From Bacillota bacterium (lineage in GTDB: Bacteria; Bacillota; Sulfobacillia; Fermentithermobacillales; Fermentithermobacillaceae): DNA of 64,000 nucleotides. The stretch covers positions 117,972-181,971 of the forward strand of contig JBMNKK010000001.1 of assembly GCA_050952125.1 (NCBI GenBank), given 5' to 3'. A program made the position numbers and the translations under genes. Below the pieces are notes generated by a model. That model worked only from the letters and a program-made list of their open reading frames with translations, was not told the origin of the DNA and did not search any database. Positions 1 through 64,000 of this stretch are shown here, in pieces (the stretch's first letter is position 1; each line of letters starts with the position of its first letter).

Positions 1-1
1 G

Positions 2-135
2 TGCGATCATCATGATGAGGATTGCGCCGCGCCGGAGAACGTGATCTACGTGATTCTCACCAACTGCGTCACCATCAACAACGCGGCCTGTGAGGAGTGG
101 GAGTTCTGCCCAAGCAGGAGCAGATGCCCCAACTA
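2..135 (+). CDS. C-terminal fragment (44 codons to the stop at 133-135) of a Cys-rich small protein. The N-terminus lies outside the window.
   Basis: Frame 2 reads without stops from the window edge to TAG at 133-135: CDHHDEDCAAPENVIYVILTNCVTINNAACEEWEFCPSRSRCPN, 6 Cys in 44 residues. A strong hairpin terminator follows. Confidence 0.25.
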
Positions 136-136
136 G

Positions 137-183
137 AAAACCGAAGCCGAAAATCGTGGGGAGCTCCTGTACGGGAGCTCCCC
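137..183. terminator. Bidirectional intrinsic-terminator-like hairpin
   Basis: Perfect inverted repeat ggggagctcc-tgtac-gggagctcccc at 158-183. On the minus strand it is followed by a T-rich tract (complement of aaaaccgaagccgaaaatcgt at 136-157). Confidence 0.5.
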
Positions 184-965
184 ACGGTTATTGCAGGGCC
201 ATCCGGCCTTGCCCTCATCGTCGAAACAAGCGAACTAGATCGGTCATAACCAGGTAGAGGCCCTTTCTGCCCTCACCGGGCTCGCCTTCCGCCATCCCCG
301 CTTCGAAACCTTTCCTAAGAGCCGCCTCTATCCGTCGCGACGCCAGGTTTCCGGGATTCCTGGGAACCTGGATGACAACGTAGGTGCTTGAACACCCGCC
401 AGGGCGGCGTCTGACGGTCCAGGTGCGTACCCTTCCCAACGGTGGAACAAATCCGAGGTTTAGCGCCGAGAACGCCAGTCTGCGCCTCCGGCGCCTTGAG
501 CGCCTCATGGATGAACGCAGCCAATCGGCCATGCCCTGAAACAGGTGTCTCAGCCTAGACCCTGGCGTGAGGCGCGGGTCAAGGGCAGGGCTTTCTTGTC
601 CGGCGGCGTGCCGGGATCGCCTCCCCCATCCAGACTGGCGCCGTCTCTCTCGACGGCCAGCATGTGAACCGTGCGCGATTCCAAAAAACAGGTAGATCCC
701 TCCTCTCTCCGCAAGACAAGTGCCTCAATCGATAGAACCCTCGTCAACACGTTATGTTAAGGGTTGGCGCAAAGCTACACTTTTGCTTGACGGCACGGTG
801 TCGAAAGGTGTAGCATTTTCCCTTGGAAAACACTCTTTAAGGCTGGTCCAGCGAGTCCAGTAAGGGTAGTAAAAATCGCGAGTCAGACTACTTCTTGCTG
901 GCAGGCAAGAAGTTTTTCGTTGCCTGCCGCCTGCTTGGACGGGCCGACCCAAGGAGGTCAATGAA

Positions 966-2288
966 GTGCCCAAGGACCAAGACAAGGTTATCGGTTACCT
1001 TCCCGACGACACCCCACCCTTCGGCAAGATGCTCATCTTCGCTCTGCAGCAAGTCATCGTGATGTTCCCGGCAACGGTACTGGTCGCGATCATAACCGGC
1101 TTCGACGTAGGGGTTACCATCGCGGCTAGCGGTCTGGCTACCCTCGGCTTTCTGCTCATAACCGGCCGCCGCATTCCCCTGTACTACGGCTCGAGTTTTT
1201 CTTACATCGCGGCAGTGTCCGGAGTGAGCGCCATGGTCGCAGCCGCAACCGGTGACCAAGTCGCCGGCATCCGTGCTGCCCAAACCGGCATCATAACGTC
1301 AGGTTTGGTGAGCATTGTAGCCGGCCTCCTAATACGGAAAGGCGGCCCCGACATTGTAAGGCGCGTCCTCCCTCCCTCAGTGACAGGTCCGGTAGCCATC
1401 ATTATCGGACTCTCGCTGGCGTCAGCCGCCATGAGCGACGCCAGCCTCAACTGGACTATCGCAGGCGCAACGCTCATATTCACAATCCTTTTCTCGGTTT
1501 ATTTGAAGGGAACACTTGGCCAGCTCCCAATCCTCTTTGGAGTCATCGCGGGATATGTGGTAGCTCTCCTTATGGGACAAGTCGACATGACCCCGCTCAC
1601 AACCGCCAAACTCTTCGCGGTGCCCCGCTTCACTTTACCGGCATTCAACTCATACGGGCTTATGGCGGTTGGAGCGATCACCCCTGTCGCCATAGCGACT
1701 ATTCCGGAGTCGACAGCCCACCTCTTGCAGATTGACCTTTACGTCAACAACCTCGCCAAGCGGCTCGGCAGAAAGAAGGAGTACAAGATCGGGTCGCTTC
1801 TGGGAGACAACCTGATCGGCGACGGCGTCGGCGATATGATAGCCGGCCTCATAGGCGGCCCGGCCGGCACCAACTACGGCGAAAACAACTCCCTTATGGC
1901 GATTACCCGCAACTTCTCGGTTCCGGTCCTCATGACCGCAGCGATAATCGCGATAGTGATGGGCTTCTTCGGACACATAGCGGGGCTCGTCAACACCATT
2001 CCGAGAGCCGTCATTGGAGGCGTATCCGTGTACCTCTTCGGAGTCATCGGAGCACAAGGCGTAGCCCTTATGATTTCGGAAAAGCTCGACCTGTTCTCGT
2101 CCAAGAACCTTGCTATCGTGGCTACCATCCTCATCATCGGCCTTGGCGGAGCCGCGATGCCCAACGGCATGATCGAACTCGGTTCCTTGAAACTGCCGGC
2201 AATAGCCACCGCCGCCGTTTTCGGAATCATCCTGAACCTTATCTTCGAGTTCTTCCCCAGCGAAAGAGCGTCTTCAGAGGAAGAATAG
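966..2288 (+). CDS. NCS2-family nucleobase:cation symporter (uracil/xanthine permease-like)
   Basis: 440 aa polytopic membrane protein with NCS2-like glycine-rich helices. GTG start, with RBS AAGGAGG 8 nt upstream. Confidence 0.8.
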   Translation: MPKDQDKVIGYLPDDTPPFGKMLIFALQQVIVMFPATVLVAIITGFDVGVTIAASGLATLGFLLITGRRIPLYYGSSFSYIAAVSGVSAMVAAATGDQVAGIRAAQTGIITSGLVSIVAGLLIRKGGPDIVRRVLPPSVTGPVAIIIGLSLASAAMSDASLNWTIAGATLIFTILFSVYLKGTLGQLPILFGVIAGYVVALLMGQVDMTPLTTAKLFAVPRFTLPAFNSYGLMAVGAITPVAIATIPESTAHLLQIDLYVNNLAKRLGRKKEYKIGSLLGDNLIGDGVGDMIAGLIGGPAGTNYGENNSLMAITRNFSVPVLMTAAIIAIVMGFFGHIAGLVNTIPRAVIGGVSVYLFGVIGAQGVALMISEKLDLFSSKNLAIVATILIIGLGGAAMPNGMIELGSLKLPAIATAAVFGIILNLIFEFFPSERASSEEE

Positions 2289-2484
2289 CTGCAATAACAA
2301 TAGGCAAGCCCACAACGAATCCGGGCCGGAGCGGGGATCTCCTGCCCGGACTTCTCTTGGAGCCGGAGTCTTCGCCTCTCCCTTCGGCGCAAAAAGAGGA
2401 TCAAATCTGTCCATTCTAGAATGCTGTATGCAATAAGCCGTGCGTTGCCCGTGAATTGCTGGTATACACAGGGAGGAATCTTTA

Positions 2485-3168
2485 GTGGCCGACCTGCTTC
2501 ACATTCCCAAAGAGGAACAGCTCTCGCTTAAGGAACGTGTCTACCATAGACTCAAGAAAGCAATTGTCGAAGGGGTGTTCCCGGCAGGCTCCAAACTGGT
2601 CGAGAGCGACCTGGCTGAAAGGCTGCAGGTCTCGCGGACTCCCGTGAGGGAAGCTCTACAGGTCCTAGCCAGAGAAGGCCTGGTTACCATACTTCCCCGC
2701 AGAGGCGTTATAGTCGAATCGCTCACTATGCGGGATGTCGAAGATGTTTTCTTAATGAGGGAAGTCCTGGAGGGGCTGGCTGCAGCACTCTCGGCTCAGA
2801 GAATTTCAAGCGCGGAACTCAAGGAGCTACGTGAAGCATGGGCCATGTCATGCGAAGCTAAGAAAACCGGAGACTTCGAAAAAGCAATCGAAGCCAACAC
2901 CGTGTTCCATTCGGCCATCTGTAAGGCAGCCAAGAGTGACCGGCTGACGCAACTTCTCGGGATGGTCCTCGACCAGATAGCAACCTACAGAAACATTACA
3001 CTTACAGATACCGGCCGCCGAAACAATGCTTTCGATGAACATGCCAGGATTCTGTCTGCAATCGAAGAGGGCGATCCTGAGGCAGCCGAAAACCAGATGA
3101 GGATCCACATCTCAAACGCTAGGGAAATGTGCCTAACAGTCCTCAAGGAACAAAGCGCCAAGAAGTAG
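2485..3168 (+). CDS. GntR-family transcriptional regulator (FadR/FCD subfamily)
   Basis: N-terminal winged HTH (VYHRLKKAIVEG...LVESDLAERLQVSRTPVREAL) plus a C-terminal all-helical FCD-like domain. GTG start with AGGGAGG RBS. Confidence 0.85.
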   Translation: MADLLHIPKEEQLSLKERVYHRLKKAIVEGVFPAGSKLVESDLAERLQVSRTPVREALQVLAREGLVTILPRRGVIVESLTMRDVEDVFLMREVLEGLAAALSAQRISSAELKELREAWAMSCEAKKTGDFEKAIEANTVFHSAICKAAKSDRLTQLLGMVLDQIATYRNITLTDTGRRNNAFDEHARILSAIEEGDPEAAENQMRIHISNAREMCLTVLKEQSAKK

Positions 3169-3188
3169 CGGCCGAGCTTTTGAAGAGC

Positions 3189-3220
3189 GAGAGCGGCGAT
3201 GGTGTCGCCGCTCTTTTCTC
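3189..3220 (+). terminator. Rho-independent terminator downstream of the GntR gene
   Basis: gagcggcga-tggtg-tcgccgctc hairpin followed by ttttctc. Confidence 0.6.
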
Positions 3221-3423
3221 ATCCGTCTTGCACTTCCCATACAACACACATTTGCCTCCCACAGCCCACCCCGGAGTCTCTCAATTGCGCCATACTCAGT
3301 AGATTCTGTGATTAGTTGCACTGCACGAAAGGAAAAAGAGGGATCTCACAGTTTTCGTAGAACCCACAGAAGGTTGTGATATGTGGGATACAACATGCAT
3401 GTTCTCGGAAGGAGGCCCCTACA

Positions 3424-4605
3424 ATGCTGCCGGAAAACGTCAAGACAACACTCCGGGAGGAACTGGAAAACCTTAGGCCTGATTTTGTCGCGATGGCTAA
3501 GGAGATGTGGGACAACCCCGAACACGCGCTCCGCGAGTTCAAGGCTGCCAATCTCATCTGCGACACTCTGGCCAAGGCCGGCTTCAAAGTCGAAAAGCCG
3601 GTCGGCGGGCTTGAGACAGCCTTTATCGCCTCGCACGGCGACGAGGACTCTCCCCGGGTCGCCCTGTTGGCGGAGTACGATGCCACACCCGGTTTCGGAC
3701 ACGCTTGCGGCCATAACCTCATCGCCTCTACCGCGGTCGCTGCGGCTAGAGCGCTCGCCAAGATGGGACACCCCGGACAACTGCTCGTTGTAGGATGCCC
3801 GGGAGAGGAAGGCGGCGGAGGCAAGATATTCCTCACAGAGAGCGGCTGCTTCGACGGAATTGACGCAGCCATATACCTCCACCCCTTCTATCTGACCAGG
3901 ATTGGCGGCCGTACTGCTGCGACGATAAACGTGGAACTTAAGTTCACGGGGCGCCCGGCTCATGCCGGAAGGGCGCCTCACACAGGCATCAACGCTCTAG
4001 CTGCGCTTACGGGCACATTCACGCTGCTAGGCCTTCTTAACCAGCAGCTCCCCCCTGACATCCGCTACAACTGGGTAGTGAGCGAAGGTGGGCGAGGCAC
4101 AGGAATAGTACCGGATATCGCTGCAGCCAAAGTAGGTCTCAGAGGGTCATCACACAGACAGGTAGAGTCGCTCTTCAAACACCTTGAAAACTGCGCCAAG
4201 GGAGCATCCATCGCGACCGGCGCGGAGCTCGAGATTAAGAAGGGACTTTCCTATATGCCGCGGCTCACAAACCCCGTCATCGCCAAGGTGATGGAGGATT
4301 ACCTCAAGGAAGCCGGTTTCGAGTGCGATCCCATGCCCGAGCAGGAGTTCGGTAGCACGGACGTGGGTCACGTCAGCATGCGCGTCCCTACGGTTGAAGG
4401 TTACGTCCAGATCTGCGATCGCGACATCCCCAACCACACCAAAGGCTTTGAGGAGGCCGCCAACTCCGAGAGAGGGTTTGAGGCCATGCTCAAAGGCGCG
4501 TGGGCTCTCGCCTGCACGGCGCTGACACTCTTGACCGACGCTTCGCTGGTAGAAGGTGCGTGGGAGAAACAGCGCGAGGGGGTGAAAGCGCGAGAATCCG
4601 AGTGA
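3424..4605 (+). CDS. M20D-family amidohydrolase (N-acyl-amino-acid / hippurate hydrolase-like), M20-1
   Basis: Contains the GHACGHN metal-binding motif typical of M20D amidohydrolases. Start refined to the ATG at 3424, preceded by GGAAGGAGG. The ORF track extends it to 3376. Confidence 0.8.
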   Translation: MLPENVKTTLREELENLRPDFVAMAKEMWDNPEHALREFKAANLICDTLAKAGFKVEKPVGGLETAFIASHGDEDSPRVALLAEYDATPGFGHACGHNLIASTAVAAARALAKMGHPGQLLVVGCPGEEGGGGKIFLTESGCFDGIDAAIYLHPFYLTRIGGRTAATINVELKFTGRPAHAGRAPHTGINALAALTGTFTLLGLLNQQLPPDIRYNWVVSEGGRGTGIVPDIAAAKVGLRGSSHRQVESLFKHLENCAKGASIATGAELEIKKGLSYMPRLTNPVIAKVMEDYLKEAGFECDPMPEQEFGSTDVGHVSMRVPTVEGYVQICDRDIPNHTKGFEEAANSERGFEAMLKGAWALACTALTLLTDASLVEGAWEKQREGVKARESE

Positions 4606-4646
4606 TCCTTAAGAGTTCTTAGGCTGGACAACAAGGAGGGAAAACG

Positions 4647-5405
4647 GTGACTAAGGGTGTTGCTTCACAGTTCGTGTTTCTGGTTCTGTTCGCACTAGCG
4701 ATCCTGTACTACCTGAACGAAGCCAAGAAGGGAAGGAAGATGTGGCTTCGCAAAATCCCTGCTCTTGACGCCGTTGAGGAAGCTATCGGCAGGGCGGCGG
4801 AAATGGGTAAGCCGGTTCTCTACACACCGGGTCTTGACGCCGTCGAGTTTCCGGAGACCCTGGCAGGACTATCGTTCCTCCCGTACGTGGCTAAGCTGAC
4901 GGCTCGCTACAACGTGCGGTTGATCGAGGCTCAGAGAGACCAGGTCGTTTATTCCATTGCAGAAGAAAGCATCCGGCAGACTTACGCTTCAGAAGGAAAG
5001 ATCGATCAGTTCAACCCCACCGACGTAAGGGTCTTCCCGGATAGATACGGATACATATCCGGAATGATCGGCATCATCGACCAAGAGGAAGTAGCCGTAA
5101 ACCTCATGGTGGGGCTCTTCCGTGCTGAAGCCCTCATCTTCGCAGAGGCAGGCAACAGGGCTGGCGCTCTGCAGATCGCGGCGTCAGCCGACCAGCAGAT
5201 CCCCTTCTTCGTGGCCGTTTGCGACTACACCATGATCGGTGAAGAGCTTTATGCGGCAAGCGCCTACGTAAGCGATGACGAGCGGCAGAAGGGAATCATC
5301 CTCGCTCAGGACCTCGGCAAATGGCTCATCTCAGGGATCATCCTGATCGGCGCGGTCCTCGAAACATGCGGGGTCGATAGCTTCACTAACCTCATGAAGA
5401 TGTAG
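4647..5405 (+). CDS. Uncharacterised bitopic membrane protein A1 (paralog of 13687..14460)
   Basis: N- and C-terminal TM helices flank a roughly 200 aa soluble domain. Shares QIPFFVAVCDY and KIPALDAVEEAIGRA motifs with A2. GTG start, RBS AAGGAGGG. Confidence 0.75.
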   Translation: MTKGVASQFVFLVLFALAILYYLNEAKKGRKMWLRKIPALDAVEEAIGRAAEMGKPVLYTPGLDAVEFPETLAGLSFLPYVAKLTARYNVRLIEAQRDQVVYSIAEESIRQTYASEGKIDQFNPTDVRVFPDRYGYISGMIGIIDQEEVAVNLMVGLFRAEALIFAEAGNRAGALQIAASADQQIPFFVAVCDYTMIGEELYAASAYVSDDERQKGIILAQDLGKWLISGIILIGAVLETCGVDSFTNLMKM

Positions 5406-5424
5406 GCGAAAGGAGGAGTCGACG

Positions 5425-6042
5425 TTGAAAACACAAGGCCCAGTAGCAGTAACTTTCGTCTCAGGGCTTATCATGCTGATTAGTTTCTACTTCGGCATTC
5501 TAGGCCAATGGGAGAGCGCGCTTTATTCCTGGTCGGTAATCGTCGCGGGATTTGCAGCCCTCCTCGGTATCGCCAACCTCACGAAGTTGCACGTTACCAG
5601 GATTCAGCGGCGCAAAGAGTCATTCCTGAGCTACACGCTCCTAGTCGTCATGTGGGGAATCATGATTTATGGGTTCATCAATACTCAGAACGCTCCCCTC
5701 TACACTGACCTGTTCGAGGCACTCTACACGCCCGTCGGCACAACAACCATGTCGCTTCTGGCGTTCTTCATCTTTTCAGCCGCGTACCGAGCCTTCAGGC
5801 CCAGATCCCTAGAAGCCACGATAATGCTCATCTGTAGCTTCGTGACTATTCTCGGCAGGGCCCCCGCGGGCGCTCTTATCTGGAAAGGGTTCCCTGTTGT
5901 CACTGAGTGGCTGGTATCGGTACCCGCCAACGCGGGCTCAAGGGGCATCATGCTGGCCGCGGCCCTGGGAGGCGTCTCAATGTCTCTTAGGGTGCTCTTG
6001 GGCATAGAACGCAGACACTTCGGCGGAGGTTCCGCCAGCTAG
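5425..6042 (+). CDS. Uncharacterised polytopic membrane protein B1 (paralog of 14478..15095)
   Basis: 205 aa with about 6 TM segments. Conserved C-terminal RGIMLAAALGGVSMSLRVLLG matches RGIMIGSAIGAVSVSLRVILG in B2. TTG start, RBS AGGAGG. Confidence 0.7.
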   Translation: MKTQGPVAVTFVSGLIMLISFYFGILGQWESALYSWSVIVAGFAALLGIANLTKLHVTRIQRRKESFLSYTLLVVMWGIMIYGFINTQNAPLYTDLFEALYTPVGTTTMSLLAFFIFSAAYRAFRPRSLEATIMLICSFVTILGRAPAGALIWKGFPVVTEWLVSVPANAGSRGIMLAAALGGVSMSLRVLLGIERRHFGGGSAS

Positions 6043-6061
6043 GTTAAGGAGGGAGACCGCA

Positions 6062-6889
6062 GTGAAAAAAGGGAGCAACATTGACAGGATCGTGATGTAC
6101 CTGCTCCTGTTCGTCGTGATGGCGGTACCGCTTATAAAGCCCATGGGGATCCCCCTTGAGATAAGCCCGGAAACCCAGGCCGCCTACGACTTCATCGAGT
6201 CAATACCTGAAGGCTCGACGGTTTGGATCGACTTTGCCTACCGGCCTGCTACAGCGCCTGAAAGCCTGTCGCAGTCGTATGCCGTCTGCCATCAGCTATT
6301 CAAAAAGAACTTCAAGGTAATCTTCTTTTACTGCATACCTGAAGCGAGCCCCTACGTTGTTGAGGTAACGGAGAAACTCTCCAAGGAGTACAACAAGGAG
6401 TACGGCGTAGACTACGTCAACTTGGGATACAAGCCCAACCTTGACTCCGCCCTAAACGGCATGGCGAGAAACTTCGCCGAGATTTTCCCCACCGATGTGG
6501 ATGGCACGCCAACATCGAGCCTGCCCATTACCAAGAACATCAAGGGCGTAGATGACATAGCCATGTTCTTTGTGGTCCACACCGGCTCTCCGGGAGTAGA
6601 CAGCTACTTCCAGCAAATCGAGGGGCAGTTCAAGAAGCCTATTGTTGCTTCAATGACGGCCATCAACGGCCCGACTCTGTATCCCCGTTTCGAAGCCGGT
6701 CAGCTGAAGGGCATGATCGTCGGCCTTAGAGGCTCTGCCGAGTACGAGCTCTTGGTCAAGGAACCTGGCAGCGCCATCTCCGGAATGGACGCGCAGTCGC
6801 TTGGACACCTGCTCATCGCGGCATCCATCGTAATCGGAACCATTCAGTTCCTAGTCAAGAAGAGCAAGGGAGGTGAAGCGGATGCCTAA
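6062..6889 (+). CDS. Uncharacterised bitopic membrane protein C1 (paralog of 15088..15936)
   Basis: N-terminal TM, soluble domain, C-terminal TM. SSLPITKNIKG / SSLPIMKGING conserved with C2. GTG start, RBS AAGGAGGGAG. Confidence 0.7.
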   Translation: MKKGSNIDRIVMYLLLFVVMAVPLIKPMGIPLEISPETQAAYDFIESIPEGSTVWIDFAYRPATAPESLSQSYAVCHQLFKKNFKVIFFYCIPEASPYVVEVTEKLSKEYNKEYGVDYVNLGYKPNLDSALNGMARNFAEIFPTDVDGTPTSSLPITKNIKGVDDIAMFFVVHTGSPGVDSYFQQIEGQFKKPIVASMTAINGPTLYPRFEAGQLKGMIVGLRGSAEYELLVKEPGSAISGMDAQSLGHLLIAASIVIGTIQFLVKKSKGGEADA

Positions 6890-7487
6890 GGGACTTATCC
6901 TGGCGTCCGGCGTGTTCCTCACTCTGGCGGTGTGGAGCTTCCTATGGAAGATCAACCCCGTATACCGGTTTGCAGAGCACGTGTTTGTAGGCTTTGGCGC
7001 CGCGCACTTTGCCGTAGTGGTTTACCACGGAACCATCAAGCCTAACCTGTTGGCTCCGCTTAAGGAAGGGAACCTGCTCCTTATCATCCCGGGCATTCTA
7101 GGGCTTCTATACCTTATGAGGCTCTCTCCGAAAACTGCCTGGCTCAGCCGGTACCCTATGGCCCTTAACATGGGCGTCGCTGCAGGCGTCGGCATCAGGA
7201 GCGTTCTCCAGGGAACCTTGTTCCCGCAGATGCTGTCCATGTTCCAGCCCATGACCGACATAAACCAGGTCATCACAGTGGTGGGCGTCCTCTCCACCAT
7301 CTTCTACTTCTTCTTTGGATTCGAGGCCAAAGGCCCCGCAAAGGGAGTAAAGCATGTAGGACGCATAGTCATGATGATCTTCTTCGGAGCCATCTTCGGA
7401 AACACAGTCATGTCAAGGTTGTCTTACCTTCTTGGCAGGCTGCAGTTCATCTTTGGCGACGTCCTTCACTGGATACCCGGAACCTAG
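6873..7487 (+). CDS. Uncharacterised polytopic membrane protein D1 (paralog of 15938..16561)
   Basis: 204 aa with multiple TM helices. C-terminal LGRLQFIFGD matches IGRLQFLFGE in D2. Overlaps C1 by 17 nt, consistent with translational coupling. Confidence 0.7.
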   Translation: MKRMPKGLILASGVFLTLAVWSFLWKINPVYRFAEHVFVGFGAAHFAVVVYHGTIKPNLLAPLKEGNLLLIIPGILGLLYLMRLSPKTAWLSRYPMALNMGVAAGVGIRSVLQGTLFPQMLSMFQPMTDINQVITVVGVLSTIFYFFFGFEAKGPAKGVKHVGRIVMMIFFGAIFGNTVMSRLSYLLGRLQFIFGDVLHWIPGT

Positions 7488-7522
7488 AACTTAAGTTACG
7501 TCTATGCCAAGGGGTTGAACCT

Positions 7523-8257
7523 ATGAGAATCGATACCGAGAAATGCCGAGGCTGCGGTCTGTGCGTGCCGTTCTGTCCCGCCAACGCCATTACTTTGGCC
7601 GACAGAAAGGCTCGTATTGACGAGGATAAGTGCCTCGAGTGCGGCACGTGCCTGAGGAAAGGGGTTGTCCGCTGCCCCACGGGAGCTTTCTACGAGCCCC
7701 CGGGAGTCTATGAGCGTCCCCGCTCTATCAGGAAGTTCCTCAGCGATCCCGCCACGAACCACAAGGAGACCGGTATCCCCGGGCGCGGGACAGAGGAAGT
7801 TAAGACCAACGACGTGACCGGCCGTGTGAAGCGCGGCTTCGTCGGCATCGGGCTCGAGGTCGGGCGCCCTGCTCTGGGAGCCGATCTCACCGATATAGAG
7901 AAACTCACCATGAGCCTGGCCAAGTCGGGGCTCAACATCCACTGGGAGGAGGACAATCCGGTCACCCACCTGTTCAAGGATCCTGCGACCGGTACCCTGC
8001 TGGATGAATGCAAGGATCAGCGGGTTGTCTCGGCGATCATCGAGTTCGCTTTGCCCGTGAACGAACTCAGGCCTTGTCTGGACACGATCAAGGCAGCATC
8101 CAAAGAGATAAGCACAGTGTTCTCACTGTTTGTGATATCGAGGATGGACGAAGACGGGAACACCCCCCTTGTCTCCGAGCTGGAGGCATGGGGATACGAC
8201 GTGCGCCCCAATTCCAAGGTAAACTTGGGATTGGGCAGGCCACTGAGGGAGGAGTGA
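7523..8257 (+). CDS. 2x[4Fe-4S] ferredoxin-domain protein with a C-terminal domain of unknown function, Fd1 (paralog of 11360..12118)
   Basis: CRGCGLCVPFCP and CLECGTCLRKGVVRCP cluster motifs. Conserved TGIPGRGTEEVKTNDVTGR is shared with Fd2. Confidence 0.75.
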   Translation: MRIDTEKCRGCGLCVPFCPANAITLADRKARIDEDKCLECGTCLRKGVVRCPTGAFYEPPGVYERPRSIRKFLSDPATNHKETGIPGRGTEEVKTNDVTGRVKRGFVGIGLEVGRPALGADLTDIEKLTMSLAKSGLNIHWEEDNPVTHLFKDPATGTLLDECKDQRVVSAIIEFALPVNELRPCLDTIKAASKEISTVFSLFVISRMDEDGNTPLVSELEAWGYDVRPNSKVNLGLGRPLREE

Positions 8258-8264
8258 CGACGCC

Positions 8265-8918
8265 TTGACACACTCACTGCATAGGCGCGGGGCGCCGGAA
8301 ACACTGGAAAACGATTACGTGCTCTTGGTGACGCCCGCCGTTGGGATAAACCACGTAGGGTCTAAGGAGAAACTCCAGAAGATATTGGACGTGATCTGGG
8401 AAATAGGTCCGACCAACATCGGCTCCTACGAGGTAGGCACCATTTTCACAGGTTCAACCCTTGAAGAGATTAAGACAAGTCTCAGCGATAAACCGAGAGT
8501 ACGCTGCGCATTTGACAGCTGCGAGAAGATCACCGAGGTGGTCAGGAGAATCAAAGAGATGGATCTCGGCCTCTCGGTTACCGTGAGCGGCCTCACCGAC
8601 AAGGTGCAGGAAATGAGCAAGCGCCTGGGAATCGAGCCCAACTCGGTGAACCTCTCGCTGGGCATCATGGGAAGAACCGACCTTCTTCCTCCCGAATGGG
8701 TACTTGAGATCACCACAATGTGCGGGCACGGCATGATATCCGCATCTCTTGTGGAAAAGATGGTATCCGATCTCAAGAAGGGCAGAATCACACTGGACAA
8801 AGCGGCTGAAACACTGGCTAGGCCCTGTGTCTGTGGGATATTCAACGTAGCCAGAGCGAAAAAACTCCTCGCCGACCGCCTTGCCTGTGATGAGTCCTGC
8901 AAGGCGGAAGGAGAGTGA
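8265..8918 (+). CDS. Conserved Cys-rich protein of unknown function E1 (paralog of 10698..11315)
   Basis: MTHSLHR N-terminus. ITTMCGHGMIS and CVCGIFN motifs are conserved with E2. TTG start, RBS GAGGGAGGAG. Confidence 0.7.
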   Translation: MTHSLHRRGAPETLENDYVLLVTPAVGINHVGSKEKLQKILDVIWEIGPTNIGSYEVGTIFTGSTLEEIKTSLSDKPRVRCAFDSCEKITEVVRRIKEMDLGLSVTVSGLTDKVQEMSKRLGIEPNSVNLSLGIMGRTDLLPPEWVLEITTMCGHGMISASLVEKMVSDLKKGRITLDKAAETLARPCVCGIFNVARAKKLLADRLACDESCKAEGE

Positions 8919-8922
8919 CGCG

Positions 8923-10545
8923 GTGAATCGTTCAATGACTACAGTGGGCGGCCTATCAACGGCCGCCCACCCTTTGGCAGCAATGGCGGGGGCATGGGTT
9001 CAGGCCCGCGGGGGCAACGCGGTTGACGCGGCTGTAGCTACGGCCTTCGCGCTCCCGGTCGTCGAACCGATGATGTCGGGCGTCCTCGGGCGCGGCTGCT
9101 ACGTGTACGCACCGGTTGACGGCGACCCGGTTACCGTCGACTTCTACTCGGCAGCGCCCGGAAAAGCCACTCCCGATATGTTTAGGTGGATAGAATCTCC
9201 CACCCAGGGAGGCTACCGCTTCTACACTGAAGGCGACCTCAATACGACCGGCCATCTATCGGTTACGGCAAGCGGGTTCTCTCACGCTATGGCCGATCTC
9301 CTGGCCAAGCACGGGACAATGACGTTGGAAGATGTCCTTGCTCCGGCCGCAGACTTTGCCGAAAGAGGGTTTAAGGTATCTCCCAGGCTCCACAGGAACC
9401 TGGTACGCCTGAAGGCGAGACTGGACCAGCACCCCAATGAAGCTATGTCAAAGGTCTGGTTCCCGGAAGGTCAAGTCCCCCCTATCGGCGCAACCGTGAA
9501 ACAGCCTGACCTTGCCCGTACGCTCAGGCTTATCGGGCGCGAGGGGCCGGACGCGGTCTCTACAGGCGAGGTCGCTCAGGCAATCCTGGCCGATGTGAAA
9601 GGACACGGAGGCATTCTGTCGTCAGAAGACATTGAAGATCCGTGGAGATGGGTGGTCAAGAAGAGAACTCCTGTGGCAGGGATCTACAGGGACTGCGAAG
9701 TGCTTGGAGCGGCACCTTCCACTTCGGGAGGCACTACCGTTCTGGAGATCCTCAACATGCTGGAAACTCAGGAGCTCTGCCCCAAGAACAGGATGAGCGA
9801 GGCGCACCTAAGGGCTCTTGTCGGTGCCATGGTAAGAGCGTTTGCCGACAGGGCGTCATACTCGTGGGATCCGGCTTTTGACGAGATCCCTGTGGATACT
9901 CTCATATCAAAAGAGTACGCCGCGAGGAAGATGAAGGAGCCTGTGGCCCCGTTCAAAGCCGCCGAGGATCGAGAATCTCACACCTCTCACCACTCGCATG
10001 TTGATGCTGCCGGCAATATGGTCGCCGTAACTCAGAGTCTCGGTGACGCCTTTGGAGCGGGAGCTATGGTGCCGGAATACGGACTAACGTACGACAACGC
10101 CATGAAGCTCTTTGACCCGAGGCCGGGACGGATGAACTCTATCACAGCCAACAAGAAGCCGCTCGGGAGCATGTCGCCGACCATCCTGAAGAAAGACGGC
10201 CGGCCGTTCATGTCCTTGGGCAGCCCTTCGGGCACGAGGATCATCAATGCTGTAGTTCAGGTCATATCCAACGTCGTAGACTTCGGTGATGACCTGCAGA
10301 AGGCGATCGACATGCCGCGAATCCACTGGTCGGGCGACGAGTTGGAGCTCGAAAACAGGATGCCCGTGGGCGTCCTGGAGACCCTCAAGAGCTTCGGCTT
10401 CTCTCCCATTGTTAAGGCAGCATGGGATGAGTGGTTTGGCGGCGTCAACGCTGTGATGGACCTTGGCCGCGGCATAAGAGCGGCGGGATCGGATCCGCGC
10501 CGAGAGGCCGGCGCTGCGGGATGGCATGTAATGACCCACTCGTGA
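8923..10545 (+). CDS. ggt: Gamma-glutamyltranspeptidase (Ntn hydrolase)
   Basis: 540 aa. GGT-like sequence including a T-S-H-H-S-H-V-D region resembling the autoprocessing site TTHFSVVD. Start refined to the GTG at 8923, 6 nt after GGAAGGAGAG. Confidence 0.8.
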   Translation: MNRSMTTVGGLSTAAHPLAAMAGAWVQARGGNAVDAAVATAFALPVVEPMMSGVLGRGCYVYAPVDGDPVTVDFYSAAPGKATPDMFRWIESPTQGGYRFYTEGDLNTTGHLSVTASGFSHAMADLLAKHGTMTLEDVLAPAADFAERGFKVSPRLHRNLVRLKARLDQHPNEAMSKVWFPEGQVPPIGATVKQPDLARTLRLIGREGPDAVSTGEVAQAILADVKGHGGILSSEDIEDPWRWVVKKRTPVAGIYRDCEVLGAAPSTSGGTTVLEILNMLETQELCPKNRMSEAHLRALVGAMVRAFADRASYSWDPAFDEIPVDTLISKEYAARKMKEPVAPFKAAEDRESHTSHHSHVDAAGNMVAVTQSLGDAFGAGAMVPEYGLTYDNAMKLFDPRPGRMNSITANKKPLGSMSPTILKKDGRPFMSLGSPSGTRIINAVVQVISNVVDFGDDLQKAIDMPRIHWSGDELELENRMPVGVLETLKSFGFSPIVKAAWDEWFGGVNAVMDLGRGIRAAGSDPRREAGAAGWHVMTHS

Positions 10546-10589
10546 GCGTTACGCCAAAGGGCAACTAGCGCCAAAATGCAGCTGCAAAG

Positions 10590-10617
10590 AACTGGCTCTC
10601 CTAAGGGAGAGCCAGTT
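10590..10617. terminator. Bidirectional terminator hairpin between convergent ggt and E2
   Basis: Perfect inverted repeat aactggctctcc-taag-ggagagccagtt. Confidence 0.55.
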
Positions 10618-10697
10618 CCGGATCTCAGCCGGCCATCATCAGCTGAGTAGAAGGACTGAAGCGCGTTCGATGGCATCCACCGAAGCTCGATGGACTT

Positions 10698-11315
10698 TTA
10701 TTCCTTTGCCATTTTGTTCAGGATCTTCTCTGCCCGTGCAGGGTTAAAGATGCCGCAGGGACAGAGCCGACCCAACCTCTTGGCTGCCTTTTCAGCGGTT
10801 GTACGTCCCTTCTTCACGTCTTCTGCAAGCTTCTCCACTATCGCCGCGGAGATCATGTGGTGACCGCACATCGTCGTGATAGCCAACACGTCCTCTGACG
10901 GGAGCAGCTCTTTCTTGCCCCATACCCCAAGCGAGAAGTTGATGGTATGCGGAACCACTCCCGCCTCGGCGCACGCCGGTATCACCTTGTCTAGAAGCCC
11001 GCTGATGATGACCGAGATCCCGAGGTCGGCCTCCTTCACCATCTTGAGAAACTTAACGACCTGCTCCTGTGAGGTAAAGGCTCCCCGGAGGCGCGATTTG
11101 TCTGAAATGTTCTTCCTAATCTCTTCTGGAGAGACCTCCAGGATATTGCCTGATTTCACATCTCCCCAGTTTATCGAGTCGCATGCCTCGGCGGCATCCA
11201 TGAACACTAGAGCCTTGTCTTTGATGTTCTTGTCGTTGACGCCTTGAGCCTGGTACATCAACCAAGCGTAATCTTCTTCCAAGAAGGGGCCGCTTCTATG
11301 TAGCGTGTGAGTCAT
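10698..11315 (-). CDS. Conserved Cys-rich protein of unknown function E2
   Basis: Homolog of E1, with MTHTLHRSG, ITTMCGHHMIS and CPCGIFN. ATG start with GGAGGG RBS. Confidence 0.7.
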   Translation of the reverse strand: MTHTLHRSGPFLEEDYAWLMYQAQGVNDKNIKDKALVFMDAAEACDSINWGDVKSGNILEVSPEEIRKNISDKSRLRGAFTSQEQVVKFLKMVKEADLGISVIISGLLDKVIPACAEAGVVPHTINFSLGVWGKKELLPSEDVLAITTMCGHHMISAAIVEKLAEDVKKGRTTAEKAAKRLGRLCPCGIFNPARAEKILNKMAKE

Positions 11316-11359
11316 CTCGAACCCTCCGTTTTCTTCATCTCTTGCTGAAATGAGCCAGT

Positions 11360-12118
11360 CTAGGGAACCAGAGGTCGCCCCAGCCCCACGTTGACCTTTC
11401 CTCTAATGGGAGTAACGCCGAATTTGTCCAGAACCTTGAGGCTCGGGTGATAGCCGTTTGCATCGGTTCTCAAGACTAGGCCCACCGAAAACACGGTGTC
11501 GACCTTATCCTCTACATCGCGAAGGGCCTGAAGCACGTCACCAAGCTTGGAGAGTTCGCACTTGCCCTCAACGATAATTGACAGAAGGTAGTGGTCTTTT
11601 ATCGAGGGATCCATGACGCCGGTCTCAATATCCAAAACCTGACCCAAGGGACTGTGCTCGGCGCTCTCCAGTTTCAGGCCAGCCTTCACCACAGCTTTGG
11701 CAACGGTCTCAACATCGGCCATCCGCACTCCCACGCCGGGCCTTCCCATGTCGATGGCGATGCCGGCTTCATCACGTCCAAACCTGCCGGTTACATCGTT
11801 GGTCTTTGCCTCTTCAGTGCCTCGTCCGGGCACTCCCGTTTCGGCAGTAGTCTCCGTCGGGTCGCTGAGGATATGGCGAAACATATCGTTGAAGGTCTCA
11901 AGAGGACCGGGAGACATGGCTTTCGTCGGGCATACGTCGTTACGCACGCAAACGTAGCAGTCGGTGCACTTATGCGGATCGACTAGAGCCAGCCCATCCT
12001 CTACCTCTATGGCTCCGACCGTACAGTACGGGACACAATTCCCGCACCCCACGCACTTTTCAGGGTCAATTATGATCAAAGGGTATCCCTCCAGCCGATA
12101 TTGGATTTTGTATACCAC
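11360..12118 (-). CDS. 2x[4Fe-4S] ferredoxin-domain protein Fd2
   Basis: CVGCGNCVPYCTVGA and CTDCYVCVRNDVCP cluster motifs. TGVPGRGTEEAKTNDVTGR matches Fd1. Confidence 0.75.
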   Translation of the reverse strand: MVYKIQYRLEGYPLIIIDPEKCVGCGNCVPYCTVGAIEVEDGLALVDPHKCTDCYVCVRNDVCPTKAMSPGPLETFNDMFRHILSDPTETTAETGVPGRGTEEAKTNDVTGRFGRDEAGIAIDMGRPGVGVRMADVETVAKAVVKAGLKLESAEHSPLGQVLDIETGVMDPSIKDHYLLSIIVEGKCELSKLGDVLQALRDVEDKVDTVFSVGLVLRTDANGYHPSLKVLDKFGVTPIRGKVNVGLGRPLVP

Positions 12119-12329
12119 ACAACAAGGATACTTTGCCAGTCACATAGGAAATTCCTTCTGAAATACGAGTCAAAATGAAGGAAAATCACATGCTTTTCTT
12201 GAAATGCATGTATGCAATGTACGTGGCATACACCATATCGCATTTCGTAGTTCACAGATAAGGAGGTGACGTTTGGAGCCTGTCAATACACCCGCTTGAG
12301 TTAGGTTCAGTAGAGGAGGTTTCAAGAGC

Positions 12330-13673
12330 GTGGAGTCAAAGCTCGCGAAGTACATCCGCGACAACCGCCAGAAGTTTATCGATGAGCTTAGGGAGTTTCT
12401 CCAGCAGCCAACGATAGCCGCGGAAGGGATCGGCGGCGAAGAAGGCGCCAGGCTGGTCGAGCAATACCTCGCGAAACGGAACGTCAAGACAAGGCGCCTG
12501 CCTAACCCCGGAAATCCGGTTATCTACGGTGAGGTTGAGGGCGAATCAGACAAGACGGTGCTGCTCTACTGTCATTACGATGTACAGCCGATTGGAAGCG
12601 AGAGCGACTGGCAGTATCCCCCGTTTGCGGCTACGCTGGTCGGTGACCGGTTGTGGGGACGCGGGAGCGGCGACCACAAAGGATGCCTTCTATCCCGCAT
12701 ACAGGCTTTGGAAGCAGTCATGGCAGTCTACGGAAAACCCGCGCCAACGGTCAAGTTCCTCCTTGAGGCCGACGAAGAGACCGGGAGCCCGTATCTGGCC
12801 AAAGTGATGGAGGAAAACCGCAATCTACTGAAGGCAGACGGTAGTCTGTACTCCGGCAGGTTTAAGGACCCGGAAGGCCGGCCGATGATAGCCGCGGGAG
12901 GTTCCGGCTCATGTAGGATCCGCCTGACCGCCAGCGGCGCCAACGTTAACCTGCACCCCATGAACGCCACCCTTGTTTCTAACCCAATCCTGAGGCTCAT
13001 CCGGGCCGTATCGCTCATAGTCGACGACAGCCAAAGGATAACGGTACCGGGAGTTAGAGAAGCCGTTCTGGAACCGACGAAGGAAGACCGGGAGGTACTT
13101 GAGAACTTCCCGCTTGACGAGGAAGGAATCAAGAAGTCTCTCGGAATCGACAGCTTCATCGCCAACTTGACGGGGCGCGAAGCCGTCATGCACCAATTCT
13201 TCGAGCCTCGTGTCATGGTAGCCGGTATCGAGACAAGTGCGGGAGAGCATCTAATCCCTTCGGTGCCCGCCAGCGCGAGTATTACCTTGGGCTTCAGCTT
13301 ATTTGTCGATCAAGAACCGGACACGGTCTTCGAACAGGTTCGCTCACACTTGATATCCCACGGATTCGGCGATCTCCGCATCGAATTGCTGGGTGGAAAG
13401 CCGCCGGCAAAGACTCCGATAGCAGATCCGCTTGTTCAAAGCCTAATCTCCGCTGCGAAGGCGACCTACGGACAGGATCCTGTAGTCTATCCCACGACCC
13501 TTGGCGCCGGCCCGTGGAGCCTCTTCATCAAGCAGAACGGGATACCCATGGCTTCAGATCCCGGCGTCGCTCACTCGGGATCCAATTACCACGCTCCGAA
13601 CGAAAATATCTATCTGAGCGACTACTTCCAGGGGCTGGAATGCATGGCAAGATTCCTGGTCTCGTACAAGTAA
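12330..13673 (+). CDS. M20A-family dipeptidase/metallo-hydrolase (M20-2)
   Basis: 447 aa. YCHYDVQP motif typical of M20 dipeptidases (PepV/ArgE/DapE superfamily). GTG start, RBS GAGGAGG. Confidence 0.75.
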   Translation: MESKLAKYIRDNRQKFIDELREFLQQPTIAAEGIGGEEGARLVEQYLAKRNVKTRRLPNPGNPVIYGEVEGESDKTVLLYCHYDVQPIGSESDWQYPPFAATLVGDRLWGRGSGDHKGCLLSRIQALEAVMAVYGKPAPTVKFLLEADEETGSPYLAKVMEENRNLLKADGSLYSGRFKDPEGRPMIAAGGSGSCRIRLTASGANVNLHPMNATLVSNPILRLIRAVSLIVDDSQRITVPGVREAVLEPTKEDREVLENFPLDEEGIKKSLGIDSFIANLTGREAVMHQFFEPRVMVAGIETSAGEHLIPSVPASASITLGFSLFVDQEPDTVFEQVRSHLISHGFGDLRIELLGGKPPAKTPIADPLVQSLISAAKATYGQDPVVYPTTLGAGPWSLFIKQNGIPMASDPGVAHSGSNYHAPNENIYLSDYFQGLECMARFLVSYK

Positions 13674-13686
13674 GGAGGTGTGCTAA

Positions 13687-14460
13687 GTGGTTGAAGGACG
13701 CGTAGCAAGCTTCATACTGCTGGTCATGACAGCAGTAGCCGTCTATCTCTCAGTGCAGAGAGCCCGGTCAGGTATACTCCCGGAACTTCGTAAAATCGCC
13801 GCGTTTGACGCTATAGAAGAGGCAGTCGGTAGAGCGACTGAGCTAGGTCGCCCGGTGCTCTTCACTCCGGGCAAGGGCGACATCACGGACATCGGCGGCC
13901 CTCAGGTCCTTGCAGGTTTGGACATGCTATCGTATGTTTCCCAGTTGACCGCTAGGTACAAGGCAGGACTCGTAGCGACCATTCCCGTGCCGACCGTTCA
14001 GCCTATCGCGGAAGACGTCATCCACACATCCTACATAAGAGAGGGGCAGTCAGACGCCTATAGCCCGGATATGGTCCGCTTTGTCTCCCCCGAGCAGATG
14101 GCGTACGCCACCGGTACAGCGGGCGTTGTCATGCGCGAACAGGTCGCAGCGACCTTCCTGGTAGGACCCTTCTACGGCGAGTCGCTGATCATTGCCGAAT
14201 CTGCGGCGCAGCTGGGAGCCATCCAGATAGCGGGAACCGCCAGGATGGTCCAGATCCCCTTCTTCGTCGGCGCTTGCGACTACGCCCTCATCGGCGAAGA
14301 GATGTACGCAACCAGCGCCTATCTGACAGGGGATCCTGTACAATTGGGCATTATCCATGGCCAGGATACCGTACGCGCCATCACGATCCTTCTCATCGTT
14401 ATCGGATCCCTTCTCACGACGGTTGGAGTAGATAGCCTGACAACACTCATCAGAATGTAA
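13687..14460 (+). CDS. Uncharacterised bitopic membrane protein A2
   Basis: Paralog of A1 (QIPFFVGACDY; KIAAFDAIEEAVGRA). Confidence 0.75.
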   Translation: MVEGRVASFILLVMTAVAVYLSVQRARSGILPELRKIAAFDAIEEAVGRATELGRPVLFTPGKGDITDIGGPQVLAGLDMLSYVSQLTARYKAGLVATIPVPTVQPIAEDVIHTSYIREGQSDAYSPDMVRFVSPEQMAYATGTAGVVMREQVAATFLVGPFYGESLIIAESAAQLGAIQIAGTARMVQIPFFVGACDYALIGEEMYATSAYLTGDPVQLGIIHGQDTVRAITILLIVIGSLLTTVGVDSLTTLIRM

Positions 14461-14477
14461 AAAGGTGGTGAAATGCC

Positions 14478-15095
14478 GTGCGAAGAGAAGTTCCGTTATT
14501 GGTTGGCGGATTGACAGGCTTCCTGTTTGTGGTCGAGTACTTCTTCAATGTTCCCTTCCTGAGTGAAACAGCCAAGGCAGTTCAAAGCTGGGTTGTCGTC
14601 ATATCAGCGTTCATGATGGGGCTGGGAGCTATCAACCTCCTCCGCATCCACTCCAGAAACCTGGTCAACCCCAGAAGGACAAGTAAGCTGAACTCAGTAC
14701 TCATGCTGGGCTCTCTCCTATGCATGTCTTTCACAGGTATCGTCCTTGGCCAAGACAGCCCTTTCTTCAAGACACTCTTCAGCAGCGTGTATGAACCACT
14801 AGGAGCAACAGCATTCGCGACGCTCATGTTCTATGCCGCCACTGTCGTCTTCAGATCGTTCAGGTTCAGAAATTTGGCCACCACACTCTTCATGGCTTCG
14901 GCCGCTCTCGTCATTTTCGGCCGCTCTCCGCTTGGAGAAGCATTGGTGCCGGTCGCTAAGACGCTGGCCGACTGGATCTTCAAGATCCCGAACCTCGCCG
15001 GACAGAGAGGTATCATGATAGGTTCGGCTATCGGCGCCGTCTCTGTCAGCCTCCGGGTGATCCTAGGAGTAGACCGCAAATATCTCGGTGAATAG
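14478..15095 (+). CDS. Uncharacterised polytopic membrane protein B2
   Basis: Paralog of B1. Confidence 0.7.
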   Translation: MRREVPLLVGGLTGFLFVVEYFFNVPFLSETAKAVQSWVVVISAFMMGLGAINLLRIHSRNLVNPRRTSKLNSVLMLGSLLCMSFTGIVLGQDSPFFKTLFSSVYEPLGATAFATLMFYAATVVFRSFRFRNLATTLFMASAALVIFGRSPLGEALVPVAKTLADWIFKIPNLAGQRGIMIGSAIGAVSVSLRVILGVDRKYLGE

Positions 15096-15936
15096 TGAGG
15101 TGAGAATCGTGGATTGGCTTAGGAATCTCGATAGACGGATCATCTATGCGATAGTGTTTCTTTCACTGCTATTGCCTTTAGCCTGGCCTATCGGTTCACC
15201 GGTCAGCGTTAGCACGTGGACCAGAGCGGTTTACGAAGCCATCGAAGGTCTCTCCCCTGGCGACACGATTCTGTTCGCCATGGATATCAGCGTTACGTCA
15301 TCAGCTGACGAGCTTCCTCAGGCAACAACGGTGCTCCGTCACCTGATGTCTCGTGACATCCGTGTTATTTTCGTAAACTTCGTCCCCACCGGCGCGCCGT
15401 ACACGGCTGACGCTATAGCTCAGTATGAGAAAGAAGGCAAGGTGTACGGTGAAGACTTCGCTCACCTGGGATACGTTGCAGGGCTCGAGTCAGGCATGGT
15501 TGCCTTCTTTGCCGATATGGCCGGCACGACTCCGACAGACGCACGGGGAAACAGGACATCTTCCCTGCCCATCATGAAGGGCATCAACAGCCTCCACGAT
15601 GTGGAACTCGTAGTCGCCAACGTGGGAGGGACTCCCGGAATCGCGGAATGGGTCAGGCAAGCCCACGTACCCTACAACAGCAAGCGGCTCTTGGTAAACG
15701 CGCTTGGCCCGCACTTTGGCCTCATTGAGCCCTACATCCAGTCCAAACAGGTCGTGGGTGTCCTTGCCGGTTCCAGGGGCGCGGCCGAGTATGAATCCCT
15801 CACGAAGATGCCCGGGCTGGGCGCCGCCATGATGGACTCACAGTCAATCGGGCTCATGTCCATTCTGGCCATCATGATCTTGGGCAACATCGTGCATTTC
15901 GTAGATAAACGGAAAGCAAAGGGAGGGACAAAGTGA
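15088..15936 (+). CDS. Uncharacterised bitopic membrane protein C2
   Basis: Paralog of C1. Overlaps B2 by 8 nt. Confidence 0.7.
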   Translation: MNSEVRIVDWLRNLDRRIIYAIVFLSLLLPLAWPIGSPVSVSTWTRAVYEAIEGLSPGDTILFAMDISVTSSADELPQATTVLRHLMSRDIRVIFVNFVPTGAPYTADAIAQYEKEGKVYGEDFAHLGYVAGLESGMVAFFADMAGTTPTDARGNRTSSLPIMKGINSLHDVELVVANVGGTPGIAEWVRQAHVPYNSKRLLVNALGPHFGLIEPYIQSKQVVGVLAGSRGAAEYESLTKMPGLGAAMMDSQSIGLMSILAIMILGNIVHFVDKRKAKGGTK

Positions 15937-15937
15937 C

Positions 15938-16561
15938 ATGGCTACTGACGTCAGCACTTGGATTGCCGCAATCGCTAGCCTCTGCATGCTGTCGCTCCTA
16001 CTAGGAGACAACCCGTTCTTCAGCGCAGCTGAACATATATACGTCGGGCTGGGTGCCGGTTACTACCTGGTCCTGGGGTTCCAGAATATCAAGAACATGG
16101 CGTGGGGACCGCTGGTCAGAGGTGAAGGCATCATCTACGTTGTTCCGCTGATCCTGGGACTCCTTGTCTACACTCGATACTTCAAATCGGTCAGCTACCT
16201 CAGCCGCATATCGGCTTCGATCGTGGTATGCATGGGAGCAGCCATCGGTCTCAGAGGCTCCATCGTCAGCGATTTCGCCAAGCAGATTGAATCGACTATC
16301 TCACTGCCGCTGAACTCCTTTGACAACTTAGTGGTTGTCGTCGGAACGGCCGCGACCCTCGGGTACTTCTACTTCACCAAACTGAAGTCGCCCGGCCTCG
16401 CAAAGGTTCAGAAAGCGGTAAGCGTGACAGGTCAATCGGTGATGATGGTAGCGCTGGGAGCCTTGTTTGCGAACAGCATGTTCACTTTTGCGGCGAGGCT
16501 GATAGGAAGGCTTCAGTTCCTCTTCGGAGAGTGGATTCACTTCGTCAAGCTTCCTTCTTAA
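15938..16561 (+). CDS. Uncharacterised polytopic membrane protein D2
   Basis: Paralog of D1. Confidence 0.7.
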   Translation: MATDVSTWIAAIASLCMLSLLLGDNPFFSAAEHIYVGLGAGYYLVLGFQNIKNMAWGPLVRGEGIIYVVPLILGLLVYTRYFKSVSYLSRISASIVVCMGAAIGLRGSIVSDFAKQIESTISLPLNSFDNLVVVVGTAATLGYFYFTKLKSPGLAKVQKAVSVTGQSVMMVALGALFANSMFTFAARLIGRLQFLFGEWIHFVKLPS

Positions 16562-16594
16562 CACCTAGCCGAAGCTGCAGACATGTTCAGGAGA

Positions 16595-16626
16595 AGGGGC
16601 GGGCTTAGAGCCCGTCCCTTTGCTAT
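16595..16626 (+). terminator. Rho-independent terminator after D2
   Basis: aggggcgggc-ttaga-gcccgtccct hairpin followed by ttgctat. Confidence 0.55.
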
Positions 16627-16718
16627 GCCAGCCGAGGAATCTGTGTGAAGAGCGTAGAACCCCTCCCTATTGACTCATTTACCGCCGCGTGCATTGAACT
16701 CTGAACGGAGGTATCGCC

Positions 16719-17543
16719 ATGTCTGACACATCAAAACTGCATACTGAAGTCGAGTCTCGCGCTACCGGGCGTTTCGAGGGCCGCGTTCCGGATCTCACAA
16801 GGCTTCTCGAACCTGCCGGCGGCGAGTGGGCCGTGGTGATTGACGATCTGGATGGCAAGGGAAGCCTCTCTTTTGACGCGGCATCCCCGTTTACCGCGGC
16901 GTCGGTCATCAAGATCCCTATAATGATGACGGCCTTTCATCAAGCCAGAGAGGGCAAGATCCGCCTCGATGACACCATAGTCCTCAGGAATGAGGATAAG
17001 GTTGGAGGCTCCGGGGTGCTCCGCGAGTTCCACGCGGGACTTTCGCTGACGCTGCTTGATGCCATACACATGATGATAGTCGTTAGCGACAACACCGGGA
17101 CAAACCTGACCATGGATGCCGTCGGACGGGAATCCGTGAACGAGTATGTTCTCGATAAAGGGTGCAAAAACACACGCCTGGAAGCCCACTTGATGCGTCC
17201 GAAACCCCAAGGGCCGTGGAACAAGATCACGGCTGAAGACATCGGGCTCCTCCTAAGAGGACTGGCCGACAGGACCATCGAGAACCCCGGCGACTGCGAT
17301 ACCATGATCGACATCATGAAAAGGCAGCAGTACAACCACAAACTGCCGAGGTTTCTACCGAAGGGCGTTGTGTGCGCCCACAAGACGGGAGAAGTAAGGG
17401 GCGTAACCCATGACGCGGGCATCGTGTATGCTCCGGATGCACGGTTCGTGATCGTGTGCCTGTCGCAAAAGCTGGAGGACGTTGACATCGGCAACCGCGT
17501 GATCGGCGAAGTCGCGAAGTGGGCCTACGGAGTGCTGAAATAG
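16719..17543 (+). CDS. Class-A beta-lactamase-fold serine hydrolase, no signal peptide
   Basis: S-x-x-K (AASVIKIP), SDN (VVSDNTG) and KTG (HKTGEV) motifs are present. No N-terminal secretion signal. Confidence 0.75.
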   Translation: MSDTSKLHTEVESRATGRFEGRVPDLTRLLEPAGGEWAVVIDDLDGKGSLSFDAASPFTAASVIKIPIMMTAFHQAREGKIRLDDTIVLRNEDKVGGSGVLREFHAGLSLTLLDAIHMMIVVSDNTGTNLTMDAVGRESVNEYVLDKGCKNTRLEAHLMRPKPQGPWNKITAEDIGLLLRGLADRTIENPGDCDTMIDIMKRQQYNHKLPRFLPKGVVCAHKTGEVRGVTHDAGIVYAPDARFVIVCLSQKLEDVDIGNRVIGEVAKWAYGVLK

Positions 17544-17548
17544 CGGCC

Positions 17549-17585
17549 GGGGAGCTTGCCTTCTTCTGCGAAGGCAAGCCTCCCC
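17549..17585. terminator. Bidirectional terminator between the bla-like gene and pepF
   Basis: 15-bp perfect stem ggggagcttgccttc / gaaggcaagcctcccc. Confidence 0.6.
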
Positions 17586-17651
17586 CGCCTTCGAGTCTCA
17601 TACCAAATAAACTCGGCCTCTAGTCGAGTGTCTGTGGGTACGCGTCCCGTC

Positions 17652-19469
17652 CTAGAAGCTCTTCACTACTTCGTCCACAAGCGATCCGACGTAGGCGACA
17701 GCACTGCGCATGGCGTCGGGCTTCGTCATATCCACGCCGGCCATTTTGGCCAGCTCGATCGGCGACTTCGTGCCGCCGGCCTTCAGAACCTCAATCCAGC
17801 GCTCTGCGGCCGGTTTGCCATGGGCCTGGATCTCCTGTGCCACGGCCGTGCCCACCGTAAGCCCTGCCGAGTAAGTGTACGGGTAGAGGCCCATGTAGTA
17901 GTGGGGCTGGCGCATCCAAGTAAGGCGGGCGCCGTCGTCTATGGTAACCTCTCCGCCCCAGTACTCCTCAAGGATCTCTCCCTGGACTCTGCTGAGGACA
18001 GAGGCCGTAATCGGCTGGCCCTTCTCAGCCAGAATGTAGATGCGCCTCTGCAACTCGCCCTCAATGAGGTGCCTGACGAAGTTGTGGTGATAGGTCATCA
18101 GGAACTGCATGATGAGCCAGCGGCGCATCCTGGGATCGGATGTCTGGGAGAGGATCTTGTTGCCGACCAGAAGCTCATTGATGGTAGAAGGAGCCTCAAT
18201 GAAGAACATTGACGGCCTGGCGTTGGCAAGGCGCTGATACCTCTGGGACATGACACCCTGCCCCGCGTGGCCCAGCTCGTGGCCGAGGATAAGCGCGTTC
18301 CTCATGCTGCCCGTCCAGGTAACCAAGATGTACGGGTGAACGCCCGGCACCGAGTTGCAGAAGGCGCCGGTTGACTTACCGACGTTGTCGGCAAGGTCAA
18401 TCCAACGGTTCTTCAGTCCTTCCTCGATGATCGCCGTGTACTCGGGTCCAAGCACGGAGATGCCGTCGAGGATTAGGCGCCCTCCCTCTTCAAACGTGGT
18501 TTCGGGATTGAAGTCGGGGTCCAGGGGCGCTTCGATATCACAGTAGAGCATTTCGTCCAGCCCAAGCACCTTCTTGCGCAGCCGGGCATACTTCCGCATA
18601 TGAGGAGCCAGTTCCTTGAGGATCACATCATGGATGTGATTGTAGACCTCCATGGGCACTTCCTGCCGCTTGAGGAACATGTCTGTCGCAGACTCGTATC
18701 CCCTCAGTTTGGCCAGCACCACGTTCTTCTTGACTTCGGTACCCCAGGTGGCGCCATAGGTGTTCTGATACGCCTTAAGACCCTTCGTGAACGAAGCATA
18801 GGCGTTACGCCGGAGCGTGAAGTCGGGTGACTTCTCGTAGGTCTCCTCGTACAAGGCGAATGACATGGGATACGTCTTGCCGTTACTATCTGTGATGGGC
18901 TCGAAAGCCATGTCCGCAGACTTCGAGCGGTTGTAAATGAGGGACGGAGCGCTCAGCACTTCTCCAAGGGAGGCCAATGCCACCTCGGTTTCAGGGTGCA
19001 GGAGGTGAGCCTTCTCCTTGATCATCAGCTCGATCATCCGCCGGTACGGTGAAAGGCCGGGCGACTCCTGCAAGTAACGTTCCAGAGTGCCGTCAGGCAG
19101 GCCCAAAGCCTCCGACCGGACAAACGCGGTCTCGGCGCCTATCTTCGCGGCAAGGGCTCCGGCGCGGCCGGCGTCCGCTTGGTTCGCGGGATCGGTTCCG
19201 TCGGCCGACAGCCTCAAAGACGCGTACGACATCACCCTGGCGAATTTCAGCTGGAGATTTTCCATTTCCTCAATACACTTGAGGAACACCTCCGGCCCTT
19301 CCGCGAGCCGGCCTTTGAACCGGGTGACCTGGGATACGTAGGCTGCCGCATCGGCCATACCCTTTTCCCAGGCTTCGTGAGACGAGAAAAGATCATCTAG
19401 ATTCCATGTCAGGTGAAGGGGGACTTCGGAACGTGTTGGACGCTTCTGCATGGGGACGGTCCTCCTCAT
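17652..19469 (-). CDS. pepF: Oligoendopeptidase F (M3B metallopeptidase)
   Basis: 605 aa with the HELGHAGQ zinc motif. Length and architecture are typical of PepF. Confidence 0.85.
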   Translation of the reverse strand: MRRTVPMQKRPTRSEVPLHLTWNLDDLFSSHEAWEKGMADAAAYVSQVTRFKGRLAEGPEVFLKCIEEMENLQLKFARVMSYASLRLSADGTDPANQADAGRAGALAAKIGAETAFVRSEALGLPDGTLERYLQESPGLSPYRRMIELMIKEKAHLLHPETEVALASLGEVLSAPSLIYNRSKSADMAFEPITDSNGKTYPMSFALYEETYEKSPDFTLRRNAYASFTKGLKAYQNTYGATWGTEVKKNVVLAKLRGYESATDMFLKRQEVPMEVYNHIHDVILKELAPHMRKYARLRKKVLGLDEMLYCDIEAPLDPDFNPETTFEEGGRLILDGISVLGPEYTAIIEEGLKNRWIDLADNVGKSTGAFCNSVPGVHPYILVTWTGSMRNALILGHELGHAGQGVMSQRYQRLANARPSMFFIEAPSTINELLVGNKILSQTSDPRMRRWLIMQFLMTYHHNFVRHLIEGELQRRIYILAEKGQPITASVLSRVQGEILEEYWGGEVTIDDGARLTWMRQPHYYMGLYPYTYSAGLTVGTAVAQEIQAHGKPAAERWIEVLKAGGTKSPIELAKMAGVDMTKPDAMRSAVAYVGSLVDEVVKSF

Positions 19470-19520
19470 TTTGGTGAGTTCGGAAAGGAAAGCTGTTCGC
19501 GGGCCGAGGCGCAGATCCCT

Positions 19521-20030
19521 TTAGCTGAAGCCGCCGGCCCCGGCTTCGCGGTCGTGCCTGATGGCTTTAGCCCACTTCTCAGCATCTCTAAAACGCCAGG
19601 TATGGCGGCAGTACCCGCACGAATACTTCTTTTCCATTCCCAGCACTGTTAGTAGGCTAAGCCCTGCCGCCAATACAGCGCCTGTGGCCACTCCGGTCAC
19701 TCCGAACGCGTAGAGCACGACGGCGACAGCGCCCAAAGCTACAGAGACAGGCAGGTACCGCCGGGGATCGTGGAACGAGACCTCGGCGCTGCCGCACCTC
19801 GGGCACGGCATACGGCAGCCCGGGGTGAAGCGGGAGTTCAGGCTCGCTTCGATGAATTGAGGGGAGAATCTCGAGTACATTGTCCTCTCCTCCAAGGAAT
19901 AGTGCGGAGCTATTCCGCGTTGGCCAAGTGCGAAATTCGTGAATGATCTGCAAATCCCTTCTTGGTGATGGCGTAAATGAAGGAGGGCCGTAAGGCCCTC
20001 CTCTGTATACAGAATCGGCAATAAGCCCAT
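19521..20030 (-). CDS. Hypothetical zinc-ribbon membrane protein
   Basis: CPRCGSAE ... CGYCRH Cys pairs flank a hydrophobic helix. The true start is probably internal (MYSRF...). Confidence 0.4.
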   Translation of the reverse strand: MGLLPILYTEEGLTALLHLRHHQEGICRSFTNFALGQRGIAPHYSLEERTMYSRFSPQFIEASLNSRFTPGCRMPCPRCGSAEVSFHDPRRYLPVSVALGAVAVVLYAFGVTGVATGAVLAAGLSLLTVLGMEKKYSCGYCRHTWRFRDAEKWAKAIRHDREAGAGGFS

Positions 20031-20048
20031 GCGTCTTGCGGTGGTTTC

Positions 20049-21149
20049 CTACTTCTTGATGGTAACCGAAGTCGCCCCCGCACGCGCCGGGTATGACATC
20101 AATACGGCACCGACCTCAGCCTCAATCGTCTGTCCGACCGCAAGATCCGTGATGCTGCCTCCAACCTTTTCTCCGTCTTCCTCTACGAAGATCGCGGTCT
20201 CGTTCGAGATGGAAACCCACGTCAGGCTGGGCTCTCCGCTGGCCATAGGCCCGCCCTCAACCAGGATACGGGTGCTCTCGCCCGCTTCAACTTCCTTTAC
20301 GGTTCCTGTGAGGGTGCTCCTAATCTCCTCGACAGGCCCGGGGATGGGGACGACCAGTTCCATCATTCTGGACTCCGCACCCTCTTGGCCGACTTCCGGA
20401 GCCCGGCGCTCCATAAAGCCAAGGACATTTGTCAGCGTATCGGCGGAAACCAAGGTACGGTCGTTTGCTAGTACCGGCGATTTCGCCATATCTATCTTGA
20501 CCGTTTCCCGCCCGCCGCGGTTCACCTCGGCCGAACGGTTTCCGATCTCAAACGTGACTACCCGGTCGGGCATACGTGCCGTTACTTGGCACTGTGCGCC
20601 ATCCCACTCGACCTCTCCGCCTGCCGCCTCAACCAGAAACCTCAGAGGCACCATGAGTGTCTCTTCAGATACGAGCGGGCCCTGGTCAAAGGCGATTTCT
20701 CTGCCGTCAATGGCGATGGCGGCCGGGGCCGGTCTCGACGGCTCAACCGCTATCAGGCCCATGCCGTCGGGAACGGGAGTAAGTACGGGAAGGTTACCGG
20801 GATTATTTGATACGCTCTGGTCGGGGTCGACTTGAATGTCGGTCACATCGACGGTCTTCACCATCTGAAAAGACATCCCGTCAAATAGGGTACCCCTGAC
20901 CAAGACCACTTTGCCGATGAGCGGTCTAAACACGGATGATTCTCCGCGGAGCATGTAGCCGTCGACTGAGTAGAACCCTCCCTCCAGGTCCGTGTAAGTA
21001 AGCACGCCCCGAAGGGTGATCTCCGCACTCGGCGCCACTTCGCCCGCGCTCGCGGGCGGCATGTCCACAGCCCCTTGGGCAAAGGCCGGCGATACAGAAG
21101 CTGCCAGTATGCAGATGGCCGCACCGGCGAGTTTGGTCCAGCGCTTCAT
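20049..21149 (-). CDS. Secreted protein with a copper-amine-oxidase-like N-terminal (stalk) domain
   Basis: Signal peptide MKRWTKLAGAAICILAASVSPAFA. C-terminal IAIDGREIAFDQGPLV...MVPLRFLVEAAGGEVEWD matches the Cu-amine-oxidase N-terminal domain pattern common in Firmicutes. Confidence 0.65.
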   Translation of the reverse strand: MKRWTKLAGAAICILAASVSPAFAQGAVDMPPASAGEVAPSAEITLRGVLTYTDLEGGFYSVDGYMLRGESSVFRPLIGKVVLVRGTLFDGMSFQMVKTVDVTDIQVDPDQSVSNNPGNLPVLTPVPDGMGLIAVEPSRPAPAAIAIDGREIAFDQGPLVSEETLMVPLRFLVEAAGGEVEWDGAQCQVTARMPDRVVTFEIGNRSAEVNRGGRETVKIDMAKSPVLANDRTLVSADTLTNVLGFMERRAPEVGQEGAESRMMELVVPIPGPVEEIRSTLTGTVKEVEAGESTRILVEGGPMASGEPSLTWVSISNETAIFVEEDGEKVGGSITDLAVGQTIEAEVGAVLMSYPARAGATSVTIKK

Positions 21150-21218
21150 GAAAACACCTCCGAACTGGTTTCTACGGCGTTAGACGGAGGCGTACAACGA
21201 TTGTTCCAGTACCTGGAC

Positions 21219-22442
21219 TTAAGGCAGCTTTTTCAGCACAAGGGTCGCAGCGTCAATCGTGCCTGCCGACTCCATTACATACCACGGGTAGGGCCTTCCG
21301 CTTCCGGCGAACTCGTCTCTAGCCCACGTGACAAACCTCTCAACCCGCTCTGTATCTTCCATGATCGCGGCTGTGACCGCGATCTTGGCCCAGGGGAACC
21401 GGTCGCCCGTTATCCCCTGATCCCAGAGCGGGAATTGCTCGTTGAACTTGGCCCAGATACCTGCCGCCTTTTCGCTTTCAGGCTCAAGGAGGCCGCACAG
21501 TATGAGGTCAGTTTGTGACACGGCGTCAGGGTACCACTTACCTTGTCTCGGAAACCGCTTGCCCAGCCAAGATAGAGACCACGCGTAAGACTCTTTTTCC
21601 GCGTCGTAGAGCACCTCATCAATGCCTTGAGAAACCCTTTCCGCAGCATCCTCGTATTGAGAGGCCAGCTTGTCCTCGCCGAAAAAGCGGAGCACGCCTG
21701 CCCAGTCCAACAGCCCCCGGTAGCATTCCGAGTTGTCCATGAGATACTTGGTCCTCGATCCGGGCATCACCCTGACCAGTCCGTCGGTATCCTGCAACTT
21801 CAATATGGCTTTGGCGGCAAGGTCAATGGAATCGAGATTCAACTCCACGAACTCGACGTCTCGAGTCGAGTTGAAGTAGTAGGACACAAGGGATAGGAAG
21901 GTTGCCGCATAGCTGTCGGCGGAGTCATATCTGTACGTCGGCACCAACTGACCGTCACGCTTGACATAGTCATATATGGTGCCTGCGAGGCCGTTTCTGT
22001 CAGGATTGTTCATGTTGGTGAGATACCATGAGATGTAATTCTTGGCTCTCTGCGGCTCGATATCCACGAGAGTCTTAGCAGCAAGGTTTGCGAAATAGGG
22101 CACGACGAGGTCCTGCTGGGGGGTCTGTGCTATCGCGCCGTTAGGCATCTGACTTTGGAGGAGCCACTCTTTCTCAGATTCCAGATAGGCGAGGTCGCTT
22201 GTAGCCCAGTCTGGGCTGACGCTCGCCTCTGCAACCCGGGTCCCATCTACTGAACTTCGGTCATTCGAATACTTGCTCTTAAGAAGCCATACCTCGTCTT
22301 TCAGCCTGGCAAGCACGGGGACGCCGCGGTAGGACGCTACCGCGATTGCTGCCAGCGCCACTGCAGCGCATACACCTACTATTCGAATGAACGACACCCT
22401 TCTTCTCACCACGCGCTCCGGCATTCGGGGCCTCCCAAGCAC
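21219..22442 (-). CDS. Hypothetical membrane-anchored protein
   Basis: 407 aa with an N-terminal TM anchor. No recognisable motifs. Confidence 0.55.
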   Translation of the reverse strand: MLGRPRMPERVVRRRVSFIRIVGVCAAVALAAIAVASYRGVPVLARLKDEVWLLKSKYSNDRSSVDGTRVAEASVSPDWATSDLAYLESEKEWLLQSQMPNGAIAQTPQQDLVVPYFANLAAKTLVDIEPQRAKNYISWYLTNMNNPDRNGLAGTIYDYVKRDGQLVPTYRYDSADSYAATFLSLVSYYFNSTRDVEFVELNLDSIDLAAKAILKLQDTDGLVRVMPGSRTKYLMDNSECYRGLLDWAGVLRFFGEDKLASQYEDAAERVSQGIDEVLYDAEKESYAWSLSWLGKRFPRQGKWYPDAVSQTDLILCGLLEPESEKAAGIWAKFNEQFPLWDQGITGDRFPWAKIAVTAAIMEDTERVERFVTWARDEFAGSGRPYPWYVMESAGTIDAATLVLKKLP

Positions 22443-22623
22443 CCTTCGAGCAAGGTCAGAGACCGGCTCACCCTAGGCGACACGTCTTCTCACTGTCGTT
22501 ACTTCACCTTTACAGCGCTAAAGTCCTGCTACACGTCGGTTTCGTGTGGTGGAAAAACAGCCCATGAAGATGCACAAAACGATATCGAATGGTGCCATCG
22601 CATAGCGATGCTGGATAGTCGTG

Positions 22624-23586
22624 TCACATAGTTATGTGTCCAGGCGTTTTTGGGAACGGCCTGACCCTTGTGATCTCGCGCTCGCCTGTGACAAACCTGA
22701 CAAGGCGCTCAATTCCAATGCCGAACCCGCTTGTGGGGTTGAGACCGGCCTCAGCCATTGCTAGGAACTCGCTGAAATCCAGAGGGTCTAGATTGCTCTC
22801 CCGGATTCGCTTCATGATGCTCTCGGGCAGGTACTCCCTCTCACCCCCGGATATGGCCTCTCCGAAACCCTCAGGGTAAAGGAGATCCATGCTCCGCACG
22901 GTTCTGCCGTCACCTGATTCTCTGTAGTAGAAACTCCGGCACTTCTTCGGGTAATCGGTAATCCAAAGGAACTCGCCCACCTCAGCAGAGACTTTTGATT
23001 CGGCCTCCTGCGTGAGTTCTTCACCAAAACGTATAAGCATTCCGTGCGCCGCGGCTATCTTTAGCGCATCCTCGTACCGGATCCGTGTAAAGGGAACCTT
23101 GGGGACCTTAAGCTCGCGACCCAGAGCTCGCAGGAGCGGCTGCCAGTCATGGACAACACGGGCTATTGTCGACGCGATCATCTCCTCGGCAACTCGCATG
23201 CTGTCCTCGAAAGTAGCACCGGCCTCCTCCAAATCAAGCTGGCAGAACTCCACTAAGTGCCTACCTGAATCCGCATTAGTCACAGGCTCCAGCCTGACGT
23301 TTGGACTGAAAGAGTAGATGCGGCCAAATGCGGTTGCCAAGACCTGCTTGTGAAACACCATGGAACTGGTGAGGTATGCCTTCCCCTCATACAGAGAGAC
23401 GGGGAGCCTCTCGGCACCTCGAAGGCCCGGATCGGTTATCTTGGAGACTATCGGTGGGAGGAATTCGACAAACCCCTGGGTTCCAAGGTAGTCTCTTAGG
23501 GAATCGGTAACCGCCTGGCTCAACCGGAACACCGCTTGAGCCTCTTCTGACTGCAGGTAAGTAAGGTAGGACACTTCTCTTTCCAC
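22624..23586 (-). CDS. Class-II aaRS-like catalytic-domain protein, probably an archaeal-type asparagine synthetase A (AsnRS paralog lacking the anticodon-binding domain)
   Basis: Motif 3 GFGIGIERLV and a motif-2-like FSPNVRLE. About 320 aa with no N-terminal OB fold. GTG start with AGGGGG RBS. Preceded by a T-box leader. Confidence 0.6.
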   Translation of the reverse strand: MEREVSYLTYLQSEEAQAVFRLSQAVTDSLRDYLGTQGFVEFLPPIVSKITDPGLRGAERLPVSLYEGKAYLTSSMVFHKQVLATAFGRIYSFSPNVRLEPVTNADSGRHLVEFCQLDLEEAGATFEDSMRVAEEMIASTIARVVHDWQPLLRALGRELKVPKVPFTRIRYEDALKIAAAHGMLIRFGEELTQEAESKVSAEVGEFLWITDYPKKCRSFYYRESGDGRTVRSMDLLYPEGFGEAISGGEREYLPESIMKRIRESNLDPLDFSEFLAMAEAGLNPTSGFGIGIERLVRFVTGEREITRVRPFPKTPGHITM

Positions 23587-23903
23587 TTATTCTGCCCCCT
23601 AAACGAAATAGCCCCGTCCCTAAAGGGACGAGGCGTTTGCTCGCGTTGCCACCCTAATTGGCTCTATAGTAAGCCCAACTCGCCAAGGTGCGGGATTAAC
23701 ACGTTTCCTGCTAATCCGATACCTAGCTGCCTGTAACGGTGCAGTTCCGTCCGCGTCTACTCCCGCCGGGATCACGTGGCGGTTTCGGGCGGCGCTCTGA
23801 GGTGTTATTCGCCTTGGGCGTCAGGCCGGTCTTCCACCCTCCCGGCTCGCTGCACTGCGTCTCCGAAGGCTACTGGTCCTCATCATCGCTTTCTGCCGCT
23901 GTT
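23587..23903 (-). promoter_or_regulatory. T-box riboswitch leader
   Basis: On the minus strand, AATTAGGGTGGCAACGCGAG (T-box consensus AAUUAGGGUGGNACCGCG) lies at plus 23642-23659. It is immediately followed by the terminator hairpin gcctcgtccc-ttta-gggacggggc plus a U-rich tail (plus 23611-23635). Candidate specifier GAAUAACA (AAU/AAC = Asn) at plus 23804-23809. Confidence 0.75.
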
Positions 23904-23909
23904 TGTGAA

Positions 23910-23938
23910 ACTATACTCCCTGAATGAAGCATCGTCAA
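23910..23938 (-). promoter_or_regulatory. Sigma-A type promoter for the T-box/asnA-like transcript
   Basis: Minus-strand TTGACG (plus 23933-23938), 17 bp spacer, then TATAGT (plus 23910-23915). Confidence 0.6.
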
Positions 23939-24135
23939 GGGCGGAAGAAAGGTTAATCCCCGCACCAATCCGCGTACCCTCTAGAGTCAGTTGACATAAC
24001 CACTTACTTTGCGTTATTCGCAACGTTTTTCGGGGGAACTTTGCGTTTTTGCAGCGGAGCACTGCAAAAACGCAAAGTTGACAGATTTCGCGTAATGAAA
24101 AACGCAATGTTCGTGCGACCACCGGACCTCCGGCC

Positions 24136-25074
24136 CTACCCCTTCCTTTTGAAGAGCCTTACTTTGTCCTTGTCCTGCAACACATGGCTTTTCCCGACCA
24201 CCTGGCCGGGAAACTTGGCGGATGGGCCCCAGATCGCTGCTCTATCCAGTTCCCTAGCGAGTTCAAGGTGGATGTGTGCTGCGAGGTCTGCCACCGTAGA
24301 CCCGGAGGGTATGAGGAAAGGGCGGTCAGTAGGTGACTGAGCGCTGTATATCCTCATGAGCCCTGTCATAGTCCACAAAGCTTCGGCCAACGCATCGAGA
24401 CCGCTCCCTGTCGCAGTGGATACCGGAACAACGGTGATACCGGCGAAACCGAAGCGTGCGTGAGCCGCTTCCAGAATCGCATCGGCACCGGGCAAATCGG
24501 CCTTTGTTGCAGCAACGGCGAACTTTTGCCCCTCAAGGATGTGCTGTATCTCCTCAAGAAACCGCTCAAACCCGCTTGAATCCTCCAGCGGCATGACTAC
24601 GAGGTAGCCGTCGGCATCCTGAGCGGCAGCAAGATACATGCGTCCGCTGCCCCTGTCCTCTCTGGCGCCCTCAATCAGGCCGGGGATCTCAACAAGTTGG
24701 ATGCGCGCCTCGTTGATCACGGCCGTAGCGGCGATCGGACGGAGCGTGGTGAAGGCATAGTCGCCGACCTTGACGCTGCTGCCGCACAGCCCCTTCAGCA
24801 GCGACGACTTTCCCGCGTTCGGTGGCCCCAGCAGGACTATGCGAGCGTCGCCTTCCCTCGGAACGAACGTGCCGTCGGCGTGGCGCACCTCCCGCCTCTT
24901 CCGGGTTGTTTCCATCTCCCGCGTGAGCCACTTGCGCAGGTCTGCGTAAGGACCCTGCTTATAGCCGGGAAGCATAGCCATGCACTCTCGGGCGACCTTG
25001 AGTCGCTCGGCACCATCGGTTCCGCGCAGGCGCCTCTGTATAAGTCTTTTCATCTCTGCATGCGGCATAGGCAT
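24136..25074 (-). CDS. Obg/DRG-like GTPase with C-terminal TGS domain
   Basis: G1 GPPNAGKSSL, the LVEIPGLIEGA switch typical of the Obg/DRG family, and a C-terminal TGS-like beta-grasp. Start refined to the ATG at 25074, with GAGGAGGAA 8 nt upstream. Confidence 0.7.
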   Translation of the reverse strand: MPMPHAEMKRLIQRRLRGTDGAERLKVARECMAMLPGYKQGPYADLRKWLTREMETTRKRREVRHADGTFVPREGDARIVLLGPPNAGKSSLLKGLCGSSVKVGDYAFTTLRPIAATAVINEARIQLVEIPGLIEGAREDRGSGRMYLAAAQDADGYLVVMPLEDSSGFERFLEEIQHILEGQKFAVAATKADLPGADAILEAAHARFGFAGITVVPVSTATGSGLDALAEALWTMTGLMRIYSAQSPTDRPFLIPSGSTVADLAAHIHLELARELDRAAIWGPSAKFPGQVVGKSHVLQDKDKVRLFKRKG

Positions 25075-25504
25075 TTCGCATTCCTCCTCTTCACTGGGCG
25101 CCGGAGTAACGCTTCCGGCGCAGCTGCGGCCTCCCAAATGCACCTTTGGTGCCCCGGTCCCTCAAGAAGAGGCGGCAATGTGCGCTCCTTACGGAGCGCC
25201 CTCATTGAACGCTGTACAGTTGAAAGCTGTGCAAATGAAGAAGGGCCGGCGGTCCGGCCCCTAATTCCAGATAAGCGACGATTTCTGCGGTAGTCTAGAC
25301 TCTTCTAAGGGCGGCCGCTAAGGGTTGAAAAGGGCATAGTGACCCCTTGGTGCCGTCCCCGGACATGCGCGATCACGTGTCTGTGCAGCAAAAGGTCTGT
25401 TATCTGCCCCTTGCTCATCCCGCGGCCTCCTTTCATAAGTCTCCTAACACCAACACCCACATTGTAGCCAGCTAGGCATCTCTTGGCAACGATCACCAGG
25501 ATAG

Positions 25505-27397
25505 TCACCGCGCCGGAGTAGCCTCTCTCACGTACGCCGAGCGAGTGATCAGGAAGTAGCCCACCTGCAGGGTGAAAAAGATGCCTACTGCCAAGCCCGC
25601 GAACTGCCAGATGTGTTCGTCCAAAACGTTGGAGAGGGCTTTGAACGCCATAAGACAGTGCACGGTCCCCACGGTGAACGGCACGAAGAAGAGGATGGCG
25701 ATTTGCCTCGTCAGAACTTCCGACATCTCCCTTCGCGAGAGCCCAAGCCTCCTCAAAGCCAGGTATTTGGCCTGGTCTTCCTGAAGCTCGGTGAACAGCC
25801 GCGAGTACAGCATGCTTCCTGAAGCGATAGAAAAGAGAGTTGTGATGAACATCGCGATGAACGCGGTAAGCGCACCAATCTGGCGTGCTTCGGCGTAACG
25901 TTCCGCTCTTGAGAGGAACCCCAACAAGCGGTCCGCAGGTATCTGCTGCCGCACCCTCTCTATGGCGGGCTGAGAGTGCGTCCAGTCTTCCACCTGATAT
26001 CCTAACGCCGCTACATGAGCGTCAAGAGGTGCGGCGCTCCTCATCTCCGCATACTCGCCGTCGTCTACTACGGCGAAGAAACTGAACTCCATCGGCCAAA
26101 ACCCGCCTACCCACCGTACGGTCCTGTCGATCAAGAGCTCGCTTGAGGTCCTGCCGACCTTAACGGACACAGTCTCAGCCTCCCGATCTTCGGCCTCCAG
26201 AGCCATTCGGGCGCCGCAACCCGGAGGCACATCAACAGGTTCGAAGCCGTTCGCGGTTGCCCAGTCTCCATATTCGCTTTCAGAAAGGAGCACAATGTTG
26301 CCCCATTCTTCCGTATCCGCAAGCAATCCGGCAACTGCAACCTCATAGGTCACTTTGTGGCCGTCGGACGCGAATTCGGCACGTGCGAGAGATGACAGCC
26401 TTTCCGAGCTCTCTTCATTGTTGACAGCGAACGCTAGGGCGTACGGGCGGACCGATTCCACATCCTTCATCATTAGGTCACGGAATGTATAGATGGTCGA
26501 AGTGGAAGTCAGGACCACGGCCATCAGTATGGCAACGGCGGACAGAACCTGGGCGTTTTCCTTCATCTTGAAAACCATATCCGAGATAGTAAGAAGATTG
26601 AGGTCTCTGTAATAGATGCCCTTCCGGCGCTGGAGCCAGCGAAAGGCCGCGACGCTTGACTGGGTGAAAAAGAGGTAAGTGCCAAGCGACACAATGGCCA
26701 CCACCGGCAACATGAGAAGGACCAGCGTATGACCATTTGCCGTCCAAGCAAGATAGTACCCCGCGCCAAGGCAGATGGCTGACAGACACACAAGTATCTT
26801 CGAAAACCGGGGCGGCGCCTTCGGTTTCTGAGAGGCTCTGATAAGCTGGATTACCTCGCTGGACTTTATCGTCCTCATCGTCATGAGCGCGATGACAGCA
26901 AACAGAATGCCGTATACTCCCACGGTGAGGAAGGCAGCGCCGGGCACTATGGCAAACCTGATAGGCGTCTTCACTTGGAGAATCCAGCTCATTGCCATAA
27001 GCATCAGCTTGAACAACAGGAACCCCAAGCCCATGCCCGCCATGAGGGCGGTGGAGCCGATAACTCCGGTCTCGACGGCGAGCATCCTGTTGATCTGCCT
27101 TTTGGTTGCTCCCAGCAGCGTAATTAGGCCGAACTCTCTCTTCCGCGACCGCACGAATGCCGAGCTCGAGTACAAGATGAAGAAGAACGAGAAGACGACT
27201 ATGATGCACTGGCACGTGACCATCCCCATGCGTACCTGAGACGCCCAAAGAATCTGTCCGCCGGCCACATCGGGATGCTGCACAAACGACGCGAACAGAA
27301 AGAACACCAGCACCGAGAAAGCGCTGCTTAGAAGGTAACTCACGTACTTGTGCCTGAGACCTCTGATATTACTCCGGGCGAGTCGATATAACGTCAT
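25505..27397 (-). CDS. BceB-type ABC transporter permease (FtsX-like, about 10 TM)
   Basis: 630 aa with two FtsX-like TM bundles and a large extracellular loop. Sits downstream of a BceA-like ATPase and a BceRS-like two-component system. Confidence 0.75.
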   Translation of the reverse strand: MTLYRLARSNIRGLRHKYVSYLLSSAFSVLVFFLFASFVQHPDVAGGQILWASQVRMGMVTCQCIIVVFSFFFILYSSSAFVRSRKREFGLITLLGATKRQINRMLAVETGVIGSTALMAGMGLGFLLFKLMLMAMSWILQVKTPIRFAIVPGAAFLTVGVYGILFAVIALMTMRTIKSSEVIQLIRASQKPKAPPRFSKILVCLSAICLGAGYYLAWTANGHTLVLLMLPVVAIVSLGTYLFFTQSSVAAFRWLQRRKGIYYRDLNLLTISDMVFKMKENAQVLSAVAILMAVVLTSTSTIYTFRDLMMKDVESVRPYALAFAVNNEESSERLSSLARAEFASDGHKVTYEVAVAGLLADTEEWGNIVLLSESEYGDWATANGFEPVDVPPGCGARMALEAEDREAETVSVKVGRTSSELLIDRTVRWVGGFWPMEFSFFAVVDDGEYAEMRSAAPLDAHVAALGYQVEDWTHSQPAIERVRQQIPADRLLGFLSRAERYAEARQIGALTAFIAMFITTLFSIASGSMLYSRLFTELQEDQAKYLALRRLGLSRREMSEVLTRQIAILFFVPFTVGTVHCLMAFKALSNVLDEHIWQFAGLAVGIFFTLQVGYFLITRSAYVREATPAR

Positions 27398-28145
27398 CGA
27401 AGGTCCCTCCCAGCACGCTCAGTGAATCGATGATCTCCTGGAAGAACGCCTGCCTGCTTGCTCCCCTCCGGAGTTCCGAGTACAGGCGCCCGTCGCGGAT
27501 GAACAGGATACGCTGGCAGAAGCTTGCCGCGAACGGATCGTGGGTCACCATGAGCACCGCGGTGTTCAGATCTCTGTTGAGGGCTTCGAAAGCCTTCATC
27601 ACATCGCCCGATGACTTGGTGTCGAGGTTCCCTGTCGGTTCGTCAGCGAGCACGATAGCGGGCTTGTGGATGATTGCCCTGGCGATAGCCGCGCGCTGCT
27701 GTTCTCCTCCTGAAACCTCAAAGACTCTATTGTCTAGGATGCGAGATATCCCTAACTGGCGGGCAACCTCTGCGGCCCGCTTTTCTATGGCGTCGGGACG
27801 CTGCCCGTCCAAAGCCAAAGGGAGAATGATGTTCTCTTTGATGGTAAGAGTGTTTAGGAGGTTAAAGTCCTGGAACACAAACCCGAGCCTCCGCCTTCTG
27901 AAAACGGCGAGCGCGTCCCTATCCAGAGTCGCGACCTTCACCCCGTCTATCTCGACGCGCCCTGAGGTCGGCGTGTCAATAGTCGCCAGAAGGTTTAGGA
28001 GCGTGGTCTTGCCGCTGCCTGAAGGGCCCATAACTCCGATGAACTCGCCCGCGTTGACCTCCAGGCTCGCGTCTCGGAGAGCCCACACCAAGGCGCCCTT
28101 CTCCCCGAACATTCTTGAGAGCGCTTCCGCTTTCAGCACAGCCAT
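27369..28145 (-). CDS. BceA-type ABC transporter ATP-binding protein
   Basis: Walker A GPSGSGKTTLLN, signature LSGGEQQR, Walker B ILLADEPTGNLD. Confidence 0.85.
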   Translation of the reverse strand: MAVLKAEALSRMFGEKGALVWALRDASLEVNAGEFIGVMGPSGSGKTTLLNLLATIDTPTSGRVEIDGVKVATLDRDALAVFRRRRLGFVFQDFNLLNTLTIKENIILPLALDGQRPDAIEKRAAEVARQLGISRILDNRVFEVSGGEQQRAAIARAIIHKPAIVLADEPTGNLDTKSSGDVMKAFEALNRDLNTAVLMVTHDPFAASFCQRILFIRDGRLYSELRRGASRQAFFQEIIDSLSVLGGTFDDVISTRPE

Positions 28146-28239
28146 ACGGATCCTCTCCTTTCAAGGCGAGTATAGCCGCGGCAAACCGGCTCAACCATCG
28201 ATCTACATTGCAGCGGAGGCGCAAAACCTTACGTTTGCG

Positions 28240-28253
28240 TCACATTGATGTAA
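28240..28253. promoter_or_regulatory. Predicted BceR-type response-regulator binding site
   Basis: TCACA-ttga-TGTAA matches the published TNACA-N4-TGTAA BceR-box consensus. It lies about 95 bp upstream of the bceA-like start, inside a larger inverted repeat cttac...gtaag. Confidence 0.5.
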
Positions 28254-28308
28254 GAGGGGTTCGTGACAGGAGCGGAAAAGCGGAGACTGCCGGGGCTGCC
28301 CGCCGGCC

Positions 28309-29448
28309 TCACCGGGAAAGAACCGCGTCAGCTATTGAGCCGGACGAGAAAGTGATGGTAATGGCGGTCCCGCGCCCTACAGCCGACTGCACTTCGACCG
28401 TGTGCCCCAAGCGCGCAAGCACTTGCCGGACAAAGTAGAGACCCATACCTGTTGATTCTGGCACCAACCTGCCGTTTTGCCCGGTGAAGAAAGGCTCAAA
28501 GATACGTGGGATGTCTTCGGGCGGAATCCCTATACCCTCATCCCTCACAGTCAGGCGCTTGGAGTCGCCGTCAGCCTGCACCTCGATGGCCAGAGTCTTG
28601 GAACTGCAGGTGTCCTGAGTGCCGGTCTCCTGCCGGGCGTCTCGCACCGAGCGCACGGCGGGGCCGGAATACTTTACGGCATTGGTTATCAGCTGGTCGA
28701 GGACAAAACGCATCCACTTGCGATCGGTAGCGACCGACGTCTCGGGCGTGGACACTATGAGCTTGGGAAATACCGACGAGCCAATCAGTTCGCTCTTGTG
28801 GGCGTTGAAAGACTCGCGGGCGAGGTCAACGAGGTCAATCTGTTCGAATCGGAGATCGGATTCGAACGCTTCCAGCCTTACCGAGTTCAAGAATGTATCG
28901 AGGCTCCTCTGCAGGCGCTCGTTCTCCTGCTGCATACTGTCTGCGATCTCGAGGAGCCTCTCGGGGCCGCACTCGACAGAGGAACTCAACTGCTCTACCA
29001 GCAGCTTCATCACCGATACAGGTGTCTTCATGTGATGGACCCATCGGTCGGCAAACCGCCGGTGGAACTCTTCGGTCCGCTTGTACCCTGCGAGGGATTC
29101 GCGAAAGCGCGCCACGCTTGCAGCGAGGACATCCCTGTATGTCCTCTGCTCATTGGTCGCGGGCTCACTGATCGCGGCCGCATCTTCCATTCGTGATCCT
29201 GGAGACAAAAGATCCTGAAGGTCGCTGAGGAACCTCGCTTGCCTCTGAAAATCATAGCCAAGGTACGCTCCGAGGAGAACGGTGGATAGGCCCAGGCCGT
29301 ATAGGACGTCTCCCGGGCTGACCGGTCCCCCACGTGAAGCAGCAAGGGCGAGGACAAGGATAGAGAGCAGAACACCTGCATAGTATGTCAGAATGATGCC
29401 GCGCCGGTCGCGCACGTAACGCAATAGAGTTCCCGGGAGGCGGCTCAC
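28309..29448 (-). CDS. BceS-type intramembrane-sensing histidine kinase
   Basis: Two N-terminal TM helices with a minimal loop, an H-box (HHMKTPVSVM), and an HATPase_c domain with G-boxes. Confidence 0.8.
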   Translation of the reverse strand: MSRLPGTLLRYVRDRRGIILTYYAGVLLSILVLALAASRGGPVSPGDVLYGLGLSTVLLGAYLGYDFQRQARFLSDLQDLLSPGSRMEDAAAISEPATNEQRTYRDVLAASVARFRESLAGYKRTEEFHRRFADRWVHHMKTPVSVMKLLVEQLSSSVECGPERLLEIADSMQQENERLQRSLDTFLNSVRLEAFESDLRFEQIDLVDLARESFNAHKSELIGSSVFPKLIVSTPETSVATDRKWMRFVLDQLITNAVKYSGPAVRSVRDARQETGTQDTCSSKTLAIEVQADGDSKRLTVRDEGIGIPPEDIPRIFEPFFTGQNGRLVPESTGMGLYFVRQVLARLGHTVEVQSAVGRGTAITITFSSGSIADAVLSR

Positions 29449-30158
29449 TTTAGCGAGCCCTCCCAGTTCACAACGAGCCGGTATCCTTGGCCGCGGACTG
29501 TCTCAAGGCTGCGCTCAATGCCTAAATCCTCGAGTTTCCGCCTTACGCGCGCCACATTGACCGTGAGAGTATTATCGTCGACGAAATCGGCGTCGTCCCA
29601 GAGGGCCTCCAGGAGCTCCTCCCGCGACACGATGACACCGGGCTTCCGCGCAAGCTTGTCGAGAAGCCTGAACTCATTCTTCGTCAGCTCTACCCGGCGG
29701 TCGCGGAACTCAGCCGCGCCGCGGAGACGGTTCAGGCAGAGGCCTGCGACTGAGTATACCGCTCCGTGCTCTTCAGACGCCCCGGAGTATTCGCCGTACA
29801 CCCGCCTTATGACGCTGCCAACCTTCGCGACCGCGACTTCCATGCTGAAAGGCTTGGTGATGTAGTCGTCTCCCCCGTTCTCAATAGCCCTCACCTGGTC
29901 CATGTCGGAAGTCCGGGCTGACAGGAAGATGATTGGGACGCTTGAGACGGTCCGGATTTGCCTGCACCAGTAGAAGCCGTCCATATACGGCAGATTGATG
30001 TCCAGAATGACGATCTGGGGCTTAAACTCAAGGAACTCGCCCTTCACGTCGTGCAGGCGCGAAGCCACCCTCGACTCATACCCGTATCGTTCAAACTCGG
30101 AGGCGAGCATGGAGGCAAGTCTCACGTCATCCTCGACAACAAGGATCTTGTACTTCAC
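29445..30158 (-). CDS. OmpR-family response regulator (BceR-like)
   Basis: REC domain (DDVRLASML...D...) plus a winged-helix C-terminal domain (TVRGQGYRL). Overlaps the kinase gene by 4 nt. Confidence 0.85.
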   Translation of the reverse strand: MKYKILVVEDDVRLASMLASEFERYGYESRVASRLHDVKGEFLEFKPQIVILDINLPYMDGFYWCRQIRTVSSVPIIFLSARTSDMDQVRAIENGGDDYITKPFSMEVAVAKVGSVIRRVYGEYSGASEEHGAVYSVAGLCLNRLRGAAEFRDRRVELTKNEFRLLDKLARKPGVIVSREELLEALWDDADFVDDNTLTVNVARVRRKLEDLGIERSLETVRGQGYRLVVNWEGSLK

Positions 30159-30170
30159 GGCCTCACCCCG

Positions 30171-31277
30171 CTACTCGGCTTTCGCGCCTGTTGCCCCTTT
30201 GCTCCGCATGATCTTCTCCATGCCGGGTGTCGCGCGTATCTCTCCGTCAGGCATGACCCATATGACGTCTACACCCTCCAGAGACTCTGCGAGCGCCCTG
30301 CTCTCTTCGTAGGGCAGGAGGAAAATGGCAGTCGATAGAAAGTCCGCTACTCCCGCGTGACTGGTCTTGACGGTCACCGCCTGAAAGTAGTCGGCAGGCA
30401 TCAGCGTCTTGGGATCGACTAGATGGTGCAAGACCCTGCCTTCGGCCACGTAATTCCTCTGATAACCGCCGCTGCTGGCTATCCCTGCGTCGGTAATGAA
30501 CACTACATCCAAAAGGTTCTCTTCACCGTCTGAGAATACGGGAGCGTCGGGGTTCTGGATACCTACCCCCCACCTCTCCCTGACGCCGTCTAGAGGCTTG
30601 CCGATCGCCCGTATGTTGCCGCCTGAGCTTATCAGGGCAGACTCCAGGCCCTTCGCCTTAAACTCCTCGGCGACGAGCTCCGTGGCGTAACCTTTGGCGA
30701 CCGCGCCGACATCAAGGGACATCCTTGGGTCCTCCAGGTAGACGGTGCTGTTCTCGACGTCGACGATAACCTTGTCTAGATCCGTGTGCAGCGATGCATC
30801 TACCAGGTCCTCCATTGGAGGTATCCGCGCAGCTTCCGGGTTTTCCGTACCTTGCTGCCGGTAATCATGCCAGATCCGCAGCACTGAACCCATGGCTATG
30901 TTGGTCTGGCCTCCGGTCCGCTCGTACCAGTCCTTCGAGAACAAGATGAGGTCAATGATCTCCTTCGGGACCTTCACCGGCTTTATGCCCGCGTTGTCGT
31001 TTATCGTCTTTACATTGTTGATGCCGGGATAATCGTTGTAGATGTCGTAAAGCTGGTGCAGTTCCTTGAACCTCGCGTGAAAGTCCTCAAAAAACGACCT
31101 GAACTCGGCTTCGCTTTTGGCGTAAGCGACAACCGTTATAACCGTGTCAAAAGTATCGAAGAAACCGTCGCTAAACTTGGTATACTGCGGACCCCGGCCC
31201 ACGTAGGCACGGTAAGCGACAAACAGAAGTGCCACCAGGACGAGCCCAATGGCAATTCTAGCGGTTACCTTGTTCAC
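30171..31277 (-). CDS. apbE: FAD:protein FMN transferase ApbE
   Basis: LDVGAVAKGYA, SSGGNI and GGYQRNYVAEGRVLHHLVDPKT match ApbE signature regions. N-terminal membrane anchor. Confidence 0.75.
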   Translation of the reverse strand: MNKVTARIAIGLVLVALLFVAYRAYVGRGPQYTKFSDGFFDTFDTVITVVAYAKSEAEFRSFFEDFHARFKELHQLYDIYNDYPGINNVKTINDNAGIKPVKVPKEIIDLILFSKDWYERTGGQTNIAMGSVLRIWHDYRQQGTENPEAARIPPMEDLVDASLHTDLDKVIVDVENSTVYLEDPRMSLDVGAVAKGYATELVAEEFKAKGLESALISSGGNIRAIGKPLDGVRERWGVGIQNPDAPVFSDGEENLLDVVFITDAGIASSGGYQRNYVAEGRVLHHLVDPKTLMPADYFQAVTVKTSHAGVADFLSTAIFLLPYEESRALAESLEGVDVIWVMPDGEIRATPGMEKIMRSKGATGAKAE

Positions 31278-31335
31278 TCACATCACCATCTACTAATGTT
31301 AGCCAATGGCCGAGGCCGCCACAAGGACGACAATG

Positions 31336-31365
31336 CAAAAACTCCCCCGCCTCAAGGCGGGGGAG
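31336..31365 (-). terminator. Rho-independent terminator after the lipoprotein gene
   Basis: ctcccccgcc-tcaa-ggcgggggag hairpin followed by TTTTT on the minus strand. Confidence 0.65.
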
Positions 31366-31378
31366 TCCTGACGTTCTC

Positions 31379-32482
31379 TTACTGGGCGATAGGCTTGGCG
31401 TTGGCGAATGACTCCGCAACGGCCTCAATGTAATCCTGAACCGTCATGGTGACCAGGCTGGTGAGCTCGGCAACATCCGGAACTGCCGGGTGAGAGGCGT
31501 CACGCTCTTTGACCTTCATAGCCTTGATCTCGGCGACAGTCTTGCCGGCCATCCACTTCTCGAGTTCGTCAATCTGCTCGAACCATTCCTTGCCGATACC
31601 GGATACCCTGGCCATACCGTAGTCGGGGCCAAGTTCCTTCTTGGACTTCGGCGAGGCGGTCTTGTCCGTGGTCACCTTGCCGTCCTTATCGTAGGCGACC
31701 TTGGTCTGGCAGGTGTCTATGACAGTGGTAAGAACCTTGCCGTCGTTGTCAAACACGGTCGCGGCGACGGTGAAGTCGACCTGAGCCAGAGGCAGGGTCT
31801 CCTTGCCGTCAACATTCGCGTAGCTCTTGGAGCTGCCGAGTCCGACCACGTGGCCGAGACCCAACTTGGTGCCGCCTTCAGGAACGTCAACGGCGTTCTT
31901 GTAGGCTTCCTCAACGGCAGCGATATAGTCCTGGACAGTGATGGTGACGAGAGAAGTCAGCTCGGGCACATCGGGAACGCTCGGGTGTGCATCGTCGCGC
32001 TTCTTGGTCTTCATGCTCTTGATCTCTTCTACGGTCTTGCCAATCATCCACTTCTCGAGCTCGGTGGCCTGCTCATACCATTCTTTGCCGATAGCGGAGA
32101 CTCTCTTCATACCGTAGCCTTCTTTGACCTCAACCTTGGTCTGACCCTTAACCGAAGTGTCGGTGGTCAGCTGGAGGTCGGCGTCAAAGGCGATCTTGGA
32201 CTGTGAGGTGTCGATGGTTACCTGCATTACCTTGCCGTCAGCGTCAAAAGCTACCGCGGCGACGGTTGTGTCGATCTGGCCAGTTGGAGGCGTCGTGTTG
32301 CCGTCCGTGTCCACCGCGAGATCAGTAGACTTGGCGATTGAAGTTAGGTGACCGAGGCCCACCTTGGCGATGGACGGGGTCTTGGGACCCGGATCCGGCT
32401 CGGGGGTGGGGGTGCCTGTGCAGCCAGCTAGCATGACAAGCATCAGGACAAGCACCACTAGAGATGATACTGCCTTTCGCAT
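31379..32482 (-). CDS. Lipoprotein composed of two tandem homologous domains of about 160 aa (unknown function)
   Basis: Lipobox LAGC. Repeat 1 (KVGLGHLTS...VTITVQDYIAAVEEAY) and repeat 2 (KLGLGHVVG...VTMTVQDYIEAVAESF) are about 50% identical. Confidence 0.7.
   Translation of the reverse strand: MRKAVSSLVVLVLMLVMLAGCTGTPTPEPDPGPKTPSIAKVGLGHLTSIAKSTDLAVDTDGNTTPPTGQIDTTVAAVAFDADGKVMQVTIDTSQSKIAFDADLQLTTDTSVKGQTKVEVKEGYGMKRVSAIGKEWYEQATELEKWMIGKTVEEIKSMKTKKRDDAHPSVPDVPELTSLVTITVQDYIAAVEEAYKNAVDVPEGGTKLGLGHVVGLGSSKSYANVDGKETLPLAQVDFTVAATVFDNDGKVLTTVIDTCQTKVAYDKDGKVTTDKTASPKSKKELGPDYGMARVSGIGKEWFEQIDELEKWMAGKTVAEIKAMKVKERDASHPAVPDVAELTSLVTMTVQDYIEAVAESFANAKPIAQ
31396..32365 (-). repeat. Intragenic tandem duplication (2 x about 480 bp)
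   Basis: DNA-level similarity between the two halves of the lipoprotein gene, for example ...catccacttctcgag...ccattc(c/t)ttgccgata.cgga. Confidence 0.6.
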
Positions 32483-32657
32483 TTCACCGCTCCCTTTCCT
32501 TGAGTACAGGCTTTCGCCTACACAAATGTATCATGACATAAGTCCCTAGTGTTAGTGGAATTTAACTCATCAATCCAGCCCCTTGATGAGGTATGTACAA
32601 CCATCAGATTACCCTAGGAGTTGAAACCTTTCAAGCCCCAACTCCTGAATTCAGTTC

Positions 32658-33047
32658 TTAGGGTTTCTGGGTCAATTCGACTCGCTCGCCGTCAGGACCG
32701 GTTGTGAAGGCCATCATCCCGCCGTCAGCGGTTGGAACCGGATCGTTGGGACGAAAAACGGCGCCTTCCCCTGCCAACCGGGCCATGGTAGCCCTGATAT
32801 CGTCCACATACCAAGCGGTGTGATCGAGCCTTCCCTTGGCGACTCTCTCCCGCTTATCCGGGTCCGTGTAGTAGAACAGTTCGAGAGTGCTGGAGCCTGC
32901 ACCCAAGAAGAGAATCTCCACGCCGCGGCCGGTGTCCGGCAAGTGCTTTCTCTTCTCCAACCCAAGCCCGTAGCAGTAAAAGCGGATCGATTTCTCAAGA
33001 TCGCTCACAATCAGTCCGACGTGGCTGAAACCCAGCACCATCTTCAC
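32658..33047 (-). CDS. VOC/glyoxalase-family protein
   Basis: 129 aa. GFSHVGLIVSDLEKSIRFY is a glyoxalase-fold N-terminus. Confidence 0.7.
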   Translation of the reverse strand: MKMVLGFSHVGLIVSDLEKSIRFYCYGLGLEKRKHLPDTGRGVEILFLGAGSSTLELFYYTDPDKRERVAKGRLDHTAWYVDDIRATMARLAGEGAVFRPNDPVPTADGGMMAFTTGPDGERVELTQKP

Positions 33048-33118
33048 TCACTCCAGTCTCGATAGTCGCTTTCAAGAGCTACCATCCGGGAGGCCCGAAA
33101 TCCTGCAAGAGGAACCTC

Positions 33119-34012
33119 TTGGCACCGGTTCCCATATTCATGCAGGAGGATCTTCTCTTAGTCGCGGGGAAGACTGTTCTGAAGTCTCATTCGATCTTCC
33201 ATGGGAGGAACCCCGGCTTGATCTTCCGGTTTACGGTCCGCCTTATGTGCTTCGTCATATTCGCCCTGCTCATGTGCGGCCTCTATGCGTACGCCATTGA
33301 GCCCCGGCTGGTGATGGTGCGGGAGGTAAGCGTTCCTATAGAGAACCTTCCCGACAACCTTGTGGGATTCACCATAGGCGTGATGGCGGACTTGCACCTG
33401 GAAATAACACCGCAGGCAACCGTCAGGAGCGCCGCCGAGAGACTGGCTGCTATGGAACCGGACATCACGGTGGCCGTCGGCGACTTTGCCGAAGGCGCAT
33501 CTAGGCTCGCTGACATCAGTTACGCGCTGGAGCCTCTTGGCGTTGTGTACGGTGTGCCCGGCAATTGGGACCGGTGGACGGAGGTTCCGGGTGACGCAGC
33601 GCTCATGGACATCGATATGCTGACGAACAGGGGCGTCTCGCCCATGCCGGGCATCTGGCTCTGCGGGATCGATGACGCGCTCCTGGGCTTTCCGTCGATT
33701 GACGAAGCGGTGTCCGGAGCGCCCGAGGGAGCCGTCAGAATCCTCCTTGCCCACGAACCGGATGTGGCAACCTGGGTCGAGCCGCATCACGGCATTACCC
33801 TGCAGATTTCCGGGCACTCCCACGGAGGTCAGATCCGCCTCCCCTACATCGGCCCCGTGCTCCTGCCTCCACTGGGACGAATGTACCCATCCGGACTTGC
33901 CCAAGCGCCCACTCACTGGGTGTATACGACCAGGGGCGTAGGCATGAGTCACATCCCCGTGCGGTTCCTGTGCCCGCCCGAAGTGACTCTGCTGACACTG
34001 GTTAGGCCCTAA
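33119..34012 (+). CDS. Membrane-anchored metallophosphoesterase (calcineurin-like)
   Basis: GDFAEG, GNWD and GHSHGGQ metal-binding motifs. The N-terminal extension is uncertain. Confidence 0.7.
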   Translation: MAPVPIFMQEDLLLVAGKTVLKSHSIFHGRNPGLIFRFTVRLMCFVIFALLMCGLYAYAIEPRLVMVREVSVPIENLPDNLVGFTIGVMADLHLEITPQATVRSAAERLAAMEPDITVAVGDFAEGASRLADISYALEPLGVVYGVPGNWDRWTEVPGDAALMDIDMLTNRGVSPMPGIWLCGIDDALLGFPSIDEAVSGAPEGAVRILLAHEPDVATWVEPHHGITLQISGHSHGGQIRLPYIGPVLLPPLGRMYPSGLAQAPTHWVYTTRGVGMSHIPVRFLCPPEVTLLTLVRP

Positions 34013-34126
34013 GTCGCCCAAACCGCGAGTGCGTAGCGGATCCTGCAGGATTGCCCCTGTGAGACCACGTAATCTAGTCAGGTAGGTAATACTCCCCCTA
34101 ACGAAACACAGAGAGGACGAGGCGCC

Positions 34127-35035
34127 ATGGCCGCACTTACCCGATTCGACATACTGGACGTAGACGAACTCCGCGTGCGCGTGCTGGTTGAGAACTCCAT
34201 CCCGATGGGAAACACACAGTTTCGGGCTCTTCACGGGCTGTCAATGCTGGTTCAGAGCACGTATGAGGGCAGCCGGACCAACGTCCTTTGGGATGTAGGA
34301 GCCGACCCCGACGTTCTGTTCAACAATATGCAGGAGATGGAGATAGACCCAGGACAGATCGACTGCATCGCCCTCAGTCACAACCATTCCGACCATACGG
34401 GCGGCCTCCCGAAAGTGATCGAAAGGATAGGTATCCCCGGCCTGCCCGTGATCGCCCACCCTGCCGCATCACGCGTCACGTTTACCAACCGGCCGCACAT
34501 CCGAGGAGGAGCCGAGAAAGATGTCCGCAAAGAGGTGATTGAATCTGCAGGAGGCTCCTTTCTCGCGGTCTCTGAACCGCTGGAGATAGCTCCCGGCCTC
34601 TTCACAAGCGGCTATATCGAGAGAGTGACCGGAGAACCTACGGGACTTCGTACCAGAGTACTGGAGCCTGACGGTACGTGGCACGAGGACGAAGTGCCGG
34701 ACGACCTCGCTCTGGTGGCACGAGTCAAAGGAGAGGGCCTTGTCATCATAACGGGGTGCAGCCACTCAGGTATAGTGAACATCATCCGCCACTGCACGAA
34801 GATAACCGGCAAGAAAAAAGTGAGCGGCATCATCGGAGGGTTTCACCTGGCGAGTGCGACGGGCGACCGCATTGCATGGACGATCGAAGAGATGGTGAAA
34901 ACTGAGCCCGAACTAGTGGCCTCAGGGCACTGCACCGGATTTGATGCCGAGGCCGCCCTCCGGCAAGCGTTCGGCAAGAGGTATAGACATATGACCGTAG
35001 GGGCGGAGTTCGTTTTTCCCCAGCACAAAGAATAG
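34127..35035 (+). CDS. MBL-fold metallo-hydrolase
   Basis: HxHxDH motif (LSHNHSDHTGG). Confidence 0.8.
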   Translation: MAALTRFDILDVDELRVRVLVENSIPMGNTQFRALHGLSMLVQSTYEGSRTNVLWDVGADPDVLFNNMQEMEIDPGQIDCIALSHNHSDHTGGLPKVIERIGIPGLPVIAHPAASRVTFTNRPHIRGGAEKDVRKEVIESAGGSFLAVSEPLEIAPGLFTSGYIERVTGEPTGLRTRVLEPDGTWHEDEVPDDLALVARVKGEGLVIITGCSHSGIVNIIRHCTKITGKKKVSGIIGGFHLASATGDRIAWTIEEMVKTEPELVASGHCTGFDAEAALRQAFGKRYRHMTVGAEFVFPQHKE

Positions 35036-35104
35036 AGGTACGGGATCGACAAATACTAAGGAGCGGGGCCGCGCTGATTTGACCTCACGATAAGGAGGGG
35101 TTGG

Positions 35105-36694
35105 ATGAACTTGCGCCTCGCGCTCCGCCGTATGCTCAACCAACCTCGCCAGACACATAGAGGACACCGGAATAGGCCGGCCGGAGAAGCTCTCTCGGCG
35201 GATCTCGAGAGAAATTTGGCTGCCATCAAGGCAACTCTCCGAAACCCATCGGATCTGACGATCAGGAGCCTGTCAGTATCCGGAAAACCTCCTGCCAACA
35301 TATCCGTCGTGTTCCTCAGCAGCATGGCTGACAGCGCGATGGTGAGATCCGCCATAGTAGAACCCTTTACGTCCCTATCTCATGCCGCGCGTGACAGCGT
35401 CACCAATAGCGCCGATCTGGTGGAGAAAATCCGCATTAACCTCCCCGTTGCCCGGCCAACGTCGAGTGTCAACTCGATGAACGCGCTTATCGCCGGCCTT
35501 CTCGAGGGCAAGGCTGCGGTACTCATTGACGGGGTTCGCGAGGCTCTATGCATCGATGCGGCAGTACAAAAGGCAAGGGCCCTCGAACAGCCTGCGGCCG
35601 AGTCAACCGTCCTTGGCCCTCAAATGGGTTTGACCGAATCACTAGACGATAGCCTGGCCTTGATCCGCAGTCGCCTAAGACACCCTAACCTCAGGGTCGA
35701 ACGGACCGTGATCGGCAAGAAATCCAGAACCGAAGTCAGGATGTTGTATCTCGAAGAGGTAGCGCCGAGAGAAATCGTCTCGGAACTAAGAAGGCGCCTT
35801 AAGGCGATAGATACGGATGTCATCCTTGATGTAGGCATGATCCGCGAACTTATAGGCGACAGACCCTATTCCCCGTTCATCATCGAGAGGCTTACGGAAC
35901 GGCCCGACACCGTCGTCGGAGAGCTCAACCTGGGCCGGATAGCGATCCTCATGGAGGGGTCGCCCTTCGCGTTACTCCAACCTTCACAGTTTTTCACGCT
36001 ATTCGAGTCCGCTGAGGATTACTACATGAATCCTTGGCTCACAAGTGCGCTTAGAATAACGAGAATGCTCGCGTACATCATATCAACCATCGCTACGCCC
36101 TTCTACGTTGCAGTGGTCAACTATCATCGTGAGCTCGTACCGTTGCGGCTTCTGCTCAACATCGCAGCGACTCAAGAGGGAGTTCCGTTCCCTTTGCCCG
36201 CTACGGCTCTGGTCACTGAAATCGTTCTGGACATCGTGCGTGAAGCCGGCATTAGACTCCCCCAACACTTTGGACCGGCCGTTAGTATAGTGGGAGCGCT
36301 AGTGCTTGGACAATCTGCGGTTCAAGCGGGATTCGTCCCGCCCGGCCTCATCATTGTGGTCATGTTCGCCACCATCGCTTCGTTCGCAGTGCCGAGAGCG
36401 GAAAAAGCCCTCGCTTACAGGCTGTTGAGGTTTCCGCTGCTGCTCCTTGCATCAACACTCGGCTTCCCCGGGCTAGCTATAGGCACAGTCGCGATAATCT
36501 ACCACTTAGCCTCGCTCAAGACTCTCGGAATACCCTATTTCACGCTCTACTCACCCGGACATGTTTCGAGACTGGCTAAGAAAGTGATAAGAGTACCGGC
36601 TGCGCTCCAGCCAACAACGAGGCCGCTGGCGCAGCGCGATAGAGTGGCGCGCGGACCCGTCCCGAAACTGCGCGATCCGGTGGACAATGATTAG
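35105..36694 (+). CDS. Spore germination receptor subunit A (GerA family)
   Basis: 529 aa GerAA/GerKA-like, with a conserved C-terminal membrane domain (MNPWLTSALRITRMLAYIISTIATPFYVAVVNYHRE). Confidence 0.85.
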   Translation: MNLRLALRRMLNQPRQTHRGHRNRPAGEALSADLERNLAAIKATLRNPSDLTIRSLSVSGKPPANISVVFLSSMADSAMVRSAIVEPFTSLSHAARDSVTNSADLVEKIRINLPVARPTSSVNSMNALIAGLLEGKAAVLIDGVREALCIDAAVQKARALEQPAAESTVLGPQMGLTESLDDSLALIRSRLRHPNLRVERTVIGKKSRTEVRMLYLEEVAPREIVSELRRRLKAIDTDVILDVGMIRELIGDRPYSPFIIERLTERPDTVVGELNLGRIAILMEGSPFALLQPSQFFTLFESAEDYYMNPWLTSALRITRMLAYIISTIATPFYVAVVNYHRELVPLRLLLNIAATQEGVPFPLPATALVTEIVLDIVREAGIRLPQHFGPAVSIVGALVLGQSAVQAGFVPPGLIIVVMFATIASFAVPRAEKALAYRLLRFPLLLLASTLGFPGLAIGTVAIIYHLASLKTLGIPYFTLYSPGHVSRLAKKVIRVPAALQPTTRPLAQRDRVARGPVPKLRDPVDND

Positions 36695-37775
36695 CGCCAG
36701 GCAACTCACCTTAATAGTAGCCCTCACGAGGGTCGCCGCCCTCTTGGTGCTGTTGCCGGTCGTCCAGATCGGGGAAGCTCGCCAAGACGCCTGGATCTCA
36801 GTCATCGTATCGACTCTCGCAGCATGCCTCCTCGCAGGCATGAGCGCGAGCCTGGCAGCAAAGTATCCCGGTAAGAGCCTCGGTCACTATGCCAACCAAC
36901 TTCTCGGCCGCTTATTCGGCACTATCGCTACCGGCCTGGTAGCTCTTTCATTCTACGTCCTGTGCCTGATCAGAATTCGCCTGGTTTCTCTAGTCATCAT
37001 AACCGAGTTCATGCCCAAGACGCCCGGCTGGGGGCTTGCCATCCCCATGCTGCTTACCGCATTTTACGGTGCCATGCTGGGACCCGATTCCATCGGCCGC
37101 TCCTCGGAACTGCTCTTCACGTTGGTGATGACCTTCATCCTTACAGGATTCCTGCTCGTGTATACTGCCAGGGCCGGCCCGGTGATCGGACTCAAACCCA
37201 TCTTAAGCCGTGGCCTTAGGCCCGTGCTGGCAGCTTCCATATCACCAACCTTCCTTGGAGCAGCCAGCGGGTCGAAGGTTCTGGCATTGGGGCGTTTCAC
37301 CACGAAGACGAGAGGGCTGGTGAAGGCTGTACTTGCGGGCCTGGTCATAAGCGGCTTGGTGCGCTTGGTGATGACCATCCTGGTGTTAACAACGCTTGGC
37401 CCCGAGCAGGCTCAAAGGAGCGTCACTCCGGTCTTGGCCCTAGCGAGCGCGGTCTACATTGAGGGGCTCTTGGAGAGGCTCGATTTGTTTCTGCTGGCAG
37501 CCTGGGTTCTCGGCGTAAGTTTCGATGTGACCGCCCTACTCATGTCATCCTCGATACTGATTGGAGATTCGCTGGGCGTTTCCTTCAGGACGGTCGCCGC
37601 TGTGCTCTTCGTAGCCGGCATAATCCCCGTGTCCCACAGATTCACAGATGTTTTCATCGTGAACGAGCTTCACTCCATCCCGGTTACGGCGGTCTGGACT
37701 CTCGCGGTATATGTGGGGGCCGTTGGATCGCTCTATCTTGCAGCGCTAATCAAGCGGCTGGGAAAGCGGACATGA
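36687..37775 (+). CDS. Spore germination receptor subunit B (APC-superfamily permease, GerAB-like)
   Basis: 362 aa, about 10 TM. Overlaps the A subunit by 8 nt. Confidence 0.8.
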   Translation: MISARQLTLIVALTRVAALLVLLPVVQIGEARQDAWISVIVSTLAACLLAGMSASLAAKYPGKSLGHYANQLLGRLFGTIATGLVALSFYVLCLIRIRLVSLVIITEFMPKTPGWGLAIPMLLTAFYGAMLGPDSIGRSSELLFTLVMTFILTGFLLVYTARAGPVIGLKPILSRGLRPVLAASISPTFLGAASGSKVLALGRFTTKTRGLVKAVLAGLVISGLVRLVMTILVLTTLGPEQAQRSVTPVLALASAVYIEGLLERLDLFLLAAWVLGVSFDVTALLMSSSILIGDSLGVSFRTVAAVLFVAGIIPVSHRFTDVFIVNELHSIPVTAVWTLAVYVGAVGSLYLAALIKRLGKRT

Positions 37776-39085
37776 GATACAGGGCCCCTCTCTTGGCACT
37801 CACGCTCGTCTTTGCGGTCGCTCTGGCGGGCTGCTGGGATAACATGGAAATCGATGAGGTCGCGTTGGTCGGCTCAATAGGATTGGACCTGGGTGAAGAA
37901 GGTAACGCGATTGTATCGCTCGAGATAATCAACCCCGCCGCATTGGCAACGGGCTCCGGTAACTCTGCCGGTAATCCTCCGCCGGTGGTAGCGATAGTGT
38001 CGCGCGACGAGGCGCCTACCATATCGGCCGCCATCGCTAACGCTCAACGCAGGGTGCCCAGAACCATAGCGACAGGGCTGATCAACACTGTGATCTGCGG
38101 TCAACCACTTGCACGCCAAGGAATAGGCCAGTACATCGATTATCTGATTCGCGACGCAGGGATCCGGCGTTCGGCTGTGCTGGCGACGTGCGATACGGGG
38201 GCCGGGCTCCTGCAGCGTCCTTACATGGATCCCATCGCATCTCGTACTCTATCGGGGCTTGCGCAGAGCGCTGTCGAAGGCGGAAAGACCATGACGGTCA
38301 CGCTGAACGAGTTCGCGGTAAAGCTTGCCGAACCGGGCATTGAGCCCATCACACTGCATACGGTCGGAAGGCGTACAAAAGATGTGCAGGTGAAGACCCA
38401 AGGCGAACAGGTGCGCCAAACTGAACCGGCCTTCATGCTGGAGCAGCCGATAAACGCGAACACCGAGATTGACGGCGAATTACCATCGGATTCCCCTGTC
38501 TTTGACCCCCTCAAGGAAGGCGGCAGCGGGGAGTTCATGCCCGGTACTACCATCGATATTGGCATCGCAGCGTACAAAGGGGATAAGCTGGTGGGCCTCC
38601 TGGATGGAGTTGAGGCCAGAGGCTACCTGTGGACCACCGGCAAGCTGGAGGCAGGCGTAGTAGAGATTCCGGACCCCAGAGGCTCAGGTAACACGGTAAG
38701 CTTCGACGTCGTGCGATCCTCGGCATCTGTGAAACCGTCATTCGGCGAACAGATAAGGATAAGGGCAGAGTTGCACATTGACCTGGAGGCATCTCAGGTA
38801 CCGCTAGGCATGGACCTTAGAGACAAGAAGTTGATCGAGGAGTTCGAATCTCATCTGGACGCCTTGGTCTTGCGTGAAGTTCAGTCTACCCTCACCCGAG
38901 TGCAGAAGGAACTGAGGACAGATATTTACGGGTTTGGCAACAAGGTATACCGGGCAAAACCCAAACTCTGGGCCGAGCTCGAGCCGCGGTGGAACGAAGA
39001 AATCTTTCCAAACCTGGAGGTCGAATTCAAGATACACACCCGGGTGAGAGGTCCCGGCGCAGTCTACGGGCTAGACAACCGCTAA
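37772..39085 (+). CDS. Spore germination receptor subunit C lipoprotein (GerAC-like)
   Basis: Lipobox LAGCWDNMEIDE, typical of the Ger(x)C N-terminus. 4-nt overlap with the B subunit. Confidence 0.8.
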   Translation: MRYRAPLLALTLVFAVALAGCWDNMEIDEVALVGSIGLDLGEEGNAIVSLEIINPAALATGSGNSAGNPPPVVAIVSRDEAPTISAAIANAQRRVPRTIATGLINTVICGQPLARQGIGQYIDYLIRDAGIRRSAVLATCDTGAGLLQRPYMDPIASRTLSGLAQSAVEGGKTMTVTLNEFAVKLAEPGIEPITLHTVGRRTKDVQVKTQGEQVRQTEPAFMLEQPINANTEIDGELPSDSPVFDPLKEGGSGEFMPGTTIDIGIAAYKGDKLVGLLDGVEARGYLWTTGKLEAGVVEIPDPRGSGNTVSFDVVRSSASVKPSFGEQIRIRAELHIDLEASQVPLGMDLRDKKLIEEFESHLDALVLREVQSTLTRVQKELRTDIYGFGNKVYRAKPKLWAELEPRWNEEIFPNLEVEFKIHTRVRGPGAVYGLDNR

Positions 39086-39091
39086 CCTTTG

Positions 39092-39808
39092 TTAACTGGG
39101 CGTGCCCCTGACCCCTAGGTACGCTGACCTCACCTCAGGATTTGCCAAAACCTCCTTACCCGGGCCGTGCAGCACTACTCGCCCGGCGTTCATGACATAT
39201 GCTCTGTCGGCAATTTCCAGCGCCTTGAAAGCATTCTGCTCGGCCAGCAGCACCGTCGTTCCCTGATCGCGGATCCTCAAAATGGCCCGGAAGACATCTG
39301 TGGTCAGCGTTGGCGCGAGCCCCAGAGAAGGCTCGTCAAACAGGAGAAGGTCGGGCTTTGCCATTAGCGCCCTGCCTATAGCGAGCATCTGCTGCTCGCC
39401 GCCACTGAGTGTCCCTGCATATTGGCCTATCCGCTCCTTCAGGATAGGGAACAAAGCGAACACCGAATCCATGTCGCTCCTGACCGGCGAATCCCACCTT
39501 CGGAGGTAAGCCCCTATCAGAAGGTTCTCTCTCACAGTGAGGTTATCGAAGAGCCTCCGCCGCTCAGGGACCAGCGAAATGCCCTGCGATGCGGCCCAGT
39601 CGGGAGACGGCTTCATAGCGACCCCTTTGTATCGCAAGGAGCCCTCTCTGATCCTGTTGCCGCCCATGATGGTCCACAGGAGCGTCGACTTGCCCGCACC
39701 GTTCGGGCCGATGATGGAAACCACCTCGCCTCGATTCACCGAGAGCGAGATCTTGTTGAGGGCCTGCACCCGCCCGTAGAACACTGAGATCTTATCGACG
39801 GTAAGCAC
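39092..39808 (-). CDS. livF: Branched-chain amino acid ABC transporter ATP-binding protein
   Basis: Walker A GPNGAGKST, signature LSGGEQQM. LivF-like size. Confidence 0.85.
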   Translation of the reverse strand: MLTVDKISVFYGRVQALNKISLSVNRGEVVSIIGPNGAGKSTLLWTIMGGNRIREGSLRYKGVAMKPSPDWAASQGISLVPERRRLFDNLTVRENLLIGAYLRRWDSPVRSDMDSVFALFPILKERIGQYAGTLSGGEQQMLAIGRALMAKPDLLLFDEPSLGLAPTLTTDVFRAILRIRDQGTTVLLAEQNAFKALEIADRAYVMNAGRVVLHGPGKEVLANPEVRSAYLGVRGTPS

Positions 39809-40583
39809 CGGCGTACTCCTCCCCCAGATAAGCCTCTATCACCCTCAGGTCGGACTGCACTTCGTCAGGCGACCCTTCCATGAGTTTCTCTCCGAAGTTC
39901 ATGACGACGATCCGTTGGCAAAGGCTCATCACAACGTCCATGTGATGCTCGATGAGAAATATGGTCAGGGAGTGCTTCGCCTGCAAATCGACAATGAGGT
40001 CCACTAGCTCCATCGACTCCTCGGGATTCATACCTGCCGCGGGTTCGTCGAGCAGCAAGAGGTCGGGCTCCAAAGCGAGAGCTCGCGCCAATTCGAGCTT
40101 TCGCTGCAGTCCGTAGGGCAAAGCCGATGCTCTGTCCGCAGCGCGATCGGCCAAACCGACCTCGGCCAGATACGACAAGGCAGCCTCCTCAATGAGGCGC
40201 TCTTCCTTCCGGACCTGCCCGGTTCTCAGGAGCGCCTGGGTGAACCCGTACTTCGCGTGCCGGTACAGGACGGTACGGACATTGTCCAGGACACTAAGGT
40301 TAGAGAAGAGGCGGATGTTCTGAAAGGTCCGGGCGATTCCCGCAGCCACAATCTCCGGAGGCGACGCGCTTGTGAGCACGATATCCCTGAAGCACACGGT
40401 CCCGGAAGTCGGTTTATAAAACCCCGTCATGAGATTGAAGACGGTGGTCTTCCCCGCTCCGTTAGGACCGATTAGGCCCAGTATCTCTCTCTCGTGTATG
40501 TGGAAGGAGAGATTGTTGACGGCTACAACGCCTCCGAACGACTTGGATAAGCCGGAGCAATGAGCGAGCACCTTATCTGCCAC
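39792..40583 (-). CDS. livG: Branched-chain amino acid ABC transporter ATP-binding protein
   Basis: GPNGAGKTT, with the LivG-type C-terminal extension. Confidence 0.85.
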   Translation of the reverse strand: MADKVLAHCSGLSKSFGGVVAVNNLSFHIHEREILGLIGPNGAGKTTVFNLMTGFYKPTSGTVCFRDIVLTSASPPEIVAAGIARTFQNIRLFSNLSVLDNVRTVLYRHAKYGFTQALLRTGQVRKEERLIEEAALSYLAEVGLADRAADRASALPYGLQRKLELARALALEPDLLLLDEPAAGMNPEESMELVDLIVDLQAKHSLTIFLIEHHMDVVMSLCQRIVVMNFGEKLMEGSPDEVQSDLRVIEAYLGEEYAGAYRR

Positions 40584-41460
40584 GTCCCGCCCCTCCCTTC
40601 AAACGGGATATGAGCGCGGTAAGCGCCGCCCGGTTGAGGTCGCGGTATCCCATGAGTCCCTGCGGCCGAAAGACCATGATAACCACGAGCATCAACCCGT
40701 AGATAACGAGCCTCCACATTTGAGCCGCTCTCAGTAGCTCAGGCGCGACAGTAAATATGAATGCCGCCAAGGCGGGGCCGGTGAGGCTGCCGGTTCCACC
40801 GCAGACTACGGCTGCAGTTATCTGAGTGGACTGAACCATTGTGAACATGACGGGCTGAATGAAGGCCAGGTAATGGGCGTAGAGTCCCCCGGCAAGGCCC
40901 GCACAGCCGGCTGAAAACACAAGAGAGATCATCCGCGTGCGGAGAAGGTGTATCCCGCTCATTTCGGCTGCTATAGCATCTTCTCTGACGGCCACTGCGT
41001 TTCTGCCAAAGACCGATGAGAGCATGTTCCTTGCCAGAACAAGGACTACAATTGCCAAAACGGCTGCAACGGGCAGCGTTGTGTACTGAGGTATGCCCGG
41101 AAGCCCGCGTGCTCCCTGGGTGATCTTGAGGTTTTCGAGAATGACGCGGGTCGCCTCCCCCATCCCAATCGTCGCGATTGCGAAGTAATCGCCCCTTAGC
41201 CGGGTCCTCAGCGTCGGATAGCCAACCAAAGCCCCGACCAGTGAAGAAGCGGCTACGGCAGCGACAAGGGCCAAGGGATAAGGTACACGGGCAAAGTAGG
41301 TCAGAATGGCAGCCGTATACGCGCCCACCGCCATGAAAGCCGCGTGCCCCAACGAGAACAACCCGGTGAACCCTGTGAAGACTGCCAGGCCGGTAGCCGA
41401 TATGATATTGATCATGGCCACAGTCAGCACACCCTGAATGTACATTGGCCCCTCCTCCAA
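40573..41460 (-). CDS. livM: Branched-chain amino acid ABC transporter permease
   Basis: 295 aa polytopic, LivM-like. Confidence 0.8.
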   Translation of the reverse strand: MEEGPMYIQGVLTVAMINIISATGLAVFTGFTGLFSLGHAAFMAVGAYTAAILTYFARVPYPLALVAAVAASSLVGALVGYPTLRTRLRGDYFAIATIGMGEATRVILENLKITQGARGLPGIPQYTTLPVAAVLAIVVLVLARNMLSSVFGRNAVAVREDAIAAEMSGIHLLRTRMISLVFSAGCAGLAGGLYAHYLAFIQPVMFTMVQSTQITAAVVCGGTGSLTGPALAAFIFTVAPELLRAAQMWRLVIYGLMLVVIMVFRPQGLMGYRDLNRAALTALISRLKGGAGRGR

Positions 41461-41473
41461 AGAAAACAGCGGC

Positions 41474-42346
41474 TTAGATCTTTTCCTCCACGTACTTGCC
41501 CATCAACCCGTTGGGCAGCGCCAGGAGCACGATGACGAGCAAGCCAAAACTGAAAACATCTCGTATGATCGACGAGACATATACCGACACGAAGGTCTCA
41601 AGGAGACCGAGCGCTATGCCGCCTATTACCGCTCCGGGCAGGCTGCCGAGCCCTCCTATTACGGCCGCCACGTATGCTTTATTGGTGATCCACCCCATCG
41701 TCGGATAGGCCATGTACTTCATGCCGAGGAATACCCCCGAAAGCCCAGCCAGTGCCCCTGCGATGAAAAACACCATGCCTACAACTCGGTCAGGGCTGAT
41801 GCCGAAAACGGAAGCGACAGTCATGTCGAACGAACAGGCGCGGATCGCTATTCCGCTCTTTGTTCGCTGAAGGAACAGGTGCAGCGCCGAGATCGCGATG
41901 CTTGAGAACACGAGAGCAAACAGGTCAAGCACTCCGATCGACGCTCCGCCGATACGCACGATGCTTCTCCCCCAGATGTCCGGATACGAGTAGAAATGCG
42001 CTCCCAGCGTGGCGTACACAAGGTTCTCCAGCAGGATGGATACGCCCATGGCGCTTATCATGAAGTAGAGCGGCCTGGCGCCTCTCATCCTGAGGGGCCG
42101 GTAAGCTAGTCTCTCGTTCACAACTCCCAGAACTGCTCCAACCAGCATGGAACCTTCTATGCACACAACAAGGGGTGCCCCGAGCCCCTTAAGGATGAAG
42201 TAGCCGGCATAGGCGCCCAGCATAATCACTGAACCGTGAGCGAAGTTGGAGAAGTTGAGTATAGAGAACACGAGAGAGTATCCTACTGCCATGAGAGCGT
42301 ATATCCCGCCGATGGCGAGCCCGGTGATGGCGGTCTGCAGAAACAT
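41474..42346 (-). CDS. livH: Branched-chain amino acid ABC transporter permease
   Basis: LivH-like. Start refined to the ATG at 42346 with GGAGGAAG RBS. Confidence 0.8.
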   Translation of the reverse strand: MFLQTAITGLAIGGIYALMAVGYSLVFSILNFSNFAHGSVIMLGAYAGYFILKGLGAPLVVCIEGSMLVGAVLGVVNERLAYRPLRMRGARPLYFMISAMGVSILLENLVYATLGAHFYSYPDIWGRSIVRIGGASIGVLDLFALVFSSIAISALHLFLQRTKSGIAIRACSFDMTVASVFGISPDRVVGMVFFIAGALAGLSGVFLGMKYMAYPTMGWITNKAYVAAVIGGLGSLPGAVIGGIALGLLETFVSVYVSSIIRDVFSFGLLVIVLLALPNGLMGKYVEEKI

Positions 42347-42451
42347 GGCGCTTCCTCCGTACCGATCGAATGGTGAAGCCGGACGAATCCAACAGCCCAT
42401 CGGGGTTCAGGCCGCAAGCGGACTTCTTGCGGCCCGAACCCCTGCAAAACC

Positions 42452-43642
42452 CTAGCTGGTGACGTACTTCTCGACGTAGATGAACAAGCCGTCCTTGATC
42501 TGCTGGATAATGGCGGGCTTGTTGAGCGGGTTATGGGTTGCGGGATCAAAGGTCATCTTCCCGCTTAGAGCTTGGAGATCACGGATCTCCTCTATGGCCT
42601 TGGCGATCTCGGAGCCGTCGGTGGAACCCGCAGTCTTGATGGCCTCGACAAGCACGATCAGAGCGTCAATCGCCATTACCGGGTTAGGTAGTACGGGATC
42701 GCTGCCGTACTTCGCCTTGTATTCCTTGATGAAATCCTGGATATCGGGGTCTTCCATCGAAGCCAGATTGACGAAGTATCCGCCGTCAACCGCGTCGCCT
42801 CCGAGTTCCACAATATCGGGGCTGCCCCAGTTGTCGCCGCCGAGGAACTCGCCTTCAAACCCGAGGTCTCTCGCCTGTTTCATCGCGAGAGCGGCTTCCT
42901 TCTGAGCCGTGGGGATGAATATCACATCGGGATTCTCCTTTGTGAACTTGCCCAACATGGCCCTGTAGTCAAGTTCGCCCGTACGGAACGCTTCTTTTCC
43001 CACTATGGTCCCGCCGATCTTCTCGAACGCTTCGATAAAGTACTGGGCGAGCCACGAGGAGTAGTCGGACCCGACATCATACAGGACCGCCGCGGTCCTG
43101 GCGCCGAGCTTGGTGGACGCGAATTGTGCGGCCACGGTACCTTGGAAGGGATCGATAAAGCAGACCCTGAAAGTGTGAGGCCTTACCGCGCCGTCCTTGA
43201 CGGTCACCTCGGGATTCGTGGCTGTAGTGCCGATGAGCGGTATCTTTGCCGGTTCCGTAACCGCCGTCATGGCAATGGTTACGCCACTCTGAGCGGCGCC
43301 GATTATGGCTACCACCTTGTCCTGCTCAATCATTCTCTTCGCAACGTTGACCGCCTCAACCGAATCGGCTCTGGTATCGTAAGTCACCAGTTCAACCGTC
43401 TTGCCATCGATTCCGCCCGACGCATTGACCTTCTCGACCCACATCTTCAGCGCGTTGCTCTCGGATTGGCCCCATATGGAAGCATCGCCCGTAAGAGCTA
43501 CCGCGTGTCCGATCTTGATAACTTGAGGCGCCTTTGGTTCCGGAACCTCCGCCTTGGTGCCGCCACTTTCCCCACCTTTGCAGCCGCACATTGCCACCGC
43601 CAGAAAAGACAGAATCATGATAGCCGCTAACAGGCGCTTCAA
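42452..43642 (-). CDS. Branched-chain amino acid ABC transporter substrate-binding lipoprotein
   Basis: Lipobox AMCGC and a periplasmic-binding-protein type I fold (Leu/Ile/Val-binding family). TTG start with GGGAGGGG RBS. Confidence 0.8.
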   Translation of the reverse strand: MKRLLAAIMILSFLAVAMCGCKGGESGGTKAEVPEPKAPQVIKIGHAVALTGDASIWGQSESNALKMWVEKVNASGGIDGKTVELVTYDTRADSVEAVNVAKRMIEQDKVVAIIGAAQSGVTIAMTAVTEPAKIPLIGTTATNPEVTVKDGAVRPHTFRVCFIDPFQGTVAAQFASTKLGARTAAVLYDVGSDYSSWLAQYFIEAFEKIGGTIVGKEAFRTGELDYRAMLGKFTKENPDVIFIPTAQKEAALAMKQARDLGFEGEFLGGDNWGSPDIVELGGDAVDGGYFVNLASMEDPDIQDFIKEYKAKYGSDPVLPNPVMAIDALIVLVEAIKTAGSTDGSEIAKAIEEIRDLQALSGKMTFDPATHNPLNKPAIIQQIKDGLFIYVEKYVTS

Positions 43643-43804
43643 TTGAACCCCTCCCGTGTGTGAAGCCTTGTCCTAACCTTTCACTATGCGGAAAGCGGGC
43701 AAGTTATCACACGGCAACAGTGGTACAATCGTCCGTAACTTGACTAGAGGACGGGCCAAAACGCATTGAAGGCCAGTCCAAGGGAGAAGAGGAGACACGA
43801 GATT

Positions 43805-44914
43805 ATGAACCAGATCCTGCCAAAACAGAAACTCTTGTTGGGACCCGGACCGAGCAATACAGACCCCCGCGTGCTTCGCGCGCTGTCGCAACCTACATTG
43901 GGCCATCTTGACCCTGACTTCGTCGCAATAATGGACCAGACTACCGAACTGCTGCGGTACGTCTTCAACACCAAGAACAAGCTGACCATACCCGTCTCGG
44001 GAACAGGTTCGGCCGGAATGGAAGCAGCCCTGGCCAACACCATAGAGCCGGGAGACAAGGTTATCGTCTGCGCGGCAGGCGTCTTCGGAGAGCGCATGGT
44101 CGACGTGGCCGGAAGGGCCGGCGCGGTTGTGTGCAAAGTGGAAGCGCCCTGGGGCAGACCGATTGAGCCCGACGATGTGCAAAAGGCGCTGAAGGAAAAC
44201 CCCGATGCCAAGCTGCTCAGCATTGTCCACGCCGAAACCTCAACCGGAGTCCTGCAGCCGCTTGACGATATCGTCAAGATGGCGCATGAGAAGGGACTCA
44301 GGGTGGTTGTGGACGCCGTCACTTCGCTCGGAGGAGTTGAGGTGCCCGTCGATAGACTGAATCTTGACTTTGTATACTCCGGCACTCAGAAGTGCCTGAA
44401 CTGCCCTCCGGGCCTGTCCCCTGTAACGGTCAACGAATCGACGGCGAATTTCATCAGAGACCGGGAGTCCAAGTGCGTCAGCTGGTATTTGGACCTCGGA
44501 ATGATCCAGAGGTATTGGGGCTCGGAGCGCTTCTATCATCACACCGCTCCAATCAACATGATCTACGCTTTGCATGAAGCCCTTAGGGCGATCGAAGAAG
44601 AAGGGCTGGAAGCGAGGTTCGCGCGCCACAGCAAAACCCAGCAATACCTTCTCGAATGTCTGGCAGAGATAGGGGTTGAGCCGGTGGTAGATGAGCGCTA
44701 CCGCCTGCCAAGCCTCACCACGGTTTGGGCACCTGAAGGCGTCGACGAGGCAGCGGCTCGCAAACGGCTATTGGACGAGTTCAACATCGAGATCGGCGCC
44801 GGACTGGGAGCATTCAAGGGCAAGGTATGGCGCATAGGACTCATGGGAGTGAACTCAACAAAGGCCAACGTTGTCTTCTTGATGGGAGCTTTGAAGAACA
44901 TCTTGGGAAGGTAA
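43805..44914 (+). CDS. Class-V aminotransferase (alanine-glyoxylate / serine-pyruvate aminotransferase family)
   Basis: PLP-lysine motif SGTQKCL and an N-terminal LLLGPGPSN. ATG at 43805 follows GGAGAAGAGGAG. Confidence 0.8.
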   Translation: MNQILPKQKLLLGPGPSNTDPRVLRALSQPTLGHLDPDFVAIMDQTTELLRYVFNTKNKLTIPVSGTGSAGMEAALANTIEPGDKVIVCAAGVFGERMVDVAGRAGAVVCKVEAPWGRPIEPDDVQKALKENPDAKLLSIVHAETSTGVLQPLDDIVKMAHEKGLRVVVDAVTSLGGVEVPVDRLNLDFVYSGTQKCLNCPPGLSPVTVNESTANFIRDRESKCVSWYLDLGMIQRYWGSERFYHHTAPINMIYALHEALRAIEEEGLEARFARHSKTQQYLLECLAEIGVEPVVDERYRLPSLTTVWAPEGVDEAAARKRLLDEFNIEIGAGLGAFKGKVWRIGLMGVNSTKANVVFLMGALKNILGR

Positions 44915-45010
44915 GCGCACAGCCGCCTGCATCTACGGAACTGAAGAGACGTCTTGATAAGGTAAAGCCCCCGGTCGACAGCCGGGGGCTTGCTGTATAG
45001 CAAAATAGTC

Positions 45011-45087
45011 TGGTCGGGCTGACTGGACTTGAACCAGCGACCTCCTGAACCCCATTCAGGCACGCTACCAAACTGCGCCACAGCCCG
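45011..45087 (-). tRNA. tRNA-Pro (anticodon GGG), CCA encoded
   Basis: Manual fold: acceptor CGGGCUG/CAGCCCG, D-arm GCGC-AGUUUGGUA-GCGU, anticodon stem CCUGA/UCAGG with loop AUGGGGU (U33, GGG, G37), T-arm GCUGG-UUCAAGU-CCAGU, discriminator A, CCA. Confidence 0.85.
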
Positions 45088-45259
45088 ACCGCAAAAGATA
45101 TTGTAGCACATGTGAAGGCGGCTCACAACCTGCGTGATGAACGTTGTTACGCTACTGCTTGTGATCCGGGGACAAAGACCGACAGGCCGGCTCCGAGCGA
45201 TTCGGATGCCGGCCTGTCCGTGAGAACCCGCTGGGTTACCCGGTGATATCTGACAACCT

Positions 45260-47149
45260 CTACACTTTGAACCTACTGACAACACCCTTCAGATCCTCGG
45301 CAAGGCGGTCGAGCTTTATCGCTGCCTCATAGACCTGCTGCATTGTCGCGCTCATCTCGTTAGCCGATGCCGATACTTCCTCGGTAGACGCGGCCGATTC
45401 CTCGGACGCGGCAGCTACCGTGTCAACCATGTTTCGAACCTCAGCCGCACTTGCCCGCATCTCGGCAGCAGTGGCAGAGGTCCTCGCCGCGAGTTGCTCG
45501 ATGTTCTTCACAGACTGCTGCACATTGTCATTGGCCGAGACTAGGACATCCGCAGCCTGGAACAGGCTTCCGATCATCTGCTCGGTTTCGGATGCTCCCT
45601 GGGCGATTTGAGCAAGAGATTCGCTGGCTTCCTGCGCCAATACGGCACCGTTCTCTACTTCCTTGGTTCCCATCTCGGCGGCTCCGACAGCCTTGTCGAT
45701 AGCCTGGCGTATCCTGTCGACCAGGGCGCCGATGGCCTTGGTCTCTCTAGATGAATCCTCGGCCAGCTTACGGACCTCCTCTGAGACTACCGCAAAGCCC
45801 TTTCCGGCCTCCCCTGCTCTGGCTGCCTCAATTGCCGCGTTCAGAGCCAGAAGGTTGGTCTGAGCAGCAATTCCGTTGATTACCTCGATTATCTTCCCGA
45901 TCTCCTGGGAATACCCGTCGAGTTCGGTAATGCTTGCCGACAGGTTCCCGGTAGTAGCTCTGATGGACTGCATGCTGCCAAGGACGTTGGTGACCGACTG
46001 GCCGCCTCTCACGGCGTACTCGTTGTTCTTCTTGGCAGTCTCTTCCGCGTTCCTCAGGAGTTCTCCCACCTCAACCAGAGCCGCACTGGCCCTTTCGCTT
46101 GCAGACAGCGAGTCAAATGCCGCGGCCGCTTGAGCCTCTGTTCCCTCTGCTACCTGGCCGATCGCCGCGTTCAGTTGGTCCACGGCCACTGCGGTTCGTG
46201 AAGAGCTGGCACTTTGATCCTGAGAAGCACTGGCGATCTGCTGCACGGTCTCTGCCATCTGCTCCGTGACCCGCGTCGACTCCTCCGCACCTCTGCTGAG
46301 GCTAGCGCTGCTGGCTGCAACCTCAAGCGCCGTGGACGTAATGGAGCGGATCATCTCCTGTAAGCGCTCCATAAACACGTTGAACCACTTGGCCATTTCC
46401 GCCATCTCGTCGTTGGACTTATCGTTAAGCCTAACTGTGAGGTCGCCTTCGCCTTCGGCGATATCCTTAAGAGCCAAAGTCATGCTGCTCACGGGCGAGA
46501 GGAGTTGCCTTGCCAGTAATACGGATATCCCGGCAGCCATGACGACGCCTATGACTGCAGCCGCCAGCTGCATCATTCGTACATTCTTCTCGGTTCTCAG
46601 AGAATCCGTATTGAGTGCCAGTGTCGATTCTTCAATTCGATTGCCGATCTCATCGATCTCGCCTCTCGCGAGTTCAAACTCGTCTCCTCCGGCCATTAGC
46701 GAGAGGGCTCTCGCTTCCGCCAAGAGACTCGGGTCGCCCGCACGAACAAGCTGCGAGACTTCATTGCTGTGAGCACGCCACTCGCCGAACACCTTCTCAT
46801 ATGCCTCTATTGCGGTCTTCTCGTTGGCGCTCAGCGGCAGTGCTTTATACTCATTCCACCTGTCTTGAGCCTGCTGTATGTTCTCCACGCGAGTGGCTTC
46901 CAGGCTCGCGATTTCCTCAGGATCCTCTGCAGACAGCATGCTTCTCTCTGCCACCAATGCCTGCTGCAGATCCCGGTCTATGTTCAACAGCAAGCTGATT
47001 CCAGGATAGTTCTGCTGGTACATGATTCCGAGGTTCGCCGTGACCATCCGCACGCTGACAAGTCCAAGGATGATGGTCGCCGCGGTAAGTGCCAGGAACA
47101 ACCCGCAGGCGATAAAAATCCTAGTCCGCATCTTCAATGCCCAACCCAC
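45260..47149 (-). CDS. Methyl-accepting chemotaxis protein
   Basis: Two TMs flank a periplasmic sensor domain, then HAMP and an MCP signalling domain ([32 protein letters not shown]). Confidence 0.85.
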
Positions 47150-47323
47150 CCTTTGCTGGTTTTTTCTCTCTTTTCACACGCGAGTGCATTTCAGTTATCG
47201 TCGTGTGCTGGGCAAAGTAAAGGGTTTCTTCAATCAATTTAGCTTTCTTAAACGAAAAGAAACAACCGACACCCCCGAACGAGGAGGTGCCGGCTACCCT
47301 GTTACGGGTCTTGTCGATGTCCG

Positions 47324-48709
47324 CTAGATGATCTTCAGTCCCGTAAGCAAGACCAAGAGAACGGCCACGGGAGTGATGACCTTCACAACGCCGGTGAAGA
47401 CCGAGATCAGCGTCTCGTTGTTGAGGGTCCCTTCGTTGGACAAAGCCGCTTTGAGCTGGGCGGCTCCCCAACGCCACCCGACAAACAAGCACAGCATCAG
47501 CCCGCCTAAAGGCATCAGTATGCTGGACGTGGACCAGTCAAAGAAATCAAAGGGAGTCATCCCAAGTATCTTCCAATTTGCCGTTAGGCTGTTTGAAAGA
47601 GCCGCAGTAGAGCCTACCACTGCAAGCCCCACCAGCGTGGCAATGGTAGCCTTCTTCCTGCTCCACCCGAAACTCCCGACCAAGTACGCCACAGGAACCT
47701 CATACAGAGACAGCATGGCACCGGTTGCGGCGATAAACGCGAGCACGAAGAAAAGCGGCAGCAGAATCCTGCCCAAGGGCATCGCGCTGAACACGGCAGG
47801 AATGGTCACAAAGAGAAGCTCAGGGCCGGCTCCGGGCTCAAAACCGAAAGCGAAAACCGCCGGAAAAATGGCTATCCCGCAGAGCAGTGATACGGCAACA
47901 TCCGAGAGCATGACTCTAAAGGCAGTCCCGGGGATATCCTGGTCCTTTCTAAAGTAGCTCCCGTAAGTAATCATGGTGCCCATGCCGACCGAAAGTTTGA
48001 AGAAAGAGAGCCCCATCGCGGAAAGAACGGTCGCGCCGGTCACCTTGGAGAAATCAGGCTTGAACAGGAACTCGAGACCTTGTGCAGCGCCGGGAAGGGT
48101 GATGCTGCGAATGCATACGATTACCAAGATGCCGAAGAGAACCGGCATAAGTGTCTTGGTTACTTTTTCAATACCCTTTGATACGCCCATCATAATGACG
48201 GCTGCCACCCAGGCCAGTACGATCCACTGCCATACCAACGATTGAGTGGGGTCGGTAACTAAGGAGCCGAAAGCCGCCGAGGTCACTTCAGGTGAAGAAC
48301 TCAAGATCGAGCCGCCGATGCCTTTTACCACGTAGGCGAGAACCCAACCCGCTACCTCCGTGTAGAACGCCATAATGAGGAACGCGCTGATGACTCCCGC
48401 ACCGCTCACTAGCCACCAGGGAGTATTGGGGGCGAGTTTCTTGAACGTCTGGATAGCGTCAGCCCTGGCCGAACGGCCGAGCACGTGCTCGGAAATCATC
48501 ACAGGTAATCCAACGGCTAAGGTGCAAAGTATATAGATGATGACGAAAGCCGCACCGCCGTTGACTCCGGTAAGGTAAGGGAACTTCCAGATGTTGCCCA
48601 AACCCACTGCAGACCCAAGCGTAGCAATGATAACGCCGAGTTTGGTACTGAACATGTCCCTCGCCTTCGTAGTAGATACCGGTTCAGTCTCTACCGTAAC
48701 GGATGCCAT
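47324..48709 (-). CDS. Sodium-dependent transporter, NSS (SNF) family
   Basis: GLGNIWKFPY signature. 461 aa, about 11-12 TM. Confidence 0.85.
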   Translation of the reverse strand: MASVTVETEPVSTTKARDMFSTKLGVIIATLGSAVGLGNIWKFPYLTGVNGGAAFVIIYILCTLAVGLPVMISEHVLGRSARADAIQTFKKLAPNTPWWLVSGAGVISAFLIMAFYTEVAGWVLAYVVKGIGGSILSSSPEVTSAAFGSLVTDPTQSLVWQWIVLAWVAAVIMMGVSKGIEKVTKTLMPVLFGILVIVCIRSITLPGAAQGLEFLFKPDFSKVTGATVLSAMGLSFFKLSVGMGTMITYGSYFRKDQDIPGTAFRVMLSDVAVSLLCGIAIFPAVFAFGFEPGAGPELLFVTIPAVFSAMPLGRILLPLFFVLAFIAATGAMLSLYEVPVAYLVGSFGWSRKKATIATLVGLAVVGSTAALSNSLTANWKILGMTPFDFFDWSTSSILMPLGGLMLCLFVGWRWGAAQLKAALSNEGTLNNETLISVFTGVVKVITPVAVLLVLLTGLKII

Positions 48710-48946
48710 GTGATCTCCTCCCTTTCACCGTCAGGCCGGCCTCTCCAGGTCAAAATAAGGACACCCGGCGGAGAGGCCCTGCTAAACCATGCAAGGAACT
48801 TTCCGCTCGGGTGTTTTGTACCCACGGTGTGCTCTAAACCTACTAAAGAGCCGGTGCCGCTTGGACCTGGCCGCTCAAAAGCTTGAGCGCGGAACCCTAG
48901 GCACCCTTCCTTCGGTCACGCAAGATGTCAGCCTGCGATTTCGGGT

Positions 48947-48976
48947 ATTATACAAGTCATTGTTAGGTTATTGCAA
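48947..48976 (-). promoter_or_regulatory. Near-consensus sigma-A promoter for the NSS transporter transcript
   Basis: Minus strand: TTGCAA, 18 bp spacer, TATAAT. Located about 230 nt upstream of the start codon. Confidence 0.55.
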
Positions 48977-49068
48977 TAGACTTCTGAAGGAAATTTCGCA
49001 GGAAAGTCAAGACTGCGCCTAATACATCGTCCAATATGTCGCTCACATCTTCGCTTCGGAAGGCGCCG

Positions 49069-49416
49069 CTATGACATCTTCATCCGCTTCAGTCGATTGA
49101 CTGCACCGGCGTATCTCGCGCCGTAGGTAGCCCACTTCTCCAACCGTTCGCACGGCATTTCAGGACAGGCAGAGCAGCTCTGAAGCCCTCTCTCATCTAC
49201 GCTGCACTTTAGGATGTCGCAACCCGCTGACCAGTGAATAGACCTGTCACCCAGGCACCCTCCGCACCTCACCTTTTCGGGCGGAAGCTCTACTCCTCTT
49301 TCCTTCACAAACCAGTCGAGGATTTCTTTCATGGCCCGAGGGTCGTCTTTTGCCCGGAAAATGCTGCACGTAGAGCAGTCAAGTCCGCAAGGCGCAAGAA
49401 GGTCCTTCTCTTCCAC
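49069..49416 (-). CDS. Small Cys-rich protein (DUF3795-like)
   Basis: CGLDCSTCS, CGGC and CSACPEMPC motifs. 115 aa. Confidence 0.55.
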   Translation of the reverse strand: MEEKDLLAPCGLDCSTCSIFRAKDDPRAMKEILDWFVKERGVELPPEKVRCGGCLGDRSIHWSAGCDILKCSVDERGLQSCSACPEMPCERLEKWATYGARYAGAVNRLKRMKMS

Positions 49417-49572
49417 CGAGATTCACCTCCCGGTTTATGGGTGGGACACCAACTAGATAGACACCTCCAGTTTACTTCGCGCGGACGTATCGATCAAATG
49501 TTTGTTTGAGGTGAAGGAAATGACGGATCCCTGAGATAATACGGGGATGAGGTTTGCAGCCCAAGGATAGGG

Positions 49573-50646
49573 GTGTGCGAAGTGGCAGAGGGACTGCTCT
49601 TCAAGAACGAATTGGCCAACCTGGATGATGCTGCGGACCCGGTGCGGCCGGGCTCCGGGATTGGCCTCACGATCGGCGACATATCCGCTGCGATACGCGA
49701 ATGGCGCGGAAGCCCTGCCCTCCGGATTGAGAGCGGCCTGGTTATCGTGTCGGGACTCGATCTGGAATCAGGAAGGATCGAGGTAGAGGTCGGAGTTGAG
49801 GGAAGCGCCTATCCGGGTATCGCGTTCCGCATCGCCGACCGGATGAACTTCGAGTTGGCCTACAGCCAGCCGCACACGAGCGGCGGCTGGGATGCCCTCC
49901 AGTACGACCCTGTCTTTCACGGCTCCAACACCTGGCAGCTCCACCACGGGCCCCGGTACCAAAAAGAAGCTGTCATACCCACGGGCAAGTGGTATTCGAT
50001 GAGGCTGGACTTCTCCGGCGACAAGGCATCCCTCTCAGTCGACAACCAACCGCCGCTCACGGTAAGGGGCTTAGCGCACAGCCACAGTTCCGGCATGGTC
50101 GGGCTCTGGACGTTCCAGCCTGCGTATTTCCGTAACCTGAAGGTGTACTCGGATGGGCTTTCTGCGAGTTCCCTCAGAGAGGCCCAGGCGCAGGAACAAG
50201 GGGCGCTCCGTGCTCACACAGTGCCTCACCACGAAACCGTAAGGGAGTGGTTTCTTGAGGGCATCGGAGCTATTAAGGCTGAACCGAACGGGCTTGTGCT
50301 GCTCAACCGTTACCTGCCTTCCTACACCACACGAGCCGTGGTCACCCGCAAGTTCGAGCTTACGGGTGACGCTCGCGTCGAGTTCAAATACGGGTACTCG
50401 GATGTTTTCTCACTGGCCGTCGACGATGTTACCATTTTCTCGGGCAGCAACACTTACTCCGGCCGCGGAGATCGAGATGCGAGAGGATATGTTGAGCCCT
50501 ACGGGCACACCATGGCGTGGGACCTGAAGGCGGGAATCCACACGATCAAGGCAGTAGTCGGCGTGACGGAATCGTTTGGCTGGGGATTCGGGCTTTCTGT
50601 ATCCGGCGGCAGACTGCTGAAACTGCTGCCGGTTTGGGTGAGCTGA
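49573..50646 (+). CDS. Hypothetical protein, possibly with two concanavalin/LamG-like beta-sandwich halves
   Basis: 357 aa, with internal similarity between the halves (…FELAYSQ… / …FELTGDARVEFKYGYS…). Family assignment is not confident. Confidence 0.5.
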   Translation: MCEVAEGLLFKNELANLDDAADPVRPGSGIGLTIGDISAAIREWRGSPALRIESGLVIVSGLDLESGRIEVEVGVEGSAYPGIAFRIADRMNFELAYSQPHTSGGWDALQYDPVFHGSNTWQLHHGPRYQKEAVIPTGKWYSMRLDFSGDKASLSVDNQPPLTVRGLAHSHSSGMVGLWTFQPAYFRNLKVYSDGLSASSLREAQAQEQGALRAHTVPHHETVREWFLEGIGAIKAEPNGLVLLNRYLPSYTTRAVVTRKFELTGDARVEFKYGYSDVFSLAVDDVTIFSGSNTYSGRGDRDARGYVEPYGHTMAWDLKAGIHTIKAVVGVTESFGWGFGLSVSGGRLLKLLPVWVS

Positions 50647-50670
50647 GAGTCCGCCCTTTAGCCGCATTAA

Positions 50671-50700
50671 GGACCCGGCGCGTACGCTTGCGCCGGGTCC
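50671..50700. terminator. Bidirectional terminator between convergent genes
   Basis: ggacccggcgcg-tacgcttg-cgccgggtcc hairpin. Confidence 0.55.
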
Positions 50701-50742
50701 CCTTTCCGCTTCGCTCCGGGCCGCTCCAGTAAGCGACAACAC

Positions 50743-52221
50743 CTAGAGGATGATACAGATGAGCCCGCCGGAACCTTCGTTGACGACTCTCCCCAAAGTC
50801 TCCTGCATCTTGTTTCTCGCGTTCTCGGGCATCCTGGCAATCTTGGACGTTACGCCATCAAGAACCAGGTCCTTTAGGGATTTCCCGAAGAGGTCGGTCG
50901 CCCAGATTTTCTTGGGATCATCCTCAAACTTCTCCATCAGGTACGAGACGAGTTCCTCTCCCTGCTCCTCGGTGCCGATCACCGGGCTCACCGTAGTCTC
51001 TATCTCCGTCCTGATCAGGTGGATTGCGGGCCCCTTGGCGCGAAGCCTAACCCCGTAGCTTCGCCCCTGCTTCACCATCTCGGGTTCTTCGAACACCATA
51101 TCGCTTAAGGTGGGCTCCACAATCCCGTAACCTGTCTCTTCCAGTTCCCTTAGGGCCAGCTGCATCTTGTCGTACGTCCTCTTGGCAACCACCAGGTCGC
51201 CCACCATGTTCAAGATGTCGGCCTTGTCAACCACCGTCGCCCCCGTCTTCTCGCTCATAACCTTCATGAACGCGTCTTCCGAAGCCTCCAGAGCGAGAGA
51301 CGCGGTCCCTGTCGACATATCGACCTTCTCGACGGCCACTTTCGACACGTGATCCGAGGCCTGCAGCATCATGACGCAGGCGTCTATGTCGCGAACCCGC
51401 TTGACGCTGGCTGCGGCGTCTTTGATATCTGATTCTATTTCGCTTCTAAGCCAGTGTGACGAGGAAAGGAGCTGCACCCACTTGGGGACGCGCACCGTCA
51501 TATCCTTGACGGGGAACTCGTAGAGCACCTGCTCCATGATTAAGGTGACATCGTCGTGATTGAGTTCCTGGCAGTTGGCCGGAATGACCGGAACCCCGTA
51601 CTCGCCTTCCATCTGGGTGGCAAGATCGGAGACCTCTTTGGAATACGGATCGCGGCAGTTGAGGACAATCACAAACGGCTTGCCCAACCCCAAGAGCTGC
51701 TCCACGATCTTCTTCTCTGCCTCCACGTAACTCTCGCGGGGCAGGTCCACAATGCTGCCGTCGGTGGTCACCACGATCCCGATGGTCGAGTGGTCGGTCA
51801 CAACCTTCTCCGTGCCAACCTCGGCCGCCTGGGCGAAGGGTATCGGCTCCTCGAACCAAGGGGTCCTCACAAGCCTCGGCTCGTCACCCTCCATGTACCC
51901 TACCGCTCCGTCAACCGGGTACCCCGTGCAGTCAATCACTTTCACGTTGAAAGAGAGGTTGTCTCGGACATCCACAGGCACGGAATCTTCGGGGACGAAT
52001 TTGGGCTCAACGGTCATGACCGTGCGTCCCGAGCCTGCCTGCGGCATGGAGTCGACGGTCCTCTCTTTATCGTACGGGTCGGTGATGTTGGGAAGCACGA
52101 AGAGTTCCATGAACTGACGGATGAAGGTGGATTTCCCGACACGCATGGGACCTACTACGCCAATGTAGATATCGCCGTTAGTGCGCCGGGCGATATCCAT
52201 GAAGATATCGAACTTCTCCAC
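50743..52221 (-). CDS. spoIVA: Stage IV sporulation protein A (spore coat morphogenetic ATPase)
   Basis: 492 aa. N-terminus MEKFDIFMDIARRTNGDIYIGVVGPMRVGKSTFIRQFMELFVLPNI closely matches B. subtilis SpoIVA. GTG start with GGAGGGAGAG RBS. Confidence 0.9.
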   Translation of the reverse strand: MEKFDIFMDIARRTNGDIYIGVVGPMRVGKSTFIRQFMELFVLPNITDPYDKERTVDSMPQAGSGRTVMTVEPKFVPEDSVPVDVRDNLSFNVKVIDCTGYPVDGAVGYMEGDEPRLVRTPWFEEPIPFAQAAEVGTEKVVTDHSTIGIVVTTDGSIVDLPRESYVEAEKKIVEQLLGLGKPFVIVLNCRDPYSKEVSDLATQMEGEYGVPVIPANCQELNHDDVTLIMEQVLYEFPVKDMTVRVPKWVQLLSSSHWLRSEIESDIKDAAASVKRVRDIDACVMMLQASDHVSKVAVEKVDMSTGTASLALEASEDAFMKVMSEKTGATVVDKADILNMVGDLVVAKRTYDKMQLALRELEETGYGIVEPTLSDMVFEEPEMVKQGRSYGVRLRAKGPAIHLIRTEIETTVSPVIGTEEQGEELVSYLMEKFEDDPKKIWATDLFGKSLKDLVLDGVTSKIARMPENARNKMQETLGRVVNEGSGGLICIIL

Positions 52222-52377
52222 CTGGACTCTCCCTCCTATAGCACCTTGACGGTAATCTATATGCCAAGCTGCCTTATGACTTGACCCACCGCATAGCGAA
52301 GTTAAAGAAACAAGTTACTTTTAACAGTATGTGGAGAGCCCTGAGGGTAGAACAGGCGTTAGCGCCGGCTGAAGAAC

Positions 52378-53379
52378 CTAGAACTCGCGTTCGTGGCGCT
52401 TTTGGCGGGTCATGATGACCGACACCGCGTGGCTTACGGAGATGTTCTCGTAAAGGACGCCGTAGACCGTCTCGGTAATGGGCATGGAAATCCCAAACCG
52501 CTTGGCGAGGGACATGGCGCTTCGTACCGTGGTCAGCCCCTCCACGGTATAGCCTGTCCTCTCGAGGAAGGATTGGATGTGCTCGCCTTTGCCGACGGCG
52601 ATGCCCGCCTGGCGGTTTCGCGACAGGTGTCCGGTGGATGTCAGGACGAGGTCGCCAACCCCTGAGAGCCCGGCAAACGTCAAAGGATAAGCCCCCAGGG
52701 CCACGCCCAGCCTCGTTATCTCTGCAATCCCGCGAGAGATGATCGCTGCTTGCGCGTTGTATCCAAGCCCTTTGCCTTCAACTAGACCGCATGCCAAGGC
52801 AATGATGTTCTTGAGTGCCCCTCCGAGCTCGACGCCGGCCACATCCTCGCAGGTATAGACTCTCAGGTTAGGGGTCATGAAGGCAGACTGAGCGGCCTCG
52901 CCCGCTCCGAGAGAGTGAGAGGCGACCACTGTAGCGGCGGGCAGCCTCTTGACTACCTCGATGGCGAAGTTGGGCCCGGAAAGAGCCACCAGCCTGTCCG
53001 CCAATGAAGGATTGGAATCCAACCATACCTGAGTGGGCCTGCGAAGGGTTTCGGGGTCAAAGCCTTTTGTCGCGCTCACCAAAAGGGCATCATCGGGAAT
53101 AAGCTTGCCAATGGTCGCGGCAACCTCTGCGACTCCTGTCGAAGGCACGGCAGAGACCACTATGGAGGAACCCCTAAGGGCTTCTTCATAATCTGTAGTA
53201 GCTGTCAAGGGAGCGGGGATCTCGATGCCCGGAAGCTTCGGACTCCGCTTCAGTTCCGTTATTGATTCCACAAGGTGCTCGTCGCGGTCCCACAGCACAG
53301 GGCGAAACCCGTTGTCTGAAAGGACGACGGCAAGAGCCGTACCCCAAGCACCCGCAGCAATTACGCAAGCTTTCTTCAT
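52378..53379 (-). CDS. gpsA: NAD(P)H-dependent glycerol-3-phosphate dehydrogenase
   Basis: N-terminal Rossmann AGAWGTALA. GpsA-like throughout. Confidence 0.9.
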   Translation of the reverse strand: MKKACVIAAGAWGTALAVVLSDNGFRPVLWDRDEHLVESITELKRSPKLPGIEIPAPLTATTDYEEALRGSSIVVSAVPSTGVAEVAATIGKLIPDDALLVSATKGFDPETLRRPTQVWLDSNPSLADRLVALSGPNFAIEVVKRLPAATVVASHSLGAGEAAQSAFMTPNLRVYTCEDVAGVELGGALKNIIALACGLVEGKGLGYNAQAAIISRGIAEITRLGVALGAYPLTFAGLSGVGDLVLTSTGHLSRNRQAGIAVGKGEHIQSFLERTGYTVEGLTTVRSAMSLAKRFGISMPITETVYGVLYENISVSHAVSVIMTRQKRHEREF

Positions 53380-54011
53380 CGAGACTCGCTACCCTTCCTG
53401 AACGGCACTTTCTCGCCTATCTTTCGCTCCTTACCTGATAAGAGCCGACCTATATTTGACCTGTGCTGAAAAGTGATCGCGGCCACAAGGGCAAAAATGG
53501 TTACGCGCTCCGCCGTACCGTAGCCGGAGGCCAGGGACAAAAGGAATGCTGTCCACGCCCCCAAAATGCTTCCCAGCGAAACATACCTGGTCGCGACAAC
53601 CGTGAGGACGAACACGGCGACCGCAGCTAGAGCCAGGTAAGGAAAAGCGACCAACGCGACTCCGGCCGATGTGGCGACTCCCTTACCGCCACGAAAACGC
53701 AGAAAGACCGACCAGTTGTGGCCCGCGACAGCAAAGCCTCCGGCAATCACCGCCCCGATGGGACCGATGCCGAGGTATCGCGCTCCGAGATAGGCCGCAG
53801 CTGCACCCTTGCCCGCGTCAAGGAGCAGCACCGGCACGGCATACAAAGCTCCTAACGTTCTGAGCACATTCGTAGCTCCCGTGTTGCCGCTCCCCAGCTT
53901 GGTGATGTCTATGCCGCGAATACGGGCTGCCAGGTATCCGAACGGAATCGCCCCCGTAAAATACGACGCGAGACAAACCGCCGCGATCAGCCCTGCGCCT
54001 TCGAGCGTCAT
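53376..54011 (-). CDS. plsY: Glycerol-3-phosphate acyltransferase PlsY
   Basis: GSGNTGATNVLRTLG motif. 4-nt overlap with gpsA. Confidence 0.85.
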   Translation of the reverse strand: MTLEGAGLIAAVCLASYFTGAIPFGYLAARIRGIDITKLGSGNTGATNVLRTLGALYAVPVLLLDAGKGAAAAYLGARYLGIGPIGAVIAGGFAVAGHNWSVFLRFRGGKGVATSAGVALVAFPYLALAAVAVFVLTVVATRYVSLGSILGAWTAFLLSLASGYGTAERVTIFALVAAITFQHRSNIGRLLSGKERKIGEKVPFRKGSESR

Positions 54012-55393
54012 CTCCTGCGCTTCCTCTGCCTTTCCTTGAACTCCATAACGATAGGAGTGCCCTTGAACCCAAACCTCTTTCGCAACTCGCCGTCCAGATA
54101 ACGCTTGTACATGTCCGAAACCTTGGCCGGATCTTTCACAAAGAATACCATGTGAGGCGGCCTCACTCCCACTTGTGTAGCGTAATAGAACTTGGCTTCC
54201 TTAGGCGGAGGGCTCATGGTGACTATTTCCGTAACCGCTTGATTCAGGAGGCTGGTCTCAATCCTCTTGCCGTACTCCTCGTAAGTCCTCAATACCTCCG
54301 GCAGAATCCTGTTTATCCCCGCCTTGGTGAGCGCCGAGACGAACAGCACCTCTGAGTAATCAATGGGGCGGCACGCGTAAAGGGCAGCTGCTTTGTACTG
54401 AGCCTTGGTTACATCGCTCCACAGCCCGAGGTCGAGCTTGTTAACGGCAATCACGGAAGCCTTACCGTTCCTCCTGATGTAGCCTGCAATCCTCCGTTCC
54501 TGCGCCGAAGGCCTATCATTTCCGTCCAGAACCAAAATGACCACATGGGAGCGCTTGATCGCGGTAAGCGCCCTGCCCACCGACAGCTCCTCCAGCTTCT
54601 CGCCGATCACCTTTGGGCGGCGCAAACCTGCCGTGTCGACGAGGACAAAATCAGTGCCTTCCCACCGGAAGGGGGTGTCAACAGCGTCGACAGTCGTGCC
54701 CGGGACAGCGGAGACAGTCATCCTCTCGTCGCCCAGGAGCGCATTGGTCAGCGATGATTTCCCCACGTTGGGCTTGCCGGCGATGGTGATCCTGATGTCC
54801 CCGGGCTCCGCTTCGGAATCACCGATCCCTTCCTCGTCATCCCCGACTGCCTCGATTCTATCGAGATCTGCTTCCAGGACCTCATCACGTGCCGAGGCTT
54901 TCAGCTCCAGGATCCGGTCGAGAAGATCTCCAATCCCCAACCCGTGCATTGCGGACACCGGATAGACATCGGCGAAGCCCAAGCCGTAGAAGTCCGCGAT
55001 CTTCGAGTCGTGCTGAGCCGTATCGGCCTTGTTCGCCGCAAGGATCAGCGGCTTGGCAGTCTTGCGAAGTAACTCGGCCACCTCGATATCCTCGGTTGTG
55101 AGCCCCGCCCGCAGATCTACTACAAAAAGCAGAGCGTCGGCTTCCTTGATTGCCTGGTTTACCTGGGCGCGGATGCTGCCGGTCAGGTCCTCCTTGGACG
55201 CGAGGTCGAGGCCGCCGGTGTCGAGCAAAGTGAACTCCTCGCCCTGCCACTCCGCCTCCGCGTAAAGCCGGTCTCTGGTTACTCCGCTTTGGCTGTGGAC
55301 TATGGAAGAAGAAGCGCCGATTATACGGTTGAACAGAGCCGATTTACCCACGTTCGGCCGCCCTACAATCGCGACAAGATACCTGTCTGGCAT
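54008..55393 (-). CDS. der: Ribosome-biogenesis GTPase Der (EngA), tandem GTPase domains
   Basis: Two G1 motifs (GRPNVGKS, GKPNVGKS) and a KH-like C-terminus. Confidence 0.9.
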   Translation of the reverse strand: MPDRYLVAIVGRPNVGKSALFNRIIGASSSIVHSQSGVTRDRLYAEAEWQGEEFTLLDTGGLDLASKEDLTGSIRAQVNQAIKEADALLFVVDLRAGLTTEDIEVAELLRKTAKPLILAANKADTAQHDSKIADFYGLGFADVYPVSAMHGLGIGDLLDRILELKASARDEVLEADLDRIEAVGDDEEGIGDSEAEPGDIRITIAGKPNVGKSSLTNALLGDERMTVSAVPGTTVDAVDTPFRWEGTDFVLVDTAGLRRPKVIGEKLEELSVGRALTAIKRSHVVILVLDGNDRPSAQERRIAGYIRRNGKASVIAVNKLDLGLWSDVTKAQYKAAALYACRPIDYSEVLFVSALTKAGINRILPEVLRTYEEYGKRIETSLLNQAVTEIVTMSPPPKEAKFYYATQVGVRPPHMVFFVKDPAKVSDMYKRYLDGELRKRFGFKGTPIVMEFKERQRKRRR

Positions 55394-55399
55394 ATCAGG

Positions 55400-56824
55400 T
55401 TATTCCCCTTTGCCCGCCACTATTTGCCTGAGACTCGAGGGTAGAGGTTTGACCGCCAGAGTCTCCACGCCTGTGGCTTCGGCTACATCACGTAGAGTGC
55501 AATTATCGAGAAAAGCGCCTTCAAACAGAGCGACTTCGGGAATGAGGACCACGTCAAAAGAGCGGAGGTCGTGTTTCCTCCAGCGCCTAAGAACCGCGGA
55601 TATCACATCCTGCCCGGTAAGGAGCCCTGCGGCCGTTACGGTATCGCCGAAGAACACGTTTTTCACAGGAAATACCTCGATGCAGTCTTCCAGCCCCATA
55701 GACCGAACCGCCTTCTCCACCTCGCCTGCGGCCATCTCGCCGGTTACGGCGATAGCGCGCCGGAAGGAACCTGCGGCCGCCTGACCGTGAGGATCCGGTG
55801 CGCAACCGGGTTCCCCAACTCCGCTTCCCAACTCAATCTCGAGGCACCTGCGGAATTCAGGTACTATCCCAATACCGTTCTCGTACTGGTGGAAATCGCC
55901 GTAGTACTCATAAGGCGGGAAAGGCCGTCCCGAAAGAAGATACAGCTCGTCTGCTCCGTAGGCCCAATTGTCGCCGCGCCTCTTTCTCGCCCCGGAAGCA
56001 TAGTCTTCTATCAACTGCAGGGTTTCACCTGCCCACTTTGGGTCGGGCGCGGGAGACGGAGGCGCCTTTCGATAGCGCGTGTATACCGCGGGCACAACGC
56101 CGACAGACATCATGTTCTCGCCCAGCGAATCGAGGTCTCTGAGAGTCCTTTGGAGACTCGGGCCGTCGTTCAGGCCCCTCAGAATGACCAACTGGGCGTG
56201 GAGGCGGATGCCCATGCCTACAAGCCTTTCGAGGTGTTCCATGATGCGGGCAGCTTCCGGATTTGACATAAGGCGCTGCCTTAGCTCTGGATCGGTAGTA
56301 TGCACTGATACCCGGAGGGGCGAGATCTTCTGCTCCTCCAACCTAATCCAATCTTCTTCGGTGAGGTTGGTCAGGCTCAGGAAGTTGCCGTAGAGAAACG
56401 ACATGCGATAGTCATCGTCTCGCACGTGAAGGGCTCTTCTCATTTCACAGGGGATCTGCCTTATGAAGCAGAAAACGCAGTTGTTCTTGCATGTCTTGAC
56501 GCGATCAAACACCGGATCTTGGAACGACACCCCAAAGGACTCCTCCGGGTCTTTTTCAACCTCGTAGGCTTCTTCTCTGCCGTCGCGTTTCCGGATCACG
56601 ATCGAGACGTCACAGTCTGCGGTACGGAAACGGAAATCCAACTCATCCTTAAGCTTTTTCCCGTTCACCGAGACTATCCGGTCGCCGGGCTCTATCCCAA
56701 GGTAGCCCGCGAGGCTCCCTTCATCAACTCGGCGGACCAATCCCCCTTGCCTTCGAGCCATCGAACCAGATAACCTCCCCTTTGGACTGCCCCTCATTAT
56801 CCTTCCACTTTGCGGCGAGGTCAA
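55400..56824 (-). CDS. PDZ-domain radical SAM protein (DUF512 family)
   Basis: N-terminal PDZ (GIEPGDRIVSVNGKKL) and CKNNCVFC (CxxxCxxC). The start is ambiguous: TTG at 56824, ATG at 56797 or ATG at 56761. Confidence 0.7.
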   Translation of the reverse strand: MTSPQSGRIMRGSPKGRLSGSMARRQGGLVRRVDEGSLAGYLGIEPGDRIVSVNGKKLKDELDFRFRTADCDVSIVIRKRDGREEAYEVEKDPEESFGVSFQDPVFDRVKTCKNNCVFCFIRQIPCEMRRALHVRDDDYRMSFLYGNFLSLTNLTEEDWIRLEEQKISPLRVSVHTTDPELRQRLMSNPEAARIMEHLERLVGMGIRLHAQLVILRGLNDGPSLQRTLRDLDSLGENMMSVGVVPAVYTRYRKAPPSPAPDPKWAGETLQLIEDYASGARKRRGDNWAYGADELYLLSGRPFPPYEYYGDFHQYENGIGIVPEFRRCLEIELGSGVGEPGCAPDPHGQAAAGSFRRAIAVTGEMAAGEVEKAVRSMGLEDCIEVFPVKNVFFGDTVTAAGLLTGQDVISAVLRRWRKHDLRSFDVVLIPEVALFEGAFLDNCTLRDVAEATGVETLAVKPLPSSLRQIVAGKGE

Positions 56825-57485
56825 GGCAATGCCGGGCCGCGCGCCTCATCTGAGGCACTTTCCGGATCAGGGAACCTGCGATGAGATTCCTCCCGGGGAA
56901 CACCAGAGAACACCGCCGCGAAGCGAAACCGCCGACCCTCGCCCGGAAGTCCAGGAGCCCTCTGACCGAACAGATACACACGGATACGTTCGGGCAGCTG
57001 AGCTCGATCAGGTCGCAAACCGCCCGTTCCAGCGGCGCAGAAAGCCACCCTGTACCGAGCGCGTATACTTCGGCACCGGAGCAGTCCTTACCCATAAACA
57101 CGGGAACGCCTATTTCAGCCGTCCGCCTCCGGTCGAAGTAAGGCAGGTCGCAGATGGGAGTGCCGTTGTCCACTATCCCTAGGTGAACCGATGCCGCCAG
57201 TATCGACGAGTGAGTGCCCGCGTAGCACGCGTAGATCACGAGCCTGCGCCTTTCGTCCGCCGCCTCGGTCGCGCCTTCTCCAGGACCTCTCCGGCAAATG
57301 GCCAACACGTTCTCCACAACCCTAAGAGCCAGAGGCGACGGTGTAAAGCCCCAGGCGCAGTAGACGCCGTTGCTGGATGCAGCCTGTCCGCGCGACCCAA
57401 CCTTCACCTTCTTTCCGTTCAGCCCGGCCTCGCGCATGGCCTTTTCGCGCCTCGCAGCCAACACTATCTTCCCTGCGGAGGTCAA
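56724..57485 (-). CDS. Conserved hypothetical protein (possibly DUF3189-like); start uncertain
   Basis: Core LVIYACYAGTHSSILAASVHLG. A possible GTG start at 57239 follows GAAAGG. The 3' end overlaps the start region of the DUF512 gene. Confidence 0.5.
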   Translation of the reverse strand: MTSAGKIVLAARREKAMREAGLNGKKVKVGSRGQAASSNGVYCAWGFTPSPLALRVVENVLAICRRGPGEGATEAADERRRLVIYACYAGTHSSILAASVHLGIVDNGTPICDLPYFDRRRTAEIGVPVFMGKDCSGAEVYALGTGWLSAPLERAVCDLIELSCPNVSVCICSVRGLLDFRARVGGFASRRCSLVFPGRNLIAGSLIRKVPQMRRAARHCLDLAAKWKDNEGQSKGEVIWFDGSKARGIGPPS

Positions 57486-57670
57486 TGCTTCACCACAATT
57501 AAGACCCCGTCGCCAAGGTCGTGAACCGCACCTTGAAGAATACGGGAAAGATAAAGCGCCTTCTTCTGGCGCGCTTTGTCGTCGGCGGCGACGAAAGCCG
57601 GAACGCCTGCAACCTTACACAGATCGTCAGTGACGGCCGCCAGTATCGTCTTCTGGACTGTTACCTCCAA
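57482..57670 (-). CDS. Small protein downstream of, and overlapping, the YIEGIA gene (possible YIEGIA capping-complex subunit)
   Basis: 62 aa ORF overlapping the 3' end of the YIEGIA-family gene by 44 nt. The assignment rests on its position only. Confidence 0.35.
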   Translation of the reverse strand: MEVTVQKTILAAVTDDLCKVAGVPAFVAADDKARQKKALYLSRILQGAVHDLGDGVLIVVKH

Positions 57671-58586
57671 CTCGCGCCCTCCCTGTAACGCTGTTCCCGC
57701 CCCTCGCCAGCCTGCCGGCTCTGGCGAAGCGAGCCCTCCCTCGCGACGACTCCAAGACGGGCGAGCGGCGGATGATCTCTAGCAGAGCTTCTTGATCTCT
57801 CACCATGGGAACCGTGTAGATCGCGACCCTGTCTGTCTTGACATCTCTCTTGGCCTGAGGGGCGAACTCGGGCGTGTCGGCATCCATTCGCGCGCCCAGT
57901 ATTGACGCCGCGTCGTGAAGGATAGCCTGCCGCTGCCCCTGACTCACCAGAGTATCGCGGGCCTCGTCGTCCTTGGGAGTAAGGATTGCCCCGAGAGCCC
58001 TCTCCTTGATGAATTCCTGCGACTCCCTAAGGCCTGCGCTGAAGATATACACATCCCCCACCCACACATCCGAACCCTTCACGATAACCGGAGCGGCTTC
58101 CACGCTGACCGATTCTCCCAGCTTTTCGCCTCGCGTGAGAATAATGCTCCAGCCAAAAGCGATGCCCCCAAAAAGCAGCCCGGTCCAGATGGACTGCATC
58201 TCAAACCCGAGGGCGGTGGCGGCGGAAACCACGATTACGATGTAGTAACGGGTTTCAAAAACCCTGGCGATATCCTCAATATAGCCGCTCCCGCGAGGCA
58301 CCAGTTCGTTGTCTTCCAGCGCCTTCAGCGAATCCCTCTCCATGCTCCGGATGCTCCGGAACTGCTCTGCCACGAGAAGGAAGAACGTGACCGCGGTCCA
58401 CTCGCGCTCAATGAGGGCGGGGATCGTGACGGCGCCGGCCAGCGCCGCGAAGATGCCCATGAACAGGTGCGTCGCGTAGCCGTGAGGATAACTGGGGTAC
58501 TGCCGGTAGTCCGAGCGCAGCATGGCGACTCTGGCCAATACCCCTACGAGCAGAGCGAGCCCTACTGCGCTGCCGTGACGGATCAA
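57627..58586 (-). CDS. YIEGIA-family membrane protein (sporulation-associated)
   Basis: Contains GYIEDIA, a variant of the family-defining YIEGIA motif, and multiple TM helices. Positioned between spoIIP and der as in other spore-formers. Confidence 0.7.
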   Translation of the reverse strand: MIRHGSAVGLALLVGVLARVAMLRSDYRQYPSYPHGYATHLFMGIFAALAGAVTIPALIEREWTAVTFFLLVAEQFRSIRSMERDSLKALEDNELVPRGSGYIEDIARVFETRYYIVIVVSAATALGFEMQSIWTGLLFGGIAFGWSIILTRGEKLGESVSVEAAPVIVKGSDVWVGDVYIFSAGLRESQEFIKERALGAILTPKDDEARDTLVSQGQRQAILHDAASILGARMDADTPEFAPQAKRDVKTDRVAIYTVPMVRDQEALLEIIRRSPVLESSRGRARFARAGRLARGGNSVTGRARVGGNSPEDDTGGRH

Positions 58587-59731
58587 GCGGTTCCGCTTCC
58601 TCCTGAGTCACCGGAGCCACCGCCTCGTTCAGGCCCGTCTCCCCTCTCTCCGCCAATCCGCACGCCGCCGGAGCCGAACCACCCCATTATCTTCGCCCGC
58701 ATTTCGTCCCAACTTCCGGTTGCGACCCACAGGTACACAAAGGTGCCCGCCACCGCCAAACCGAGTATCCAGCCGAGCGACCTTCCGATGGTCCCGCCTG
58801 ACGGCGCCCCGGTCGAAGCTCCGATAACTTGGGGCACGACGCCGCCGATGAGGGCGGCACCTGCCTCGGCTGCTTCCCTGGTGGTCTGTTCGGTACCGAG
58901 CTCAAGCAGGAGCGAGCGGTCGTAGAGGTCCTGGTTAAAGTCTGCTTTACCGAGGAAAATGCCCTTTATGAGCCCTTGATACTTCTTGTTGACGGCGTCC
59001 TTGAGGCGCCTTGCGAAGTCCAAGTTCGAGTTCATCTTCGGGTTGGTGCGGCCGATCACTATCATCGCCTTCGCGACTTCCTTGCCTCCCACCTCTTTGA
59101 GGTAAGGTTCGGCCGGCCCTGCATCGCGGTGAACGTCGAAGAGAGCCAAGGGACGTTCCTTCAAGAGCTGCACAGCCGTTCTGCGGGAGCGATCGTAGGC
59201 TCCGGCGTCGTGAGGATCGTGAGACGTAGTGCTGTGAACAGCATCAACTCCGGCGCCCTTAAGGCTGTCGGCCAAGCTGGCGCCTACCTGAAGTATGCCT
59301 CCGGCGCCTGCCCGTGAGTCCGTGTTGTCCGAAGGCTCATAAGACTCGTCCGAGTGGGTGTGATAGATGGCTACCTTACCGCTGCCGCCCTGACTCTGAG
59401 CGCTCAGTATGGGTAACTCGGGCAGCGCCTCCATCTTGCCGACGGCCTTCGCCGTAGCCGTGTCGCCGTTCACCAGAGTGATCTGGTAACGGGTGTCGTC
59501 CTCAGCGATAAACTCGTCGCCGACATGCAGAGTGTGGCCTGTTGTGAATATGGTGCGCCCGGTTTCATCAACTACCGTGTACCACGACCCGCTCCGCTCA
59601 TCGGCGCCCGAAGGCCCTTGTGTCGCGGTCGCCGCATAGAAACTCCCCGCGCGGTAGAGATACGCCCCGAATCCTAAGACAAGAGCGATGACGATAATAC
59701 CCGCGAGGCGCCTACTTCTTGTCTCGTTCAT
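58583..59731 (-). CDS. spoIIP: Stage II sporulation protein P family (SpoIIP, cell-wall amidase/peptidase)
   Basis: N-terminal TM. VAIYHTHSDESYEPS matches the conserved SpoIIP IYHTH-x-x-ESY region. Confidence 0.75.
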   Translation of the reverse strand: MNETRSRRLAGIIVIALVLGFGAYLYRAGSFYAATATQGPSGADERSGSWYTVVDETGRTIFTTGHTLHVGDEFIAEDDTRYQITLVNGDTATAKAVGKMEALPELPILSAQSQGGSGKVAIYHTHSDESYEPSDNTDSRAGAGGILQVGASLADSLKGAGVDAVHSTTSHDPHDAGAYDRSRRTAVQLLKERPLALFDVHRDAGPAEPYLKEVGGKEVAKAMIVIGRTNPKMNSNLDFARRLKDAVNKKYQGLIKGIFLGKADFNQDLYDRSLLLELGTEQTTREAAEAGAALIGGVVPQVIGASTGAPSGGTIGRSLGWILGLAVAGTFVYLWVATGSWDEMRAKIMGWFGSGGVRIGGERGDGPERGGGSGDSGGSGTA

Positions 59732-60365
59732 GGTTGCCCTTCCCCCCTGCCGGAGGTTTCACTACGTGCTCTCTCGCTTCTCCGACCAGCTCGACAAGGC
59801 CGACGGCGAGAATTCCCGCCACAACGGTGGCATCAAAGGTTCCTGCGCCTCCGAAAGCTACCGAGCCGGGTATCCCCATCGTGAGAACCTCAATCCAGTG
59901 AATGATATCGGCCGCAAGGATACCGCCGACTCCGCCCACAAAGGCCGCTCGCCTGGACCTCCCGCTAAGTGCGGCTATGATGCCCGCGGCGACACCGAAA
60001 ATGATCATGGGAGGCACCGCCATGAACTGCTCGTCAGGGTTGAGGAGCTTCGCGAGGCCCCAAATGACCGCGCCCGTAACCAGAGCTGAGAACACCGACC
60101 TAATCTTTTCCGAACCCTCGTCGGCGGTAGCTATGAGCCAGATGGCGACCCCGAGAGGTATCAAGGCGCCCCCAACGTTCACTGATACCGGCACTCTGCC
60201 TCTTGAAATGGGGATGTCAATAAAGGTGCCTGCCGCCATCAGGAGGATGATGACGAGTGCGGCCCTGTCGGAAAGCCTCATTCTGTCGAGCACCCTGTGG
60301 AGGACGCCGAAGAAAACCAGGATGGCAACGATGATGAGGATGATGGTTCCAATGGGTAGACCCAA
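59712..60365 (-). CDS. Hypothetical integral membrane protein (possibly DUF1614-like)
   Basis: 217 aa, Gly/Ala-rich TM helices. Family name is uncertain. Confidence 0.55.
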   Translation of the reverse strand: MGLPIGTIILIIVAILVFFGVLHRVLDRMRLSDRAALVIILLMAAGTFIDIPISRGRVPVSVNVGGALIPLGVAIWLIATADEGSEKIRSVFSALVTGAVIWGLAKLLNPDEQFMAVPPMIIFGVAAGIIAALSGRSRRAAFVGGVGGILAADIIHWIEVLTMGIPGSVAFGGAGTFDATVVAGILAVGLVELVGEAREHVVKPPAGGKGNHERDKK

Positions 60366-60454
60366 GGACGACCCCCCCTTAATCTGTCAACACTTAGGCT
60401 GTCCTGTAGGGGAAGTGCTCTATTCCTTGGGCTGTAAGCATATTGGCCCGGCAA

Positions 60455-60487
60455 TATGAAACGCGGGAACCCAACTCGGTTCCCGCG
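60455..60487 (-). terminator. Rho-independent terminator after ispH-rpsA
   Basis: cgcgggaacc-caactc-ggttcccgcg hairpin, followed by tttcatatt on the minus strand. Confidence 0.6.
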
Positions 60488-60516
60488 ATCAATTTCAGGT
60501 AGGCAACAAGAAGTGC

Positions 60517-62799
60517 CTATGCTTCCGGATCTGCCTCCGGCTCGACTGCAGTCTTCTGGGAGTCGACCTCGGCTTCTTCCTCCGGCTTGCACTCTTCCAC
60601 CTCGGCTGGTTCTGCCTGGGGTTCCGGCTCGACCGGTTCCGGTTCCGCTTGCTCCGGCACGGTCTCCGGTGCCGCCGGCTCCTGAGCGTCAACTTCCGGC
60701 GCAGCCGGAGCAGCCGCGGGTTCGACTTCCATGGCAGGCGACTCAGGCTCGTCTGAAGCCGGCGCCTGACCGTCTTCGGTGATAAGCTGGTCAGCCTGCT
60801 TGATCGACAGGCTGATACGCCGTTCATCCGGCCTTACCCTGAGAACCTTAACCCTCACAGTATCGCCTGAGCGCACCGCGTCCTCGGGTTTGGTCACATG
60901 GTAGACGGCAACCTCGGATATGTGAACCAGGCCCTCGACACCGGGCTCCAGCTGAACAAACGCGCCAAACGGAGCCGTCCTGGTGACTTCGCCGGTTACA
61001 ACCGATCCGACAGGATACTTCTCCTCAACCCCAAGCCAAGGATCGGGCAGAACCTGCTTGCGGCCTAGAGAAATCTTCCCCTTCTCCTTGTCGACTCTCA
61101 GAACCTTTACCTCGATTTCTTGGCCCTCGCGGACGACCTCGGAAGGATGCTTGACGCGGCCCCAAGAGAGCTCGGAGATATGCAGCAAACCGTCAACCCC
61201 GCCTAGGTCAACGAAGACTCCAAAGTCGGTAAGGCCCTTGACGACTCCGGCGCGAACCTGCCCTTCGGCAATGCTCTCCCAAGTCTCTTGGCAAAGCTTC
61301 TGATGCTCCTCCTCAAGGACCACCCTCTGTGACAGCACAACACGGTTCTTGCTTCTGTCGAGCTCGAGAACCTTGAGCCTGAGCGTCTGTCCCACGTACT
61401 TTGAAAGGTCGTTAACGTAGCCCCTCTCTACCTGAGACGCGGGCACAAATCCTCTAAGTCCGACATCAACCACAAGGCCGCCCTTTACTTCCTGCGATAC
61501 GGGAGCTTCAATGACCGTCCCCTGCTCAAAGGCTTCCTCGAGTTTTTGCCAGTTTGCGTCCTCGTCAGCTTTTCTCTTGGAGAGCCGTAGGCCGCCCTCG
61601 GCAGAATCGGAGCTCACGACATAGACCATGATTTCATCGCCGGGAGACAGCGTACCCGTTGAGAACGCGCTTTTGCGGTTCAGTTCTGAGGCAGGAATCA
61701 GCCCCTCTGATTTCGCCCCCACATCGACCAAAGCGCCGTTATCATCAACTGAGACTACGCGCCCCTTGATGATCTGCCCGGCTTCGAGGGAACGAAAAGA
61801 CTCGTCGTACATCTCGGCTGCTGTCTTCTCGTCGGTCACTTCCATGTCCTCGGTGCTGGGCTCTTCCGCACTCTCTTCCTTCGCAGGCACATCGTCTGCA
61901 GAAGGAGATTCCGCTTTCGTGGGTTGGTCTTCGTGCTCTTTCTCCACCATGGACTTTTCAATTTCCTCCACTTTGCCTACAACCTCCTTTATCACCCAGT
62001 CGGGAGTAGAAGCGCCCGCGGCTACTCCGACCGTCCGTTTCCCGGAAAACCAATCCGCGGAAACGTCTTCACTAGACTCCACGAGGTATGCCTGAGCCCC
62101 GCTCTCGCTGGCGATTTTGAGGAGCTGTCCCGTGTTGGCGCTTGTCCTTCCCCCGACCACGAGAATCACTTGGCACTCTTTGGCCAGTTCGGCGATGGCT
62201 TCCTGCCTATCGTGGGTTACAGTGCAGATAGTATTCTCTGATTGAATCGAAATACCTCTTTCCCTCAGAGTTTCCAGGACTTTTTCAACTTCCGACTCCC
62301 GGGCCGTCGTCTGAGACAAGACGCAAACGGCCTTCCCTTCCAGCTGCGGAGCAATCCTCTCTGCCGCGGCTGCATCGGGTACGCAGAAGGCTGTGCCGCC
62401 GGCGTGGGACAACACGGCATGCATCTCGGGATGGCTGGGATCTCCTACCAAGACCACGGTGTATCCCCGTCCGGCAAAATCCTTGGCCAACTGCTGGGTA
62501 CGCTTCACGTAGGGGCATACCGTGTCGACCGTCACCACTCCGTGAGGGACCTTGTTTAGTTCCTCGACTGCTGTCCCGTGGCTGCGCAGGATTAACGTGC
62601 CCCCGGTACAGTCAAGGGGCGAATCTACGTTTTTCACGCCCTTTGCGGCCAATTGAGCCTCGACCACCGGGTTGTGCACCACGGAACCCAAAGTCCACAC
62701 AGGGTGCGGCCCCTCTGCCACAGCCCTCTCGACGAGGTCCATTGCCCGCCTGACTCCCAGGCAGTAACCGCTACCCTTCATGACCTTTATCTTCAGCAT
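60517..62799 (-). CDS. ispH: Bifunctional 4-hydroxy-3-methylbut-2-enyl diphosphate reductase (IspH) / ribosomal protein S1-domain protein, with an acidic low-complexity C-terminal tail
   Basis: N-terminal IspH (VVHNPVVEAQL..., conserved Cys) followed by four S1 domains. The last roughly 90 aa are E/P/A-rich (EPEPVEPEPQAEPAEVEE...). Confidence 0.85.
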   Translation of the reverse strand: MLKIKVMKGSGYCLGVRRAMDLVERAVAEGPHPVWTLGSVVHNPVVEAQLAAKGVKNVDSPLDCTGGTLILRSHGTAVEELNKVPHGVVTVDTVCPYVKRTQQLAKDFAGRGYTVVLVGDPSHPEMHAVLSHAGGTAFCVPDAAAAERIAPQLEGKAVCVLSQTTARESEVEKVLETLRERGISIQSENTICTVTHDRQEAIAELAKECQVILVVGGRTSANTGQLLKIASESGAQAYLVESSEDVSADWFSGKRTVGVAAGASTPDWVIKEVVGKVEEIEKSMVEKEHEDQPTKAESPSADDVPAKEESAEEPSTEDMEVTDEKTAAEMYDESFRSLEAGQIIKGRVVSVDDNGALVDVGAKSEGLIPASELNRKSAFSTGTLSPGDEIMVYVVSSDSAEGGLRLSKRKADEDANWQKLEEAFEQGTVIEAPVSQEVKGGLVVDVGLRGFVPASQVERGYVNDLSKYVGQTLRLKVLELDRSKNRVVLSQRVVLEEEHQKLCQETWESIAEGQVRAGVVKGLTDFGVFVDLGGVDGLLHISELSWGRVKHPSEVVREGQEIEVKVLRVDKEKGKISLGRKQVLPDPWLGVEEKYPVGSVVTGEVTRTAPFGAFVQLEPGVEGLVHISEVAVYHVTKPEDAVRSGDTVRVKVLRVRPDERRISLSIKQADQLITEDGQAPASDEPESPAMEVEPAAAPAAPEVDAQEPAAPETVPEQAEPEPVEPEPQAEPAEVEECKPEEEAEVDSQKTAVEPEADPEA

Positions 62800-63416
62800 G
62801 ACCGGACTTCGCGTGCCTCCACGCGGCTTTCCTCCCTAATGCTGTCCCACAGCTGCGAGATGGCTCTTTCTACAGCATGCGCACCCTCTTCCATATCTAC
62901 GGCGTTTTGGCCGGTCTTGGGTTCTATTTTCATGCTGTCACCGAAAACTATGACTACCGGAGCGCCGATCTTGTACGAGCCTCGAATCGCTGCAGGCACT
63001 ACCGGAGCGCCGGTCCTGAGCGCGAATAGCGCGGCTCCGGCGTGCATCTCACCTAGGCGGTCGGTGTTCTTCTGCCTGGTTCCCTCGGGAAAAATGCCAA
63101 GCACCTCTCCGTTTTTCAGGATGGAAAGACCTGTCTTGATGGCGCCCAGGTCCGGTTTTCCACGATTCACAGGAAAGGCGTGGATTTTCCTGAACAGATA
63201 GGCCAGGAGGGGATACCTGAACAGCTCTTTCTTAGCCATGAAGTGGATTGGGCGCTTGACCGCTGAAGCGACCAGGATCGGGTCCCACCAGGAAACGTGG
63301 TTGGCGCAGAGAACCGCAGGGCCGGCGGCGGGGATATTCGAAACACCCCTCGTCTTCACCCGGAACAGGATGCGGCCCAAGGCACCCAGGATGGTCTTCA
63401 CTATCGAGTAGAGCAA
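62793..63416 (-). CDS. plsC: 1-acyl-sn-glycerol-3-phosphate acyltransferase
   Basis: NHVSWWDP (HxxxxD acyltransferase motif) and FPEGTR motif. Confidence 0.85.
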   Translation of the reverse strand: MLYSIVKTILGALGRILFRVKTRGVSNIPAAGPAVLCANHVSWWDPILVASAVKRPIHFMAKKELFRYPLLAYLFRKIHAFPVNRGKPDLGAIKTGLSILKNGEVLGIFPEGTRQKNTDRLGEMHAGAALFALRTGAPVVPAAIRGSYKIGAPVVIVFGDSMKIEPKTGQNAVDMEEGAHAVERAISQLWDSIREESRVEAREVRSC

Positions 63417-64000
63417 TCCCGCTTCTCCTCACATAGGCGCGTTATCTCATCAACTACCTGGTCGACGGTCTTGTCGGACGTATCAACGAGAACCGAATCG
63501 GGAACCAAGACCAGCCTGCCCCACTCCCTTTCGTGGTCTTTGCGGTCCCGCTCGACGAGTTCGCCCAATACTTCCTCAAGTGTCATTTCTACACCCTTGT
63601 CCTGCAACTCCTGCCATCTCCTGCGAGCGCGCTCCTCCACATCTGCCGTCAGAAACACCTTAACTTCGGCGTCGGGCAGCACTACGCTGGTGATATCCCG
63701 GCCTTCCATTACAATGCCGCCGTCTTTGGCCAACTCTCTTTGGATTCTCACCAAGACTTCCCTCACCGGCCTGTGCATGGCGAGGATCTTGACAGCCTTA
63801 TCGGTGCCCGGGTCGCGAAGCCTGTCAGTCAATTCTTCGCCGTCAACCCATACCCGAAAGACTCCATTCTCCTCTCTGGCAGTAAGGTCTAAGGAGCCGG
63901 CCATCTCACCAAGGCGGGCCGGATCATCGAGGGGGATATCGCGGTCAACAGCAGTAAGGGCCAGCGCACGGTACATAGCCCCTGTGTCTAGATAAGTGTA
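63401..64000 (-). CDS. cmk: Cytidylate kinase, C-terminal part (the N-terminus extends past the window end)
   Basis: C-terminal Cmk-like sequence. The P-loop is not in the window. 16-nt overlap with plsC. Confidence 0.7.
   Translation of the reverse strand, partial: YTYLDTGAMYRALALTAVDRDIPLDDPARLGEMAGSLDLTAREENGVFRVWVDGEELTDRLRDPGTDKAVKILAMHRPVREVLVRIQRELAKDGGIVMEGRDITSVVLPDAEVKVFLTADVEERARRRWQELQDKGVEMTLEEVLGELVERDRKDHEREWGRLVLVPDSVLVDTSDKTVDQVVDEITRLCEEKRDCSTR

What the first reader, a model, noticed from the sequence alone, without database searches (positions are those of the whole stretch)
22624..23938. T-box riboswitch (candidate Asn specifier) controlling an aaRS-like asparagine synthetase paralog
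On the minus strand a near-consensus promoter (TTGACG-N17-TATAGT) drives a roughly 320-nt leader. The leader ends with AATTAGGGTGGCAACGCGAG (the T-box motif) overlapping a terminator hairpin plus U-tract, immediately before the RBS of a 320-aa class-II aaRS catalytic-domain-only protein (motif 3 GFGIGIERL). A GAAUAACA stretch in the leader (plus 23804-23809) is a plausible specifier presenting AAU/AAC. That fits tRNA-Asn sensing for an AsnA-type ligase, but the specifier position is not verified. Both the T-box regulation and the AsnRS-paralog asparagine synthetase are lineage-restricted.
Basis: partly seen in the sequence, partly recalled or inferred. Interest (0 to 1): 0.5.

Follow-up and report, generated by a model that had tools for sequence, protein, structure and literature searches.

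The report
Asparagine T-box controlling archaeal-type asparagine synthetase
A tRNA-sensing RNA switch (T-box) that reads the asparagine codon AAC sits in front of a shortened, synthetase-like gene most likely making asparagine; the switch is real and conserved in related uncultured Bacillota, but it follows a regulatory logic that is already known.

Summary

**T-box.** Rfam's T-box model matches window 23895..23621 (minus strand) end to end, at 99 bits against a gathering score of 93 (E = 1.4e-20). A TTGACG-17-TATAGT promoter lies upstream. A 10-bp terminator with a U-tract (-20.7 kcal/mol) overlaps the T-box sequence.

**Specifier.** It is AAC (Asn) at 23806..23804, not the neighbouring AAU. 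In 17 orthologous leaders from Bacillota metagenome genomes, AAC never changes, while the base before it is U, C, A or G. [quoted passage not shown] Stem I, stem II, the IIA/B pseudoknot, stem III, the antiterminator and the terminator are all present, and several pairs change on both sides.

**Protein.** The 320-aa product is a class II catalytic core with no anticodon-binding domain.
- Its best family matches are NCBIfam 'asparagine synthetase A' models (295 and 273 bits). Both are below their curated cut-offs. AsnRS scores 198.
- Its most similar solved structures by sequence are the Pyrococcus archaeal asparagine synthetases (36-37% identity).

**Mechanism (inferred).** Uncharged tRNA-Asn stabilises the antiterminator, the gene is read through, and asparagine is made.

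**Verdict.** This is a new member of a known kind and of modest interest.

The parts
23910..23938 (-). Sigma-70-type promoter: TTGACG (23938..23933), 17-nt spacer, TATAGT (23915..23910)
   Evidence: The consensus scan gave 10 of 12 matches. Its position is conserved in 14 of 15 related loci that have upstream sequence.
23621..23895 (-). T-box leader, full Rfam RF00230 match
   Evidence: 99 bits against a gathering score of 93, E = 1.4e-20, model positions 1-219 of 219.
23794..23889 (-). Stem I. It holds the K-turn (GAUGAU 23887..23882, opposite AGA 23798..23796), the specifier loop (ACCAGUA 23877..23871, opposite GAAUAACA 23810..23803), the AG bulge (23854..23847) and the distal loop GAGGGUGGAAGA (23841..23830).
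   Evidence: Rfam alignment. In 15 distinct leaders, 89% of cells are paired and 9 pairs change on both sides. With the 3' partners slid by 1-3 columns, only 25-49% pair.
23804..23806 (-). Specifier codon AAC (Asn)
   Evidence: It occupies nucleotides 2-4 from the 3' end of the specifier loop. It is invariant in 17 of 17 leaders, while the preceding base varies.
23751..23792 (-). Stem II with S-turn (CCGAAA opposite GAGUAGA)
   Evidence: Read from the sequence. The basal helix CCGC/GCGG becomes CCAC/GUGG or GCUG/CAGC in relatives.
23727..23750 (-). Stem IIA/B pseudoknot. It includes the F-box CCGUUA (23739..23734), and loop CUGC pairs with the downstream GCAG.
   Evidence: Read from the sequence. 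L002 has CCGC/GCGG at the same positions.
23686..23724 (-). Extra hairpin between stem IIA/B and stem III. The base is conserved (AGGUAUCGG... / ...CCCGCACCU); the tip varies in length.
   Evidence: It falls in an insertion relative to the Rfam model. Of the 17 intact leaders, the 15 whose segment was extracted and folded all form a hairpin here; the distance from the F-box to the T-box sequence is 59-130 nt. For the window and L003 the extraction failed, so the window hairpin is read from the sequence, not folded.
23660..23675 (-). Stem III
   Evidence: All 4 pairs change on both sides somewhere among the relatives.
23624..23655 (-). Antiterminator. It includes the conserved T-box sequence (23659..23640) and the UGGC bulge (23651..23648), which would pair with the 3'-GCCA end of tRNA.
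   Evidence: Rfam alignment. 88.7% of cells are paired over all 13 counted pairs, stem III included; 92.6% and 91.8% for the two antiterminator helices. The bulge reads UGGC in 16 of 18 leaders and UGGU in 2. Alone it is only marginally stable, -9 kcal/mol.
23601..23634 (-). Intrinsic terminator: a 10-bp stem at 23634..23611, then UAUUUCGUUU. It shares CCUCGUCCC with the antiterminator.
   Evidence: Found by the scan. -20.7 kcal/mol, z = -5.9. 93% of cells are paired in the helix. A U-A pair becomes C-G in 6 leaders, and the same base still pairs with G in the antiterminator.
23595..23600 (-). Shine-Dalgarno sequence AGGGGG, 8 nt before the GTG start
   Evidence: Read from the sequence. GGAGG or GGGGG is conserved at this position in relatives.
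22624..23586 (-). Gene for a 320-aa class II catalytic-core-only protein, an archaeal-type asparagine synthetase A-like paralogue of AsnRS
   Evidence: PF00152 only. NCBIfam asparagine synthetase A models score 295 and 273 bits against 198 for AsnRS. PDB sequence matches 1nnh and 3p8t. AlphaFold2 model with pLDDT 93 and fold matches. Motif residues are invariant in 63 homologues.

Best explanation
This is a transcriptional T-box riboswitch specific for tRNA-Asn. It controls a single gene for an archaeal-type asparagine synthetase: an AsnRS-derived catalytic core with no anticodon-binding domain.

**How it would work.** Transcription starts about 7 nt after the TATAGT box and produces a leader of about 317 nt.
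- When tRNA-Asn is mostly charged, the strong terminator at 23634..23611 forms and transcription stops before the gene.
- When asparagine is scarce, uncharged tRNA-Asn (anticodon GUU) binds in three places. Its anticodon pairs with the AAC specifier in stem I. Its elbow docks on the stem I distal platform. Its free 3'-GCCA end pairs with the UGGC bulge.
- That binding stabilises the weak antiterminator at 23655..23624, so the polymerase reads through.
- The enzyme then makes asparagine from aspartate, ATP and ammonia. An AsnRS encoded elsewhere in the genome uses it to recharge tRNA-Asn.

**Shown here:** the RNA family membership, all structural modules, the position and conservation of the specifier, the mutually exclusive helices, and the domain architecture and family affinity of the protein.

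**Inferred:** tRNA binding, the regulatory outcome, the enzyme's reaction, and the presence of an AsnRS in this genome.
For: **RNA**
- The Rfam T-box match is above the gathering score and covers the full model.
- All 17 intact orthologous loci in Bacillota metagenome genomes carry a T-box directly upstream (80-105 bits). The archaeal homologue loci that were scanned (L012-L016) have none.
- AAC is invariant, while the base before it takes all four values. AAC is also the codon expected from the positional rule and from the preference for C-ending specifiers (PMC7778990).
- The UGGC bulge is complementary to G73-CCA, and G73 is an identity element of tRNA-Asn (PMC9976931).
- Pairs with changes on both sides support stem I, stem III and the terminator, and stem II and the pseudoknot. 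Changes in the antiterminator helices are on one side only.
- The terminator folds at -20.7 kcal/mol against -9 for the antiterminator alone. That is the expected default-off design.
- The promoter is conserved in position.

**Protein**
- Alignment to AsnRS and AspRS begins at their residues ~123-128, so the N-terminal anticodon-binding domain is absent.
- The best profile matches are two 'asparagine synthetase A' models.
- The highest identity to a solved structure is 36-37%, to the Pyrococcus archaeal asparagine synthetase A.
- The nearest homologues outside Bacillota are archaeal proteins that NCBI names asparagine synthetase A.
- The motif 2 and motif 3 residues (R98, E100, H110, E113, Q116, D118, E120, S246-G247, E249-R250, G287...R294) are invariant across 63 bacterial and archaeal homologues. 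This indicates an active enzyme.

**Context**
- In distant relatives only the T-box plus the gene is conserved. In L009 the next gene is convergent, so the unit is monocistronic.
Against: - The protein scores below the curated cut-offs of both best NCBIfam models (295 against 368; 273 against 309).
- In a plain sequence search of the PDB, an archaeal AsnRS scores almost as well as the archaeal asparagine synthetases (147.6 bits against 150.8-157.9).
- By fold, the catalytic domains of AsnRS and AspRS cover the model slightly better (TM-score normalised to the query 0.90 against 0.80-0.82). Neither fold nor PDB sequence similarity therefore separates a synthetase from an Asn-forming ligase.
- No tRNA-Asn gene and no AsnRS gene is available from this organism to check the anticodon, the discriminator or the pathway.
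- The base after the specifier is C rather than the usual purine in three relatives: L006, L008 and L009.
- The U-tract is interrupted (UAUUUCGUUU).
Confidence: 0.82

Rival explanations
1. The T-box is real, but the protein is a truncated, still functional asparaginyl-tRNA synthetase, or a catalytic subunit of one, not an asparagine synthetase. The switch would then raise charging capacity, not asparagine supply.
For: - JGI annotates the 99%-identical protein P0001 as asparaginyl-tRNA synthetase.
- Archaeal AsnRS scores almost as well as the archaeal asparagine synthetases in the PDB sequence search.
- AsnRS and AspRS cores give the highest query-normalised TM-scores.
- The protein is below the cut-offs of the asparagine synthetase A models.
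- Asn T-boxes also precede asnS in some Firmicutes (PMC2494555).
Against: - There is no anticodon-binding domain, although the anticodon is a major identity element for AsnRS (PMC9976931).
- The asparagine synthetase A profiles beat the AsnRS profile by about 100 bits.
- Sequence identity is highest to the structurally characterised archaeal asparagine synthetase A. From my own knowledge (Roy et al. 2003, PNAS), the Pyrococcus enzyme makes asparagine and does not charge tRNA.
Confidence: 0.08
2. The specifier is read one base further 3' (ACA, or ACC in some relatives), so the switch senses tRNA-Thr rather than tRNA-Asn.
For: The triplet shifted by +1 is ACA in 14 leaders and ACC in 3. Both are Thr codons, so conservation alone does not exclude this frame. 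TBDB treats the +1 frame as a possible alternative.
Against: - The canonical frame is nucleotides 2-4 from the loop end, and that gives AAC.
- The bulge is UGGC in 16 of 18 leaders, which calls for a G73 discriminator as in tRNA-Asn. From my own knowledge, bacterial tRNA-Thr usually has A73 or U73.
- The regulated gene belongs to the Asn/Asp branch of class II enzymes.
Confidence: 0.03
3. The leader is a decaying or non-functional T-box remnant, or it acts on translation rather than on transcription.
For: - The Rfam score is only 6 bits above the gathering score, and 12 of the 17 orthologous leaders fall just below it.
- The U-tract is interrupted.
- One related locus, L017, is clearly decayed.
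Against: - All modules are intact and supported by paired changes in 17 loci spanning 55-99% protein identity.
- The lower scores are explained by insertions in stem II and by the extra hairpin.
- The Shine-Dalgarno sequence lies outside both alternative helices, and a strong terminator hairpin is conserved.
Confidence: 0.03

Closest known systems
Transcriptional T-box leaders of Firmicutes (Rfam RF00230), in particular Asn-specific ones such as the Lactobacillus bulgaricus asnA-asnS leader (Kim et al. 1996, J Bacteriol 178:2459; its title is cited in PMC3412718)
   Same: - The modular architecture is the same: stem I with K-turn, specifier loop, AG bulge and distal loop; stem II; the IIA/B pseudoknot; stem III; and a T-box bulge with competing antiterminator and terminator.
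- The logic is the same: uncharged tRNA-Asn induces an asparagine-supplying gene.
- The AAC specifier and the UGGC bulge fit tRNA-Asn.
   Different: - The regulated enzyme is not E. coli-type AsnA (there is no PF03590 hit). It is an AsnRS-derived archaeal-type enzyme.
- The gene is monocistronic rather than linked to asnS.
- The leader carries an extra hairpin of variable length between stem IIA/B and stem III.
- The hosts are uncultured, high-GC Bacillota; the closest named ones are Candidatus Fermentithermobacillaceae.
Archaeal asparagine synthetase A (AsnRS2 / AS-AR) of Pyrococcus abyssi and P. furiosus (PDB 3P8T, 3REU, 3REX, 3RL6, 1NNH)
   Same: - It is a class II catalytic core with motifs 2 and 3 and no anticodon-binding domain.
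- Identity is 36-37%, with target-normalised TM-scores of 0.87-0.90.
- The EF-x-QLD-x-E and SGGERE motifs are shared.
   Different: - The protein here is about 26 residues longer (320 against 294 aa). It keeps a longer insertion around residues 150-200, as in AsnRS and AspRS cores and in the ~330-aa archaeal homologues.
- It is bacterial and sits under a bacterial-only riboswitch.
- It scores below the NCBIfam equivalog cut-offs.
- Its activity has not been tested.
Asparaginyl-tRNA synthetase (AsnRS), e.g. Pyrococcus horikoshii 1X54
   Same: The catalytic-domain fold and the ATP and amino-acid binding motifs are shared (query-normalised TM-score 0.90, 28% identity).
   Different: The N-terminal anticodon-binding domain is missing. 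The AsnRS profile scores 198 bits against a cut-off of 414.
Clostridium acetobutylicum Asn T-box controlling the ND-AspRS/GatCAB operon (Saad et al. 2012, 2013; cited in PMC4206432)
   Same: A T-box ties tRNA-Asn charging to a route that supplies asparagine.
   Different: - That system controls the tRNA-dependent transamidation route. This one controls a tRNA-independent synthetase-like ligase.
- That T-box is described as reading two codons. Here the apparent AAU-AAC pair is an accident of this one sequence.

Membership tests
T-box leader (Rfam RF00230) | Covariance-model score at or above the curated gathering score, over the full model | tested here: met
   99 bits against 93, model positions 1-219 of 219, E = 1.4e-20.
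T-box leader (Rfam RF00230) | Stem I with K-turn, specifier loop with S-turn (AGUA / GAA), AG bulge and distal loop | tested here: met
   All are placed by the model. The motif bases are invariant in 17 leaders. 89% of cells are paired and 9 pairs change on both sides, against 25-49% paired for slid controls.
T-box leader (Rfam RF00230) | Specifier codon at nucleotides 2-4 from the 3' end of the specifier loop, matching the anticodon of a tRNA of the host | tested here: inconclusive
   The position and conservation of AAC are shown. No tRNA-Asn gene from this organism or its relatives was available for comparison.
T-box leader (Rfam RF00230) | Stem II with S-turn, and the stem IIA/B pseudoknot with F-box | tested here: met
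   CCGAAA opposite GAGUAGA, F-box CCGUUA, and loop CUGC pairing with downstream GCAG. Paired changes occur in relatives.
T-box leader (Rfam RF00230) | Conserved T-box sequence with a UGGN bulge, in an antiterminator that competes with a terminator | tested here: met
   AAUUAGGGUGGCAACGCGAG is present. Antiterminator cells are 88.7% paired and terminator cells 89.7%. The two helices share a strand. Energies are -9 against -20.7 kcal/mol.
T-box leader (Rfam RF00230) | Readthrough depends on uncharged cognate tRNA | not testable with these tools
   This needs in vitro transcription or reporter assays.
Archaeal-type asparagine synthetase A (AS-AR; NCBIfam PRK06462 group) | Class II catalytic core with intact motifs 2 and 3 | tested here: met
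   PF00152, E = 1.5e-54. R98, E100, H110, E113, Q116, D118, E120, S246, G247, E249, R250 and G287-R294 are invariant in 63 homologues.
Archaeal-type asparagine synthetase A (AS-AR; NCBIfam PRK06462 group) | No N-terminal anticodon-binding domain | tested here: met
   The protein is 320 aa. Alignments to AsnRS and AspRS start at their residues ~123-128. Target-normalised TM-score is 0.66 for the synthetases and 0.87-0.90 for AS-AR.
Archaeal-type asparagine synthetase A (AS-AR; NCBIfam PRK06462 group) | Score above the curated equivalog cut-off of an asparagine synthetase A model | tested here: not met
   NF005052 scores 295.4 against a cut-off of 368. NF005054 scores 273 against 309. The protein is therefore filed as a relative of the group, not as a curated equivalog.
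Archaeal-type asparagine synthetase A (AS-AR; NCBIfam PRK06462 group) | Closer to AS-AR than to AsnRS or AspRS | tested here: met
   By profile: 295 and 273 bits against 198 (AsnRS) and 190 (AspRS). By identity: 36-37% against 20-29%. The margin is small in the PDB sequence search, 158 and 151 bits against 148.
Archaeal-type asparagine synthetase A (AS-AR; NCBIfam PRK06462 group) | Makes asparagine from aspartate, ATP and ammonia; does not charge tRNA | not testable with these tools
   This needs an enzyme assay or complementation of an asparagine auxotroph.
E. coli-type AsnA (aspartate-ammonia ligase, PF03590) | Match to the AsnA family profile | tested here: not met
   Only PF00152 is found at E <= 0.01.
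Asparaginyl-tRNA synthetase | Anticodon-binding OB-fold plus catalytic domain; score above the curated cut-off | tested here: not met
   NF003037 scores 197.6 against a cut-off of 414, and TIGR00457 scores 183.7 against 342.6. Only the C-terminal catalytic part aligns.

The most novel reading that the evidence does not exclude
The Bacillota proteins form their own clade. They are 55-99% identical to each other but only 40-48% identical to archaeal homologues, and they fall below the curated asparagine synthetase A cut-offs. Two more novel readings remain open. First, the clade might not be a plain ammonia-dependent asparagine synthetase. It could use a different acceptor or amide donor, or act on tRNA-Asn in trans with another protein. 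Second, the clade-specific hairpin of variable length between stem IIA/B and stem III might give the T-box a second regulatory input. A milder version is likely but untested: an archaeal-type gene was captured by a bacterial-only riboswitch after horizontal transfer.
Probability: 0.08. Interest if true: 0.55.

Novelty: new member of a known kind. Interest (0 to 1): 0.3.

Why it matters
The T-box gives independent, sequence-based evidence that this clade of synthetase-like proteins works in asparagine supply.

- Public annotation of the clade is inconsistent. JGI calls the proteins asparaginyl-tRNA synthetase, while NCBI calls a 65%-identical homologue asparagine synthetase A.
- The result implies that archaeal-type asparagine synthetase occurs in a branch of uncultured Bacillota, where it sits under a regulator found only in bacteria.
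- It predicts that these organisms use the direct AsnRS route to charge tRNA-Asn.

It does not change what is known about T-box mechanisms or about asparagine metabolism.

Tried and rejected
- **AAU as specifier, or a two-codon AAU-AAC specifier.** Rejected: the U varies among relatives.
- **Specifier frame -1** (UAA, CAA, AAA or GAA). Rejected: it varies, and in the window it is a stop codon.
- **Minimum-free-energy folding of the whole 321-nt leader.** Uninformative: z = -1.5, and the canonical stem I was not recovered. The covariance model and pair counts were used instead.
- **Looking for tRNA-Asn** in the window and in 18 loci to test the anticodon and discriminator. None was found.
- **Looking for AsnRS or AspRS paralogues** in the window by tblastn. 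None was found, so the Asn-tRNA route of this organism remains unknown.
- **Fold search against the PDB.** It confirmed the class IIb catalytic fold but could not separate a synthetase from an Asn-forming ligase.
- **Literature searches for a described T-box in front of an archaeal-type asparagine synthetase.** None was found in the held library. Several key papers are not held: Saad 2012, Vitreschak 2008 and Kim 1996 were requested without success; Roy 2003 and Blaise 2011 did not turn up in the searches and were not requested by id.
- **L017.** It first looked like an orthologue with a weak T-box (37.8 bits), but it is a decayed copy and was left out of the counts.
Full report
**1. The observation**

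On the minus strand, the stretch 23938..22624 contains, in order:
- a promoter, TTGACG-17 nt-TATAGT, at 23938..23910;
- a leader of about 317 nt;
- a hairpin GCCUCGUCCC-UUUA-GGGACGGGGC at 23634..23611, followed by UAUUUCGUUU;
- a Shine-Dalgarno sequence AGGGGG at 23600..23595;
- a GTG-initiated ORF of 320 aa at 23586..22624.

The simple consensus scan found both the promoter (10 of 12 matches) and the terminator. Rfam's T-box model RF00230 matches 23895..23621 over its whole length, at 99 bits against a gathering score of 93, E = 1.4e-20. Apart from a tRNA-Pro gene, it is the only RNA family hit in the 64-kb window.

**2. Anatomy of the leader**

The covariance-model alignment and direct reading give every module of a canonical transcriptional T-box.
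- *Stem I* (23889..23794) has a K-turn (GAUGAU opposite AGA), a specifier loop (5' strand ACCAGUA, 3' strand GAAUAACA), an AG bulge (UGCAGCGA) and a distal loop (GAGGGUGGAAGA).
- *Stem II* (23792..23751) has the S-turn CCGAAA opposite GAGUAGA.
- *The stem IIA/B pseudoknot* (23750..23727) has the F-box CCGUUA, and loop CUGC pairs with GCAG.
- *An extra hairpin* (23724..23686) is not part of the Rfam consensus.
- *Stem III* lies at 23675..23660.
- *The T-box sequence* AAUUAGGGUGGCAACGCGAG (23659..23640) forms an antiterminator (23655..23624) with a UGGCAAC bulge.

The 3' strand of the antiterminator, CCUCGUCCC, is also the 5' strand of the terminator, so the two structures exclude each other. 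Folded alone, the terminator is very stable (-20.7 kcal/mol, z = -5.9). The antiterminator is marginal (-9 kcal/mol, no better than shuffles). That is the expected design of a switch that is off unless a tRNA stabilises the antiterminator.

**3. Related sequences**

- The protein has a 99%-identical copy on a JGI metagenome contig, then a clade of proteins 55-78% identical, and then archaeal proteins at 40-48%.
- Scans of the genome and metagenome collections gave 17 bacterial loci, plus L035, which is the same organism as the window.
- All named hosts are Bacillota MAGs. The closest are Candidatus Fermentithermobacillaceae.
- Sixteen of the 17 loci are intact. With the window they give the 17 intact leaders compared below, and every one of these loci has a T-box directly upstream of the gene. 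Five are above the gathering score and eleven lie between 80 and 93 bits.
- The archaeal homologue loci that were scanned (L012-L016) have none.
- The seventeenth, L017, scores only 37.8 bits and is a decayed copy. Stem I is replaced by the end of an upstream ORF, and the gene is frameshifted and truncated.
- A promoter of the form TTGACN-17-TANNNT ends 9-15 nt before the T-box in 14 of the 15 loci with enough upstream sequence.
- Gene order around the locus is kept only in the closest relatives: a GTPase upstream; a 407-aa protein without Pfam hit, a 366-aa protein and PepF downstream. In more distant loci only the T-box plus the gene is conserved, and in L009 the next gene is convergent. The regulated unit is therefore this one gene.

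**4. The specifier**

In the alignment of 17 stem I sequences, the 3' strand of the specifier loop reads GAA-N-AAC-(A/C).
- AAC is invariant in 17 of 17 leaders.
- N is U, C, A, G or AG.

AAC occupies nucleotides 2-4 from the 3' end of the loop, which is the position TBDB uses to assign specifiers. TBDB also reports that C-ending codons are preferred in two-codon families (PMC7778990).

The triplet shifted by +1 (ACA or ACC, both Thr) is also conserved, so conservation alone does not exclude it. Three things speak against it:
- It is not the canonical frame.
- The variable base of the T-box bulge is C in 16 of 18 leaders and U in 2. C pairs with a G73 discriminator, and G73 is an identity element of tRNA-Asn (PMC9976931).
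- The regulated gene belongs to the Asn/Asp branch of class II enzymes.

No tRNA-Asn gene from these organisms was available to complete the test.

**5. Structural support from comparison**

- *Stem I.* For the structure taken from the Rfam alignment, 89% of cells form standard pairs in 15 distinct sequences, and 9 of 19 pairs change on both sides. No shuffle reaches the observed covariation score. Sliding the 3' partners by 1-3 columns drops pairing to 25-49%. The weakest helix is the one above the specifier loop, because MAFFT misaligns it. Read by eye, it is replaced by different complementary sequences, for example CUCCUG/CAGGAG in L002.
- *Stem III.* All four pairs change on both sides.
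- *Terminator helix.* It is 93% paired. One position is U in some leaders and C in others. It pairs with A or G respectively in the terminator, and with the same G in the antiterminator (G-U or G-C). Both alternative structures are thus maintained.
- *Stem II.* The basal helix changes from CCGC/GCGG to CCAC/GUGG and GCUG/CAGC.
- *Pseudoknot.* It changes from CUGC/GCAG to CCGC/GCGG in L002.

These counts come from related sequences and from a structure derived from one of them, so they are supportive rather than proof.

**6. The protein**

- Pfam finds only PF00152, the class II Asp/Lys/Asn synthetase core.
- Among NCBIfam models, the best are two 'asparagine synthetase A' equivalogs: NF005052 at 295 bits and NF005054 at 273 bits. 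These are well above AsnRS (198) and non-discriminating AspRS (190), but below their own curated cut-offs (368 and 309).
- Alignments to AsnRS and AspRS start at their residues ~123-128, so the anticodon-binding domain is absent.
- In the PDB, the best sequence matches are 1NNH and 3P8T, the Pyrococcus AsnRS-like protein and archaeal asparagine synthetase A. P. horikoshii AsnRS follows closely.
- An AlphaFold2 model is confident (pLDDT 93, pTM 0.91).
  - It superposes on archaeal AspRS and AsnRS catalytic domains with a query-normalised TM-score of 0.90.
  - It superposes on the archaeal asparagine synthetase A with 0.80-0.82 normalised to the query and 0.87-0.90 normalised to the target.
  - Sequence identity is highest to the archaeal asparagine synthetase A, 36-37%.
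- The protein is about 26 residues longer than the Pyrococcus enzyme and keeps a longer insertion around residues 150-200. The ~330-aa archaeal homologues do the same.
- The catalytic motifs are invariant in 63 bacterial and archaeal homologues, which argues for an active enzyme rather than a dead fragment.

Fold and PDB similarity cannot tell a synthetase core from an Asn-forming ligase. The assignment rests on the profile scores, the missing anticodon domain and the Asn-specific T-box.

**7. Mechanism**

The best-supported reading is classical T-box feedback. With ample asparagine, tRNA-Asn is charged, the terminator forms and the gene is silent. With scarce asparagine, uncharged tRNA-Asn(GUU) binds AAC and the UGGC bulge, the antiterminator holds, and the enzyme is made. 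It would then convert aspartate, ATP and ammonia to asparagine.

This logic needs an AsnRS in the genome. That fits the published observation that genomes encoding AsnA use AsnRS rather than GatCAB (PMC2330236). No such gene lies in the window, so this step is inferred.

**8. Comparison with what is known**

- T-box control of an asparagine synthetase gene was proposed for Lactobacillus bulgaricus asnA-asnS in 1996 (the title is cited in PMC3412718).
- Asn T-boxes on asnS, and on the transamidation operon of Clostridium acetobutylicum, are also described.
- The archaeal AsnRS-derived asparagine synthetase is structurally characterised (PMC3532385).

What is new here is the combination: an archaeal-type enzyme in an uncultured Bacillota lineage under an Asn T-box, with a clade-specific extra hairpin in the leader. 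I found no description of this in the held literature, but several key papers are not held.

**9. Verdict**

The finding is real and correctly interpreted, and the specifier is now fixed as AAC. It is a new member of a known kind. It is useful for annotation, since JGI labels these proteins as AsnRS. It also shows a transferred gene placed under a bacterial riboswitch. It would not surprise a specialist. Interest 0.3.

Noticed in passing
window 24001..24115 (intergenic, between the GTPase gene ending at 24136 and the T-box promoter): There are four copies of a 13-nt motif, ACTTTGCGTTWTT. Two are on each strand, spaced 32 nt apart, and they form nested inverted repeats. These include a perfect 18-nt palindrome, AACTTTGCGTTTTTGCAG / CTGCAAAAACGCAAAGTT (24037..24079), with 7 nt between the arms. 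The motif occurs nowhere else in the 64-kb window (expected 0.09). It is absent from all related loci except L035, which is the same organism. There is no U-tract after the hairpin. It could be an operator array or a small repeat element.
   Followed up: partly
window 23686..23724 (minus strand), and the same position in L001-L011 and L020-L024: An extra hairpin lies between the stem IIA/B pseudoknot and stem III. It is not part of the Rfam T-box consensus. Its base is conserved (GGUAUCGG... / ...CCCGUACC, with paired changes such as GGCAUC/GUGCU) and has a small conserved internal loop. Its tip varies: the distance from the F-box to the T-box sequence is 59-130 nt in the 15 leaders folded. 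The window's own segment was not extracted by that script, so its hairpin is read from the sequence. These insertions explain why most orthologous leaders score just below the Rfam gathering score.
   Followed up: partly
L017 3473..4703 (MAG Bacillota bacterium JAPXLN010000003.1): This is a decayed copy of the locus. Stem I of the T-box is replaced by the 3' end of an upstream ORF (3473..3769). Only stem II to the terminator survive (Rfam 37.8 bits). The synthetase-like gene is split into ORFs of 180 and 118 aa and is truncated.
   Followed up: yes
L006, L008, L009: base 3' of the specifier: The nucleotide after the AAC specifier is C rather than the usual conserved purine (AAC-C-CCCC) in three of the 17 leaders.
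   Followed up: no
window 60646..60742 (+): ARAGORN calls a 97-nt tRNA-Arg(CCU) here. It lies inside a 760-aa ORF (60517..62799, minus strand). The Rfam tRNA model does not support it, even at E <= 1. It is probably a false positive.
   Followed up: yes
window 22624..23586, and proteins P0001 and P0020: Public annotation is inconsistent. JGI names the 99%-identical protein 'asparaginyl-tRNA synthetase', while NCBI names a 65%-identical homologue 'asparagine synthetase A'. The protein has no anticodon-binding domain.
   Followed up: yes
window 21219..22442 (minus strand) and 24136..25143 (minus strand): The downstream 407-aa protein has no Pfam hit on record. The upstream GTPase has MMR_HSR1, FeoB_N and TGS domains. 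Both are syntenic with the locus only in the closest relatives: L001, L007, L011, L021 and L022. The 182-nt gap after the synthetase-like gene holds only a weak hairpin, CATCGC-TAT-GCGATG.
   Followed up: partly
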